From Candidatus Latescibacterota bacterium (lineage in GTDB: Bacteria > Latescibacterota > UBA2968 > GCA-2709665), in assembly GCA_965219455.1 (NCBI GenBank), contig OZ244744.1, positions 192,001-256,000 of the forward strand: a stretch of 64,000 nt of DNA, written 5' to 3'. The notes under the pieces were generated by a model that saw only the letters and a program-made list of their open reading frames with translations, was not told the origin of the DNA and ran no database searches. Below are positions 1-64,000 of this stretch, piece after piece. Position 1 is the stretch's first letter. Each line of letters begins with the position of its first letter. The translations under genes were made by a program, and so were the position numbers.

Positions 1-610
1 AGAAGAATTCCTCATCCTGAATCCCGAAGGGAGTCTTCCCGTCGAAGTCCAGCCGCATCACGGACGAAAAGACCCTGGGTGCCGGATAAAAAACAGCGGG
101 AGTCAGGTCGAAGAGTATATTCGGTCGCGTATGCAACTGAACGGCAATCGACAGAACCCCGTAGTCCCTGCTGCCCGGTGCGGCGACAATTCGTCGGGCA
201 ACCTCCCGTTGAACGGTCAGGACCGCTCGCGCAAACCCAAACCGGGCATCAAGGATTCGCTGGATAACCGCGCCCGTGATGTTATACGGCAGGTTGCCCA
301 CCAGAATCGCCCGTTCAAATCCCTCCTCACGAATCAGTTTGCGAAAGTCAACCGTTAACACATCCTGGTTGCACAGACGCAATCTCCGGCCGAACCTCGC
401 CCGCAGGAAGACACACAGCGCCTCATCCCGTTCGATCCCGATCACCCTGGCCGATTGTGCCACCAACTGGTCGGTCAGCGCGCCGCGGCCCGGGCCGATT
501 TCAACGACAAGATCGTCCGCGCGGGCACCTGCCGCCCTGACGATCCTGTGGACAGCCCCTGCGTCGGTAAGGAAATGCTGCGCAAGGCCCTTTTTGGGCT
601 TCGTCATCAC
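1..610 (-). CDS. rsmA: 16S rRNA m6,2A dimethyltransferase KsgA/RsmA (5' part; runs off left edge, absent from ORF track)
   Basis: Manual translation from GTG610/ATG607 gives MTKPKKGLAQHFLTD...VVEIGPGRGALT...GNLPYNIT; start overlaps the tatD stop. Confidence 0.93.
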   Translation of the reverse strand, partial: MMTKPKKGLAQHFLTDAGAVHRIVRAAGARADDLVVEIGPGRGALTDQLVAQSARVIGIERDEALCVFLRARFGRRLRLCNQDVLTVDFRKLIREEGFERAILVGNLPYNITGAVIQRILDARFGFARAVLTVQREVARRIVAAPGSRDYGVLSIAVQLHTRPNILFDLTPAVFYPAPRVFSSVMRLDFDGKTPFGIQDEEFF

Positions 611-1371
611 ACCAACCCGAATAGCCGACGGGCATTCTCCGTGGTACGAGCGGCAAGACTGTCCACCGGCTCGTCCGCGCATCCGGCCAGGAATTCGGCA
701 ATTCGCCTGACATAGGCCGGTTCATTTCGCCGGCCCCGATGCGGGATCGGCGCAAGATACGGGCAATCGGTTTCCAGTAGCACCCGATCGGTGGGAATGT
801 CCATCGCCACAGGTAACGAAGAGGAACGTTTATACGTCACCGTTCCGCCGAATCCCAGATGGAAGCCAAGATCCACGGCCCGCTTCGCCTGAGCCGGATC
901 TCCGCCAAAACAGTGCAACGCCCCGCCAGCCGCAATGCCGCCCTCGGCCTCAAGAATCTCCATTACCCGATTCTCCGCGCCACGACTGTGGATAACAAGC
1001 GGAAGTCCCGCCTGCCGTGCCAGGCGTATATGGAACCGGAAAATTCGCTCCTGAAGGGTTCGGGGTGCATAATTCCGAAAGAAATCCAGACCCGTCTCAC
1101 CCACCGCCACAACCTTCTCACTTGATACAAGCCGCTTCAGCGCCCTCAAGCCCGCCCCGTCGGCCAGTTCGACGTCGTGCGGATGAAACCCCACGGTTGC
1201 ATAGATGCCGTCGTGTAGCAACGCCAGATCCAGCGCCCTCCGGCTCACATCCAGGTTTGTACCTACGTTGACAATGCGCCCTACCCCCGCCTCCCGGGCC
1301 CGCTGGATGATCGCTTCTTCCTCCCCCAGAAACTGAGGGAAATTCAAATGGGCATGGGTATCGACAAGCAT
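607..1371 (-). CDS. tatD: TatD family deoxyribonuclease
   Basis: DTHAH, GFHPH, VGETGLD, IHSR and LLETDCPYLAP motifs. Confidence 0.95.
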   Translation of the reverse strand: MLVDTHAHLNFPQFLGEEEAIIQRAREAGVGRIVNVGTNLDVSRRALDLALLHDGIYATVGFHPHDVELADGAGLRALKRLVSSEKVVAVGETGLDFFRNYAPRTLQERIFRFHIRLARQAGLPLVIHSRGAENRVMEILEAEGGIAAGGALHCFGGDPAQAKRAVDLGFHLGFGGTVTYKRSSSLPVAMDIPTDRVLLETDCPYLAPIPHRGRRNEPAYVRRIAEFLAGCADEPVDSLAARTTENARRLFGLV

Positions 1372-1376
1372 TGTGC

Positions 1377-3281
1377 TCAGCCCACCTCCGCTCCGTCGGG
1401 AACGTCGGCATCCGGTTGCAGCAGCGCGACACGGCCGTCCGCCGATGCCGCCAGCAGCATCCCTTCCGACGCCAAACCGCGGATTGTCGCCGGCTCCAGA
1501 TTGGCCACCACCACGATCTGACGCCCCACCAGCGAATCCGGGAGATAATGTTCCGCCACGCCGGCAACAATCTGACGTTGCTCGTCACCCAGACTGACCA
1601 GCAGAGTCAGCAGCCGGTCGGCACCGGGAACTCGTTTTGCGGATTCCACCCTGGCCACTCGAAACTCAAGCTTCTGAAACTCCTTGAACGTTACCAGACC
1701 CTCTTTCCTGTCAGCCATGTCTGTTTTCTCCGAGAGGTTTTCTTCTACCGATTCGATCCTGGGAAAAATCGGGCCACGTGCATTCACCTCCGCCCCGGCG
1801 CGCAACCCGCCCCAGGGATGAAGGCCATGCATCGTCTGCGTCTTCACATCTCCATCCGCTCCAATTTGCTCCCAGATCTCCTCTGACTTGCCGGGCAGCA
1901 CCGGAAAGAGCAGCACCGCCAGATGGCGCATCGTCTCAAGAAGGCCGTAGATTGTAGCCTTTAATGTATCCTTACCGCCCGGATCCTTGGCCAGGTTCCA
2001 CGGCGCCTGCGCTTCCGCGAAGCGATTGGCCTGCCGAACGAGGTCCCAGATCGCATCCAGAATTCCCGTGGGGTTCATATTTCCCAGCGCGTCGATCACG
2101 CCTTCCAGCGTCTTGCGCGCCTGCTCCTTCAACGCGGAAAGGACAGGGTGGTTCACTTCTGCTGCAGGTACCCGCCCGCCCAGGTATCGGTTGGCCATCA
2201 CCACGGTGCGATTCAGCAAATTGCCCAGATCGTTCGCCAATTCGGAATTATACCGGTGGACGAATCCCGTTTCGCCGAAACTGCTATCCATCCCCAGCAC
2301 CATCTCGCGCACCAGAAAATATCGAAAGGCGTCCACACCGTATTTCTCCGCCAGATCCAGGGGACGAATCGCATTGCCCAGAGACTTGCTCATCTTTTCG
2401 TCGTCTACGAGCCACCATCCGTGGGCCATCACCGTGTCCGGAGTCTCAACACCTATCGCTTTCAACATCGTCGGCCAGTAGATGCAGTGCGTGGTCAGAA
2501 TATCTTTGCCTATCAGATGGCAGGAAGCGGGCCACCACCGTGCAAACGCTTCGCCATCCTGAAGATAACCCGCGGCTGTAATGTAGTTGATCAGCGCGTC
2601 GAACCAGACATAACACACATATGACTCATCAAATGGCAGCGGAATGCCCCAGGACAGGCGGGCCTTCGGACGGGAGATACACAGATCGTTCAATGGGCGG
2701 CGCAGAAACCCGAGCATCTCGTTTCTGCGCGTTGCGGGAAGCACAAACCGTGAATCGTCTCGGATATGGTCTATCAGCCACTCCTGATATTTTCCCATGC
2801 GGAAGAAATAATTCTTCTCCGATATCCGTGCCACCTCCCGCCCGCACTCCGGGCATTTCCCGTCCAGCAGATCCTTCTCCGTCCAGAACCGTTCGTCAGG
2901 CACGCAATACCAGCCCTCGTAGTCGTCCGCGTAGATCTCTCCCGCGTCGTAGAGACGCTGGAGAATCTGCTGCACCACGTGCCGATGCCTGGATTCGGTT
3001 GTACGGATGAAGTCATCGTATGAAATATTCAAAGACGCCCAGAGTTTCCTGAAGCGTTCGACCATCTCGTCGCAGTGATCCTGGGGGTCGATACCGCGTT
3101 CCTTGGCTGCCTGCGCCACCTTCTGACCGTGCTCGTCCGTCCCTGTCAGAAACAGCACTTCGTCGCCCGCAACCCGATGATACCGGGCAAACACGTCCGC
3201 CATGATGGTTGTATAGGCATGCCCGAGATGCGGCTCGTCATTCACATAGTAGATCGGGGTTGTAATGTAGAATCGCCCCAT
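1377..3281 (-). CDS. metG: Methionine--tRNA ligase with C-terminal tRNA-binding domain
   Basis: YITTPIYYVN, HLGH, GTDEHG and KMSKS motifs; C-terminal OB-fold-like domain. Confidence 0.98.
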   Translation of the reverse strand: MGRFYITTPIYYVNDEPHLGHAYTTIMADVFARYHRVAGDEVLFLTGTDEHGQKVAQAAKERGIDPQDHCDEMVERFRKLWASLNISYDDFIRTTESRHRHVVQQILQRLYDAGEIYADDYEGWYCVPDERFWTEKDLLDGKCPECGREVARISEKNYFFRMGKYQEWLIDHIRDDSRFVLPATRRNEMLGFLRRPLNDLCISRPKARLSWGIPLPFDESYVCYVWFDALINYITAAGYLQDGEAFARWWPASCHLIGKDILTTHCIYWPTMLKAIGVETPDTVMAHGWWLVDDEKMSKSLGNAIRPLDLAEKYGVDAFRYFLVREMVLGMDSSFGETGFVHRYNSELANDLGNLLNRTVVMANRYLGGRVPAAEVNHPVLSALKEQARKTLEGVIDALGNMNPTGILDAIWDLVRQANRFAEAQAPWNLAKDPGGKDTLKATIYGLLETMRHLAVLLFPVLPGKSEEIWEQIGADGDVKTQTMHGLHPWGGLRAGAEVNARGPIFPRIESVEENLSEKTDMADRKEGLVTFKEFQKLEFRVARVESAKRVPGADRLLTLLVSLGDEQRQIVAGVAEHYLPDSLVGRQIVVVANLEPATIRGLASEGMLLAASADGRVALLQPDADVPDGAEVG

Positions 3282-3352
3282 TCACCCAACCTTTCTGGTG
3301 TTCTGTCCCGGAAATAGATTGCCGAATGGTGACATATCTCTGGGAAGGGACA

Positions 3353-4417
3353 CTAATTTCCGATTTCTTTGACGTCGCGCCAGAGAGAGACGAGGCCAAC
3401 GTGCAGATTGACATTGCGGCGATTCATCTCCCGCAACGTCTCGATCCTGCTGGCTGTCCGCTGCAGGCCCTCCAGACCGAACGCGCGGGACAAAAGCCGA
3501 ATATCGTCCACCCTTCCCCTGTGAGTCACCCCATCGGCATCGCCGTAGCGGAGAACCAGGACGTCCCGTAGCCACACCTCCGCGCCGCCGAGCAGTTGCA
3601 GGGCTTCATCTCGATCTGCAGCCAGTTTTTCCAGTGCCGCATAGGTTCTGGCCTCCTCGTCCCACAGGAGCGCCGCCAGAAACCGGTACGCCCGGTCTTG
3701 CAGGTCATCAGTCTCCCTGTCGACCATTTCGCGGGCACGCCTGAGGTTTCCGCCGCAGGATCGCGCGATGTACAACGCCTTGTCGGCGTCGACCCCCGGC
3801 CCGTCTATCAACATCCGCGCCACGTCGTCAACCGAAACGGACGAAAACACAACCCACTGACAGCGAGAGACAACCGTCGGCAGCAGGGCCTCCTGGGTGG
3901 ATGACGTGAGAATCAACAGAGAACGTGCGGGTGGTTCTTCCAGTGTTTTCAGCAGCGCATTGGCGGCTTCCACGCGCATCCGATCCGCATGCATCACGAC
4001 CGCCGCCCTCCATCCCCCCTCGAACGTGCCATATGCAAACTGCCTCTGCAAAGTTCGAATCTGCTCGATGGAAAGGGTGGCGTGGTCGGCCGGTAGTGGA
4101 TATCCGTAAGGATCTTTTACGATCTGTCGCAGCGTCTCTCGCTCCATCTCAGGCGACGTTCGCGCTGAAAACGGGAACAACAGTGACATATCCGGGTGGA
4201 TCAAACCCGCTGTCTTCCTGCATCCCCGGCAATTCTCGCAGCACCCCTCTTGCCCCTGGTCGCAGTAAAGGCTCCTCGCCATTTCAAGGGCCGCGGCCAC
4301 CTTGCCCGCACCCACCGGTCCGGTAAACAAGAGGGCGTGCGGCAAATTTTTGCTTCGCACAATCCGCTCAAGCCGCCCCTTCACGCGTTTTTGACCCACG
4401 ACTGCCTGGTCGAACAT
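3353..4417 (-). CDS. holB: DNA polymerase III delta' subunit
   Basis: HALLFTGPVGAGK, Zn cysteines, AANALLKTLEEPP, PTVVSRC; ATG4417 preferred over 4456. Confidence 0.93.
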   Translation of the reverse strand: MFDQAVVGQKRVKGRLERIVRSKNLPHALLFTGPVGAGKVAAALEMARSLYCDQGQEGCCENCRGCRKTAGLIHPDMSLLFPFSARTSPEMERETLRQIVKDPYGYPLPADHATLSIEQIRTLQRQFAYGTFEGGWRAAVVMHADRMRVEAANALLKTLEEPPARSLLILTSSTQEALLPTVVSRCQWVVFSSVSVDDVARMLIDGPGVDADKALYIARSCGGNLRRAREMVDRETDDLQDRAYRFLAALLWDEEARTYAALEKLAADRDEALQLLGGAEVWLRDVLVLRYGDADGVTHRGRVDDIRLLSRAFGLEGLQRTASRIETLREMNRRNVNLHVGLVSLWRDVKEIGN

Positions 4418-4439
4418 ACCACACCCGCCCACCATCTGA

Positions 4440-4952
4440 TTAACGCAATGCCGCAACTCCGCCGTTCACCCACTCGGAAATACGTCCGTTCAACGCCTTC
4501 AACATAACGAGCGCATCTTCCCTGGGCTTACGGTAATACCCGCGGCGAATCGCGACCGTCCGAAATCCGAGCTTCCTGTAGAGCCCAATGGCCGCCAGGT
4601 TGGAAACCCGGACCTCAAGGGTAACGACCTGTACATTTCGATCGGGCAACCCTTTCAGCACGGCCTCCACAAACTGTCGACCGAAACCTCGACGCCGAAA
4701 ATCGGTATGCACCGCCAGATCGGCCAGATGATATTCACCAGCCACAAGAAAGCCAACCGCAAACGCGACGACCCGCTTGCCATACACGTAGACAAGACTA
4801 TGGTTGTTCTGTCTGGATAGTGCGTCTTCAAAATCCCGCCTGTGCCAGGGTTCCGCGAAACCGTCGCGTTCGATGTCCACGACCACGTCGAGGTGCCCTG
4901 CGCCCATCTCACAGAGTCTAAATTCGGATATCGCCTGCAAGTCGACCCGCAT
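4440..4952 (-). CDS. rimI: Ribosomal protein alanine N-acetyltransferase
   Basis: LAVHTDFRRRGFG, TLEVRVSNLAAIGLY and YYRKPREDA motifs; follows tsaB; start trimmed to ATG4952. Confidence 0.9.
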   Translation of the reverse strand: MRVDLQAISEFRLCEMGAGHLDVVVDIERDGFAEPWHRRDFEDALSRQNNHSLVYVYGKRVVAFAVGFLVAGEYHLADLAVHTDFRRRGFGRQFVEAVLKGLPDRNVQVVTLEVRVSNLAAIGLYRKLGFRTVAIRRGYYRKPREDALVMLKALNGRISEWVNGGVAALR

Positions 4953-5670
4953 TGATTTCGGACTCCTTCGGGCCGGCATCGGCCTGATATCGCGTGGCTC
5001 TCGCGTTCTCCACCTGACTCCGGCGGAGGTATTCCGGTTCCGCCGTGTCCACGTCGACCGCATGTCCGGCCCGCAGAGCTTCAACGCCCAGAAGAGCCAC
5101 GGATGCTCCGCTGGGATGGGTGGCTCCGGGGGCAAACCGGGCGTCCTCACCCATATATGCCTCGATCCGGTTCCGGTATGCCAACCCCCCTTCGCCGACG
5201 ATCAACACCGGTTTTGGCAGCCTCGGCATCAGATCTTCGAGAGGCAACGCGGCGTTTTGAAGGCGCGCGGTCAGAACGCCTGCGTCAAGACCGTACACGC
5301 CCGCATAGACTTCGCCGCGACGGGCATCGAGCATCGCACAGACCGGCATCCCTTCAATGACAACCTGTGCCGCCATACCTTTCAGTGTCGGCACTGGCAA
5401 CAGTGGCAGATTCAACGCGATACACAGGCCCTTCGCCGCGGCCATTCCAATCCGCAAGCCCGTAAACGAACCCGGACCCGACCCCACGGCCACCCCGTGC
5501 AGGTCCGCCGGTACGAGTCCCGAGTCTGCCACGGCCCGTTCAACCATCGCCAACGTGCGTTCCGCGTGCCGCAACCCCGTATTCTGCGAATGAGACATCA
5601 GAACCCTGTCGTCGTCCACCAGCCCGACACTGCACACCGGCGTCGAGGTTTCGATTCCCAACACGTACAT
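4918..5670 (-). CDS. tsaB: tRNA threonylcarbamoyladenosine biosynthesis protein TsaB
   Basis: LGIETS, GPGSFTGLRIG, LDARRGEVY and PEYLR motifs. Confidence 0.96.
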   Translation of the reverse strand: MYVLGIETSTPVCSVGLVDDDRVLMSHSQNTGLRHAERTLAMVERAVADSGLVPADLHGVAVGSGPGSFTGLRIGMAAAKGLCIALNLPLLPVPTLKGMAAQVVIEGMPVCAMLDARRGEVYAGVYGLDAGVLTARLQNAALPLEDLMPRLPKPVLIVGEGGLAYRNRIEAYMGEDARFAPGATHPSGASVALLGVEALRAGHAVDVDTAEPEYLRRSQVENARATRYQADAGPKESEINAGRLAGDIRI

Positions 5671-5717
5671 CGCACCGCCTTACGACGCTAGAACACGGTC
5701 CCCGTCACCGCCCGGCT

Positions 5718-6740
5718 TCATAACAGGCGCTCCTGCCGCCCGTCCGGGGGATTCAACCCCAGATGCCGATAGGCCAGTGACGTTGCCTGGCGCCCCCTGT
5801 GTGTTCGCAGCAGATAACCTTCCTGAATCAGGTACGGCTCATATACTTCCTCGATGGTATCCGACTCTTCGCCCAGCGCGGCGGCCAGGTTATTGAGGCC
5901 AACCGGGCCACCTCCGTACTTCTCCACCAGAGTCGAGAGGAGCCGGCGGTCCATCTCGTCCAGGCCTTCGTTGTCGATGTCGGCCAATTCCAGCGCGCGA
6001 CCTGCAACATCGAACGTAATCGTACCCCGCGCACGCGCCTGTGCGTAATCCCGCGACCTTCGCAACAGCCGTGTCGCAATGCGGGCGGTACCCCTTGCCC
6101 GACGCGCAATTTCGAAAGCCCCCTCCGGATGAATCTCGATTTTCAATATTCGTGCGGCACGTTCGACGATTGTCTTTAATTCCGGTTCCGTATAAAAGTC
6201 CAGCCGTTCGATGATCCCGAACCGGTCCCGCATCGGACCGGTCAGCAGGCCATAACGTGTGGTTGCGCCGATGAGTGTAAACCGCTCGAGGGGGACCCTG
6301 TACGAGCGCGCGCCGGGACCACTGTCGAGCATAATATCCAGCACGAAATCTTCCATCGCCGGATACAGTGTTTCCTCCACAACCCTGTTCATCCGATGGA
6401 TCTCATCAATAAACAGGACGTCTTTTTCATTCAGGTTGGTCAGCAAACCCGCCAGGTCCGCCGCGCGTTCAAGTACGGGGCCGGAAGTCGGAACGATTTC
6501 GGCCCCCAGTTCGTTGGCGACAACAAATGCAAGCGTTGTCTTTCCCAGCCCCGGAGGACCGTAGACAAGCGCGTGGTCCATGGCCTCGCCCCGGTGCATT
6601 GCCGCATCGACCGCAATCCGAAGCTTCTCCTTGACCTTCTCCTGTCCGGTCATATCCGCAAATCGCGCCGGGCGCAACTGCTCGTCGCCTTCACACTGAT
6701 CCAGGTCTTGCATCTGAGGATCGCTTATCCTTCCAATCAT
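5718..6740 (-). CDS. ruvB: Holliday junction branch migration ATPase RuvB
   Basis: [26 protein letters not shown] and EPYLIQEG motifs. Confidence 0.98.
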
Positions 6741-6826
6741 TCTGATCTGTCTTTCGTTATTTCCCCGAGCCCATATCCGTTCTCCGGCGTCGCGACATCC
6801 GCATGAACATCGCGCCCTCTGCGGGA

Positions 6827-7420
6827 CTATAGACGCCGTAGCGCTTCTCGGATAATCTCTTCTACCGGTACGTCGTTACCCTGATCGCGGACCACGTGGT
6901 TCACCACGCTACGCGCCTCCAACTGAGGGACGCCCAGACCCGCAAGCGCCATTGCCGCTTCCTCAGCCCGTCCCGCTACCACAGGCGATACCTGCTCCCG
7001 GACATCGTCGTCGGGCACATCGCCGATCCGGTCCTTCAATTCGAGCACCAGCCGACGGGCGAGTTTCGGGCCAATCCCCTTGATCTGCGTGAGTCCCCCG
7101 GCGTCTTCCGATGCCACCAACCTGCGAAAGACCCGGATTTGAACGCCGGAAAGGATCTTCTGTGCCAACGGGGGGCCGATTCCCGAGACTGAAATTAACA
7201 GCTCGAACAAGCCCCGCTCGGCTTCGGTTGCGAATCCGTAAATCGTCAACGAATCCTCGCGCACGTGCAAATGGGTCAATATTCTGAGGGTCTCACCCCG
7301 ACCCCGGCTGGCGTCATAACTTGATAGCGGAATATGAATGAAAAACCCGACGCCTGCAACGTCCACGACCAAATGCGTGGGGCTGTTCACGGCCAGTTTG
7401 CCTTCAAGATAGGCGATCAT
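6827..7420 (-). CDS. ruvA: Holliday junction branch migration protein RuvA
   Basis: MIAYLEG, HLHVRED and two HhH motifs (VSGIGP, IKGIGPK). Confidence 0.97.
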
Positions 7421-7424
7421 ACGA

Positions 7425-8069
7425 CTACCGACCCTTCCGTTTCGCCCCGGTCGTCCGGAACCTGGCGACGCCCATTTCCGAAAGCTTCTCTTTCAGCCGG
7501 TCCATCTGCTGCGCGCGCGCGTTCGCGCTCCCGGTTGTGGGAATGGCCGCCGCCCGTTTTCCCACAAGGGACTTTTCCTGATGTCCGTGATCGCCCGGCG
7601 CCTGAAGCCGGTTCACGTGGCAAACCGCGACAGCCAGGGCGTCGGTAACATCGTATGGGCCGGTGACGCGCTCCTGACCGAACAGATTTCGTATCATGAA
7701 CTGAACCTGCTCCTTGGACGCCCCGCCACGGCCCACGACGGCCTGTTTGACCTCGCGAGGCGCGTATTCGAAAACGGGCAGTTCCGACCTGGCGAGCGCC
7801 ACCATGATCGCGCCCCGGGCTTCGCACATCTTCATCAACGTCTTCACGTTGGCCCGATAGAAGGCATTTTCGACCGCAACCTCATCAGGCGAGTATTCTT
7901 CAACCAGCCGTACCAGGCCATCGTGAATCTCCAGCAACCGTCCGGGAAAAGAAAGACCGGGATCCGGTCGCAAACGTCCACATGCAACCAGCCGGCTCTT
8001 CCGGCGCTGGTTTTCCACCACTCCATAACCGGTAATGACACTGCCCGGGTCGATACCCATTACAAGCAA
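7425..8069 (-). CDS. ruvC: Crossover junction endodeoxyribonuclease RuvC with C-terminal extension
   Basis: GIDPGS, VAVE, EYAPREVK and TDALAVAVCH motifs. Confidence 0.96.
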   Translation of the reverse strand: MLVMGIDPGSVITGYGVVENQRRKSRLVACGRLRPDPGLSFPGRLLEIHDGLVRLVEEYSPDEVAVENAFYRANVKTLMKMCEARGAIMVALARSELPVFEYAPREVKQAVVGRGGASKEQVQFMIRNLFGQERVTGPYDVTDALAVAVCHVNRLQAPGDHGHQEKSLVGKRAAAIPTTGSANARAQQMDRLKEKLSEMGVARFRTTGAKRKGR

Positions 8070-8187
8070 GGCGTCCGCCTTTCAAGGGCGTGGATTGGAC
8101 TCGATACGCTGGTGCAAGACCGGTGACCGCGCCACGCACCTGCGCCAAGGCGAACAGTCCCGTCGGCCAAAGTCGGTCATCTTAAAA

Positions 8188-8934
8188 TTAAATCAAAGCG
8201 GCCAGTTGCTCTTCATCCATCTCGAAGTTCGCATAGACCCGTTGTACGTCATCCTGGGATTCCAACATCTCCAACAGCCGAATGACCTGAGCCGCCGTCG
8301 TTCCCTCAACGGGAACCGTATTCTGCGGCACGCGGGTCAATTCGGCGCGCTCAACGGGAATCTGTTGCGCCGCAAACGCCTTCTGCACCCCGTCAAAGCC
8401 TTGCTGTGACGTGTAAACCTCGTATACTGCTTCCTCTTCAACGATGTCTTCGGCTCCGGCTTCGAGGGCGGCCATCATCAACGTTTCTTCATCGACGTTG
8501 TCTCTGGATATCACAACCAGTCCCTTCTGATCGAAAACCCAGGCTACAGAGCCGCTTTCGGCCATGCTGGCGTTACATTTGTTGAGCAGATGCCGCACCT
8601 GGGAAACCGTGCGGTTTTTGTTGTCTGTCAATACCTCGATGAAAATTGCGACGCCTCCGGGCCCATACCCCTCGTAAACCGCCGATTCGTACGATTCGCC
8701 CGGCAGGTCGCCTGTGCCCTTCTTTATGGCGCGCTCAATATTGGCGGCCGGCATATTTTCCGATTTTGCGTTTAAAATGGCGGCCCTGAGCCGTGGGTTA
8801 TTCGCCTCATCGCGGCCCCCATCCCTCGCAGACACCGTAATTTCCCTGATCAGCCTGGTGAACAGCTTGCCCCTGGCGGCATCCGCGCGTCCTTTTTTGT
8901 GCTTGATATTTGCCCATTTCGAATGACCGGCCAT
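8188..8934 (-). CDS. yebC: YebC/PmpR family protein
   Basis: MAGHSKWANIKHKK start behind a GGAGG RBS; YEGYGPGG motif; usual position upstream of ruvC. Confidence 0.96.
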   Translation of the reverse strand: MAGHSKWANIKHKKGRADAARGKLFTRLIREITVSARDGGRDEANNPRLRAAILNAKSENMPAANIERAIKKGTGDLPGESYESAVYEGYGPGGVAIFIEVLTDNKNRTVSQVRHLLNKCNASMAESGSVAWVFDQKGLVVISRDNVDEETLMMAALEAGAEDIVEEEAVYEVYTSQQGFDGVQKAFAAQQIPVERAELTRVPQNTVPVEGTTAAQVIRLLEMLESQDDVQRVYANFEMDEEQLAALI

Positions 8935-8995
8935 AAACCGCCCACCTCCTTCGAAGATCAACAAACTCTCGAAAAAATCGCTCTAACTATTTGAT

Positions 8996-9024
8996 AATAT
9001 AGAAACAAATAGATATTAAGGCAA
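8996..9024 (-). promoter_or_regulatory. Sigma70-type promoter for the yebC-ruvCAB run
   Basis: TTGCCT-N17-TATATT on the minus strand in AT-rich DNA about 60 nt upstream of yebC. Confidence 0.6.
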
Positions 9025-9210
9025 TACAAAAAGAAGCGATTTTGCTCGCAGTTTCGCCGCCTCCGGCTTCCTTGATACGCCAGGCCACGAGACCGATCGC
9101 CGGCGACGGGACGTCCCGGCACCCACCACTGGCGACTCCACGGCGTCATGCCGGCCGAATCCCTGCTTCCGGCAGAGGTTCCGCTATTCAGGAGAACACT
9201 CCGCCGTAAA

Positions 9211-23182: not shown

Positions 23183-24235
23183 TTATTTTACCCGCACCGC
23201 CCGCCCGCGACGTACGGACTGGACCTCCTTGAAACAGAGCCGGAGAGCGTCCGCCGCCCGGACCCCGGACAATGCCTCGGCCGGAACCCCTCTCGCCACT
23301 TCATCCACGGCGGCCTGAATCTCCCGGGTAAACGCCACCACCGGGTCTCCCGAACCCAGTCTTGGCTTCCGGACCTTTTTGTCTTCGGTCAGAAGCGTGA
23401 GAGGGGTGGACAGAACCGGCTTATCGCCCAATGTGGCAAACTCGTAAATCAACGTCGCCCTTTCAAGGTAGATTTCGAAACCGTGGGCAAACGCGCGGCC
23501 GGGCTGTGAAATCGCGCCCGAAGCGCAGGTGATGCTCAAGCCCGGCCGGTCGAAGAACCTGTAGCTCGTGCACAAATATTCGGCGTAATGATCGTTAACC
23601 AGCCGACCGGTCGACGATACCTGGTCGGGTACACCGCACAACAGCAGAATATAGTGGGTATCGTGGATGTGCAGATCCACACCCGGCCCTCCGCTCCGTT
23701 CGACGTCGCTGAATTCCGATGACCAGTCGGGTTGGGAGATAATCCGCTTGAAATGCGCGCCCAGAAGCGCTCCGTACTCCCCGCCCTCCACGACCTTCCG
23801 GGCATATGCGAATTCCGGAAAAAACGGCAACACCTGCGCCACCATCAGCGAACGCCCGTAATTTCCCGCCTCCTGAACCATCCGGTCCGCGTCCTTCGGT
23901 TTCAGCGCAATCGGCTTCTCGAGCAACACATGCTTTCCCGCCCGCAGGGCCGCTATGGTCACGTCCCGATGCATCGCCGAGGGCAGGCAGATATTCACAA
24001 GGTCGATTCCAGGATCGGCCAGCAGATCGTCGACCTTCCGGTACGTCCGTATTCCGGACAGATCTTCGATACCTCCGGGTTCCCCGAAATTCCCATGAAT
24101 CCCCCGCCAATCCCCCCTCAGTTTCTTTTCGTCCCGCGTACAGATGGCCGTCACCTTCCCGCCCTTCACTCTTCGGGCGCCGCGATAGTGGGTCATCCCC
24201 ATAAATCCGATGCCGATAATGCCAATGTGTACCAT
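23183..24235 (-). CDS. Gfo/Idh/MocA family oxidoreductase
   Basis: IGIIGIGFMG, GKHVLLEKP and DLHIHD motifs. Confidence 0.93.
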   Translation of the reverse strand: MVHIGIIGIGFMGMTHYRGARRVKGGKVTAICTRDEKKLRGDWRGIHGNFGEPGGIEDLSGIRTYRKVDDLLADPGIDLVNICLPSAMHRDVTIAALRAGKHVLLEKPIALKPKDADRMVQEAGNYGRSLMVAQVLPFFPEFAYARKVVEGGEYGALLGAHFKRIISQPDWSSEFSDVERSGGPGVDLHIHDTHYILLLCGVPDQVSSTGRLVNDHYAEYLCTSYRFFDRPGLSITCASGAISQPGRAFAHGFEIYLERATLIYEFATLGDKPVLSTPLTLLTEDKKVRKPRLGSGDPVVAFTREIQAAVDEVARGVPAEALSGVRAADALRLCFKEVQSVRRGRAVRVK

Positions 24236-24870
24236 AGCGACCCTTCCATTGAAATTCAACGACCGTCCGCAAAACGGACGGCCTGGCGCCCGATCCCGCT
24301 ATTGATTACACGATAACGTGCGCTTGTCGCGATCCTGGCGCCGTCTTGCCCTCATATTTCAGCACAGGCTGGCGCCCGCAAATGCGATATATATTGTCAA
24401 TATAGGCTGAATGGAAAGACGCTGCAAGCGGAAATGGATCGACCGGAATGAGGTCTTCGTTGCATGCGCTGCCCACGTTTGCACCAAGGCATTTCAGCTT
24501 ATTTCGGCGCGTCCCGGCAGTCCGACAAACCGGATTGACCGGGCACTTTCCCACCCGCAAAGCCCTTGCTGCCAGGGCCTGTAAACATCCGGGCGCCAGG
24601 TGATTCCGGCCAATTGCGCATGGATGTCCGTCTTTCGTGGCTTCCGGGCATACAGCCGCTGGCATACGCCTTGCCGCGCAGCCCGGCGGAGTTCCGGAAG
24701 GGTAAAATCGCCCTTGATATGGCGGTAGTTTTCGGTTATTGTTAAGCGATTCGACGCAATTTGCGTCGAATCGGGGAGGCCCGGGCCTGAAACCCCGGCG
24801 ACGTCACGGCATCTAACGCATAAATTACATTGCACTTATTCCCGCGCAGTCCAGCGAAGAGATTTTACCC

Positions 24871-25407
24871 ATGAAATTGAATCGCGTATTGTTTATTATA
24901 TTCTTTGCGATCGCCCTCGGCGACGTTTCCACACATGCCGCCACCGCACCCGACTTCAACCTCCGGAACCTGCAGGGCGAACGGGTCAACCTCAAGACCC
25001 TGCTGGCAAAGGGACCGGTGCTTCTGGATTTCTGGGCGACTTATTGCAAGCCCTGCGTCAAGGCGATGCCCAAGCTTCAGAAGATTCACGAGAAATACGG
25101 CAAATCCGGACTCACGGTTCTTGGCGTCAACGTGGACGGGCCGCGCGGACAGAACCGAGTGAAACCCTTTCTCCGGGCGCGAAAGGTCAGCTTCCCAATC
25201 GCACTCGACTCCGACAGCGCCGTGATGCGGCGGATGCAGGTCAATGTCCTGCCAACCACGCTGTTGATCACGCAGAATGGCAAGATCGCGCTCAGGCAGG
25301 TCGGATACAATTCGAAACATGCCGATGCGTTGTTGGCCGCAGTAGAGTCGCTCTTTTCCAAGCCCGGAGACGACGAGGCAAACGCCGATGCGCGTGCCGA
25401 TAAATAG
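24871..25407 (+). CDS. Exported TlpA/ResA-like thiol-disulfide oxidoreductase
   Basis: Signal peptide, APDFNLRNLQG, LLDFWATYCKPC and LPTTLLI motifs. Confidence 0.92.
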   Translation: MKLNRVLFIIFFAIALGDVSTHAATAPDFNLRNLQGERVNLKTLLAKGPVLLDFWATYCKPCVKAMPKLQKIHEKYGKSGLTVLGVNVDGPRGQNRVKPFLRARKVSFPIALDSDSAVMRRMQVNVLPTTLLITQNGKIALRQVGYNSKHADALLAAVESLFSKPGDDEANADARADK

Positions 25408-26971
25408 ACTGGCGACGCTTTTTCTTGTCCTTATGGCCGACCGCGCCGCAGCACAGGTTACAGCTTCCAGCCTGACCGAACTGCAGCGCGGGCGGGTACC
25501 GGGCGTGGATTCGCTTGCGGTTTCCAACCTTTACGAACAGTTTGATGTCGACTACATCCAGCACGGGATCCAGGCCGGTTTCCGGGCCGAAATTTTCAAC
25601 ACATGGCGCAACATCGGTCCCGGCTCGCGCCTGTCGCAGGTTGAATACCGAGTGGTTCATATTGCCCAGAAGCACCTGCGATGGACAAACGGACCCACCG
25701 AACTGGTTACGGGCAACTACTACGCCATCCTGGGCCGGGGAATCACGCTCAGGGCCTTCGATCTCCCGGGGGTAATACTGGAGAGCGCTCAATACCGGCG
25801 TCGCTATTCGCCATCGCGAGACCTGGAGGGCGGCATGGCCACCTGGGCGGGGCCTCGGGCCGAGGCAAAAGCCCTGATCGGGCGACCCGTATTGAGTGAC
25901 GTTCCGCCTGCGGTGCGGGTGGGTAATCCGCTTCGTGATGTACCGCGACGTGACAACTGGCTTCTCGGAGGCGAAGTCTCGCTGCGGCCTCACAAGCAGA
26001 TCAAGACCGGTGTCACGGCCGTCAGCCATCACGCCTCAAGGTTTGACTCCACCCGAACGTGGTCGGGTTTTCTGGAACTCGACATCACCCCCGCAATTGA
26101 ATCATCCGGCCTTACGGACGCGTTTGCAACCATCTACGCAGAATACGCCGGACTGAATGACGTGCACGTGGAGGGAAGCGCACTCTATATTTCGGCCAAC
26201 GCCGGCATTTCCAACCTGGGCTTGAGCCTGGAATACAAGGATTACGAGAAATTCGCCTTCAATTTCAACGATCCACCATCCCTGGTTCGCGAACACTCGG
26301 CCGTCCTGCTCAACCGGGCCACCCATGCCCTGATTGCCGATACGGAAAAAGGCTATCAGGCGGAAGCCACCTATTCTATTTTCGACCTGGGCACGCTGAC
26401 GGTAAATATAAGCAAGGGTGAGAACGAACTGGCGCCCGGCTTCGCAACCACCTTCAATGAGCGGTATTTCGGCGTGGACATCGACCCCCCGTCTGGTGAT
26501 CGGGGCCGCGCGATATCTACCAACCTGTTCGTCGATTGGGGAAAAAACGAACTGAAGGGGATCCGGAAGCACAGAATCGCTGGCGCGGGAATCGAATCCA
26601 TCACACCCGGCGGATCTGTCGCGGGCTTGGATTTTCAGGTCCGTCGCGCGGCCAGGCTGCCTCGAAATGAGCCGGCGTTTTGGGACGTCTTTACCCAGTT
26701 TTCCTACCAGCATCTCTCGGGCGTGGGTACCGCCCTCGTTCTTGATCGCACCAACGATCCGTTCGAGGTTGACGATGGCGCAACGCCGGACCGGATCGAG
26801 ACCGGGACGCGCACCTGGCTGGCGGTCAATCTCAACGTCGGCTTTCTCGAACGATACGAGGCCCTTATATTCGCCGGCCGCAGGCGAGGCGGCGCCGCGT
26901 GTACTTCGGGTACATGTTATCAGGTGCTGCCATTCAACGGCCTTGAAATGCGTTTCAAAACCCATTTCTGA
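25388..26971 (+). CDS. DUF6029-like putative outer-membrane beta-barrel protein
   Basis: Signal peptide, GNYYAILGRGITLR, EYKDY, NDPPSLVREH, C-terminal RRGGAACTSGTCYQVLPFNG and terminal Phe; family recognised from memory. Confidence 0.72.
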   Translation: MRVPINRLATLFLVLMADRAAAQVTASSLTELQRGRVPGVDSLAVSNLYEQFDVDYIQHGIQAGFRAEIFNTWRNIGPGSRLSQVEYRVVHIAQKHLRWTNGPTELVTGNYYAILGRGITLRAFDLPGVILESAQYRRRYSPSRDLEGGMATWAGPRAEAKALIGRPVLSDVPPAVRVGNPLRDVPRRDNWLLGGEVSLRPHKQIKTGVTAVSHHASRFDSTRTWSGFLELDITPAIESSGLTDAFATIYAEYAGLNDVHVEGSALYISANAGISNLGLSLEYKDYEKFAFNFNDPPSLVREHSAVLLNRATHALIADTEKGYQAEATYSIFDLGTLTVNISKGENELAPGFATTFNERYFGVDIDPPSGDRGRAISTNLFVDWGKNELKGIRKHRIAGAGIESITPGGSVAGLDFQVRRAARLPRNEPAFWDVFTQFSYQHLSGVGTALVLDRTNDPFEVDDGATPDRIETGTRTWLAVNLNVGFLERYEALIFAGRRRGGAACTSGTCYQVLPFNGLEMRFKTHF

Positions 26972-27005
26972 CGCAGACCACACACACTCTCAAGGGAGGA
27001 TTGCC

Positions 27006-27986
27006 ATGAGTCGAATCACTACGTGCGTCTTGTTCCTGCTGGTTCTGGGACTCTACCCCTTTGTACCCGCGCAAGCGCAGGGCGTCGATGACGCGGTACC
27101 GACGTTCTCGCTTACCGGGCTGGATGGGAAGACCTACGCCTCGGCGACCTACAAGGGCAGTGTCCTGGTCCTCTATTACCTGGGCCATAACTGACCCACG
27201 TGCCGGGCGGCGGGTCCGTCCATAGAACAGCAGATCTGGAAGGCGTTCCAGGATGACGGCTTAGCGGTCCTGGGACTTGACATCTACAATGGCAGTCAGG
27301 CTCAACTTAAGGATTTTCAGGCAGTGTCCACGATCACGTTTCCCCTCCTGCTGCAGGCAAGCAATATAAGGGGATCTCACGGGACCCACACTTTGCTGGT
27401 CGCGGACCGGGAAGGAATCGTCCGTCACATCGGGCGTGGCGCTTCCGGTCTCAGCGCCGCGGCCGAGAGCATCCGACAATTACTGACCGTTCCGCCGCCG
27501 GCGATCAATCTTCCGAATACGTCACTCGAATTTGGCGAGGACGTTCCAGCCGGAGAATCCAGAACGCTCACCCTGGTCGTGCAGAATACAGGGGGGGAAG
27601 CCCTCAATATCAGCGACATTCAATCCGATCTCGAGGGGATCTCCATTGATACAACCGAGCTGTTGGTTGCGGCGGGAGACAGCGCGAAGGTCGAAATCAC
27701 CTTCACCCCCACAGAAACCGGCCCCTTCTCCGGCACCCTGACCATTCTGAGCAACGACCCGGAAAACGGCAGCATTATCGTCTCGTTCTCCGGAACGGCC
27801 ATCGTCATCTACGGCGACGCCCGGGCGGATTTCGACGGTGACGGGGAAATCGGATTCAGTGACTTCGTCGCCTTTGCCCAGGCCTTCAACACCGACAACG
27901 CTACCTTCGACCTGAGCGGGAACGGTCTGGTCGACTTCCCGGACTTTCTGGAATTCGCGAAAAACTTCGGCAAACGCCTGCCCTGA
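27006..27986 (+). CDS. Putative secreted selenoprotein: UxxC thioredoxin-fold (AhpC/TSA-TlpA-like) + Ig-like domain + dockerin-like EF-hand pair; 326 aa, Sec63
   Basis: GGGAGGA RBS and ATG27006; in-frame TGA at 27192-27194 in VLYYLGHN-U-PTC; frame continues without a stop into ORF 27324-27986; hairpin follows the TGA. Confidence 0.85.
27205..27221 (+). promoter_or_regulatory. Putative bacterial SECIS element
   Basis: GGGCGG-CGGGT-CCGTCC stem-loop after a 10-nt spacer from the TGA; G at second loop position. Confidence 0.65.
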
Positions 27987-28003
27987 GTTCCGCCGGACTA
28001 TTC

Positions 28004-28041
28004 ACGAAAAAGCCACGCCGAATAAAGCGTGTCTTTTTCGT
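28004..28041 (+). terminator. Rho-independent terminator of the redox operon (possibly bidirectional)
   Basis: ACGAAAAAG-CCACGC...GCGTG-TCTTTTTCGT inverted repeat. Confidence 0.7.
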
Positions 28042-28048
28042 TCCCTAG

Positions 28049-29932
28049 CCCTAAAATAAGCGAGTATCGTGTGCGCCACAGTGATTTGTGTTTGTGTTGA
28101 GGCGTTGGTGTCGATTTATATGGAATTGGCGTTTTGGATGGTTTTTAGGGCCGTGTTTGTCGTGGTCGCTATGGTAAATTGAGTATCCGAAGTGGCGTTG
28201 AGACGCGTGGTGGACACACCGGTCCGTTGAGGGGTGTGGGGATGGCGCCGCGTTTGTGTGTCATCGGTGGTGCTGCATTGGTGTTATCCAAATCCGGTGC
28301 GTTCAATGATACGCCAGGTGCTGAAGAGGCGATCGAGGGTGGGTTGATAGCCGATGAGCCGTAACGTGGTGGTGCGCGCGCGTTGGATGACGTGGCAGGG
28401 AATCAAGATAATGCTGTGGATGAAGCGCCGGAATTCCATGCAGACGTACTGCTGTCGATCACGGTGTCTGTGCATCATCATGGCAAACCAGGATTTGAGG
28501 TTCCAGGCCAGGGCGGCGATGACCATATAGGCCCAGTTGCTGACCAGGTCATACAGGGGCACGCGCAAGGCGTTGACGCCGTTTTTGAGTTGCTCGATGA
28601 CGTTCTCCTGATCGCAGCGTTGGTTGGCGCAGGCGACGATCTCTTGGGGGGTCACGTCCGTGCGTGTCGTGATATAGAAGAAATAACGGCATTCGTCGAA
28701 CAGGACAAGGTCGCCCTTCATTTTGCTGATGTTCTTGCGCAGGACCACGACGCGATACCCACGTTTACAGCGCGTGGGTTGGTAGTTGAACTCGGCCACG
28801 TGTTCGTGGTTCAGCACCAGGTTGGCGTAGGCCCGCTTGTGGACGATGCGCTGTTTCTCGTGGGGCTGATTGCGCTTCCGCTTCTGGTCGGTCACGGTGT
28901 GATAACGGGGTTTGCGTTGCAGGGGCTGCCATTGTGCCTCGTCGAGGGCCTCGGCACGGGAACGCATCGCCGCGTTGGCGTCCATCCCGAAGATGAAGTC
29001 GACGCTTTTGGCCCAGCGATCAAGATGTCGAGTCAAGAAAAAGTCGGTGTCGCCACGCACACAGATGCGCTTGGCGTGGGGCTGCACCAGCGCCAAGGCG
29101 TCGTCGATCCAGGGTGCCGCACCGGTGTGGCTGGGCACATTCCCCGGTCGGTTGACCAGGAAGAGCACTTCCTTCGTGTTGGAAAGTGAGATCACCAGCG
29201 GATGGTAGCCCCAGATGCCCTGGTAAGAGATGTCCATACCCCTCTTGCGCTTGCCATACGTGGGCACGTTTGTGCCGTCCACATCGATATAGGTGATGTC
29301 ACCAAGCAATTTGCGGCCACGCGATGCCCACAAGGAGGATCGCACCGCGTTGATGCACGCCATCAGTTCGACGATGTCCCGTTCCGAGAAGCGTCGGCAA
29401 AAGTCACCCGCCGTGGTCGGATCGGGAATCAACTTGGCGCCCAGGGCATTCATGTAGGCCCCGTCACTTCGCAAACGCTCGATATCCTCCAGGCGCGTGC
29501 CGCCGCATAACACGTTGTATGTGATGTTTAGTACGTGGTCCGACTCATGATAGGGCAGATGCACCTTCAACAAGGACAGTGACGCGTCGATGCGCTTGGG
29601 CAGACCCAGCTTGGTGACCAGGCGATGCACGGCGCCGATGCCTCCGTAACTCATCGCGTCGGTGTAGGCGCCTACCTCGTAGTGCACTTTGCCAGGACTG
29701 AACATGGGCCGGCGCTGGGCCTGCCAATGCCCCGCTCGACCGTGGCGGGCGGCCACTTTGCGTTTGCGACGAGCACGATTCCTGCGGCTGTCATCAACCG
29801 ATATTCTTTTCACCGGAAAGGTCTCCTGCGTTGGAGTGATGATTTCTAGCACAATCCATCTATCTCCAACAACGGTAGGCCTTTCCGGTCTCTTGGACCA
29901 GAAAAATTTCACTGGTCACGCTTGTTTAAGGC
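28049..29932 (-). mobile_element. IS1380-family insertion sequence, 1884 bp, CTAG target duplication
   Basis: CTAG at 28045-28048 and 29933-29936; imperfect 16-bp IRs CCCTAAAATAAGCGAG / GCCTTAAACAAGCGTG. Confidence 0.85.
28284..29813 (-). CDS. IS1380-family DDE transposase
   Basis: HLPYHESDH, IPDPTTAGDFCRRF, IDVDGT, VRGDTDF and QRCDQENVIEQLKNG; GTG29813 behind AGGAG. Confidence 0.92.
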   Translation of the reverse strand: MKRISVDDSRRNRARRKRKVAARHGRAGHWQAQRRPMFSPGKVHYEVGAYTDAMSYGGIGAVHRLVTKLGLPKRIDASLSLLKVHLPYHESDHVLNITYNVLCGGTRLEDIERLRSDGAYMNALGAKLIPDPTTAGDFCRRFSERDIVELMACINAVRSSLWASRGRKLLGDITYIDVDGTNVPTYGKRKRGMDISYQGIWGYHPLVISLSNTKEVLFLVNRPGNVPSHTGAAPWIDDALALVQPHAKRICVRGDTDFFLTRHLDRWAKSVDFIFGMDANAAMRSRAEALDEAQWQPLQRKPRYHTVTDQKRKRNQPHEKQRIVHKRAYANLVLNHEHVAEFNYQPTRCKRGYRVVVLRKNISKMKGDLVLFDECRYFFYITTRTDVTPQEIVACANQRCDQENVIEQLKNGVNALRVPLYDLVSNWAYMVIAALAWNLKSWFAMMMHRHRDRQQYVCMEFRRFIHSIILIPCHVIQRARTTTLRLIGYQPTLDRLFSTWRIIERTGFG

Positions 29933-30220
29933 CTAGCTTGAGTGACATTGGTCGTCCATCTTCTATCCGGCACGGCTGAACAGGTACCAATCGAAGGCTC
30001 GATTCAATATTCCGAGTCCGGTTTTTCAGAAACCGAACCGATTTATCCAGCGTCTAATAATACAGATAGACAATACACCATCCCAATTCCAGACTCTTAG
30101 CCCGGGGTGACCGGGAACTCTGCGCCGGGCAGAGGGGCAGAAGACGTTCACGGTGGATTGCGTCGTAAAAACAGCGAAGCCCACTGCTCCATTGTTTCTG
30201 CAAATTCAGGATTTCCACCC

Positions 30221-31645
30221 ATGGAACCTCACACCGGACCCAATTCCGGTACACGTGACCTGCTTCCGGCCGTGCGTTCATACATTGACCGGCACGAAAT
30301 GATCCGGCCCGGCGACGGGATCGTGATCGGCGTATCGGGAGGTCAGGACTCGGTATCGCTGCTGGATGTGCTATACCGGCTTCGGAAGCCTCTCGATATC
30401 ACGCTCTACGTCGCCCACCTCAACCATCAACTCAGGGGCCCGGCGTCCGATGAGGACCAACAATTCGTAACGGATCTCGCCGCCTCTATGGATCTGCCGT
30501 GCTTCTCCGAAAAAGCAGTCCTGCCCGAACGGGGCTCTCCTGAAGGGGCGGCCCGAGAAGCGCGCTTCGGATTCCTCAAACGGGTAATACGCGTGACCAG
30601 CGCTTCCCTGATCGCAATGGGCCATACCCGCAGCGATCAGGCCGAAACCGTATTGATGCGCTTGATTCGCGGCGCAGGTCCAACCGGACTCGGGGCGATC
30701 CGCCCGATCCGTGATGGCCTCTGGATCCGCCCCCTCCTGGCGGTCTCGCGACAACAGATACAGGCTTATGTCGAACACCGAAACCTGCAGGTGCGCCACG
30801 ACAATACCAACGCCGACACGCGCTTCCTTCGGAACCGGATCCGGCATCATCTCCTGCCCGAGATCGCGTCAGATTACAACCCCGCAATCGAAGCGGCCCT
30901 GGCCAGGTCCGCGGTAATCATCCAGGGGGAGGATCAACTGCTCGGTCAGCTGGCTGAATCGGCTTACCGAAAGGCCCTGCGTTACGAAGGCAGACGAAAA
31001 ATAATCCTTGATGAAAACGCCGTTTTCGGTTATCATATAGCACTTCAACGCCGAATCTACAAAACGGCTTTTTTTCGGCTTCGTGGCTGCGCGCGGGCGT
31101 TTGATGAGCAGAGCGTCAGTCGCATGGAAACCCTGCGTCTGACACCTGCAGGCGCGGTTCAGGTGTCTTCCGATATCTCTATTCATCGTTCGAGCCCATG
31201 GCTGATTCTTAGTCGGCCAACGCCGTCGTTTGAGACCGAAGTCGCCGTTCCGGGCGTCACCTCAATACCGGAGATCGACGCGGTTCTGGAGACGAGCATC
31301 CGGCCTGCCGGCCAGATGCGAAAGCACGATCTATCGTCCGATCCACATCGCGCCTGCTTCGACTGGGACGCGCTTCCCGGCGGTCTGACCCTGAGGAATC
31401 GGCGCACGGCGGATCGTTTCAGACCTTTCGGCCTGAACGGAACACAAAAGATAAGCGACCTGTTTATCAACCTCAAGATTCCCAGGCCGCTGCGTGACGA
31501 AATTCCCCTGCTCTTGGGCGGACAGGCCATCCTCTGGGTGGTCGGCTTGCGTACGGCCCAGTCCACGGCCGTCACGCATCGGGCGAAGACGGTGCTGGAC
31601 GTCACCTTCAAGGGTGGTTGGGGAGGCGTTATCGCCTCCTCTTAA
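30221..31645 (+). CDS. tilS: tRNA(Ile)-lysidine synthase
   Basis: VSGGQDS, HLNHQLRG, GHTRSDQAET, IRPLL and RNRIRH motifs; TilS C-terminal domain. Confidence 0.96.
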   Translation: MEPHTGPNSGTRDLLPAVRSYIDRHEMIRPGDGIVIGVSGGQDSVSLLDVLYRLRKPLDITLYVAHLNHQLRGPASDEDQQFVTDLAASMDLPCFSEKAVLPERGSPEGAAREARFGFLKRVIRVTSASLIAMGHTRSDQAETVLMRLIRGAGPTGLGAIRPIRDGLWIRPLLAVSRQQIQAYVEHRNLQVRHDNTNADTRFLRNRIRHHLLPEIASDYNPAIEAALARSAVIIQGEDQLLGQLAESAYRKALRYEGRRKIILDENAVFGYHIALQRRIYKTAFFRLRGCARAFDEQSVSRMETLRLTPAGAVQVSSDISIHRSSPWLILSRPTPSFETEVAVPGVTSIPEIDAVLETSIRPAGQMRKHDLSSDPHRACFDWDALPGGLTLRNRRTADRFRPFGLNGTQKISDLFINLKIPRPLRDEIPLLLGGQAILWVVGLRTAQSTAVTHRAKTVLDVTFKGGWGGVIASS

Positions 31646-31668
31646 GCATTATTGTTAAGGCGGTTTTC

Positions 31669-33816
31669 ATGGCGGAACGTAAAGACCAGGAAGAAACTCC
31701 GGCTGCGGAGCAGAAGGAACAGACGCCGCCCGTACCGGAGTTGAAACCCGAGTCTGACGTCAACCCGGAAGCGTCGGAGGCCCCGCGGAACCAACCTCGG
31801 CCACGGTCCAACCGGGAACCCGGGTCAAACCCCGAAAACGACGGCCGCGAGTGGCGGCGACGCTCAAAAACGCTTGCATTCTGGGTCTTTTTTGTACTGG
31901 TCGCCCTCTTCGCAACCCGGTTTTTCGGGAGCAGTACCGGCTCCGGCGACGTCGTCCTCAGTTACAAGGAATACCGTACCCTGATGAAACAGGGCAAGAT
32001 CGAAAGCGCCATCATCATCGACAGCGACTTTCATGGCACGTTACGCGAACCTGAATACGCGAGCAGTCGGGGCGCGGAGCAGCCATTCCGGACCTTTGTG
32101 GTCAACCTGGGGGTTATTGGCGAAGAGTCAAAAGCCGACTGGGAAAAATACGAGATCGACTTTCGCTTTCAGGAAGAACCCTTCGACTGGTTGAAGGTCT
32201 TCTTTAACTTCCTGCCGTGGCTGCTCTTTGTCGGCCTCTGGTTGTTCATCTTCCGTCAGATGCAAGGTGGTCCCAAGGGAGCGTTCAGCTTCGGCAAGAG
32301 CAGGGCGAAGCTGGTTTCTGAAGACCGCCCTAAAGTCACCTTTAACGACGTTGCCGGATCGGACGAGGCCAAACAGGAACTCCAGGAAATTATCGAGTAC
32401 CTCAAGGATCCCCGAAAATTCCAGCGGCTCGGAGGCCGAATCCCTAAGGGTGTGCTACTGGTCGGGCCACCGGGTACAGGCAAAACGTACATGGCTAAAG
32501 CGGTGGCCGGCGAAGCCGACGTACCATTCTACAGTATGAGCGGCTCCGACTTTGTCGAAATGTTCGTCGGCGTTGGCGCCTCTCGCGTGCGCGACCTGTT
32601 TGAACAGGGAAAGGCCAATGCACCCTGCATCATCTTCATAGACGAAATAGACGCTGTGGGGCGACACCGGGGCGCCGGCATCGGGGGGGGGCACGACGAG
32701 CGGGAGCAGACGCTCAACCAGTTGCTGGTTGAAATGGACGGATTTGACTCCAAGGAGGGGGTCATTCTCATAGCCGCAACCAACCGGCCCGACGTCCTCG
32801 ATCCGGCCCTTCTGCGGCCGGGACGCTTCGACCGTCAGGTGGTTGTGGACCGGCCCGACGTCAAGGGTCGGGAGGGTGTTCTAAAGGTTCACATCCGCAA
32901 TACTCCGTTGGACAAGGACGTCGACCTGACCGTACTCGCACGGGCCACGCCCGGCTTTTCCCAGGCCGACCTGGAAAACCTGGTCAACGAGGCGGCATTA
33001 CTGGCCTCCAGGTACGACCGGCCCTCCGTGATTATGGAGGACTTCGAGAATGCCAAAGACAAGGTCATTATGGGCGTAGAAAGGCGTAGTCTGGTCATTT
33101 CCGACTCGGAAAAGAAGTGTACGGCATACCACGAAATCGGTCACGCTCTGGTGGCCAAACTCGTTCCCGAGGCCGACCCGGTGCATAAGGTCACCATTAT
33201 TCCCCGCGGCCAATCCCTCGGGTTGACCACGTATCTGCCCATCGACGAACGCCACAACTATTCCAAGAGCTACAGCGACGCCGTTCTCACTTATGCGTTG
33301 GGTGGCCGGGTGGCGGAAAAAATCGTCTTCGGGGAAGTTTCCAGCGGCGGTCAGCAGGACTATAAGATGGCCACCGACCTGGCGCGCCGGATGATCTGCG
33401 ACTGGGGCATGAGCGAGAAATTGGGTCCCGTATCCTACGGAAACAGACAGGATGAAATCTTCCTCGGTCGCGAATTGGCCCAGCGCCGGGATTTCAGTGA
33501 AAAAGTCTCACAGGTCATAGACGACGAAATCCGCAACTTCGTCTTCGCCGCGGAAGAACGGGCGGAAACACTGCTGCGGGAGAATATCGCTCAGGTCCAC
33601 ATTCTGGCGGATGCGCTTCTGGAGTTCGAAGTGCTGGATGACTCCCAACTCGACCGTATTCTGGCTGGAGAAAAGCTGCAAAAACCATCTGAGCCGTCCC
33701 AATCTCAAAACGGACGGCGCAGTCAGGATGCAGCCGCCGACGTGGAGGAGCCGGACGCGCCTTCCGCGGGCGAACAGACAGCCGAATCGCAGGAAGCATC
33801 CGATAACGAAGAGTAA
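31669..33816 (+). CDS. ftsH: ATP-dependent zinc metalloprotease FtsH
   Basis: Two TM segments, [20 protein letters not shown] and HEIGH zinc motif. Confidence 0.98.
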
Positions 33817-33837
33817 ACGCTTTACTTAAATTTCAGG

Positions 33838-33877
33838 AAGGGATGGTAAAAAGCCGTGTCATTTTGCCATCCCTTTT
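33838..33877 (+). terminator. Hairpin/terminator after ftsH
   Basis: AAGGGATGGTAAAA...TTTTGCCATCCCTT-TT. Confidence 0.6.
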
Positions 33878-33894
33878 GCATGTCCACATTTCCG

Positions 33895-34860
33895 ATGCGA
33901 TACATAACCTCCCCCACCCGCCGGCTCGACTGCCGGGGCAACATTCTCCACCTGGGCTCACGAACCCTTATAATGGGGATTCTTAACGTCACACCCGATT
34001 CGTTTGCCGACGGTGGACGTTATTTCGAACCGCGACAGGCCGTTGCCCGTGCGCTACGGATGGCTGAAGAGGGTGCGGATATCATCGACGTGGGCGGCGA
34101 ATCCACCCGTCCGGCAGGGACGTACGGCGCGGGAGCCCACCCCGTCTCAACGGAAGAGGAAATCCGCCGTACGGCACCGGTGATCGAAGAAATCGCATCC
34201 GGAACAGACCTGATCATTTCCGTCGACACCACAAAAGCGGCTGTCGCCCAAAAAGCGATACAGTCGGGCGCATCCATCGTCAACGATATAAGCGCTATGC
34301 GTTTCGACCCTCTCATGGCCGAAACCGTCGCACAATCGGGCGCCGCGGTTGTCCTTATGCACATGAAGGGCACGCCCCGAACCATGCAGATCAAACCGTC
34401 GTATCACAACGTGATACGCGAAATTCTCGATTTTCTCGACGTTCGCCTGGCCTCAGCCCTCGACGCCGGCATCGCTCCCGGCCGGATTCTGATTGACCCC
34501 GGTCTGGGATTCGGAAAACGAAATACCCATAACTTTGAAATTCTCGCCCGGCTTGAGGAACTCCATGATCTCGGCTGCCCTCTGCTGGTGGGCCCGTCGC
34601 GAAAAAAATTCATTGGAGCCCGGCTGGATCTTCCGCCGGAAGAAAGGCTGGAAGGCACGCTGGCCGCGGTAGGTTTCTCCGTGGCCGCCGGGGCTCACAT
34701 TGTACGCGTGCATGACGTTGGAGCAGCCGGTCGGGCCGTGCGTGTGGCCGAAGAGATTGTTGCGGCCTCCGGTGCCGGGTGTGCTGCACCCGGACACGAT
34801 GCGAACAGGACGGACGAACGCGCCCATTGCCCACCGTCGAAATGCGGCGCAGTCGAATGA
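33895..34860 (+). CDS. folP: Dihydropteroate synthase
   Basis: MGILNVTPDSF, DVGGESTRP, DPGLGFGK, SRKKF and RVHDV; start uncertain (33880/33895). Confidence 0.96.
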   Translation: MRYITSPTRRLDCRGNILHLGSRTLIMGILNVTPDSFADGGRYFEPRQAVARALRMAEEGADIIDVGGESTRPAGTYGAGAHPVSTEEEIRRTAPVIEEIASGTDLIISVDTTKAAVAQKAIQSGASIVNDISAMRFDPLMAETVAQSGAAVVLMHMKGTPRTMQIKPSYHNVIREILDFLDVRLASALDAGIAPGRILIDPGLGFGKRNTHNFEILARLEELHDLGCPLLVGPSRKKFIGARLDLPPEERLEGTLAAVGFSVAAGAHIVRVHDVGAAGRAVRVAEEIVAASGAGCAAPGHDANRTDERAHCPPSKCGAVE

Positions 34861-34964
34861 GCCCGGCATAACGTCGCACTATCGTAAGGTGGATTGAAAA
34901 TCCTGCATTTTACCCTGTCCCCCTTCCTATATGAATTTACAAACGAAGTATGGAAGGTAACCTT

Positions 34965-36008
34965 ATGAAGGGAAAGTCAGACGCATACACCGCCGCCGGC
35001 GTGGATATCGAGAGCGCCAGTCGGACCAAGAAAGGCATCTCCAGCCTGGTACGATCAACATTCGGCCCTGAAGTACTCACGGACATTGGCGGATTCGGCG
35101 GCCTTTTTGCACCGCAGTGGAAGGCTTACCGGGATCCCGTCCTGGTGGCAGGAACGGATGGTGTTGGCACGAAGCTCAAAATTGCTTTTATGACGGGTGT
35201 CCACAATACGGTCGGAGCGGACCTTGTGGCCCACTGCGCCAACGACATACTTGTACAAGGGGCGCGCCCCCTTTTTTTTATGGACTACCTGGCCATGGGG
35301 AAACACGACACCGTCGTTGCCGAGGCCGTCATCGAGGGAATCGCAAACGGATGTAAAGCCTGCGGTTGCGCGCTGCTGGGCGGGGAAATGGCGGAAATGC
35401 CGGATTTCTATGCCGACGGCGAATACGACTTGGCGGGTACTATCGTCGGCATTGTCAACCGGGAAGAAATTCTGGATGGCTCCCGGGTACAGCCGGGCGA
35501 CAAGCTCATCGGTCTGCCGTCGTACGGCCTCCACACCAACGGTTATGCCTTGGCGCGCAAACTTTTCTTCCAAACCGCAGGATGGACCGTCGACACCCAC
35601 CTGGGTGAACTCGGCGGCACAATCGGCGATGCCCTGCTGGCCCCTCACCGGAGTTACATATCATCGGCCTTCAGTCTTATGGAAGCCGTGCAGGTACGGG
35701 GGATGGCCCACATCACCGGCGGAGGGCTTGTCGACAACCTGCCGCGCACCCTTCCGGATGGGCTGGGCGCACGTGTTTTCCGGGGAACCTGGCCCGAGTT
35801 GCCTGTATTCAACCTGTTACAGAAGGTGGGCGACGACATTGAAACCGACGAGATGTTTCGTGTGTTCAATATGGGTCTGGGCCTGGTGCTTGTCGTCCCT
35901 TCCAGTCAGGCTGAAAAAGCGATCGAACAGTTGAGCCAAAGCGGAGAGACAGGCTACGTCGTGGGTGAAGTTGTCAACGACCCGGGTTCCGGTGTTCAAA
36001 TCCTTTAG
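34965..36008 (+). CDS. purM: Phosphoribosylformylglycinamidine cyclo-ligase
   Basis: YTAAGVD, GTDGVGTK, GLHTNGY, AHITGGG and FNMGLG motifs. Confidence 0.97.
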   Translation: MKGKSDAYTAAGVDIESASRTKKGISSLVRSTFGPEVLTDIGGFGGLFAPQWKAYRDPVLVAGTDGVGTKLKIAFMTGVHNTVGADLVAHCANDILVQGARPLFFMDYLAMGKHDTVVAEAVIEGIANGCKACGCALLGGEMAEMPDFYADGEYDLAGTIVGIVNREEILDGSRVQPGDKLIGLPSYGLHTNGYALARKLFFQTAGWTVDTHLGELGGTIGDALLAPHRSYISSAFSLMEAVQVRGMAHITGGGLVDNLPRTLPDGLGARVFRGTWPELPVFNLLQKVGDDIETDEMFRVFNMGLGLVLVVPSSQAEKAIEQLSQSGETGYVVGEVVNDPGSGVQIL

Positions 36009-36020
36009 CGGGAGTACGCT

Positions 36021-36212
36021 ATGTTGTTGCGCATTTTCCTTTTCGGCTTATTGCTGGGTCTCGTATACCGCGTACTTCGGGATGTTCTGCGCTCCTCGCT
36101 TCGATGGGTCTCCCCCCAGAAAGACGGGTCACGTCCACCCGGCAAGAAGCCATCCTGGGACATCAACAAGAATCGGATCAGGGATGCTGAATTTCGCGAC
36201 CTGGACGGTTAG
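36021..36212 (+). CDS. Small single-TM hypothetical protein
   Basis: GGGAG RBS, hydrophobic N-terminus, C-terminal IRDAEFRDLD. Confidence 0.65.
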   Translation: MLLRIFLFGLLLGLVYRVLRDVLRSSLRWVSPQKDGSRPPGKKPSWDINKNRIRDAEFRDLDG

Positions 36213-36301
36213 CGCTCCCTTTGGGCCGGTGTAGCGCTCCCTGGCAGAGTAGTTCCGTGCATGTTTTCAGATCTTTCGCATCTTTCGCGTTAACCACAAC
36301 C

Positions 36302-37330
36302 GTGGCCAAATCCAAAGCCAAATCCGGCAAACCGCAGGATAGACTGACCGCGCACATACAACGGGGCGAATTCTCGCCACTGTATTTGATGCACGGATCC
36401 GAGAACGTCAGCAAGGAAGAAAGCCTGAAAGCCCTTGTCGACGCCGCCGTCGATCCCGCATTGAGAGCATTCAATCTGGATGTCTTCCGTGGCGAGGATA
36501 TGGACGTGGCCGACGCCGTCAGCCGGGCAACCGCTTTTCCGATGATGGCGGTGCGCCGGGTTGTCGTCGTCAAACGCGTTGAACGGTTGCGGGACACCGA
36601 CGCGCGAGATCTCCTGCCCCTTATTGACAATCCCGTTGAATCCACTGTCCTTATTTTTACCGCCGACAAATTGGACGGCCGCAAGAAGTTCACCGTCGCG
36701 TTGCGAAAGAACGCCATTACGGTAGCGTTCAAGCCGCCCTACGAGAGTGAACTCCCGGATTGGATTCGTAGACGGGCGGCTGCCCTGAAAAAACGGATCG
36801 AACCGGATGCCGCGCACCTGCTTCACCTCGGCATCGGGCCGAATCCGGGCGAACTGGTTAGCGAGCTCGAGAAACTGGCCATATATACGAATGGACGAGA
36901 TACCATTACGCGAGACGACGTCATCCAGGTGGCTGGCGCGTCGCGAAACGCGACAGTTTTCGAACTCACGGATGCCGTGGGAAAGCGGAGAGCCGGCGAT
37001 GCCCTGGCCGTTCTGCATCACCTTCTCGAACGGGGCGACAACCCGGTGGCTGTTGTCGCGATACTCGTCCGGCATATCGGAATTCTTCGTAAGGCGCGCT
37101 GGTTCCGGAATCAGGGGCTGCCCCGGTCGGAACTGGCGGGAAAACTGAAGGTGCCCCCTTTCTTTCTTTCCAACTATCTCGAACAGGCGGCCCGTTTCGA
37201 TGACCAGGATCTGTGGCACGCCTACGATGCCCTCCTGAACGCGGACAACCGCCTGAAATCCCGTTCTCGCGCCCCCGCCGCCACGCTCACACAACTCATC
37301 TGCCGGATGTGTTCCGGCCCGCCCGGCTGA
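36302..37330 (+). CDS. holA: DNA polymerase III delta subunit
   Basis: PLYLMHG, AFNLDVFRG, FPMMAVRRVVVVK, ELEKLAIY and VFELTDAV motifs. Confidence 0.92.
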   Translation: MAKSKAKSGKPQDRLTAHIQRGEFSPLYLMHGSENVSKEESLKALVDAAVDPALRAFNLDVFRGEDMDVADAVSRATAFPMMAVRRVVVVKRVERLRDTDARDLLPLIDNPVESTVLIFTADKLDGRKKFTVALRKNAITVAFKPPYESELPDWIRRRAAALKKRIEPDAAHLLHLGIGPNPGELVSELEKLAIYTNGRDTITRDDVIQVAGASRNATVFELTDAVGKRRAGDALAVLHHLLERGDNPVAVVAILVRHIGILRKARWFRNQGLPRSELAGKLKVPPFFLSNYLEQAARFDDQDLWHAYDALLNADNRLKSRSRAPAATLTQLICRMCSGPPG

Positions 37331-37381
37331 ACCGGAGACGGGTCGCGCCTCTCCCTTGGTCTCCACCCATTTTTCTGATTC

Positions 37382-37410
37382 TTGACTTGCCCTCGAAAAC
37401 TTGGTAGATT
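37382..37410 (+). promoter_or_regulatory. Sigma70-type promoter for trxA
   Basis: TTGACT-N17-TAGATT. Confidence 0.65.
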
Positions 37411-37535
37411 TCACAACCCATGACGGAGCCGAATTCCGAGGGTTCGTATCGGCGGAACGTCGGTCCGACCGCTGGCGGTTCCGCGGGCAACCCTTCAATG
37501 TTCCTTACAACAATTAACGAAAGGCGGTGTGTGCG

Positions 37536-37859
37536 TTGGCAAATGCAATAACCATAACCGACGATGGCTTTCAGTCTGAAGTTGTCGAGTCCTCCATTCC
37601 GGTGCTCGTGGACTTCTGGGCTGTGTGGTGCGGCCCCTGCCGCATGGTTGCGCCAATTGTGGACGAACTGGCCGTCGAGTACGAGGGCCGCGTCAAGGTC
37701 GGAAAAGTCGACGTGGACTCCGAACAGAAAATCGCCGCCGACTACGGAATCCGAAGTATACCAACCCTGCTCATATTCAAAAACGGCGAACTGGCCGACC
37801 AGATTGTCGGCGCGGTCCCCAAAAAACAACTGGTCGAAAAACTCGAGGCCGTGCTGTAA
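37536..37859 (+). CDS. trxA: Thioredoxin
   Basis: VDFWAVWCGPC and IRSIPTL motifs; likely TTG start. Confidence 0.96.
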   Translation: MANAITITDDGFQSEVVESSIPVLVDFWAVWCGPCRMVAPIVDELAVEYEGRVKVGKVDVDSEQKIAADYGIRSIPTLLIFKNGELADQIVGAVPKKQLVEKLEAVL

Positions 37860-38055
37860 AAAAACGGCCACGCGTCCGGAAACAACCTGGGCCGGTTCTA
37901 TAGAGTGTCGCAAAGGGCCCGTGTCGGCCACGCACAACGAACCCGAACGGTTATCCGGGCCCATCGACGCGAGCCGAACGAACGCGATCTCGTTGACACG
38001 CCGGTGTGTGCGGATTCAACCGCCGCGGTGCGAACCATGACCGTCACATCGAATA

Positions 38056-38089
38056 CAGGGTGTGCCTCAGCAGGCACGCCCTGATTTTA
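38056..38089 (+). terminator. Intergenic terminator-like hairpin
   Basis: CAGGGTGTGCCT-CAGC-AGGCACGCCCTG-ATTTT. Confidence 0.55.
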
Positions 38090-38312
38090 TGTTCCCTTCT
38101 ATTGGGATCCTGTTCTCAAGGCGTACGCGCAAAGAGGCCCCGAAACCCGCCGCCGCACGACGAACCCGATCGGGCCGGACACGCATGCTCGAACCGTTCG
38201 AGGGTGAACTCCGGCGGCAAATGCCACGTGGGGCCGCTGTGAAAAAGGTTGCCGACGCCGGGGGTACGCCCGACCGGATAACAGAAAGCAGAAACTCAAG
38301 GAGTTCCATCTT

Positions 38313-39218
38313 ATGGAAATCGAGAAGGTCGTGATCCCGTTAGCCGGTATGGGCACCGGGCTCCTGCCGGCCACCAAATCGCAACCGAAGGAGATGCTCC
38401 CTGTTGCATGTAAACCCGTGGTCCAATACGTCGTGGAAGAAATGGTGGACCAGGGCCTGACGAAATTCCTGTTCATTACCGGGCGCGACAAACGTTCTGT
38501 CGAAGATCACTTCGACCGGGACCCTGAACTGTTGAATCGTCTATCGGATAGCGAAAACCGGGAACTGCTGGGCGTGGTGGATTACGGACGGGAGTCGGTC
38601 AGATTTTTTTTCACCCGCCAGCTCATCCCCCACGGGCGGCACACACCGCCGGGAATAGGAGACGCCATCGGCGGAGCCGAAGACTTCGTGGGAAACGACC
38701 CTTTTGTTGTTGCACTTGGCGATACGATTGTCAAATCCGGGAGCCACGCGGGGCTGATCCGGAGGATGATCAGGTCCCATTTCCAGCACGATTCCTGCTG
38801 TACGATCGCCGTCGTGGAGGTAGATCCCTCGGACGTGCCCAATTACGGCATCGTCAAGCCCAGAGGCAGGGCCAGGACGGACTTCGAGATCGAGAGCATC
38901 GTGGAAAAGCCGGCTTTCGCTGACGCGCCCAGTCGCCTTGCAGTCGCCGCCCGATATGTATTTCATCCCGAGATCTTCGATGCGCTGCGGCACACCCTGC
39001 CCGGTTCCAGCGGCAAACTGGAGTTGACGGACGCGATAGCCACGCTTATCAAGATGGGCCGTAAGGTACGGTGCATCCGGCTGAAGAAAGAGGAACTTCG
39101 ATATGGCATCGGCGATCCCGTATCTTACTACAAGGCCTTCATCGACTTCGCCATCTCCGACCAGCGCCACGGTTATATCATCCGCCAGCATATCCAGAAA
39201 CAGTTGAGGGAATTCTGA
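38313..39218 (+). CDS. GalU/GalF-like sugar-1-phosphate uridylyltransferase
   Basis: KVVIPLAGMGTGLLPATKSQPKEMLP, VALGD, IVEKP and ELTDAI motifs. Confidence 0.88.
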   Translation: MEIEKVVIPLAGMGTGLLPATKSQPKEMLPVACKPVVQYVVEEMVDQGLTKFLFITGRDKRSVEDHFDRDPELLNRLSDSENRELLGVVDYGRESVRFFFTRQLIPHGRHTPPGIGDAIGGAEDFVGNDPFVVALGDTIVKSGSHAGLIRRMIRSHFQHDSCCTIAVVEVDPSDVPNYGIVKPRGRARTDFEIESIVEKPAFADAPSRLAVAARYVFHPEIFDALRHTLPGSSGKLELTDAIATLIKMGRKVRCIRLKKEELRYGIGDPVSYYKAFIDFAISDQRHGYIIRQHIQKQLREF

Positions 39219-39220
39219 GT

Positions 39221-40279
39221 ATGCCCGAGGCTTACATGAGTACGGCGCCGGGCAGAGCGGGCATTATCGGAAATCCCACCGACATGTACGGGGGCAGCGT
39301 TATCTCCTGTTCCACGCGCGAACGCGCCGTCGTACTCATCGAACCCGCGGAAGAACTCAGCTTCGAGGTCGCGGGCTGCCGCCGTGTGATTCAACCCTCG
39401 GAAGACCTGAAACCCGAAGGCGGAAATTTCGACGTTGCCATAGCCGTCGTTGACTTCCTCAACCTGAAGAAGGCGCTGTTCTCTCTGCGTTGGACATGCG
39501 ATGTCCCCTTCCGAGCGGGACTTTCCAGTTCATCCGCTCTGATCGTATCCATTCTCAATGCCGTTCTGGCCTACATGGGCCGGTCCGTCCACGTGTATCA
39601 CCGTGCTGAAATGGCCCGCCACATCGAATTGCACTATTTGGTTCTGTGCGGCTACCAGGACGCCTATATGTGCACGATCGGAGGGCTGAATTATCTGGAT
39701 TTCCGCGAGAAACAGTTCTACCGTGCGCTGGCCGACGAACCCTACGCCACCGTGGAGCCCCTCGCGCCGTACGCAGGCGGATGCCCCTTTGTCCTGGCCC
39801 ACACGGGCGTGAAACGCAACTCCGCCCTGGTTCACCGACCGATTCGCGAACGCTGGCTGGAGGGCGACCGGGAAGTCGTACGCAGCTACCTCCGGATTGC
39901 CCACCTGGCGCGGATGGGAAAACGAGCGCTTCTGGAAGCAGACTGGCAGACCCTCGGCGAATTGATGGTCGAGAATCACGAGATCCAGCGGGATCTGGGC
40001 GGTTCCGGGCCAGAAAACGAACGCCTCATTCAGGCGGCGCTGGACGCAGGGGCATTGGGAGCCAAACTGGCCGGGGCGGGTGGAGGCGGCACCATCATTG
40101 CGCTGGCGCCGGATTCTGAACCGGTTGTCCGGGCGCTCCAAAATGCCGGCGCCAGCCGGATCCTTTCCCCGCGGCCGGCGCCGGGGGTCACCGTAACCCC
40201 GCTCAACACCGACGCGGACAGGCAGGCGGCGGAGGCGGAACTCCTCAAGCGTTCGCGGCAGGAAGATCTGAGAGTCTAG
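39221..40279 (+). CDS. GHMP kinase, glucuronokinase-like
   Basis: RAGIIGNPTDMYGGSVIS, PFRAGLSSSSA, CGYQD and GAKLAGAGGGG motifs. Confidence 0.85.
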   Translation: MPEAYMSTAPGRAGIIGNPTDMYGGSVISCSTRERAVVLIEPAEELSFEVAGCRRVIQPSEDLKPEGGNFDVAIAVVDFLNLKKALFSLRWTCDVPFRAGLSSSSALIVSILNAVLAYMGRSVHVYHRAEMARHIELHYLVLCGYQDAYMCTIGGLNYLDFREKQFYRALADEPYATVEPLAPYAGGCPFVLAHTGVKRNSALVHRPIRERWLEGDREVVRSYLRIAHLARMGKRALLEADWQTLGELMVENHEIQRDLGGSGPENERLIQAALDAGALGAKLAGAGGGGTIIALAPDSEPVVRALQNAGASRILSPRPAPGVTVTPLNTDADRQAAEAELLKRSRQEDLRV

Positions 40280-40312
40280 CCCGAACCGGCAGCGGGGGTC
40301 CGCCGACCGGGG

Positions 40313-40621
40313 CAGATGGATCTCCGACCGATAACTGCCCTGGACCCGTTCATCCACAAAATAGAAATCAAACGGCAGGTGCGGGATGAACGTCTTCAAT
40401 GTCTGCTCCAAAAAAGCCATTGTCTCCGGAATTCCGACCGGGGTAATCCACAACGAAAGGATCAGATGAATCCAATGAAACATAACCACGGGATCTACGC
40501 GGTGATGCAACGACTGGGAATGAAAATCCCTGACAACACCGATCACCCGGCCTTTTTGTCGACCGCGCCACTCAAACTCCTTGCCGATAGGATCCGTCCA
40601 TCCGAGCTTTTTAACCGCATC
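40313..40621 (-). pseudogene. Internal fragment of a MacB/FtsX-like ABC permease
   Basis: AVKKLGWTDPIGK...GRVIGVVRDFHSQSLHHRVDP...PFDFYFVDE...YRSE without its own start or TM domains. Confidence 0.8.
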
Positions 40622-40700
40622 TATCCCTTGCCGATAGGAAACACTTTGGTTATCTTTAGCGCAAATCAACACGCATTGAACGGGCACGGAGATTGACGTC

Positions 40701-41750
40701 ATGGCAATTCTGGCAAATACCCTCCACGAAACGTACGAACAGATGGACCGCAAACTCAGCGGAATCGTGCCGGAAATCGAGCTTCTTTATAAGGCCGAAC
40801 TGGTCTACGAGATCAACCGCCTGAAGGAAGAGCGCGGCGCCATCATCCTGGGACATAACTACATGGAGCCGGCGCTCTTCCATACCGTGCCAGACGTGGT
40901 GGGCGATTCGCTCGAACTCAGCCGTAAAGCCGCCGAAACCGATTGCGACCCCATCGTATTCTGCGGCGTGCGTTTTATGGCGGAAACCGCGAAGATCCTC
41001 AACCCGGACAAGACCGTTCTGTTGCCGGCACGGATTGCCGGGTGCTCCCTGGCGGCAAGCATCTCTGCTGAGGACGTCCGCAAGCTGCGGGAGGATTACC
41101 CGGGCATCCCTATCGTCACGTATATAAACACCTATGCAGACGTGAAAGCGGAATGCGACGTCTGCTGCACATCCAGCAACGCCGCAAGGGTCGTGGAATC
41201 GCTCGGTTGCGATACCGTCATCTTTCTTCCCGACGAATACCTGGCGGCCAACGTGGCCCAGGAAACCGGCAAGCGGATCATTTTCCCCACAAGGGAGGAA
41301 CCCGAACTGCCCGGAACAGAGCTGGAATACGAGATGATCGGTTGGCACGGCCGGTGCGAAGTGCACGAGAAATTCACCGTCGGCGACGTCACCGATGTGC
41401 GCGAGCAGTTTCCGGGCGTGCTCGTTCTCGCCCATCCGGAGTGCAGCCCCGAAGTTGTGGCGGCTTCCGACTTCTCCAGCAGCACGTCCAAGATGAGCGC
41501 CTATGTGCAAGAGACTGAAGCGTCCAGCTATCTGCTCCTCACGGAATGCAGCATGGGTGACAATATCATGGCAGACAACCCGGACAAGGAAATGGTTCGG
41601 CTGTGCAGCATCCGGTGTCCGCACATGAACGAAATCACCCTTGAAGACACGCTGAATGCCCTGAAAAACAACGAGCAGATCATCGAGGTACCCGAGCAAA
41701 TCCGCATTCGAGCCAAACGCGCGGTGGATCGGATGTTGGAAATAGGTTGA
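40701..41750 (+). CDS. nadA: Quinolinate synthase
   Basis: ILGHNY, GVRFMAETAK, AGCSLA, YINT, CEVHE, HPEC and CPHM motifs. Confidence 0.97.
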   Translation: MAILANTLHETYEQMDRKLSGIVPEIELLYKAELVYEINRLKEERGAIILGHNYMEPALFHTVPDVVGDSLELSRKAAETDCDPIVFCGVRFMAETAKILNPDKTVLLPARIAGCSLAASISAEDVRKLREDYPGIPIVTYINTYADVKAECDVCCTSSNAARVVESLGCDTVIFLPDEYLAANVAQETGKRIIFPTREEPELPGTELEYEMIGWHGRCEVHEKFTVGDVTDVREQFPGVLVLAHPECSPEVVAASDFSSSTSKMSAYVQETEASSYLLLTECSMGDNIMADNPDKEMVRLCSIRCPHMNEITLEDTLNALKNNEQIIEVPEQIRIRAKRAVDRMLEIG

Positions 41751-41772
41751 ATTCACAGATAACGTATGCCGC

Positions 41773-41804
41773 GGGGGCGGGGTTTCATACCCGCCCTCCT
41801 TTTT
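41773..41804 (+). terminator. Terminator after nadA
   Basis: GGGGGCGGG...CCCGCCCTCC-TTTTT. Confidence 0.65.
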
Positions 41805-41817
41805 GTAGGGACCTGCC

Positions 41818-43050
41818 ATGCCACTCGATATATGGATGTTTATCGGCCTCATCGACGCCTTCGAAGAAGAAGGCGCCGACAGTATCCTGGACCGCCTGGA
41901 AGGGGTGGGCATCGACACTATCGTGCTGGGCGACCTGAGATTCGGGACGTCGCCCGCGTATCCGCCAACGCCGGAACTCTACCAGGGGTGTGAGACATGT
42001 CCCCCGGAGATGTCGCCCGATGATACCCCCCGGTTCGAAACACTGCAACGTGCCGTTGAAAAGGCGAAAGACCGGAACTTCGGCGTTTATCTGCACGATT
42101 GGCTTCAATCCGCACCGGGCTGCATCAACAATCCGGAAAAGCTCAGGTACGGCCCTGCGCGAACGCGAGACGTCGTTCGCAGTTTCCCCGGGGTAGACGG
42201 ATTCATCCTCGACGGACCCGAGTGGGGGTACGAAATCGCACCCGGCCGTCGGAGCAACCTGTTCCGGTGCGACTGCGACTGCTGCCGTGCACGAGCGAAA
42301 GAGTGGGGTTACGACTTCGATGCCCTCTGGAAAGCCCAGGGGCGCCTTGAGAACAGTTTGAAGAATATGCGGAGCCTGCCTCCGGGCCGTCGCGAACGCG
42401 GTCTGGTCGACGGCCTCGACGCGCTGATCTCGAACCCCGGTCTCTTCGACTGGTTCCGCTTCAAGACCGACAGCATCGAGCACTACGTCAGCGCCTTCGC
42501 CGACACCGCCAGGTCGCTCGACCCACCTCGAAAGGTGGCCTGCGGCCCCCGTCTGCCCGCCTTCGCGCCCCTCACCGGCTACAATTTCGGGCGCCTTGCA
42601 GATATTGTCGACTTTCAGTGCCCCAAACTCTATTTCTGGCAGCACGGAATCGACGGCCTGAAAGGCACCCTGTACCGCTACGGGGAAACCCTGTGCGCGT
42701 GGAACCCTGGCATAACCGAAGCGGAAGCGCTCGACCGCGTGCGCGAACTCTTCGCCCTCTGGATTCCCGGCGCCCGGCGCCTGGCCGATCTGGACGCCGC
42801 ATTGCCCGCCGAGTTCTTCGAGCAGGTGGCCCTCAGCGAAATTACCAAAATGAGGGAACGCCTCGACGACGTCTCACGCATCCGGCCCTGGATGGGGCTG
42901 CATCACGGTGGTGTCCGCATGGACAGTCGCGAACTGGAACACATGCTGCAAACCGTTGAGAATGGCGGCCTGACCACCCTCATTTACTGGCATTACAGCG
43001 ACATGACGGAATCCGACTGGCAGGTGATACAGGACAGGGTTCAGATATGA
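41818..43050 (+). CDS. Hypothetical protein, probable TIM-barrel (glycoside-hydrolase-like) fold with CDCDCC motif
   Basis: 410-aa ORF; GCINNP, VDGFILDGPE, FRCDCDCCR and DWFRFK segments. Confidence 0.6.
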   Translation: MPLDIWMFIGLIDAFEEEGADSILDRLEGVGIDTIVLGDLRFGTSPAYPPTPELYQGCETCPPEMSPDDTPRFETLQRAVEKAKDRNFGVYLHDWLQSAPGCINNPEKLRYGPARTRDVVRSFPGVDGFILDGPEWGYEIAPGRRSNLFRCDCDCCRARAKEWGYDFDALWKAQGRLENSLKNMRSLPPGRRERGLVDGLDALISNPGLFDWFRFKTDSIEHYVSAFADTARSLDPPRKVACGPRLPAFAPLTGYNFGRLADIVDFQCPKLYFWQHGIDGLKGTLYRYGETLCAWNPGITEAEALDRVRELFALWIPGARRLADLDAALPAEFFEQVALSEITKMRERLDDVSRIRPWMGLHHGGVRMDSRELEHMLQTVENGGLTTLIYWHYSDMTESDWQVIQDRVQI

Positions 43051-43256
43051 GTGCCGAGGTTGCATTTTGTATGGCATAATTCTTCCGCTTGTCGTGGTCA
43101 AGGGCCGCCGCATTCAGAAAACCGGCGGCTCGTTGTGCATCCAATGAATGACCGGGATCGGGCATCGCCAATCCGGGGGTTCTTCCACACCGGTTGAATA
43201 CGCACTTTTCACGTTCAAGTTCAGGCAACGCCGGCGGCAACGGCATCCAGGCTCAC

Positions 43257-44288
43257 ATGAACGCCATCACGGTTAGAGATCTTTCCAAGTTCTATATAGT
43301 ACCTGAGCGCGAGGCGGGCCTGGGCGCAGCGCTCAAGAGCCTGGTCAAACGGAAAACACGTTTGGTTAAGGCCGTCGAGACGATTTCCTTCAGCGTCGAG
43401 CCGGGGGAAATCGTGGGCTTTCTCGGTCCCAATGGGGCGGGAAAAACCACGACGCTCAAGATGCTCTCGGGGTTGCTCTATCCCACTGACGGGACGGCCG
43501 AAGTACTGGGTCATATCCCCCACAGGCGCGAAAAGGCTTTCCTGGGGCAGATTACGCTCGTTATGGGACAGCGCAACCAGCTGATCTGGGATATCCCGAT
43601 GATCGACTCTCTTGAACGCAACCGCGCGGTCTATCGGATTTCGCACAGTGACTACAGGGAGACACTCGATGAGCTGACGGATTTGCTCGAATTGGAATCG
43701 CTTCTCCCGAAACCGGTCAGGAACCTCTCGCTCGGCGAGCGGATGAAGTGCGAAATCGCGGCCGCCCTGCTGCATCGTCCAAGGGTACTGTTCCTCGACG
43801 AACCCACAATCGGTCTCGACGTCACCATGCAGCGCCGCATTCGTACGTTCATTGAAGAGTACAACCGGGCGCACGGCGCGACGGTGCTGCTCACGAGCCA
43901 CTACATGGCCGACGTCGAAGCCCTGTGTAAGCGTGTCGTCATCATCCACCACGGTCAGATCCTCTTCGACGGCGCGCTTTCCGACCTCGTCGCCCGATTC
44001 TCCCCCCACAAGACCGTTGTGGTCGAACTGGAGACAGAGAACGTGGACCTCTCGCCATATGGAGAAGTCGTAGAGGCAGCCGGACTTCGTTACTCTCTAC
44101 GCGTGCCCAAAGAGGCCACCCCGCAGGTGACGGCGAGAATTCTCGGTGACTTGCCGGTGCTGGACCTGACCGTTGAAGACCCGCCCATCGAGGAAGTCAT
44201 CGAGCAGGTTTTCTCCGTTGAAACGCCGGAAGACGACACAGGTCCGGCCGACGCCGAAATCGGGGTCGCGAGGTCGGACTCAGCCTGA
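43257..44288 (+). CDS. ABC transporter ATP-binding protein
   Basis: GPNGAGKT, LSLGERMK, FLDEPT and TSHYM motifs. Confidence 0.95.
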   Translation: MNAITVRDLSKFYIVPEREAGLGAALKSLVKRKTRLVKAVETISFSVEPGEIVGFLGPNGAGKTTTLKMLSGLLYPTDGTAEVLGHIPHRREKAFLGQITLVMGQRNQLIWDIPMIDSLERNRAVYRISHSDYRETLDELTDLLELESLLPKPVRNLSLGERMKCEIAAALLHRPRVLFLDEPTIGLDVTMQRRIRTFIEEYNRAHGATVLLTSHYMADVEALCKRVVIIHHGQILFDGALSDLVARFSPHKTVVVELETENVDLSPYGEVVEAAGLRYSLRVPKEATPQVTARILGDLPVLDLTVEDPPIEEVIEQVFSVETPEDDTGPADAEIGVARSDSA

Positions 44289-44445
44289 CGCGAAACGCTG
44301 AAACGGAACCCGGCCGCGGGTTCCGGCATCGAAACCGGCCGGCCAAGCCGTCCACAGGATCCCCTGCCAACGGACCCGGATTCTCCCTGCCATTTTTCTC
44401 CGGCACCCGATCAGTATCGGAAAACCCGGTCGCCGATATACACCA

Positions 44446-45240
44446 ATGCTTGCGATCTACTGGGCATACCTGAAAACGACCCTTGCGCTTCAGTTTCAAT
44501 ATCGCGTCGCCATGGCGATCTGGATGATCGGCGGGCTGCTTGAGCCGACGATCTACTGTGTCGTCTGGACAACCGTCGCGATCGCGAGGGGCGGCGAAGT
44601 GGCCGGCTACGATGCGGGTGAGTTTGCCGCGTATTATATTGTCCTGATGGTCGTCAATATGTGGACGTTCACCTGGATCATGCACGAGATGGGCTATCGC
44701 GTGCAGCACGGTGAGCTCTCCGCGATGCTCCTGAAACCGATTCATCCGATCCACAGTGACATTGCAGACAACATGGGCTACAAGACCCTGACCCTCTGCG
44801 TGCTGATTCCGTCAACGGCCGTGCTCTGGCTCCTGTTCAATCCCACGTTTGACATCGATTTAACAAATGTACTCCTCTTCCTGGTTTCGCTGATACTGGC
44901 GTACATCCTGAGGTTTTTCGTCGAATGGTCCCTTTCACTGGTCGCCTTCTGGACGACGCGAAACGAGGCGGTCAATCAGATGTACTACATGTTCAGCCTG
45001 TTCCTGTCCGGCAGGATCGCCCCACTGGACCTGTTGCCGGAATGGGCCCGAACAATAGCGGACGCGCTCCCATTCAAGTGGTCCATCGCCTTTCCCGTGG
45101 AGCTACTCCTCGGAAGGCTCAACCATTCGCAAATTTCACACGGTTTCCTGATGCAGGTCGTGTGGGTCATCATCGGATTCGGCATCGTCAAACTCATCTG
45201 GCACCGGGGCATCAAGAAATATTCCGCGGTGGGATCTTGA
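44446..45240 (+). CDS. ABC-2 family permease (DUF990-type)
   Basis: About six TM segments, GELSAMLLKP, LSGRIAPLDLLP and C-terminal YSAVGS. Confidence 0.9.
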   Translation: MLAIYWAYLKTTLALQFQYRVAMAIWMIGGLLEPTIYCVVWTTVAIARGGEVAGYDAGEFAAYYIVLMVVNMWTFTWIMHEMGYRVQHGELSAMLLKPIHPIHSDIADNMGYKTLTLCVLIPSTAVLWLLFNPTFDIDLTNVLLFLVSLILAYILRFFVEWSLSLVAFWTTRNEAVNQMYYMFSLFLSGRIAPLDLLPEWARTIADALPFKWSIAFPVELLLGRLNHSQISHGFLMQVVWVIIGFGIVKLIWHRGIKKYSAVGS

Positions 45241-45268
45241 GAACGGCTTCGGCGACGGGTCTACGCCT

Positions 45269-46054
45269 ATGCACAAACTGATTGTGATATGGACCTTTCT
45301 GAAGATAGGCATTCTCAACGAACTCGCCTATCGCGTCAACTTCTACGTCCAGATCTTTCAGTCCGCGGTGAGTCTTGTACAGGCGCTTCTTGGCGTCTAC
45401 ATCGTCTTTCTGCACACCGAAACACTGGGCGACTGGAGATCCTACGATCTGCTCGCCCTGATCGGCGTGTTCATCATTATCGGCGGGGCGATCTCTATCG
45501 TCATCCGGCCCAGTATGGCGCAATTGATGACGGACGTCCGTCGGGGAACGCTCGACTATACCCTCACGAAGCCTGAGGATGCACAGTTTCTGATCAGTAT
45601 CAGCCAGTTTCGCATCTGGAAAGTCACGGATTTCGCCCTTGGCGGGAACGTGCTGATGTATGCGCTCTTCAAGAGGGGCGTGGATGTCGGCGCCGTGGAC
45701 GCAGTCACCTTCGGCCTGGCCCTTTTGTGCGGCGCGGCCACGATCTACAGCTTTTTTCTGATCCTGTCAACCATCTCATTCTGGTATATAAAGGTCGAGA
45801 ATATTCTCAACATCTTCGACTCGATGGTCCAGGCCGGGCGCTGGCCCATCGGCATCTATCCCTACTGGCTGCGTTTTGTCCTTACCTTCATCGTTCCTGT
45901 TGCGTTCGCGATTACGGTCCCCGCCCGGGCGTTGACCGGCCGGCTCGATACGGAGTCATTGACGGCGGCGGTCCTCGTGGCTGCCGGAATGCTGATCGCC
46001 TCGCGGTTGTTCTGGCGGTGGGGGCTCCGCCACTACTCCGGCGCCTCGGCCTGA
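45269..46054 (+). CDS. ABC-2 family permease (DUF990-type)
   Basis: AYRVNF, GTLDYTLTKP, RWPIGIYP and C-terminal YSGASA. Confidence 0.9.
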   Translation: MHKLIVIWTFLKIGILNELAYRVNFYVQIFQSAVSLVQALLGVYIVFLHTETLGDWRSYDLLALIGVFIIIGGAISIVIRPSMAQLMTDVRRGTLDYTLTKPEDAQFLISISQFRIWKVTDFALGGNVLMYALFKRGVDVGAVDAVTFGLALLCGAATIYSFFLILSTISFWYIKVENILNIFDSMVQAGRWPIGIYPYWLRFVLTFIVPVAFAITVPARALTGRLDTESLTAAVLVAAGMLIASRLFWRWGLRHYSGASA

Positions 46055-46124
46055 CTGAAACTCGGCCGGACCTGTGCGCGTACTGGACGACATCGTAGAG
46101 CATGGCGGCGGTAACCAGACAGGT

Positions 46125-46315
46125 CGGATTGCCGCGTAACGCTCTTCGCGGTAGTCCGCGCGTCTCCAGATCGGCAATACGGCGTCGCGCCATCGCCTGT
46201 ATGTCTCCAGCGGATGTGCGCCAGAGACCTCTCGGCAGACCGCTCGCAGCGCCGGCGCCTGCACCCCGAGACAGGGCATCTCCGACTTCATATACGCCTG
46301 CATTACCGGCGCCAC
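46125..46315 (-). pseudogene. N-terminal fragment of a DNA alkylation repair (AlkD-like) protein
   Basis: APVMQAYMKSEMPCLGVQAPALR...WRRADYREERYAAI, after which similarity is lost. Confidence 0.7.
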
Positions 46316-46441
46316 TCGTAGAAATGACTTGCACACCGGGCGGGTTTGGCGCACAATTAATAGGCAATCTTTCGGCCGGTCCGCCGATGAGTTTGTCCCG
46401 CCATCAACCATTGGCATCCCCTGCAACACAGGAGGTGTACT

Positions 46442-46831
46442 ATGTCTGAGAAAAAGGTCAAGTCGTTCGCCGCACACGCCAAAGAAGCCCTCTGGAGGCA
46501 GGAGGGGTTGCGTCCCTATTTTTCCTATCGGGATCTGGGTATCAAGGACGCCACGGAGGCGAGAGTTCTGGCCCACATCATCCGCGCCCGGCAACCATGT
46601 ACCGGACCGTTGGGCTATCACTCACACGATCTGGATTTTCAGATGGTCTATCTGATCAACGGGTGGGCCCGCCTCTACTTTGAGGACATCGGCGAGATTC
46701 GGGTCGAAGCGGGTGACGCGTGGTATCAGCCACCCGGTATCAGGCATGAAGTTCTCGAATACTCCGATGATTGGGAAGTGATCGAAATCACCATGCCGGC
46801 CGAATTTGACACCCATGAAGAACAGCGCTAG
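46442..46831 (+). CDS. Cupin domain protein
   Basis: GGAGG RBS; HSHDLDFQMVY and GDAWYQPPGIRHE motifs. Confidence 0.9.
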   Translation: MSEKKVKSFAAHAKEALWRQEGLRPYFSYRDLGIKDATEARVLAHIIRARQPCTGPLGYHSHDLDFQMVYLINGWARLYFEDIGEIRVEAGDAWYQPPGIRHEVLEYSDDWEVIEITMPAEFDTHEEQR

Positions 46832-46839
46832 GGATTCAC

Positions 46840-47718
46840 ATGAGAGTCGGGTTCATTGGTCTGGGTAAGATGGGGCAGCCGATGGCGGCCAATATCCTGG
46901 ATGCCGGGCACCCCTTGACCATCCATGATACCCGGCGTCAGACTGGCCACGACCTCGAGGCGGCGGGCGCGACCTGGGCTGAAAACGCGAAGGCGGTGGC
47001 GGTTCGATCCGAAGTGGTGTTATCCTCCTTGCCCAGCACCGAGGCGGTCGAGCAGGTCGTGTTGGCTGACGACGGGGTGTTTGCCGGTCTGGCCGGGGGA
47101 TCGACCTACGTCGACACCAGCACCATCGCACCGTCGGCGATGCGCCGCATTTTCGCGCTCGGAGCGGAACGGGGCTTGCATGTGCTCGACGCGCCGGTCA
47201 GCGGTGGCATCTTTGGCGCGCAGGATGCTACGCTCACCCTATTTGTGGGTGGTGATGCGGAGGATCTGGAGCGGGTGCAGCCGGTGTTGGAGACTATCGG
47301 CAACAAGATCGTCCACATGGGACCCGCCGGATCCGGGAATGTGATCAAGCTGATCAACAACCTGATGATGTTCGTCAACTTCATCGGTGTGTGCGAGGGC
47401 GTGGCGATAAGTGCCAAGGCCGGGATCGATCTGCAACTGTTGCTGGATGCGGTTAAGGCGAGTATGGGGCAAAGCAGGGTGTTTGAACGCACCCTCTCGC
47501 TGTTCTTGAACAGCAGTCAAATGGGCTCAACCACTGATCTGGCAGTGAAGGATATGCGTCTGGGGGTTGAGCTTGGGTCAGAACTCGGGGTACCGCTGGA
47601 GGTCAGTCCGCTGGTCAGCGACCTCATTGTCCGGTTCCGCGATGGTGGTGACCGGGGACAGGATGAGTTTACCGACATGATACCGGATTTGCTGCTGCGG
47701 TCGGGCGTGGATGTGTAA
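46840..47718 (+). CDS. Beta-hydroxyacid dehydrogenase family NAD(P)-dependent oxidoreductase
   Basis: GFIGLGKMG, DAPVSGG and KLINN motifs. Confidence 0.92.
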   Translation: MRVGFIGLGKMGQPMAANILDAGHPLTIHDTRRQTGHDLEAAGATWAENAKAVAVRSEVVLSSLPSTEAVEQVVLADDGVFAGLAGGSTYVDTSTIAPSAMRRIFALGAERGLHVLDAPVSGGIFGAQDATLTLFVGGDAEDLERVQPVLETIGNKIVHMGPAGSGNVIKLINNLMMFVNFIGVCEGVAISAKAGIDLQLLLDAVKASMGQSRVFERTLSLFLNSSQMGSTTDLAVKDMRLGVELGSELGVPLEVSPLVSDLIVRFRDGGDRGQDEFTDMIPDLLLRSGVDV

Positions 47719-47908
47719 TCGATCAGCGGTGCTGCATCGCGATGGGCGAATCGTCGCTGAACCTGTCCTCGCTACATTTCTGATGCTCCCGAACGTGGCC
47801 ATTAACAATCCATACGCAATCTCGTCAACTGGTCCGGAGCGAGTTGCGGCCCCTTAGCCTTCTTGTGTGGGCGCACGAAAAACATCACCCTCCACCTTTG
47901 AGCGCTTC

Positions 47909-49039
47909 ATGAATATCTGCATCGTCGGCGCCGGAATCTTCGGCATGGCGGCGGCGCTGGAATTGCGCAACCGGGGCCACGGCGTAACGCTGATCGAACG
48001 CGGTGAAATCCCCAACCCGGAGGCGTCCAGCACGGATGTATCCAAGGTGATCCGCCGCACGAACTACCCGAACGAGACATACGTGGAACTCGTCACGCGG
48101 GCCGCGGCGCAATGGCGTGAGTGGCACAACCGAACGAGCCGGTCGATTTACTTCCAGCACGGCAAGCTGATCGTGGCGCGCGACCTGGAATCGGACCACG
48201 AAGCCCACGCGGGCTGGGAGACACTGAGCCGGATGGGCAAAGACGTCTATGAACTCACGGCCAGCCAGGCAGGCGAGCGATTTCCTCAGTTCACGGTTAG
48301 CGACCAGGACCGGATTTTCTTCGACCCCTGGGCAGGCTACCTGCGCAGCGGCCAGGCGCTGGCGGACCTGGCGAAGCTGGCGCGGAGCGCGGGCGTGACC
48401 ATCCGCGAGAACACCCTCGTCACCGCAGTGGAAGAGACGCCAACCGGCGCCAGAGTCCGATCGGACACGGAGTGGCAGGACTGCGACCGCGCCGTCGTGG
48501 CGGCAGGTCCTTGGGTGGCCGAACTCCTGCCGGCCATGGAGAAACGCGTGCGCATTACGCGGCAGCAGATGGCTTACTTCGCGCCCGAGGATCCGGCGCC
48601 GTTCGAGCGCACGCGTTTCCCGGTGTGGTCAATCCTCTCGCCCGGCAACCTCTGGTACGGGTTCCCGTATCTGCACGAGGGGTTCGTGAAGGTGGCGGAA
48701 GACAGCAAGTGGGATGACGCCGCGGTCGACGTCCCGCGTGAACCCACCCCCGAGTTTCTGGCATGGGCCCGGGAGTTCGTCGCCCGGCGCATTCCCGGCC
48801 TCATTGCCGCGCAACTGGTTGGTGGCCGGTCCTGCCTCTATACCAACATGGCCAATATGGCCGACGAAGAGTTCGTCATCGACTGGGCCCAGGGATACGA
48901 GCGGGTGTTGATCGCGGGCTGTGGATGCGGCCACGGATTCAAATTCGGCGGCGCCATCGGTCCCGTGATCGCCGATGCGCTTGAAGACCGCGAGAACCCG
49001 CTGGGCGATCTGTTCAGGATTGGAAACCGCTTCGAGTAA
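47909..49039 (+). CDS. FAD-dependent oxidase, monomeric sarcosine oxidase/fructosyl-amine oxidase family
   Basis: IVGAGIFG, SSTDVSKVIR, SCLYT and GHGFKFG motifs. Confidence 0.88.
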   Translation: MNICIVGAGIFGMAAALELRNRGHGVTLIERGEIPNPEASSTDVSKVIRRTNYPNETYVELVTRAAAQWREWHNRTSRSIYFQHGKLIVARDLESDHEAHAGWETLSRMGKDVYELTASQAGERFPQFTVSDQDRIFFDPWAGYLRSGQALADLAKLARSAGVTIRENTLVTAVEETPTGARVRSDTEWQDCDRAVVAAGPWVAELLPAMEKRVRITRQQMAYFAPEDPAPFERTRFPVWSILSPGNLWYGFPYLHEGFVKVAEDSKWDDAAVDVPREPTPEFLAWAREFVARRIPGLIAAQLVGGRSCLYTNMANMADEEFVIDWAQGYERVLIAGCGCGHGFKFGGAIGPVIADALEDRENPLGDLFRIGNRFE

Positions 49040-49052
49040 GGGGGTCGATCCG

Positions 49053-50060
49053 ATGGCAGCGCATCCGAGGGAAATCTACGACGACGCAATTGTGATCGAC
49101 GGGTTAACCATCTGCAGCTGGGAAAGCGATGCCGTTTTCCGGCAATTTCGCGCCGGCAATTTCACGGCAATAAACGCCACCGTGTCCACGTGGCAGAACT
49201 TCATTCAGACGATGGCTCATCTCACGGCCTGGATGCGGCGGTTCCGGGAGCGCGACGACATCCTGCAGGTGAAATCGACAGCCGACATATATTCGGCCAA
49301 GCAGCAGGGCAAGACCGGGGTTATTCTCGGATTCCAGAACGCCTCTCCGATCGAAAACGAACTGGATCGCCTGGGCCTGTTTCTCGCGCTCGGGGTGCGG
49401 GTGATCCAACTCACCTATCACGAGACCAACCTTCTGGGCAGCGGTTGCTGGGAACGAAATGATGCCGGTCTGAGCAATTTCGGCGTCGATGCCGTCCGCG
49501 AGATGAACCGGCTGGGCATTCTCATCGATCTGTCGCACGTGGGTCCCAGGACGACGCTGGACGCGATCGAAATGTCCGAGCAGCCTGTCGCCATCACCCA
49601 TGCCAACGCCCGCAGTTTCTGTGACCATCCGCGAAACAAGGAGGATGAAGCGCTGAAACGCCTGGCCGAAAAAGGGGGTGTCGTGGGCGCGACCTCGTTC
49701 GCGAACTTCCTTCCGCGGGGATTCGAATCCACAGTTGAGGATTTCGTCGACGCCATCGACGATATGGTAGAGCGGGTCGGCCTCGACCACGTCGCCATCG
49801 GCACGGATGCCACCCACGACCAACCCCTCGAATTCTGGCACTATCTCGGATCGCAACAGGGAACCAAATTCCCATCCACCTTCGCGGACGGCTCGGTTCC
49901 CTACACCGACCTGAGCTTCCAACCGAAGGGCATCGCGACGCCATCGGAGTTCCCGAACGTCGCCGAGGCGCTTGCAAACCGGGGCTACAACGCCGGGGAG
50001 ATCACACAATTGCTCGGCGGCAACTGGATGCGCCTGTTCGAGCGGGTGTGGAACGTTTGA
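49053..50060 (+). CDS. Membrane dipeptidase (peptidase M19) family protein
   Basis: LGFQNA, IDLSHVG, THAN, HPRNK, IGTD and LGGNW motifs. Confidence 0.9.
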   Translation: MAAHPREIYDDAIVIDGLTICSWESDAVFRQFRAGNFTAINATVSTWQNFIQTMAHLTAWMRRFRERDDILQVKSTADIYSAKQQGKTGVILGFQNASPIENELDRLGLFLALGVRVIQLTYHETNLLGSGCWERNDAGLSNFGVDAVREMNRLGILIDLSHVGPRTTLDAIEMSEQPVAITHANARSFCDHPRNKEDEALKRLAEKGGVVGATSFANFLPRGFESTVEDFVDAIDDMVERVGLDHVAIGTDATHDQPLEFWHYLGSQQGTKFPSTFADGSVPYTDLSFQPKGIATPSEFPNVAEALANRGYNAGEITQLLGGNWMRLFERVWNV

Positions 50061-50170
50061 GATGCCGGCAGGTTTGAGACCTCCCCCGGCCCTGCAGATC
50101 GGACCACGATCCCTTTATCCGGGCTTTCCTTACTGTCGGGATGAAAATCCGGCATTTTCGGCATATTCGA

Positions 50171-50207
50171 TTGCACGTTGTATTACATTGTATTATATTG
50201 TATTACA
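50171..50207 (+). promoter_or_regulatory. TA promoter overlapped by three 10-bp operator repeats
   Basis: TTGCAC-N17-TATATT; TTGTATTACA, TTGTATTATA and TTGTATTACA in tandem at 50178-50207. Confidence 0.75.
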
Positions 50208-50440
50208 TGAATACGACACTGACAGTACGGACGGACCCGTCCATGCGAGAGGCGCTGGAAAAGCGCGCCCAGGTTCAGGGATTGACGGTCTCAGAACTCG
50301 TCCGCAGGCTTCTCGAAGAAGCCATATCCGAGAGTCCGGTGGCAGAAAGAGCCGGACACCTTAGGGGGTGTCTGGAACTCTCCGATCCGGATTCAGACCC
50401 GTGGCGCAGGCATCTGCGTGAACGGAACTGGCGTCGATGA
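50207..50440 (+). CDS. CopG/ribbon-helix-helix antitoxin (VapB-type)
   Basis: TLTVRTD...LEKRA...TVSELVRRLLEE; ATGA overlap with the PIN gene. Confidence 0.85.
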   Translation: MNTTLTVRTDPSMREALEKRAQVQGLTVSELVRRLLEEAISESPVAERAGHLRGCLELSDPDSDPWRRHLRERNWRR

Positions 50441-50868
50441 CGTACTGGCTTCTTGACACCGGTCCCCTGGTCGCTTATCTCAATGCCGCAGATCCGGCTC
50501 ACGATGACGTGGGAGACGCGCTCGACGGCTTTACCGGACAGCTCTGTACGACGTCTGCGGTCATCACGGAAGCCATGCATTTTTTAGCGCGAAACCGGTC
50601 CGGTCCCCGATTGCTGTCAGAATTCGTCACAACGGCCCGCATTCAGGTATTTGATTTCGCTCAGCCGGCAGCCTTGCGGTCGGCCGCGATCCTGATGGAG
50701 AAATACGCGGATACACCGATGGACTACGCAGACGCCACCATTGTGTTTCTTGCCGAACGCCTGGATTGCTTCGATATCCTCACTCTTGACCGTCGCGGCT
50801 TTTCGACCTATCGGGCTGCGGAAAATCGCGGTTTCCGACTGATTCCTGTGCCGTCGCCTTTACGGTGA
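50437..50868 (+). CDS. vapC: PIN-domain toxin (VapC-like)
   Basis: LLDTGPLVA, VITEA, MDYADA and LTLDRRGF motifs. Confidence 0.9.
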   Translation: MTYWLLDTGPLVAYLNAADPAHDDVGDALDGFTGQLCTTSAVITEAMHFLARNRSGPRLLSEFVTTARIQVFDFAQPAALRSAAILMEKYADTPMDYADATIVFLAERLDCFDILTLDRRGFSTYRAAENRGFRLIPVPSPLR

Positions 50869-51012
50869 GCCGAACGCCTTTCTCCATCCATGCCCCGGAA
50901 CCACACCCCAGAGTTGCGTTTCAAATACAGAGACGCCTCCTCCACCGCTCCAGGAAAAAATCTTCGGACACCTCCATGATAGCGGGGAAAGTATTTATCC
51001 TCATCGAGTTGA

Positions 51013-53517
51013 GTGAACCGAACCACCGTGAAGACATTTCTGCTGGTGAATTCGATCGTGCCTAACGCTTCCGCGAATATTGCCGCTTTTTCCGCGGCCA
51101 GGACGTTTCTCCGGTCTCTTCGCGGATGTGTACCGATCCTCTTACTGGGCTTAGCCTTCGACGCCCATGCGCAACCTCGCGCGGAATATACGATCAGCGG
51201 GTACGTCGAAGATGCCTCCAATGGCGAGAAGCTCATCGGCGCCGCCCTGTACGAACCCACACTGCGCCAGGGCGCCATCACCAATCGCTACGGTTTTTTC
51301 AGTCTGACCCTGCCGGCGGATTCGCTTCGAATTGTGGTTTCGTACATCGGGTTTCGTAGCGATACCCTGGCAATCCGCCTGGACCGCGACCTTCGGATGG
51401 ATCTCGCCCTCCAGCCCCTCCCCCTTGAAATGAAGACGGTTGAGGTAGAGGCAGAGCGGTTGGATCCGATCCAGGACCAGACTCGAATGGGCGTTGTCGA
51501 CGTACCCGTAAGCCAGATCGAGAACGCACCGGTCCTCATGGGCGAAGTCGACCTGATGAAGACCCTGCAGCTTCTTCCCGGAGTTCAGTCCGGCGCCGAG
51601 GGTATGAGTGGCCTTTACGTTCGGGGCGGCGGTCCGGATCAGAACCTTATCCTGCTCGACGACGCCCCTGTCTACAACGCCTCCCACCTCTTCGGCTTTT
51701 TCTCTGTCTTCAACACCAGCGCAGTCAAGAACGTACAACTTACAAAGGCCGGATTTCCTGCGCGGTTCGGCGGGCGCCTTTCCTCCGTTCTGGAGGTTGC
51801 CATGAAGGACGGCAACATGCAGACGTTCGAAGCCGAAGGCTCCATCGGTCTTGTGGCTTCCCAGGTGACCCTGCAGGGGCCTATACGCAAAGACCGGACC
51901 TCATTCATCGTTTCGGCACGGCGGACGTATATCGATCTGCTGATCCGTCCCTTTCTGGATCCCAACGAGCGGGGTGGCTATTTTTTCTACGATATCAACG
52001 CCAAGGTGAACCACATCCTGTCGCCCCGAAACCGTGTTTTCCTGAGCCTGTACGGCGGTGACGACCGTTTCTGGAGTGACATTAAGAACGAGTACACCAC
52101 CGGCAACTATCGTAGCGAAGAGGCGACGTCCGCGGATTTCGGCTGGGGCAACTTCACTTCGACGCTGCGCTGGAACATCCTCTTCAGCAACCGGCTCTTC
52201 GGCAATCTGACCGCGATCTTCAGCCGCTATAAGCTTACCTCGGACATCGACGATCGCTCCACGACACGTGACGAGGACGTCCACGAGACCGAGACCCTCA
52301 GTCTGCGCTACCACTCCGGCATCCGGGACTTCGGCCTTAAACTGGATCTCGACTACATTCCCAATCCCGCCCACTATATCCGCTTTGGCGGCAACGGCAC
52401 CTACCACACATATAGCCCCGGAGCGGCGCAGTACAGATTCAACCCCGCCAGCGGCGCCCCTGAGGATACAACACTTGGCGCTGCCCAGGCGACGGACGCA
52501 CAGGAGTTCGGACTGTACGTGGAGGACGACGTCCGCCTATCCAAACGGCTGAGGGCCAACGTGGGGCTGCACGCCTCCGGCTTCACTTTGGACGGCTCGC
52601 GCTTCGGATCCTTGCAACCCAGGGTATCGACACGTTTCCTTTTGAATTCGCGGTGGGCCCTTAAAGCGTCCTATGCCCGGATGCGCCAGTATATCCATCT
52701 GCTCTCCAACAGCACCATCGGTCTCCCCACCGACCTGTGGCTTCCGGCCACCGATCGCGCGCGTCCCGAGGGGTCGCGGCAGGTCGGCCTCGGCCTGGCG
52801 GGAACGTTGAAGCAGGGTCAGTACGAATTCAGCCTGGAGGCCTATCACAAGACCATGACCGACCTGATCGAGTACCGGGAAGGCGCGACCTTTCTGGCGG
52901 GGTTCGGCGAACACCAGGACTGGCAGGACAAGGTGGAAACGGGGCGTGGTCGGTCCTACGGCGTCGAAATGTTCGTACAAAAAAAGCGCGGCCGCACCAC
53001 AGGCTGGATCGGGTACACGCTTTCATGGACCACGCGCCGTTTCGCCCAACTGAATGAGGGACGGGAATTTCCCTTTCGCTACGACCGCCGGCACGACGTT
53101 GCGCTGGTCCTGACCCATCAGCTGACGCGCATCACGAACGCCTCGTTAAACTGGGTGTACGGAACCGGCAATGCGATTACCATACCCGTCGCGCGTTACT
53201 ATGACGAGTACGTCAGAGGATCAATTGGAGGACACGAACTCTGGACCCCCCGCGTGCTGCCCTATGAAACCAGGATCTACGAAGACCGCAACGGCTTCCG
53301 AATGTCCGCCTACCATCGGGTTGATTTCGGGTTCAACTTCGACTGGTCCAGGCACGGATTCCGTGTGGGGGCCTACAATGCATACAATCGAAAGAACCCC
53401 TATTTCATTTATTTCGACGATTTCCGTGACTCCCAGACGGATTCCAGGGAGTACCAGGCCAAACAGGTGACCCTGTTTCCGGTTCTGCCGTGGATCAGTT
53501 ACCGTTTCAAGTACTGA
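51013..53517 (+). CDS. TonB-dependent receptor with N-terminal carboxypeptidase-regulatory-like domain
   Basis: ISGYVEDASNGEKLIGA, LQLLPGV, YVRGGGPDQNLILLD, GGRLSSV and C-terminal YRFKY; start uncertain. Confidence 0.92.
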   Translation: MNRTTVKTFLLVNSIVPNASANIAAFSAARTFLRSLRGCVPILLLGLAFDAHAQPRAEYTISGYVEDASNGEKLIGAALYEPTLRQGAITNRYGFFSLTLPADSLRIVVSYIGFRSDTLAIRLDRDLRMDLALQPLPLEMKTVEVEAERLDPIQDQTRMGVVDVPVSQIENAPVLMGEVDLMKTLQLLPGVQSGAEGMSGLYVRGGGPDQNLILLDDAPVYNASHLFGFFSVFNTSAVKNVQLTKAGFPARFGGRLSSVLEVAMKDGNMQTFEAEGSIGLVASQVTLQGPIRKDRTSFIVSARRTYIDLLIRPFLDPNERGGYFFYDINAKVNHILSPRNRVFLSLYGGDDRFWSDIKNEYTTGNYRSEEATSADFGWGNFTSTLRWNILFSNRLFGNLTAIFSRYKLTSDIDDRSTTRDEDVHETETLSLRYHSGIRDFGLKLDLDYIPNPAHYIRFGGNGTYHTYSPGAAQYRFNPASGAPEDTTLGAAQATDAQEFGLYVEDDVRLSKRLRANVGLHASGFTLDGSRFGSLQPRVSTRFLLNSRWALKASYARMRQYIHLLSNSTIGLPTDLWLPATDRARPEGSRQVGLGLAGTLKQGQYEFSLEAYHKTMTDLIEYREGATFLAGFGEHQDWQDKVETGRGRSYGVEMFVQKKRGRTTGWIGYTLSWTTRRFAQLNEGREFPFRYDRRHDVALVLTHQLTRITNASLNWVYGTGNAITIPVARYYDEYVRGSIGGHELWTPRVLPYETRIYEDRNGFRMSAYHRVDFGFNFDWSRHGFRVGAYNAYNRKNPYFIYFDDFRDSQTDSREYQAKQVTLFPVLPWISYRFKY

Positions 53518-53533
53518 TCGTCGAGGTCCAGCC

Positions 53534-54448
53534 ATGAAGAACACATGCTTCAGAATCTCGATTCTCGTCCTCGCGTTCTCAGGATGCGAGTTGATCATCA
53601 ACCCTGATTTGCCTGAACACACGCCTCGACTGGTGATAAAGGCCTTCTTCACCCCGGACGGAGGATGGGCGGCATCCGTCAGTCGGTCCGTCGGCATTCT
53701 GGAACCCTCGCCCGGGCCCGAGCGATTGGTTACCGGCGCCAGCGTGGAACTGCTTTCAGACGGCCGGATCATCGATCGGTTACTCTTTCTCGACCGGGAA
53801 AGGGCGTATGCAAGCGAAAAACTACTGCAAACGGGCAGGTCCTACTCGTTGCAGGTGTCAGCGCCGGGCTTTGAGACCGTCCATGCGACTGACAGCGCAC
53901 CCTCACCCGTACCGACGTCCATCGAATCGTATCGCGTGGAGACCACCGATCCTGCTCCCGGGGAACCTGGCGTGTCGGCGATCACGGATTTCCGGATAAC
54001 TCTTCAGATTCAAGATCCACCCGGCGAGGAAAACCGATATCAGATTCGTGTCATTGCTCCGGATCGGTCGGGTCGATTCGATCTACGTTTTTCAACGAAG
54101 GACCCGTCCATCATCGCCGACAACCGGATTGAAGATCCTGTTCTTGAAGGCGTCGAGCCGTTTGTGGGTTCCGAGCCGTTCTTCAAGGATGTTCTCTTCG
54201 ACGGGGAATCCCACGAAATTGAGTTATCGTCCACTAACTACACGGTAGAGGCGAGCCTCGAGCGTCGAATCTGGGTCGAAGTCCGATTTGTGAGCGAGAC
54301 TTATTACAAGCACCTCCGAAGCGCTCTGCTCCACAAAACCACCGACGACAACCCCTTTGCCGAACCGGTGAGAATTCACAGCAATATTGAGAACGGGTAC
54401 GGAATATTCGCGGGTTACAGCGCGCGCACCTTCGAACTCACATTCTGA
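53534..54448 (+). CDS. DUF4249-like lipoprotein
   Basis: FSGC lipobox, QDPPGEENRY and SNIENGYGIFAG; follows the TonB receptor. Confidence 0.82.
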   Translation: MKNTCFRISILVLAFSGCELIINPDLPEHTPRLVIKAFFTPDGGWAASVSRSVGILEPSPGPERLVTGASVELLSDGRIIDRLLFLDRERAYASEKLLQTGRSYSLQVSAPGFETVHATDSAPSPVPTSIESYRVETTDPAPGEPGVSAITDFRITLQIQDPPGEENRYQIRVIAPDRSGRFDLRFSTKDPSIIADNRIEDPVLEGVEPFVGSEPFFKDVLFDGESHEIELSSTNYTVEASLERRIWVEVRFVSETYYKHLRSALLHKTTDDNPFAEPVRIHSNIENGYGIFAGYSARTFELTF

Positions 54449-54687
54449 GGCGAATCTCGCAAAACGGGTCTTCGGACACCTGGTTGTGGAACGTTATATG
54501 CGTCTTCCGCCGGGTAGTTCTGCTTAGCCGGTCAAAGAGGACAATCACTGAGATCATGGCTCCGGATACATCCACATGGCATCAGAAGCACCGGAACAAG
54601 CGCACCTCGAAACATGCTGTTCCGCGTCGATTCATTGCCGCCTCCTGGTATGGACGGAAAACGGCCAATGTTGGATCGAAAGCCAGA

Positions 54688-55866
54688 TTGCTCCGTCTGG
54701 TTGTCTGTATGCTGATGATCGGCTTGGTCCCCGTCCCCGTGCGCGCTGAAACGGAGGCAGGCGGCAAAGCAGTCTCCGCCGAAGTCGGGTATGTCGCGGA
54801 TTTGCTTCGAAACGCCTCCGGCGGCATCCGGAACGGCTCGGCCTATCTGCAGAACGTCGATGCGACGATCGAGTTCGACCTTGGGCGGATATTTGGAAGT
54901 GGGGGCGGGACGTTGTTCGCGTATCTGCTCTGGAACAACGCGTCGACGTTTTCGGATCGATACCCCGGCGACGCGCAGGTTGTCTCCAACATCGACGTGG
55001 AGCAGGCGTTCCGACTTTACGAGTTCTGGTACCAACTTTCCTTTACGGAACAGCTGAACCTGAAGTTCGGACTCTACGACCTCAACAGCGAATTCGACGC
55101 CGTTAATTCGGCGGCGTTATTCCTGAACAGTTCTCACGGAATCATACCCACCTATTCCCAAACCGGAGAAAACGGTCCGTCGATTTTTCCGGCGACGTCG
55201 CTGACCGCGCGACTCGAGTGGAATTTCGGAAACAATCTGGTGCGATATGCGCTGCTCGACGCAGTGCCCGGCGATCCCCACAATCCCTCTGCCACGGCGA
55301 TTAAATTAAGCAGCCGGGAAGGGGTTTTGCATGCCTTCGAATACACCCATGAATTTTCCGGCGCGCTGCGGTTGGGGCTTGGCGCATTCTCTTATAGTGC
55401 GGAATTCGAATCGCTTCGTGAAACCGACGCGTGGGGGAATCCCGTGCGTCGCGGCGGCAATCGCGGCTGGTACGGATTTGCCGAAGGTACGCCCTACGCG
55501 GACGCCGCCGAACGACGGTCCGTATCGGCTTTCATCCGCTACGGAACCGCGAACGGCGCCCTCTATCCTTTCGCGAACTACCTTGGCGCCGGGACGGTCC
55601 TGTCAGGATTCGTACCCCGCCGGCCGGACGACCAGATCGGAGTTTCCCTGGCGTTGGCGCGGTGCGGAGCGGATTTCGGGGCCGCCAACAACGCGCGAAG
55701 CCACGAAACGGCAATCGAAATTACGTATCTTGTGGGAATCAACGACAGGTTGCGGATCCAGCCTGATATTCAATATATCATCAACCCCGGCGCCGAAAGG
55801 ACGCTCGAGAACGCACTGGTGCTGGGCATCCGGCTGGAATTGAACCACGGATTCCATCATCGCTAG
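54688..55866 (+). CDS. Carbohydrate-selective porin (OprB family)
   Basis: QVVSNID, RLYEFWYQ, GLYDLNSEF, FLNSSHG and QPDIQYIINPG; start uncertain. Confidence 0.88.
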   Translation: MLRLVVCMLMIGLVPVPVRAETEAGGKAVSAEVGYVADLLRNASGGIRNGSAYLQNVDATIEFDLGRIFGSGGGTLFAYLLWNNASTFSDRYPGDAQVVSNIDVEQAFRLYEFWYQLSFTEQLNLKFGLYDLNSEFDAVNSAALFLNSSHGIIPTYSQTGENGPSIFPATSLTARLEWNFGNNLVRYALLDAVPGDPHNPSATAIKLSSREGVLHAFEYTHEFSGALRLGLGAFSYSAEFESLRETDAWGNPVRRGGNRGWYGFAEGTPYADAAERRSVSAFIRYGTANGALYPFANYLGAGTVLSGFVPRRPDDQIGVSLALARCGADFGAANNARSHETAIEITYLVGINDRLRIQPDIQYIINPGAERTLENALVLGIRLELNHGFHHR

Positions 55867-56131
55867 CGTTCAGCACGGCCTCGTGCCTTCTCGGCGCTCC
55901 AGCCATTCCTCATTCCACAACTGGTCGATAGACAATGTGCAGCATGAGCTGTAACCGCGGTGAACGAAAATCCCGAGAACACGTACTAACCGGAGGTTGA
56001 CAATCTTCCAGGCTCGTCGACAACCGCCCCACCGGTACCCGACTGTTTGCGTAGCGAAGACTTTCTGATGACCGATATACCCTCTCCGATCCGGTGCCCC
56101 GGGCGATTGGAAAGGCCGAATAAAAGATATG

Positions 56132-56173
56132 AAAAAGAGGGAGTTGAAGGCGGTTGCCTTCAACTCCCTCTTT
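56132..56173. terminator. Strong terminator hairpin with perfect 18-bp stem
   Basis: AAAGAGGGAGTTGAAGGC-GGTT-GCCTTCAACTCCCTCTTT. Confidence 0.85.
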
Positions 56174-56189
56174 GATTTTCCACGTAAAT

Positions 56190-56218
56190 AATATAACAAA
56201 AAATCGCCCAAAAGTCAA
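56190..56218 (-). promoter_or_regulatory. Sigma70-type promoter firing into the adjacent hairpin
   Basis: TTGACT-N17-TATATT on the minus strand with AT-rich upstream DNA. Confidence 0.6.
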
Positions 56219-56351
56219 GCACATAAATTTTTTAATAATAGGTAGTTAGAGTCCTTTTTTCTGTTGAATTCGTGCGTTGGGTGACCTATCTTAATCGGGC
56301 AGGCATCCAGGATACATTTTTCCAAATATGCATACATGAAGGGAGCGTCGT

Positions 56352-58265
56352 ATGCTGCCGCGATCGGACCTCGATTTTTGGGACCGACGCGAGAACGCCA
56401 CAGCGATCAGGGTAAACCTGCGTTGGGCATGGCGCCACATATGGGCTCATGCGAGGATGGCGGCGCTTTGTCTGATCGGCGCGCACATCCTGCTGGGCAT
56501 CCAACCCGCCCTGCTCATCCACGTCACCAGGAACCTCGTCGACACCGTGGTCGACCTGGCCGACGGCGGGACCTCGGGCTTCGGCGACCTCCTCCCGTGG
56601 CTGATTGCCTTCGGCGTGATCCTTCTACTCACCAGAGAAGTGCTCTGGAACGTGCGGGACGTCCTCCATCTCCGGCTGGAACAGAACCTTTCTCATATCA
56701 TGGGCCGCCGACTTCTGGAACGTTCCGCCCGGCTGCCCCTGCTGTTCTTCGACGTCAGCGGGACGTACGACCGCCTCGAGCGGGCCCACGATCCCGGGCA
56801 AAAACTGGATCGGCTGTTCTTCACGACCCTGCACGTATTCGAGGCCGCGATCAAGGCTGTCTCCGTGGCCGCCATGTTCGCCTCGGTTTCGCCGTGGATT
56901 ACCCTCGTCCTGCTGGCCGTACTGGCGCCGCAGGTTCGTCTGGATATGGAGCAGAGCCGGAGGTTTATGGCTTTCACGTACGGCGAGACGCCTGAGGAGC
57001 GCCGGGCCGGTTACGTCGACCGCATCCTGACGGGGCGGACCGAGCAGAAGGAGATGCGTCTCTTCGACCTGCACGCGCCGCTCACCAAACGCTGGCGCTC
57101 GACGCGACGGGCACTGAGGGAGCGGCTGTTGGACCAACGCCGGCGCCAGGTCATCGGAGGCCTGCCGGCCACCGGGTTGCGTGTCGCCGTGGGCCTCGGC
57201 GTGGCCGTCGTCCTCGCGTACCTGCTCGGAGGCCGGGTACTCACACCCGGACAATTCGTGGCGCTGTTTCAGGGTGTCGGCGACATGCTCGGCGCAGGAG
57301 GCAGTCTTGGCTTCAACTCCAGAGAGTTGCAGGCTCGTTCGGCCGAGGTCGGCTACGTAAGGGGTTTCTTCGACATGTCCGACGGCGTCGAACCCAAGAC
57401 CCAAACCCCTGGTGATAAAGGGGGAACCCCGTTCGCCGCGTTTCCGAGGCCGATTAAGAGTGGGCTTATCGTCGACAACGTCCACTTTGCCTACCCGGCA
57501 GCCGCTTCCGGGGATTCGGCCCTGCCCGTCCTGCAGGGAGTCAGTTTCCACCTTGCGCCGGGCGAACGCGTCGCCCTCGTCGGCGACAACGGCGCCGGAA
57601 AGTCCACGCTGGCCAGGATCCTCCTCGGTCTCTACCCTCCCACCGCGGGGCGCGTGGCAGCCGACGGTCTGGACTATGCTGACATTGACCCCGACAGCCT
57701 GTCAGACGCCGTAAGCGCCGCTTTCCAGGACTACTGCCGGTTCGAACTCACCCTGGAACAATCCATCGGCATCGGCACACTGGGCACTTCGGGTGACGGA
57801 CCAGCCGCCGAACTATGGCCCTCGTGGCTGCAACCGGACATGGCGGTGGTTCGAAAGGCCGGGCGCCGCTCTGGCGCCGACGAGCTCTCGGAACGGCTTC
57901 CCAATGGTTACGACACCCCGGTCGGGCACGTCCTCGACGGGGGGCAGGGGCTGTCCGGCGGCGAATGGCAGCGCATCGCCATCGCCCGTGCCTTCACCCG
58001 TGATCCGGAGTTGCTCGTTCTCGACGAACCGGCCGCGGCCCTCGATGCCGTGGCGGAGGCAGCGCTGTACCGGCAGTTCGCCGAACTCCTCGAGGGGCGA
58101 ACCGCCCTGCTGATCAGCCACCGGCTCGGCTCCGCGCGCATGGCCGATCGCATCCTTGTGCTGCGGCACGGTCGCATCGTTGAGGACGGACGGCACGACG
58201 ACCTGCTGGCGACCGGAGGCGTGTACGCCGGCATGTGGGAGGAACAGGCATCGTGGTACCGGTAG
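56352..58265 (+). CDS. ABC exporter, fused permease/ATPase
   Basis: TM domain, GDNGAGKST, LSGGEWQR, LDEP and ISHRL motifs. Confidence 0.93.
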   Translation: MLPRSDLDFWDRRENATAIRVNLRWAWRHIWAHARMAALCLIGAHILLGIQPALLIHVTRNLVDTVVDLADGGTSGFGDLLPWLIAFGVILLLTREVLWNVRDVLHLRLEQNLSHIMGRRLLERSARLPLLFFDVSGTYDRLERAHDPGQKLDRLFFTTLHVFEAAIKAVSVAAMFASVSPWITLVLLAVLAPQVRLDMEQSRRFMAFTYGETPEERRAGYVDRILTGRTEQKEMRLFDLHAPLTKRWRSTRRALRERLLDQRRRQVIGGLPATGLRVAVGLGVAVVLAYLLGGRVLTPGQFVALFQGVGDMLGAGGSLGFNSRELQARSAEVGYVRGFFDMSDGVEPKTQTPGDKGGTPFAAFPRPIKSGLIVDNVHFAYPAAASGDSALPVLQGVSFHLAPGERVALVGDNGAGKSTLARILLGLYPPTAGRVAADGLDYADIDPDSLSDAVSAAFQDYCRFELTLEQSIGIGTLGTSGDGPAAELWPSWLQPDMAVVRKAGRRSGADELSERLPNGYDTPVGHVLDGGQGLSGGEWQRIAIARAFTRDPELLVLDEPAAALDAVAEAALYRQFAELLEGRTALLISHRLGSARMADRILVLRHGRIVEDGRHDDLLATGGVYAGMWEEQASWYR

Positions 58266-60070
58266 AACCCGATCCCATTCTGACGCGTCCTCGCGGGCCC
58301 CGCACCCTCCTCCGATTCCTGGGCTGGATGATCCGCGCCGAGCCGGGGAGGGCCATCGCCGCATTGGGGCTGGATCTCGCGGTAGGCGTGCTGCCGGCCG
58401 CAATGGTCTGGGTCGTACGGGAACTGTTCGATCGTGGCCTCGGCGTGTACGAGGGCCAGCTACCGGTCAATGCCATGCTTCCGTGGCTGGCCCTGTGGGC
58501 GGCCGTTATCGTGGCGGAAACCGGCATTCAGACCTGGACCCGATTGATTTTGCTCGAGCGAGTGAAGCAGGAACTGGAAGATCGGCTGCTTGAGCAACTC
58601 CAGGTCAAGTCCCGGGCGATTCACCTGGAGACCTTCGAGCGGGCCGACTTCCACGACCTCCTGCGCCGCGCCCAGGAGGCAGCCAAACCCGGCTTTTTCC
58701 TGAACCTCTTCGGCGAAATCCGATCAATTCTTACCGGAGCCGTGACGGCGGTTTCCGTCGCCGTCGTTGTCGGGCTCTGGAACCCGGTACTCCTCCTCGC
58801 CGTCGTGCTGGTCTCATTGCCGCCTCCCCTGATGAGCATGATTCACGACCGCGGCAGGTTTTACACGTTTCGACGGTCGACGCAGGCGCAGCGGCTGCGC
58901 GGGTACCTGGAAAGGACGCTGACGGAGCGAGAGGCCGCCAAGGAGGTGCGGGTGTTCGGCCTGGGTCCCGCCCTGACCGGCTGGTGGGAGTTCCTCTACT
59001 GGCGAGTTGCCGATGCCATCTATCAACAGCTTCGCAGGAACTGGGTCCTTCGAGGTTTCCTTTCGGCGTTCAGTCTCCTGGCGTTCGCCGCCGGCGTTGG
59101 ATGGTCGGCATGGGCGGTCCTCGAGGGTGGGCTGTCGGCGGGACAGTTCGCCGCCATGATCGTCGCTCTGCGCCAGGTGCGCCAGAGCGTCGACGGGGTC
59201 ATCGGCCGGATTGGATACCTTGGCATCCGGCTGTTAAACATCGCCGACCTGTTCATCTACCTGGACCTTGGCCCTGAAGAGCCGACCGGCGGAGCCGAGA
59301 TCGCATCACTCAAGGGAAGCACGATCGTAACCAGGGACCTCTCCTTCCGCTATCCCCAGGCAGAGCGTCACGCTCTCAACGAAATCACCTTAACCATCCG
59401 ACCCGGTGAGAGGATCGCCCTGGTCGGCGCGAACGGATCCGGTAAGACCACCCTCGTCAAGCTCCTGCTGGGGCTGTTCCACCCCACCGCCGGCGAACTG
59501 GACTACGGCGACCTCGCGGCAAACCGGACGAACCGGGACCAGTTCTGGAACCGGTCCACGGCGGTCTTCCAGGATTATACCCGTTTCGCCTTCACCCTGG
59601 GTGAAAACATCGGTTTCGGCCGATGGGAGCGGATGCAAGAGCCGGGCAAAATCGAGCGCGCGGCGCGCCGAGGCGGGGCGGACGCCGTGGCCAGCCGGCT
59701 CCCGGAGGGATATGAAACCCTGCTTGGCAGGGAGTTCGAAGGCGGCACGGAGTTGTCGGGCGGGGAGTGGCAGAGGGTTGCGATTTCGAGGGGTTTCATG
59801 CGGGACGCCGACCTCGTCGTCCTCGACGAACCCACGGCCTCCCTGGATCCGAAGGCCGAGGCCGACGTGTTCCGGCGCTTTCTCGCCATGGCCGGAGGGA
59901 GAACCACGATCGTGGTCTCCCATCGGCTGGGCTCGGCGCGGATGTGCGACCGGATCCTCGTCCTCAAGGAAGGCCGGCTCGTCGAAGCAGGAACCCACGA
60001 CGAACTGGTCTCCCGAAGCGGAGAGTACGCCCGGATGTGGGCGCTGCAGGCGGGATGGTATGGAGAGTAG
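58253..60070 (+). CDS. ABC exporter, fused permease/ATPase (probable heterodimer partner)
   Basis: GANGSGKT, LSGGEWQR, LDEPT and VSHRL; GTG58253 behind GGAGG overlapping the upstream stop. Confidence 0.93.
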   Translation: MVPVEPDPILTRPRGPRTLLRFLGWMIRAEPGRAIAALGLDLAVGVLPAAMVWVVRELFDRGLGVYEGQLPVNAMLPWLALWAAVIVAETGIQTWTRLILLERVKQELEDRLLEQLQVKSRAIHLETFERADFHDLLRRAQEAAKPGFFLNLFGEIRSILTGAVTAVSVAVVVGLWNPVLLLAVVLVSLPPPLMSMIHDRGRFYTFRRSTQAQRLRGYLERTLTEREAAKEVRVFGLGPALTGWWEFLYWRVADAIYQQLRRNWVLRGFLSAFSLLAFAAGVGWSAWAVLEGGLSAGQFAAMIVALRQVRQSVDGVIGRIGYLGIRLLNIADLFIYLDLGPEEPTGGAEIASLKGSTIVTRDLSFRYPQAERHALNEITLTIRPGERIALVGANGSGKTTLVKLLLGLFHPTAGELDYGDLAANRTNRDQFWNRSTAVFQDYTRFAFTLGENIGFGRWERMQEPGKIERAARRGGADAVASRLPEGYETLLGREFEGGTELSGGEWQRVAISRGFMRDADLVVLDEPTASLDPKAEADVFRRFLAMAGGRTTIVVSHRLGSARMCDRILVLKEGRLVEAGTHDELVSRSGEYARMWALQAGWYGE

Positions 60071-60181
60071 AAGACGTATTAATTCGGGATATATTGCTTG
60101 CGCTTCTTCGACATGGACCCCTCCTTCACGGAATTGGTGGCAGCCGCCCGGCGTCATTCCCGTACCAAAAAAACCGCCTGC

Positions 60182-60289
60182 CTTAGCAGCCCGTTGAAAA
60201 AGTCCATCCGGTCTGCGGCCGGCTCTTGTGGCCGAATTACTGCGTTGCTCGGCCTCGCCTGCAGAGCAACTTTTCAACGGACTGCTAAG
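60182..60289. mobile_element. MITE-like element (108 bp) with 19-bp terminal inverted repeats
   Basis: CTTAGCAGCCCGTTGAAAA ... TTTTCAACGGACTGCTAAG (18/19 match), no coding capacity. Confidence 0.75.
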
Positions 60290-60327
60290 CCTTCTGGACG
60301 TGGGCGGTATTCTGGGAGCCACTTGAT

Positions 60328-60642
60328 TTATATGTTTGTTCCGGATCGAACCCTATCCAAATATCTGTCAGATTCATCATGTGATTCTATGTATAGAATT
60401 CGAGCATTGTTTTCTTCGATCACAAATCCTATTCGATGTTTTTTCCCAATGCGAGCGGTCCAAACATCGTCTACCTTCTTGAGCCTCCTTCCCGGCAGAA
60501 CGACTTGCTCCTGGAGTTCTTTGTAAAATCTCCCAAGATTGTTTCTTGTGTTTGGGGGTAGTTTTCTGGCAGATTTCTCGACGCTTTTGTTGTGGTACTC
60601 TATTTGTTCTATGGGTGGAAATCGATACCCATGCACATTCAA
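60328..60642 (-). CDS. RelE/ParE-superfamily-like toxin
   Basis: Basic 104-aa protein; LKKV..VWTARIGKKHRIGF...ILYIESHD pattern. Confidence 0.65.
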   Translation of the reverse strand: MNVHGYRFPPIEQIEYHNKSVEKSARKLPPNTRNNLGRFYKELQEQVVLPGRRLKKVDDVWTARIGKKHRIGFVIEENNARILYIESHDESDRYLDRVRSGTNI

Positions 60643-61166
60643 CCCCGCAGCTGGGCGATCGCTTCATCCACTGAATAGATGCCTCCAGTTGCGGGCTGGT
60701 TTTTCCGATGGAGAATTATGATATACCATCGAATTTCTCGAATCAATGCTTCAAGCGACCGAAGATTGTCCATGACCCCCTTGGTTGAATCGAATAGTGG
60801 CTCATCGAATTCCTCGAATAACTCTAACATCGGGGAAATCTCATCGATCATTTCCTTTGCCATGGCTTCTCCGCTATTCATCCCCTCGATTGCAGTTTTC
60901 GCATCACCATTACACAGACCCAGATATTCTTCCGGGTTTTTCTCCAGGAAATCCAATCCCCTTCTCAATTCTCCGACGGCTTCGCGGGTTAGAGAATCAA
61001 GCTGACTCAAAGCTTCCCTGGTCCTGGAAGATAGTTCTCTAAAATTGGCCATCCTCCGCTTCAGGTCTCTTATTTGCCCCTCTTTCCCGCTAATAGGAAG
61101 CGTATCGCCTTGCGCCCAGATAGAAGCAACCTGCGACATACACGACATATCTAAGACTGCGGGCAT
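60639..61166 (-). CDS. Hypothetical acidic helical protein, putative antitoxin
   Basis: GGGAGG RBS; ATGA overlap with the toxin; C-terminal YSVDEAIAQL. Confidence 0.6.
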   Translation of the reverse strand: MPAVLDMSCMSQVASIWAQGDTLPISGKEGQIRDLKRRMANFRELSSRTREALSQLDSLTREAVGELRRGLDFLEKNPEEYLGLCNGDAKTAIEGMNSGEAMAKEMIDEISPMLELFEEFDEPLFDSTKGVMDNLRSLEALIREIRWYIIILHRKNQPATGGIYSVDEAIAQLRG

Positions 61167-61212
61167 GTCCTACCTCCCTTTATGGGGGAACATTTCCGAC
61201 GGGTATGTAAAA

Positions 61213-61241
61213 AAAGTATGTCCACTGATCCCGCATGTCAA
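61213..61241 (-). promoter_or_regulatory. Sigma70-type promoter of the putative TA pair
   Basis: TTGACA-N17-TACTTT about 45 nt upstream of ATG61166. Confidence 0.65.
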
Positions 61242-61315
61242 GCCATTTTCCCCAAAAACCCTTTATATCTACATGACACTTTTGCGGCATCCGATAGTTT
61301 AGTATGTCAATCGCA

Positions 61316-61558
61316 TTAATTCCGAAGCGATGGATCATGCCGTTGATCGCGGAACGACCATAGTTTGAACTCGCCGCGGCCGCGTTTAAGCTTGTCGCGC
61401 AAGGGCGCAAGCCGGTTGGGGTCGACTTGCCGGGACCGCAGGAAAAATCCGTCCGGGCGCTCTTCCAACTCAAGCTGGTCGCCGGGCCCGACCCCCAGTG
61501 CATCCAGCACACTCTCGGGAATGGTCACCTGCCGCCGCCAGTTGATCTTGAGGATCAT
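61316..61558 (-). CDS. AbrB/MazE/SpoVT family antitoxin-like protein
   Basis: KINWRRQVTIPESVLDALGVGPGDQLEL motif. Confidence 0.88.
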   Translation of the reverse strand: MILKINWRRQVTIPESVLDALGVGPGDQLELEERPDGFFLRSRQVDPNRLAPLRDKLKRGRGEFKLWSFRDQRHDPSLRN

Positions 61559-61591
61559 CCATCTCTCCCTACGGCACTGGAATAAGGCAAC

Positions 61592-64000
61592 TCATTTGAT
61601 ATGTATTACCGCCGGTTTCTCCAGACCCGCTTCGGAAGCCGCGTTATGGAACAGATTGACAACCGTCGGATGGCAGGTAAAAACCAGCACCTGGTTGGTT
61701 TTGGATAGCTCCGTGAACGCGGTGGCGGCCCTGAGCGCGCGATCGGGATCGAAGTTCACAAGGATCTCGTCCACAACGACGGGGAGCGGCTCCGTTCGCT
61801 CCCCCAGTTCGCGGATCAGCCCGAAACGGAGCGACAGGAACAGTTGCTCCCGCGTACCCCGGCTCAGTTCGGACGGCTGCTTCGTCCGGCCGTCGGCGTC
61901 CGTCACCGTTATCGTCTGTTCACCGAGGGGCGCGTATACCTGCCGGTACCGTCCATCGGTGATCGCAGTGAAGAATTTCTCAGCGTGACGGACGACTCCC
62001 GGCTGGCGTTCTTGCTCGAACTTTCGCCGCGCTTCTTCAAGCAGGTTACGGGCAAGCGTTAGCCGGGTCCATTCCCGGGCGTGGTCCTTGATCTGCTCCA
62101 GGAGTACGTTTCGCTCCATCCGAAGTCGGGACGACTCTTCCTCGCCCATGAGCCCTTTCAGATCGGCCCGGATAGAGCCACGCTCTGTCGACAACTCCTC
62201 ACGTCGGGCGTTGGCAATGGCCCTTTCTTCCTCCAGCCCGTCTATCTCGTCGGCGATAGACTGGGAATCCGTGTCAGCGAGATCGACCTTTAGGTTTTCT
62301 AGCGGTTTGCCCGGACCGCTAATTCGCTGAAGACGGTCAAGCGCCGCACAAGCCTTCTCTTCGAGTTCCGTTCGCTTTTCGGATAGACCTGCGAGCACGC
62401 GGAACGCTTCGGCGTCCTCAGCGCCGCCTGATTGGAGTAGGTGGTCAAGCTCCTCTTCTGCCTTTTGGAGGTCGCTCCTGCGCTCTTCCAATTCGCGCTC
62501 GGCGTCCTTCAATTCGAGTTTCGCGTCGGTCCGATTTCTTACGCTCTCCCGAACCTCTTCCATCAACTCGACCAGCCTGTCCGCGGCATCGGCAACGGTG
62601 CGCCAGTCGCTCCGATCGAAGGTGACGCCGAAAGCCCTGGCAAGCGGCTCGACAGCCTCAACGTATTCGTCGATGTCCTTCCGGATGGCCTCGATGCGCT
62701 GCTGCCAGCTTCGCACATCTTCAAGGTGGCTGTGTCCAAGTTCGACCTGACTTTGCAGCACATCGGCCGTCTCTGGTGTGAAGGTTTCCAACAGACCACG
62801 CGCCGATAACCATTCGTTCCATTCACGCTGCGCCGGGTCCAACTGCCGCTCCGCATCCTCGACGCCGGCAGCGGACTCTTCGGCACGGGTCTGTCTCTGC
62901 TCTACCAGGTCTTTCGCGCCCTCGAGCGCATCATTGAGCCGAGTCCGTTCCCTGAGCCTGCCCTCCTGTTCGTCAATGAACGCCTCGGCGGCGAGGAGGG
63001 ACGATTCATCTATCACTTCGAGGCCGAGGGCCATTGCGTCCTGCATCATCCTGGACTGGAGATCCTCGATGTCCGCTTCGGCGCGGCGCAGGGACTCGCG
63101 AATAGGGCCTGCGAGCGGCGATTCCCCGGCAACCATTGGTCCGGACTTTCGAGATACAAACAGGTATATGCCCACGCTGACAAGCGCAATGCCAGCCGCG
63201 GCGCCGATATATAGAGTCGTTCCGCCGAGAACCCCTCCTGCGATCAGGAGCCCAAACCCGAAAACGAGGCTGATCGCCGCGACGGTCCTGGCACCGCCTG
63301 CCGCTCCGTCCGAGGTTGCTGCACTCTCCAAGCCATCGAGTTGAGTCTGCAGATTCCGCACGTTCTGTCGCTGCCGGCCGATTTCATCGAGTTGCGCTTT
63401 TGTGGCGCGCGCCAGGTTGCGTTGCTGTAGTATCTGCTCTGCATCCAGACCCGGCGTCATGGACGCCTCGAATTCTAGTTGCGCCTTGCTCTCCGCGTCT
63501 ATGGCCTCCTCCAATGCGGCCCTGTCCTGACCGAGTCTCGACCTGCGGCTCGAATACTCCGCGGAAGCGTCGCGCAATCGCTCACCATGCTCGGAGATCT
63601 CCTGGCGGACGGCTAATGAGAGATCGAATTCTTCCAACCGGGCATCGTCCCAGTCGGGTCCCAGGCCTTTCATGGTTACGGCCAGGGTTCTCATATGGCC
63701 TTCAAGCTCGGTCTCGCGTTCCGGGAGGTCTTTGACAGAGCCATGGAAAGCAGTGCGACCATTTTGCAGACGGCGGACGTCGGCCGAGTACTCCAGAATA
63801 GCCTCGTGCTCTACCCGGACGTCCGCTGCGCGTTCGGCCTCAGACACTCGTTGTTCCGCTGACTCGTACTCCCGCCGAGCGGCCCTGACGCGCTCCTGTA
63901 ATGCTTCCAGCCGATTCACACCATCCGCGGGGAAGGTGTCGATAGCCGGTATGCCAGCCAATTCTTGCTCGGCGGATTTCAGGTCATTCCAACCGTCCCA
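61592..64000 (-). CDS. YhaN/Rad50-like (AAA_27-type) coiled-coil ATPase, 3' part (runs off right edge)
   Basis: Long coiled coils, central hydrophobic hairpin, LSRGTREQLFLSLR and VVVDEILVNFD; frame open to 64000. Confidence 0.88.
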   Translation of the reverse strand, partial: WDGWNDLKSAEQELAGIPAIDTFPADGVNRLEALQERVRAARREYESAEQRVSEAERAADVRVEHEAILEYSADVRRLQNGRTAFHGSVKDLPERETELEGHMRTLAVTMKGLGPDWDDARLEEFDLSLAVRQEISEHGERLRDASAEYSSRRSRLGQDRAALEEAIDAESKAQLEFEASMTPGLDAEQILQQRNLARATKAQLDEIGRQRQNVRNLQTQLDGLESAATSDGAAGGARTVAAISLVFGFGLLIAGGVLGGTTLYIGAAAGIALVSVGIYLFVSRKSGPMVAGESPLAGPIRESLRRAEADIEDLQSRMMQDAMALGLEVIDESSLLAAEAFIDEQEGRLRERTRLNDALEGAKDLVEQRQTRAEESAAGVEDAERQLDPAQREWNEWLSARGLLETFTPETADVLQSQVELGHSHLEDVRSWQQRIEAIRKDIDEYVEAVEPLARAFGVTFDRSDWRTVADAADRLVELMEEVRESVRNRTDAKLELKDAERELEERRSDLQKAEEELDHLLQSGGAEDAEAFRVLAGLSEKRTELEEKACAALDRLQRISGPGKPLENLKVDLADTDSQSIADEIDGLEEERAIANARREELSTERGSIRADLKGLMGEEESSRLRMERNVLLEQIKDHAREWTRLTLARNLLEEARRKFEQERQPGVVRHAEKFFTAITDGRYRQVYAPLGEQTITVTDADGRTKQPSELSRGTREQLFLSLRFGLIRELGERTEPLPVVVDEILVNFDPDRALRAATAFTELSKTNQVLVFTCHPTVVNLFHNAASEAGLEKPAVIHIK

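Follow-up and report, generated by a model that had tools for sequence, protein, structure and literature searches.

Three co-oriented genes of a Candidatus Latescibacterota bacterium, which encode a TlpA-like CxxC protein, a DUF6029 beta-barrel and a UxxC redoxin, may together form an outer-membrane thiol/selenol redox module that supplies redoxins at the cell surface, a reading that we favour tentatively. The genes lie at positions 24871-27986 of the window, which here means the whole stretch of 64,000 nt that was analysed (GCA_965219455.1, contig OZ244744.1, 192,001-256,000). This reading is carried by direct observations on the gene anatomy, the Sec coding, the barrel fold, the conservation of a cysteine pair, the near-universal adjacency of TlpA and barrel genes, and the tethers of the redoxins. 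Taken on sequence grounds, the recurrence of the gene adjacency and of the cysteine pair in more than 200 loci, together with the alignment of TGA with Cys codons, is beyond chance.

How proteins beyond the outer membrane could stay reduced is an open problem, since to our knowledge there is no NADPH-linked reductant there. Should the module connect surface redoxins with the reducing power of the periplasm, it would be an envelope machine of a new class, the exported selenoproteins of these phyla would be explained, and DUF6029 would gain a function. The module is also found in cultured Bacteroidota (Flavobacterium, Carboxylicivirga, Labilibacter and Saccharicrinis), and thus the hypothesis is directly testable. 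No published description of a TlpA-barrel-redoxin module was found in the literature searched, and the near-obligate TlpA-barrel pair with its predicted plug-in-barrel complex appears new relative to those papers.

Gene layout, the reductase and the selenoprotein

Table 1. Features of the three-gene unit (positions in the window).
Feature	Position	Strand	Basis
Gene 1, TlpA-like thiol:disulfide oxidoreductase, 178 aa	24871-25407	+	ORF, Pfam, orthologue alignment
Gene 2, DUF6029-family outer-membrane beta-barrel, 527 aa	25388-26971	+	ORF, Pfam, structure model, fold matches
Codons of C505-T-S-G-T-C510 (CxxGxC, tip of last beta-hairpin)	26900-26917	+	Alignment, DSSP
Gene 3, UxxC selenoprotein redoxin, 326 aa	27006-27986	+	Translation with TGA=U, Pfam, NCBIfam, orthologue alignment
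In-frame TGA, selenocysteine U63	27192-27194	+	Homologue alignment, Sec machinery in same genome
SECIS-like hairpin	27205-27221	+	Local fold and conservation
Terminator-like hairpin (28014-28031) then T run, closing the three-gene unit	28014-28041	+	

The genes were identified from open reading frames and their translations (Table 1). Genes 1 and 2 overlap by 20 nt, and the ATG of gene 3, which has GGGAGG ahead of it, is found 34 nt past the stop of gene 2. One in-frame TGA is read through before the stop of gene 3 (27984-27986). An earlier, sequence-only reading of this DNA had described the overlap, the gap, the cysteine and selenocysteine motifs and a terminator, and all of these were reproduced. 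The neighbours of the locus are a MocA-type oxidoreductase, a transposase and TilS. Contigs from RNA libraries of two studies cover all three genes, which indicates presence in RNA libraries only; one such contig of 3115 nt, from a related strain, spans 24770-27878.

Gene 1 begins with a hydrophobic N-terminus or export signal and carries the motif FWATYCKPC, with the active site Y-C59-K-P-C62. Its Pfam matches are AhpC-TSA (87.6 bits, 7.9e-25), Redoxin (77 bits, 1.7e-21) and Thioredoxin_8 (52.5 bits), all above the cut-offs. Across 26 orthologues D53, F54, W55, T57, C59, P61, C62 and P128 are invariant, and the cis-Pro loop of thioredoxin-fold reductases is conserved (P128). The best NCBIfam matches are ResA, StoA and TlpA models, all of them below cut-off, and gene 1 is not an equivalog of the named enzymes (ResA subfamily, 106.8 vs 170 bits; TlpA, 52.5 vs 230; DsbE, 41.6 vs 123). 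Thus it is referred to as TlpA-like and not as an orthologue of any of these. The genome has a single DsbD_TM gene, for a DsbD/CcdA-type membrane protein, which is a candidate electron source.

Translated with TGA as U, gene 3 reads ...LGHN-U-PTC... and consists of a signal peptide, a redoxin domain (approximately aa 27-146), an Ig-like domain (approximately aa 163-265) and an EF-hand/dockerin-like tail (approximately aa 270-326). The Ig-like domain is of the ASH/DUF1573/choice-of-anchor D type (Pfam, and choice_anch_D in NCBIfam). The dockerin-like tail recurs at 91 further sites in the genome. At the first Cys of the CxxC column, TGA is present in 50 of 59 homologous redoxin matches and TGC or TGT in the other 9, and the orthologue alignment of gene 3 is conserved on both sides of the UGA. 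The Sec machinery of the genome comprises selA (481 bits), selB (366.6 bits), selD (359.8 bits, with a TGA of its own) and tRNA-Sec. Gene 3 scores below the cut-off of every NCBIfam selenoprotein model. The alignment of TGA with Cys, the hairpin 3' of it and the presence of the Sec machinery argue strongly for assignment of gene 3 as a selenoprotein.

The SECIS-like hairpin runs from +14 to +30, counted from the U of the UGA, with a six-pair stem and a CGGGU loop, the position of which we take to be like that in the E. coli fdhF SECIS. The hairpin is found at the same place in 44 of 44 distinct Sec sequences. An alignment of 21 sequences shows no change at +18, at +20 to +23 or at +25 to +29, even where these are third codon positions; +19 is either G or A, and one sequence has A at +24. 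Pairing is retained in 89.5% of cells, against 30-47% when the partners are slid. Covariation is weak in this close clade, with a compensatory change at one pair, as the stem hardly varies. Folding of the 75 nt after the TGA gave a structure no better than shuffled sequences (z = 0.59), and the analysis turned to the local hairpin and how well it is conserved. Rfam has no match in 24000-29000 at E values up to 1; thus, no curated SECIS family covers the hairpin.

The DUF6029 barrel and its predicted complex with TlpA

The middle protein had been proposed to be a DUF6029 beta-barrel with a conserved cysteine pair, and each part of this proposal is borne out. Gene 2 has a signal peptide and ends in ...RRRGGAACTSGTCYQVLPFNGLEMRFKTHF, with a terminal Phe (F527); the terminal residue is F in 95 of 146 barrel cluster representatives. 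Pfam DUF6029 (PF19494) matches with 47.1 bits, above the gathering score of 27, although the match covers only positions 60-126 of the 538 in the profile. PF19494 is present in 64 of 65 gene 2 homologues. The gene 2 clade is a divergent branch of the DUF6029 family, with weak matches to it. The structure model is all-beta (pLDDT 87.2, pTM 0.81). Foldseek against the PDB returned generic barrels only (TM 0.3-0.5), and the fold ranking was therefore taken from VIA-align, in which the top matches of the model are the usher pores FimD and PapC (Z 18.9 and 17.9); Wzi (Z 13.5), MtrB (6r2q_B, Z 13.2) and TonB-dependent receptors are also among the matches. The modelled barrel has roughly 24 strands and most resembles the 24-strand usher pores.

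The cysteines of the barrel, C505 (codon 26900-26902) and C510 (26915-26917), form a CxxGxC motif that is unchanged in all 36 aligned homologues and is found in all 129 loci of sets 1 and 2 (defined below) that have an aligned C-terminus. It is also present in 130 of the 146 cluster representatives, most of those without it being fragments; the median is two Cys per protein. DSSP on the model gives strands at 502-506 and 509-513 with a turn at 507-508. A polar loop, NDPPSLVREH...LLNR.TH, is also conserved in the alignment of 36 homologues, and H303 and H313 of the barrel are nearly invariant.

Complex prediction for TlpA and the barrel gave ipSAE values of 0.76, 0.84 and 0.82 in three runs, against 0.00 for the best of three controls; among solved complexes 58 of 80 reach the mark of this pair, and among mismatched pairs 2 of 110 do. 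Partner pLDDT is at least 82, and at least 85% of contacts agree between runs. The earlier suggestion that redoxins dock on the two faces of the barrel is upheld in part: a TlpA-barrel complex is strongly predicted (0.82 vs 0.00), but with TlpA as a plug in the lumen and not merely on the periplasmic face. On the barrel side, the predicted interface comprises the periplasm-side ends of nearly all strands, loop 111-128, the conserved loop 295-304 and the hairpin tip 506-508, while C505 and C510 themselves are absent from the list. On the TlpA side it includes residues 56-60, and thus C59. Conserved barrel columns are not clearly enriched at the interface in a comparison by hand (approximately 13 of 64 columns among approximately 90 interface residues). 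From strand parity and the contact lists we infer how far C59 would probably be from C505/C510, and towards which side of the membrane the hairpin would face.

Conservation of the module across genomes

The barrel homologues had been expected to sit beside redoxin genes, and indeed the barrel gene has a TlpA-type gene next to it in 206 of 208 informative loci, drawn from Latescibacterota, Zixibacteria, Ignavibacteria, KSB1, Calditrichota, Gemmatimonadota and Bacteroidota. In set 1 the adjacency is complete (75/75), with TlpA upstream on the same strand at 52 loci and divergent at 23, and gaps of -54 to 628 nt (median 51). It is seen in 57 of 59 loci of set 2, from other phyla, where one locus has no upstream DNA, and in 74 of 80 loci of set 3, from Bacteroidota, where five have none.

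A second redoxin is usually found near the TlpA-barrel pair, although it is absent within 4 kb in 26 of 75 set-1 loci. In five of five genomes with a redoxin-less barrel locus, TGA-containing homologues are encoded elsewhere. Among 151 genomes of the phylum, 83 have both barrel and redoxin, 2 the barrel only, 12 the redoxin only and 54 neither, counts that overstate independence as the sampled genomes are relatives. The second redoxin is tethered in various ways: by a T9SS tail (Por_Secre_tail on the orthologous redoxins at loci L067, L076, L078, L152, L142 and L172), by a lipid anchor with PEGA repeats (a lipobox and PEGA repeats are carried by some partner redoxins), or, in the window, by an Ig-like domain and a dockerin-like tail. 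Pfam finds no C-terminal Por_Secre_tail (PF18962) on gene 3, which has the dockerin-like tail in its place, and its passage across the outer membrane is therefore putative; the T9SS sorting domains of its orthologues give indirect support to a surface location.

Further cysteine-pair proteins are seen in set 2. Omp28/DUF1223-like CxxC proteins precede the TlpA-barrel pair in 35 of 59 loci, and a small T9SS cargo with a CxxxC or CxxxxC pair does so in 42 of 59. A PorA-like or Omp28-like gene is found at none of the 75 set-1 loci.

Proposed electron path, alternatives and known systems

In the proposed mechanism, the TlpA-like reductase would be exported to the periplasm, be kept reduced by the single DsbD/CcdA-type membrane protein of the genome, and act as a plug that fills the lumen of the DUF6029 barrel, which has roughly 24 strands. 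A 'cysteine finger', that is the last hairpin with C505/C510 at its tip, would reach into the lumen together with two other conserved loops and touch TlpA. The CxxC of TlpA would hand reducing equivalents to the finger cysteines, and these in turn to redoxins anchored at the outer membrane or beyond it. In the window the tethered redoxin would be the UxxC selenoprotein; its Ig-like spacer and dockerin-like tail would mark it as belonging to the exported, anchored proteome, and its selenol would attack disulfides or oxidised targets at the cell surface as a fast nucleophile. The route and direction that the electrons would take, the surface location of this selenoprotein and its substrate are what we infer. 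Against such a relay, C505 and C510 face each other on a tight hairpin in the model, an arrangement that suits a disulfide with a purely structural role. Also against it, a lumen-facing TlpA plug would have to leave the barrel before DsbD could reduce it again.

The same parts could instead make up a catalytic or redox-gated channel, with TlpA as the removable plug of a large pore and with its CxxC and the finger cysteines reducing or sensing passing solutes. These would be disulfide-bearing or thiol-reactive, for example cystine, oxidised peptides, polysulfides or selenium/metal species, and the tethered redoxins would share substrates with the channel and receive no electrons through it. The predicted geometry resembles that of plugged transport barrels, fold matches include ushers and TonB-dependent receptors, the conserved polar loop could be a binding site, and the set-1 pairs without an adjacent second redoxin would fit as well. 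However, a Pfam scan of 32 loci shows no recurring transporter, TonB-box or substrate-related enzyme; what recurs there are surface-tethered proteins with a cysteine or selenocysteine pair, and we consider a channel unlikely. TlpA-family proteins have dedicated clients, such as ScoI/CoxB for metal binding, and on this precedent the barrel may be merely a substrate of TlpA, its Cys pair being reduced during biogenesis (for metal binding, for example) or proof-read as a structural disulfide, and the lumen complex being an artefact of the model. The modelled cross-strand geometry of C505/C510 fits a structural disulfide, and H303 and H313 could complete a metal site. This account seems rather improbable: the predicted complex is strong and specific relative to its controls, the regular presence of further tethered redoxins is left unexplained, and copper chaperone genes are absent from the 32 loci scanned with Pfam.

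The fold ranking, headed by 24-strand translocation pores, and the exported, tethered nature of the neighbours suggest in turn an export or anchoring pore, in which the usher-like barrel would move or anchor the Cys/Sec-pair proteins, with TlpA as plug and holdase-reductase and mixed disulfides of the finger driving a Mia40-like ratchet. Since many partners carry T9SS sorting domains, a translocon is already available to them; chaperone and pilin-like genes are absent, and a lumen filled by TlpA would block the path unless TlpA leaves. We give this a lower probability again. A capsule or exopolysaccharide export porin of the Wzi type, with redoxin neighbours that are incidental, is very improbable. 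PMC9603273 describes Wzi-barrel-only homologues with HHpred similarity to DUF6029 and suggests a polysaccharide role, and Wzi is among the fold matches here, although generic barrels equal or exceed it. Moreover, no OPX, Wza, Wzz or other polysaccharide export family was found in the Pfam scan of 32 loci, and the adjacency of TlpA would be unexplained.

The redox module that we favour can be compared with several known systems. As in periplasmic reducing cascades (DsbD/CcdA to TlpA, ResA/CcmG), gene 1 is an exported thioredoxin-fold CxxC protein with best matches to ResA/StoA/TlpA/DsbE, in a genome with DsbD_TM. However, it falls below every equivalog and subfamily cut-off, and its constant partner is an outer-membrane barrel rather than cytochrome c, Sco or Cox; we know of no reducing cascade that reaches into or beyond the outer membrane. 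Table 1 of PMC13188914 lists UxxC Prx-like, redoxin and thiol-disulfide isomerase-like selenoprotein families. Gene 3 is similar to these in that its redoxin fold has Sec in place of the first Cys of CxxC, and differs in its Ig-like domain, its dockerin-like tail and its place in a TlpA-barrel cassette.

A partial parallel is seen with PG2172-PG2175 of Porphyromonas gingivalis (PorA, Omp28, PG2174 and PG2175). PorA has Cys92 and Cys96 (PMC12152298), PG2173 is Omp28 and PG2175, which has a thioredoxin domain, is found in outer-membrane vesicles (PMC13744359), and PG_2174 is an uncharacterised vesicle protein (PMC4335976). On those descriptions, the Omp28-like proteins and small Cys-pair T9SS cargo that precede the set-2 TlpA-barrel pairs appear similar, while the cassette of the window has no PorA-like or Omp28-like gene.

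Among plug-and-barrel proteins (FimD/PapC, TonB-dependent receptors, LptD-LptE), the usher pores are the best fold matches. The lumen of the LptDE barrel is filled in trans by a partner protein, and in the predicted TlpA complex a globular domain of approximately 150 residues would likewise fill the lumen in trans. In contrast to ushers, the 527-aa barrel of the window is modelled as a barrel only, without N-terminal, C-terminal or internal plug domains, and its locus has no chaperone or pilin genes. It also differs from plug-and-barrel proteins in lacking a TonB box and neighbouring LPS or pilus genes, and in that its plug would be a redox enzyme.

The MtrCAB porin-cytochrome complex is similar in that a periplasmic redox protein is predicted inside a large barrel, facing a surface redox protein, and MtrB is among the fold matches. 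It differs in that the three proteins of the window have no haem motifs and, in Pfam, no cytochrome families; in them the chemistry would be thiol/selenol exchange, not haem-to-haem hopping, and the barrel itself has a redox-capable Cys pair. More speculatively than for the module as such, this could be the first thiol/selenol electron conduit across a bacterial outer membrane, present throughout the FCB superphylum: a TlpA-plugged 24-strand barrel in which a mobile cysteine finger in the lumen would recharge surface Sec/Cys redoxins, as a sulfur/selenium counterpart of Mtr and an outer-membrane analogue of DsbD.

The three-gene unit and its neighbourhood

The genes for the TlpA-like CxxC protein (gene 1), the DUF6029 barrel (gene 2) and the UxxC selenoprotein redoxin (gene 3) are co-oriented, tightly coupled and closed by a terminator-like hairpin, and the observations of the sequence-only reading on them are confirmed as a whole. 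Genes 1 and 2 overlap by 20 nt, and gene 3 begins 34 nt 3' of gene 2, with GGGAGG ahead of its start. Gene 1 belongs to the Pfam families AhpC-TSA/Redoxin/Thioredoxin. Gene 2 matches DUF6029 as had been proposed (47.1 bits, cut-off 27), the match being confined to profile positions 60-126. Gene 3 carries redoxin, Ig-like ASH/DUF1573 and EF-hand-like tail domains in Pfam, and choice-of-anchor D in NCBIfam, where the GC-type dockerin match is weak. RNA-library contigs from two sponge metatranscriptome studies cover all three genes, which is evidence of presence in such libraries and no more; one of them matches 27138-27317, a stretch that includes the TGA, with full identity, and a single 3115-nt contig of a related strain extends from 24770 to 27878.

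Features of the unit, its surroundings and the selenocysteine machinery (window positions; C1, the window's own genome contig; L165, a barrel locus of Flavobacterium glaciei)
Feature	Position	Strand	Description
Gene 1	24871-25407	+	178 aa; hydrophobic N-terminus; FWATYCKPC
Gene 2	25388-26971	+	527 aa; C-terminal end RRRGGAACTSGTCYQVLPFNGLEMRFKTHF
Gene 3	27006-27986	+	326 aa with LGHN-U-PTC; one TGA read through at 27192-27194
Dockerin-like tail	27814-27983		end of gene 3
Terminator-like hairpin	28014-28031		downstream of gene 3
DDE transposase gene	28284-29912	-	DDE_Tnp_1_4, 132.7 bits; between gene 3 and tilS
tilS	30107-31645		
Open frame	21528-22985	+	485 aa; Gly/Arg-rich stretches near N-terminus; no Pfam match
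tRNA-Ala(TGC), tRNA-Ile(GAT)	16968-17141	-	adjacent, as in the usual rRNA-operon spacer
selA, selB, tRNA-Sec	C1:4374337-4377632		side by side
selD	C1:3407174-3408097		separate; own in-frame TGA
Response regulator and histidine kinase genes	L165:1186-3353		directly upstream of redoxin-TlpA-barrel genes, same strand

The neighbours of the trio in the window are genes for a MocA-type oxidoreductase (other strand), the DDE transposase and TilS. The transposase gene looks like an insertion, because tilS directly follows the cassette in syntenic loci.

In set 1 (75 loci, mostly Latescibacterota, with some Eisenbacteria, Gemmatimonadota, KSB1 and Cytophagia), a TlpA-type gene lies beside the barrel gene in all 75 loci (upstream and co-oriented in 52, divergent in 23; the gap has a median of 51 nt). 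It is directly upstream in 57 of the 59 loci of set 2 (Zixibacteria, Ignavibacteria, KSB1, Calditrichota, Gemmatimonadota and Bacteroidota; calls over 115 bits against an orthologue HMM), one exception having no upstream DNA and the other no TlpA-type gene. Set 3 (80 loci of Bacteroidota, including cultured species) has it directly upstream in 74, with five loci lacking upstream DNA and one lacking the gene. Over the three sets, barrel homologues have an adjoining TlpA-type gene in 206/208 informative loci. In the two others, the proteins encoded downstream include an Omp28-dockerin protein (L106) and a T9SS-tailed redoxin (L172). A second redoxin is encoded within 4 kb in 49/75 set-1 loci, and TGA-containing redoxin homologues are present elsewhere in five of five genomes with a redoxin-less barrel locus. 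A sample of 151 genomes from the phylum divides into 83 with barrel and redoxin, 2 with the barrel only, 12 with the redoxin only and 54 with neither, a table that is descriptive since the genomes are relatives.

The barrel, its cysteine pair and the predicted complex

The middle protein is predicted to be a beta-barrel, in agreement with the sequence-only reading: a model from an alignment of 36 homologues is all beta (pLDDT 87.2, pTM 0.81). Its top matches in an alignment-independent fold search are the translocation pores of FimD (Z 18.9, rmsd 4.8, 362 residues) and PapC (Z 17.9, rmsd 5.5, 373 residues), with Wzi (Z 13.5) and MtrB (Z 13.2) lower. Counting DSSP strands from both termini, with short turns taken as periplasmic, fits a total of 24 membrane strands. 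The final two (490-506, 509-526) appear extra long, and C505 would lie opposite C510 beside the S507-G508 turn, forming a cysteine finger.

This cysteine pair is invariant in 36/36 homologues (down to 24% identity), in 129/129 loci of sets 1 and 2 with an aligned C-terminus and in 41/41 aligned tails of set 3. It is also found in 130/146 cluster representatives, most of the remainder being truncated and one lacking both cysteines; the median representative has two cysteines in total. The family profile has matches in at least 1565 clusters (E up to 0.001).

Prediction of barrel residues 23-527 with TlpA residues 24-170, each with a separate alignment, gave ipSAE values of 0.76, 0.84 and 0.82, versus 0.00 for the best of three controls. 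The pass mark, reached in calibration by 58/80 solved complexes and 2/110 mismatched pairs, holds only roughly for our own alignments. These scores express the confidence of a model and do not amount to measured binding. Both partners have pLDDT of at least 82, contacts agree between runs by at least 85%, and the interface comprises 147-178 contacts. On the barrel side it involves almost all strands at their periplasmic ends, together with loop 111-128, conserved loop 295-304 (NDPPSLVREH) and residues 506-508 at the hairpin tip, and on the TlpA side residues 24-43, 56-60 (A-T-Y-C59-K), 63-64, 67, 88-105, 114-126 and 142-153. The suggested docking of TlpA on the barrel is predicted, and is read as a plug filling the lumen, contacted on its upper side by three loops that fold inward, the cysteine finger among them. 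We are aware of no comparable solved complex for the predictor to have memorised.

Selenocysteine coding and redoxin tethers

A tblastn search of 75 related loci with the redoxin domain gave 59 hits spanning the UxxC motif. The codon at U63, the selenocysteine, is TGA in 50 and TGC or TGT in 9, with similarity on both sides. A hairpin at about +13 to +31 from the UGA is found in 44/44 distinct Sec sequences, its stems varying among lineages, with a mean energy of -8.35 kcal/mol versus -5.09 in 8 Cys forms. Across 21 sequences of the window's clade there is no variation at +18, +20 to +23 and +25 to +29, third codon positions among them; +19 is variable and +24 differs in one row. Pairing holds for 89.5% of the cells of the five-pair stem, versus 30-47% with partners slid, and one pair only has a compensatory change. 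Nothing in Rfam matched the hairpin; its loop G-U may be placed much as in the E. coli fdhF element. A single contig of 5.84 Mb makes up the genome, which encodes selA, selB, selD and tRNA-Sec. Codon column, hairpin and machinery together support gene 3 as a probable UxxC selenoprotein. In L014, L015, L018, L043, L039 and L042 the selenoprotein redoxin gene stands in two or three tandem copies, every one of which bears its own TGA or Cys.

The second redoxin has three types of tether: a T9SS Por_Secre_tail (KSB1-like, Saccharicrinis and Prolixibacteraceae loci), a lipobox with PEGA repeats behind it (Zixibacteria, Ignavibacteria), and one or two Ig-like domains plus a dockerin-like tail of ~55 aa (the window's clade; Ig-like domain duplicated in L012 and L017). 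The window's own genome has this tail at 91 further sites, where it mostly terminates a long open frame (up to 3115 aa). Its recurrence points to a tag for sorting or anchoring that is specific to the lineage and in use beside T9SS tails, for which the genome has a few Por_Secre_tail matches.

Set-2 loci (L085-L141) encode, upstream of TlpA, Omp28/DUF1223-like CxxC proteins (35/59) and small T9SS cargo proteins bearing a CxxxC or CxxxxC pair (42/59), possibly PorA relatives; neither occurs in the 75 set-1 loci. In the small Zixibacteria protein a C-terminal membrane helix replaces the T9SS tail. For P. gingivalis, published work describes PG2172 as PorA with Cys92 and Cys96 (PMC12152298), PG2173 as Omp28 and PG2175 as a thioredoxin-domain protein found in vesicles (both PMC13744359), and PG_2174 as an uncharacterised vesicle protein (PMC4335976).

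Proposed relay, rival readings and known systems

The proposed trans-outer-membrane relay is partly supported, by the anatomy, conservation and linkage of the module and by the predicted docking; the route of the electrons, the place of the window's selenoprotein at the surface and its substrate are presumed. DsbD/CcdA (one gene in the genome) would reduce TlpA, which would dock inside the barrel and exchange with C505/C510 through its CxxC; the cysteine finger would then pass electrons to the tethered selenoprotein, whose targets would be oxidised molecules at the surface. This four-step path is tentative, its chances somewhat short of even. Counting against it, the geometry of C505/C510 is also that of a structural disulfide, both cysteines are absent from the predicted contact list, and the plug must exit the barrel for recharging.

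A catalytic or redox-gated channel is unlikely. That the barrel is a mere client of TlpA is quite unlikely. An export or anchoring pore, which the usher pores among the best fold matches would favour, is improbable. The polysaccharide porin, suggested from HHpred similarity between DUF6029 and Wzi in PMC9603273 (also a preprint), the one work found to mention DUF6029, is barely credible.

UxxC redoxin-type selenoproteins are listed in Table 1 of PMC13188914, so gene 3 by itself is a new member of an already known class, and taken alone is ordinary. Literature on TlpA, outer-membrane barrels, thioredoxins and selenoproteins yielded no account of a TlpA-barrel-redoxin module. As far as these searches reach, neither the conserved module nor the plug-in-barrel form predicted for it has been described, and both are open to experimental testing.
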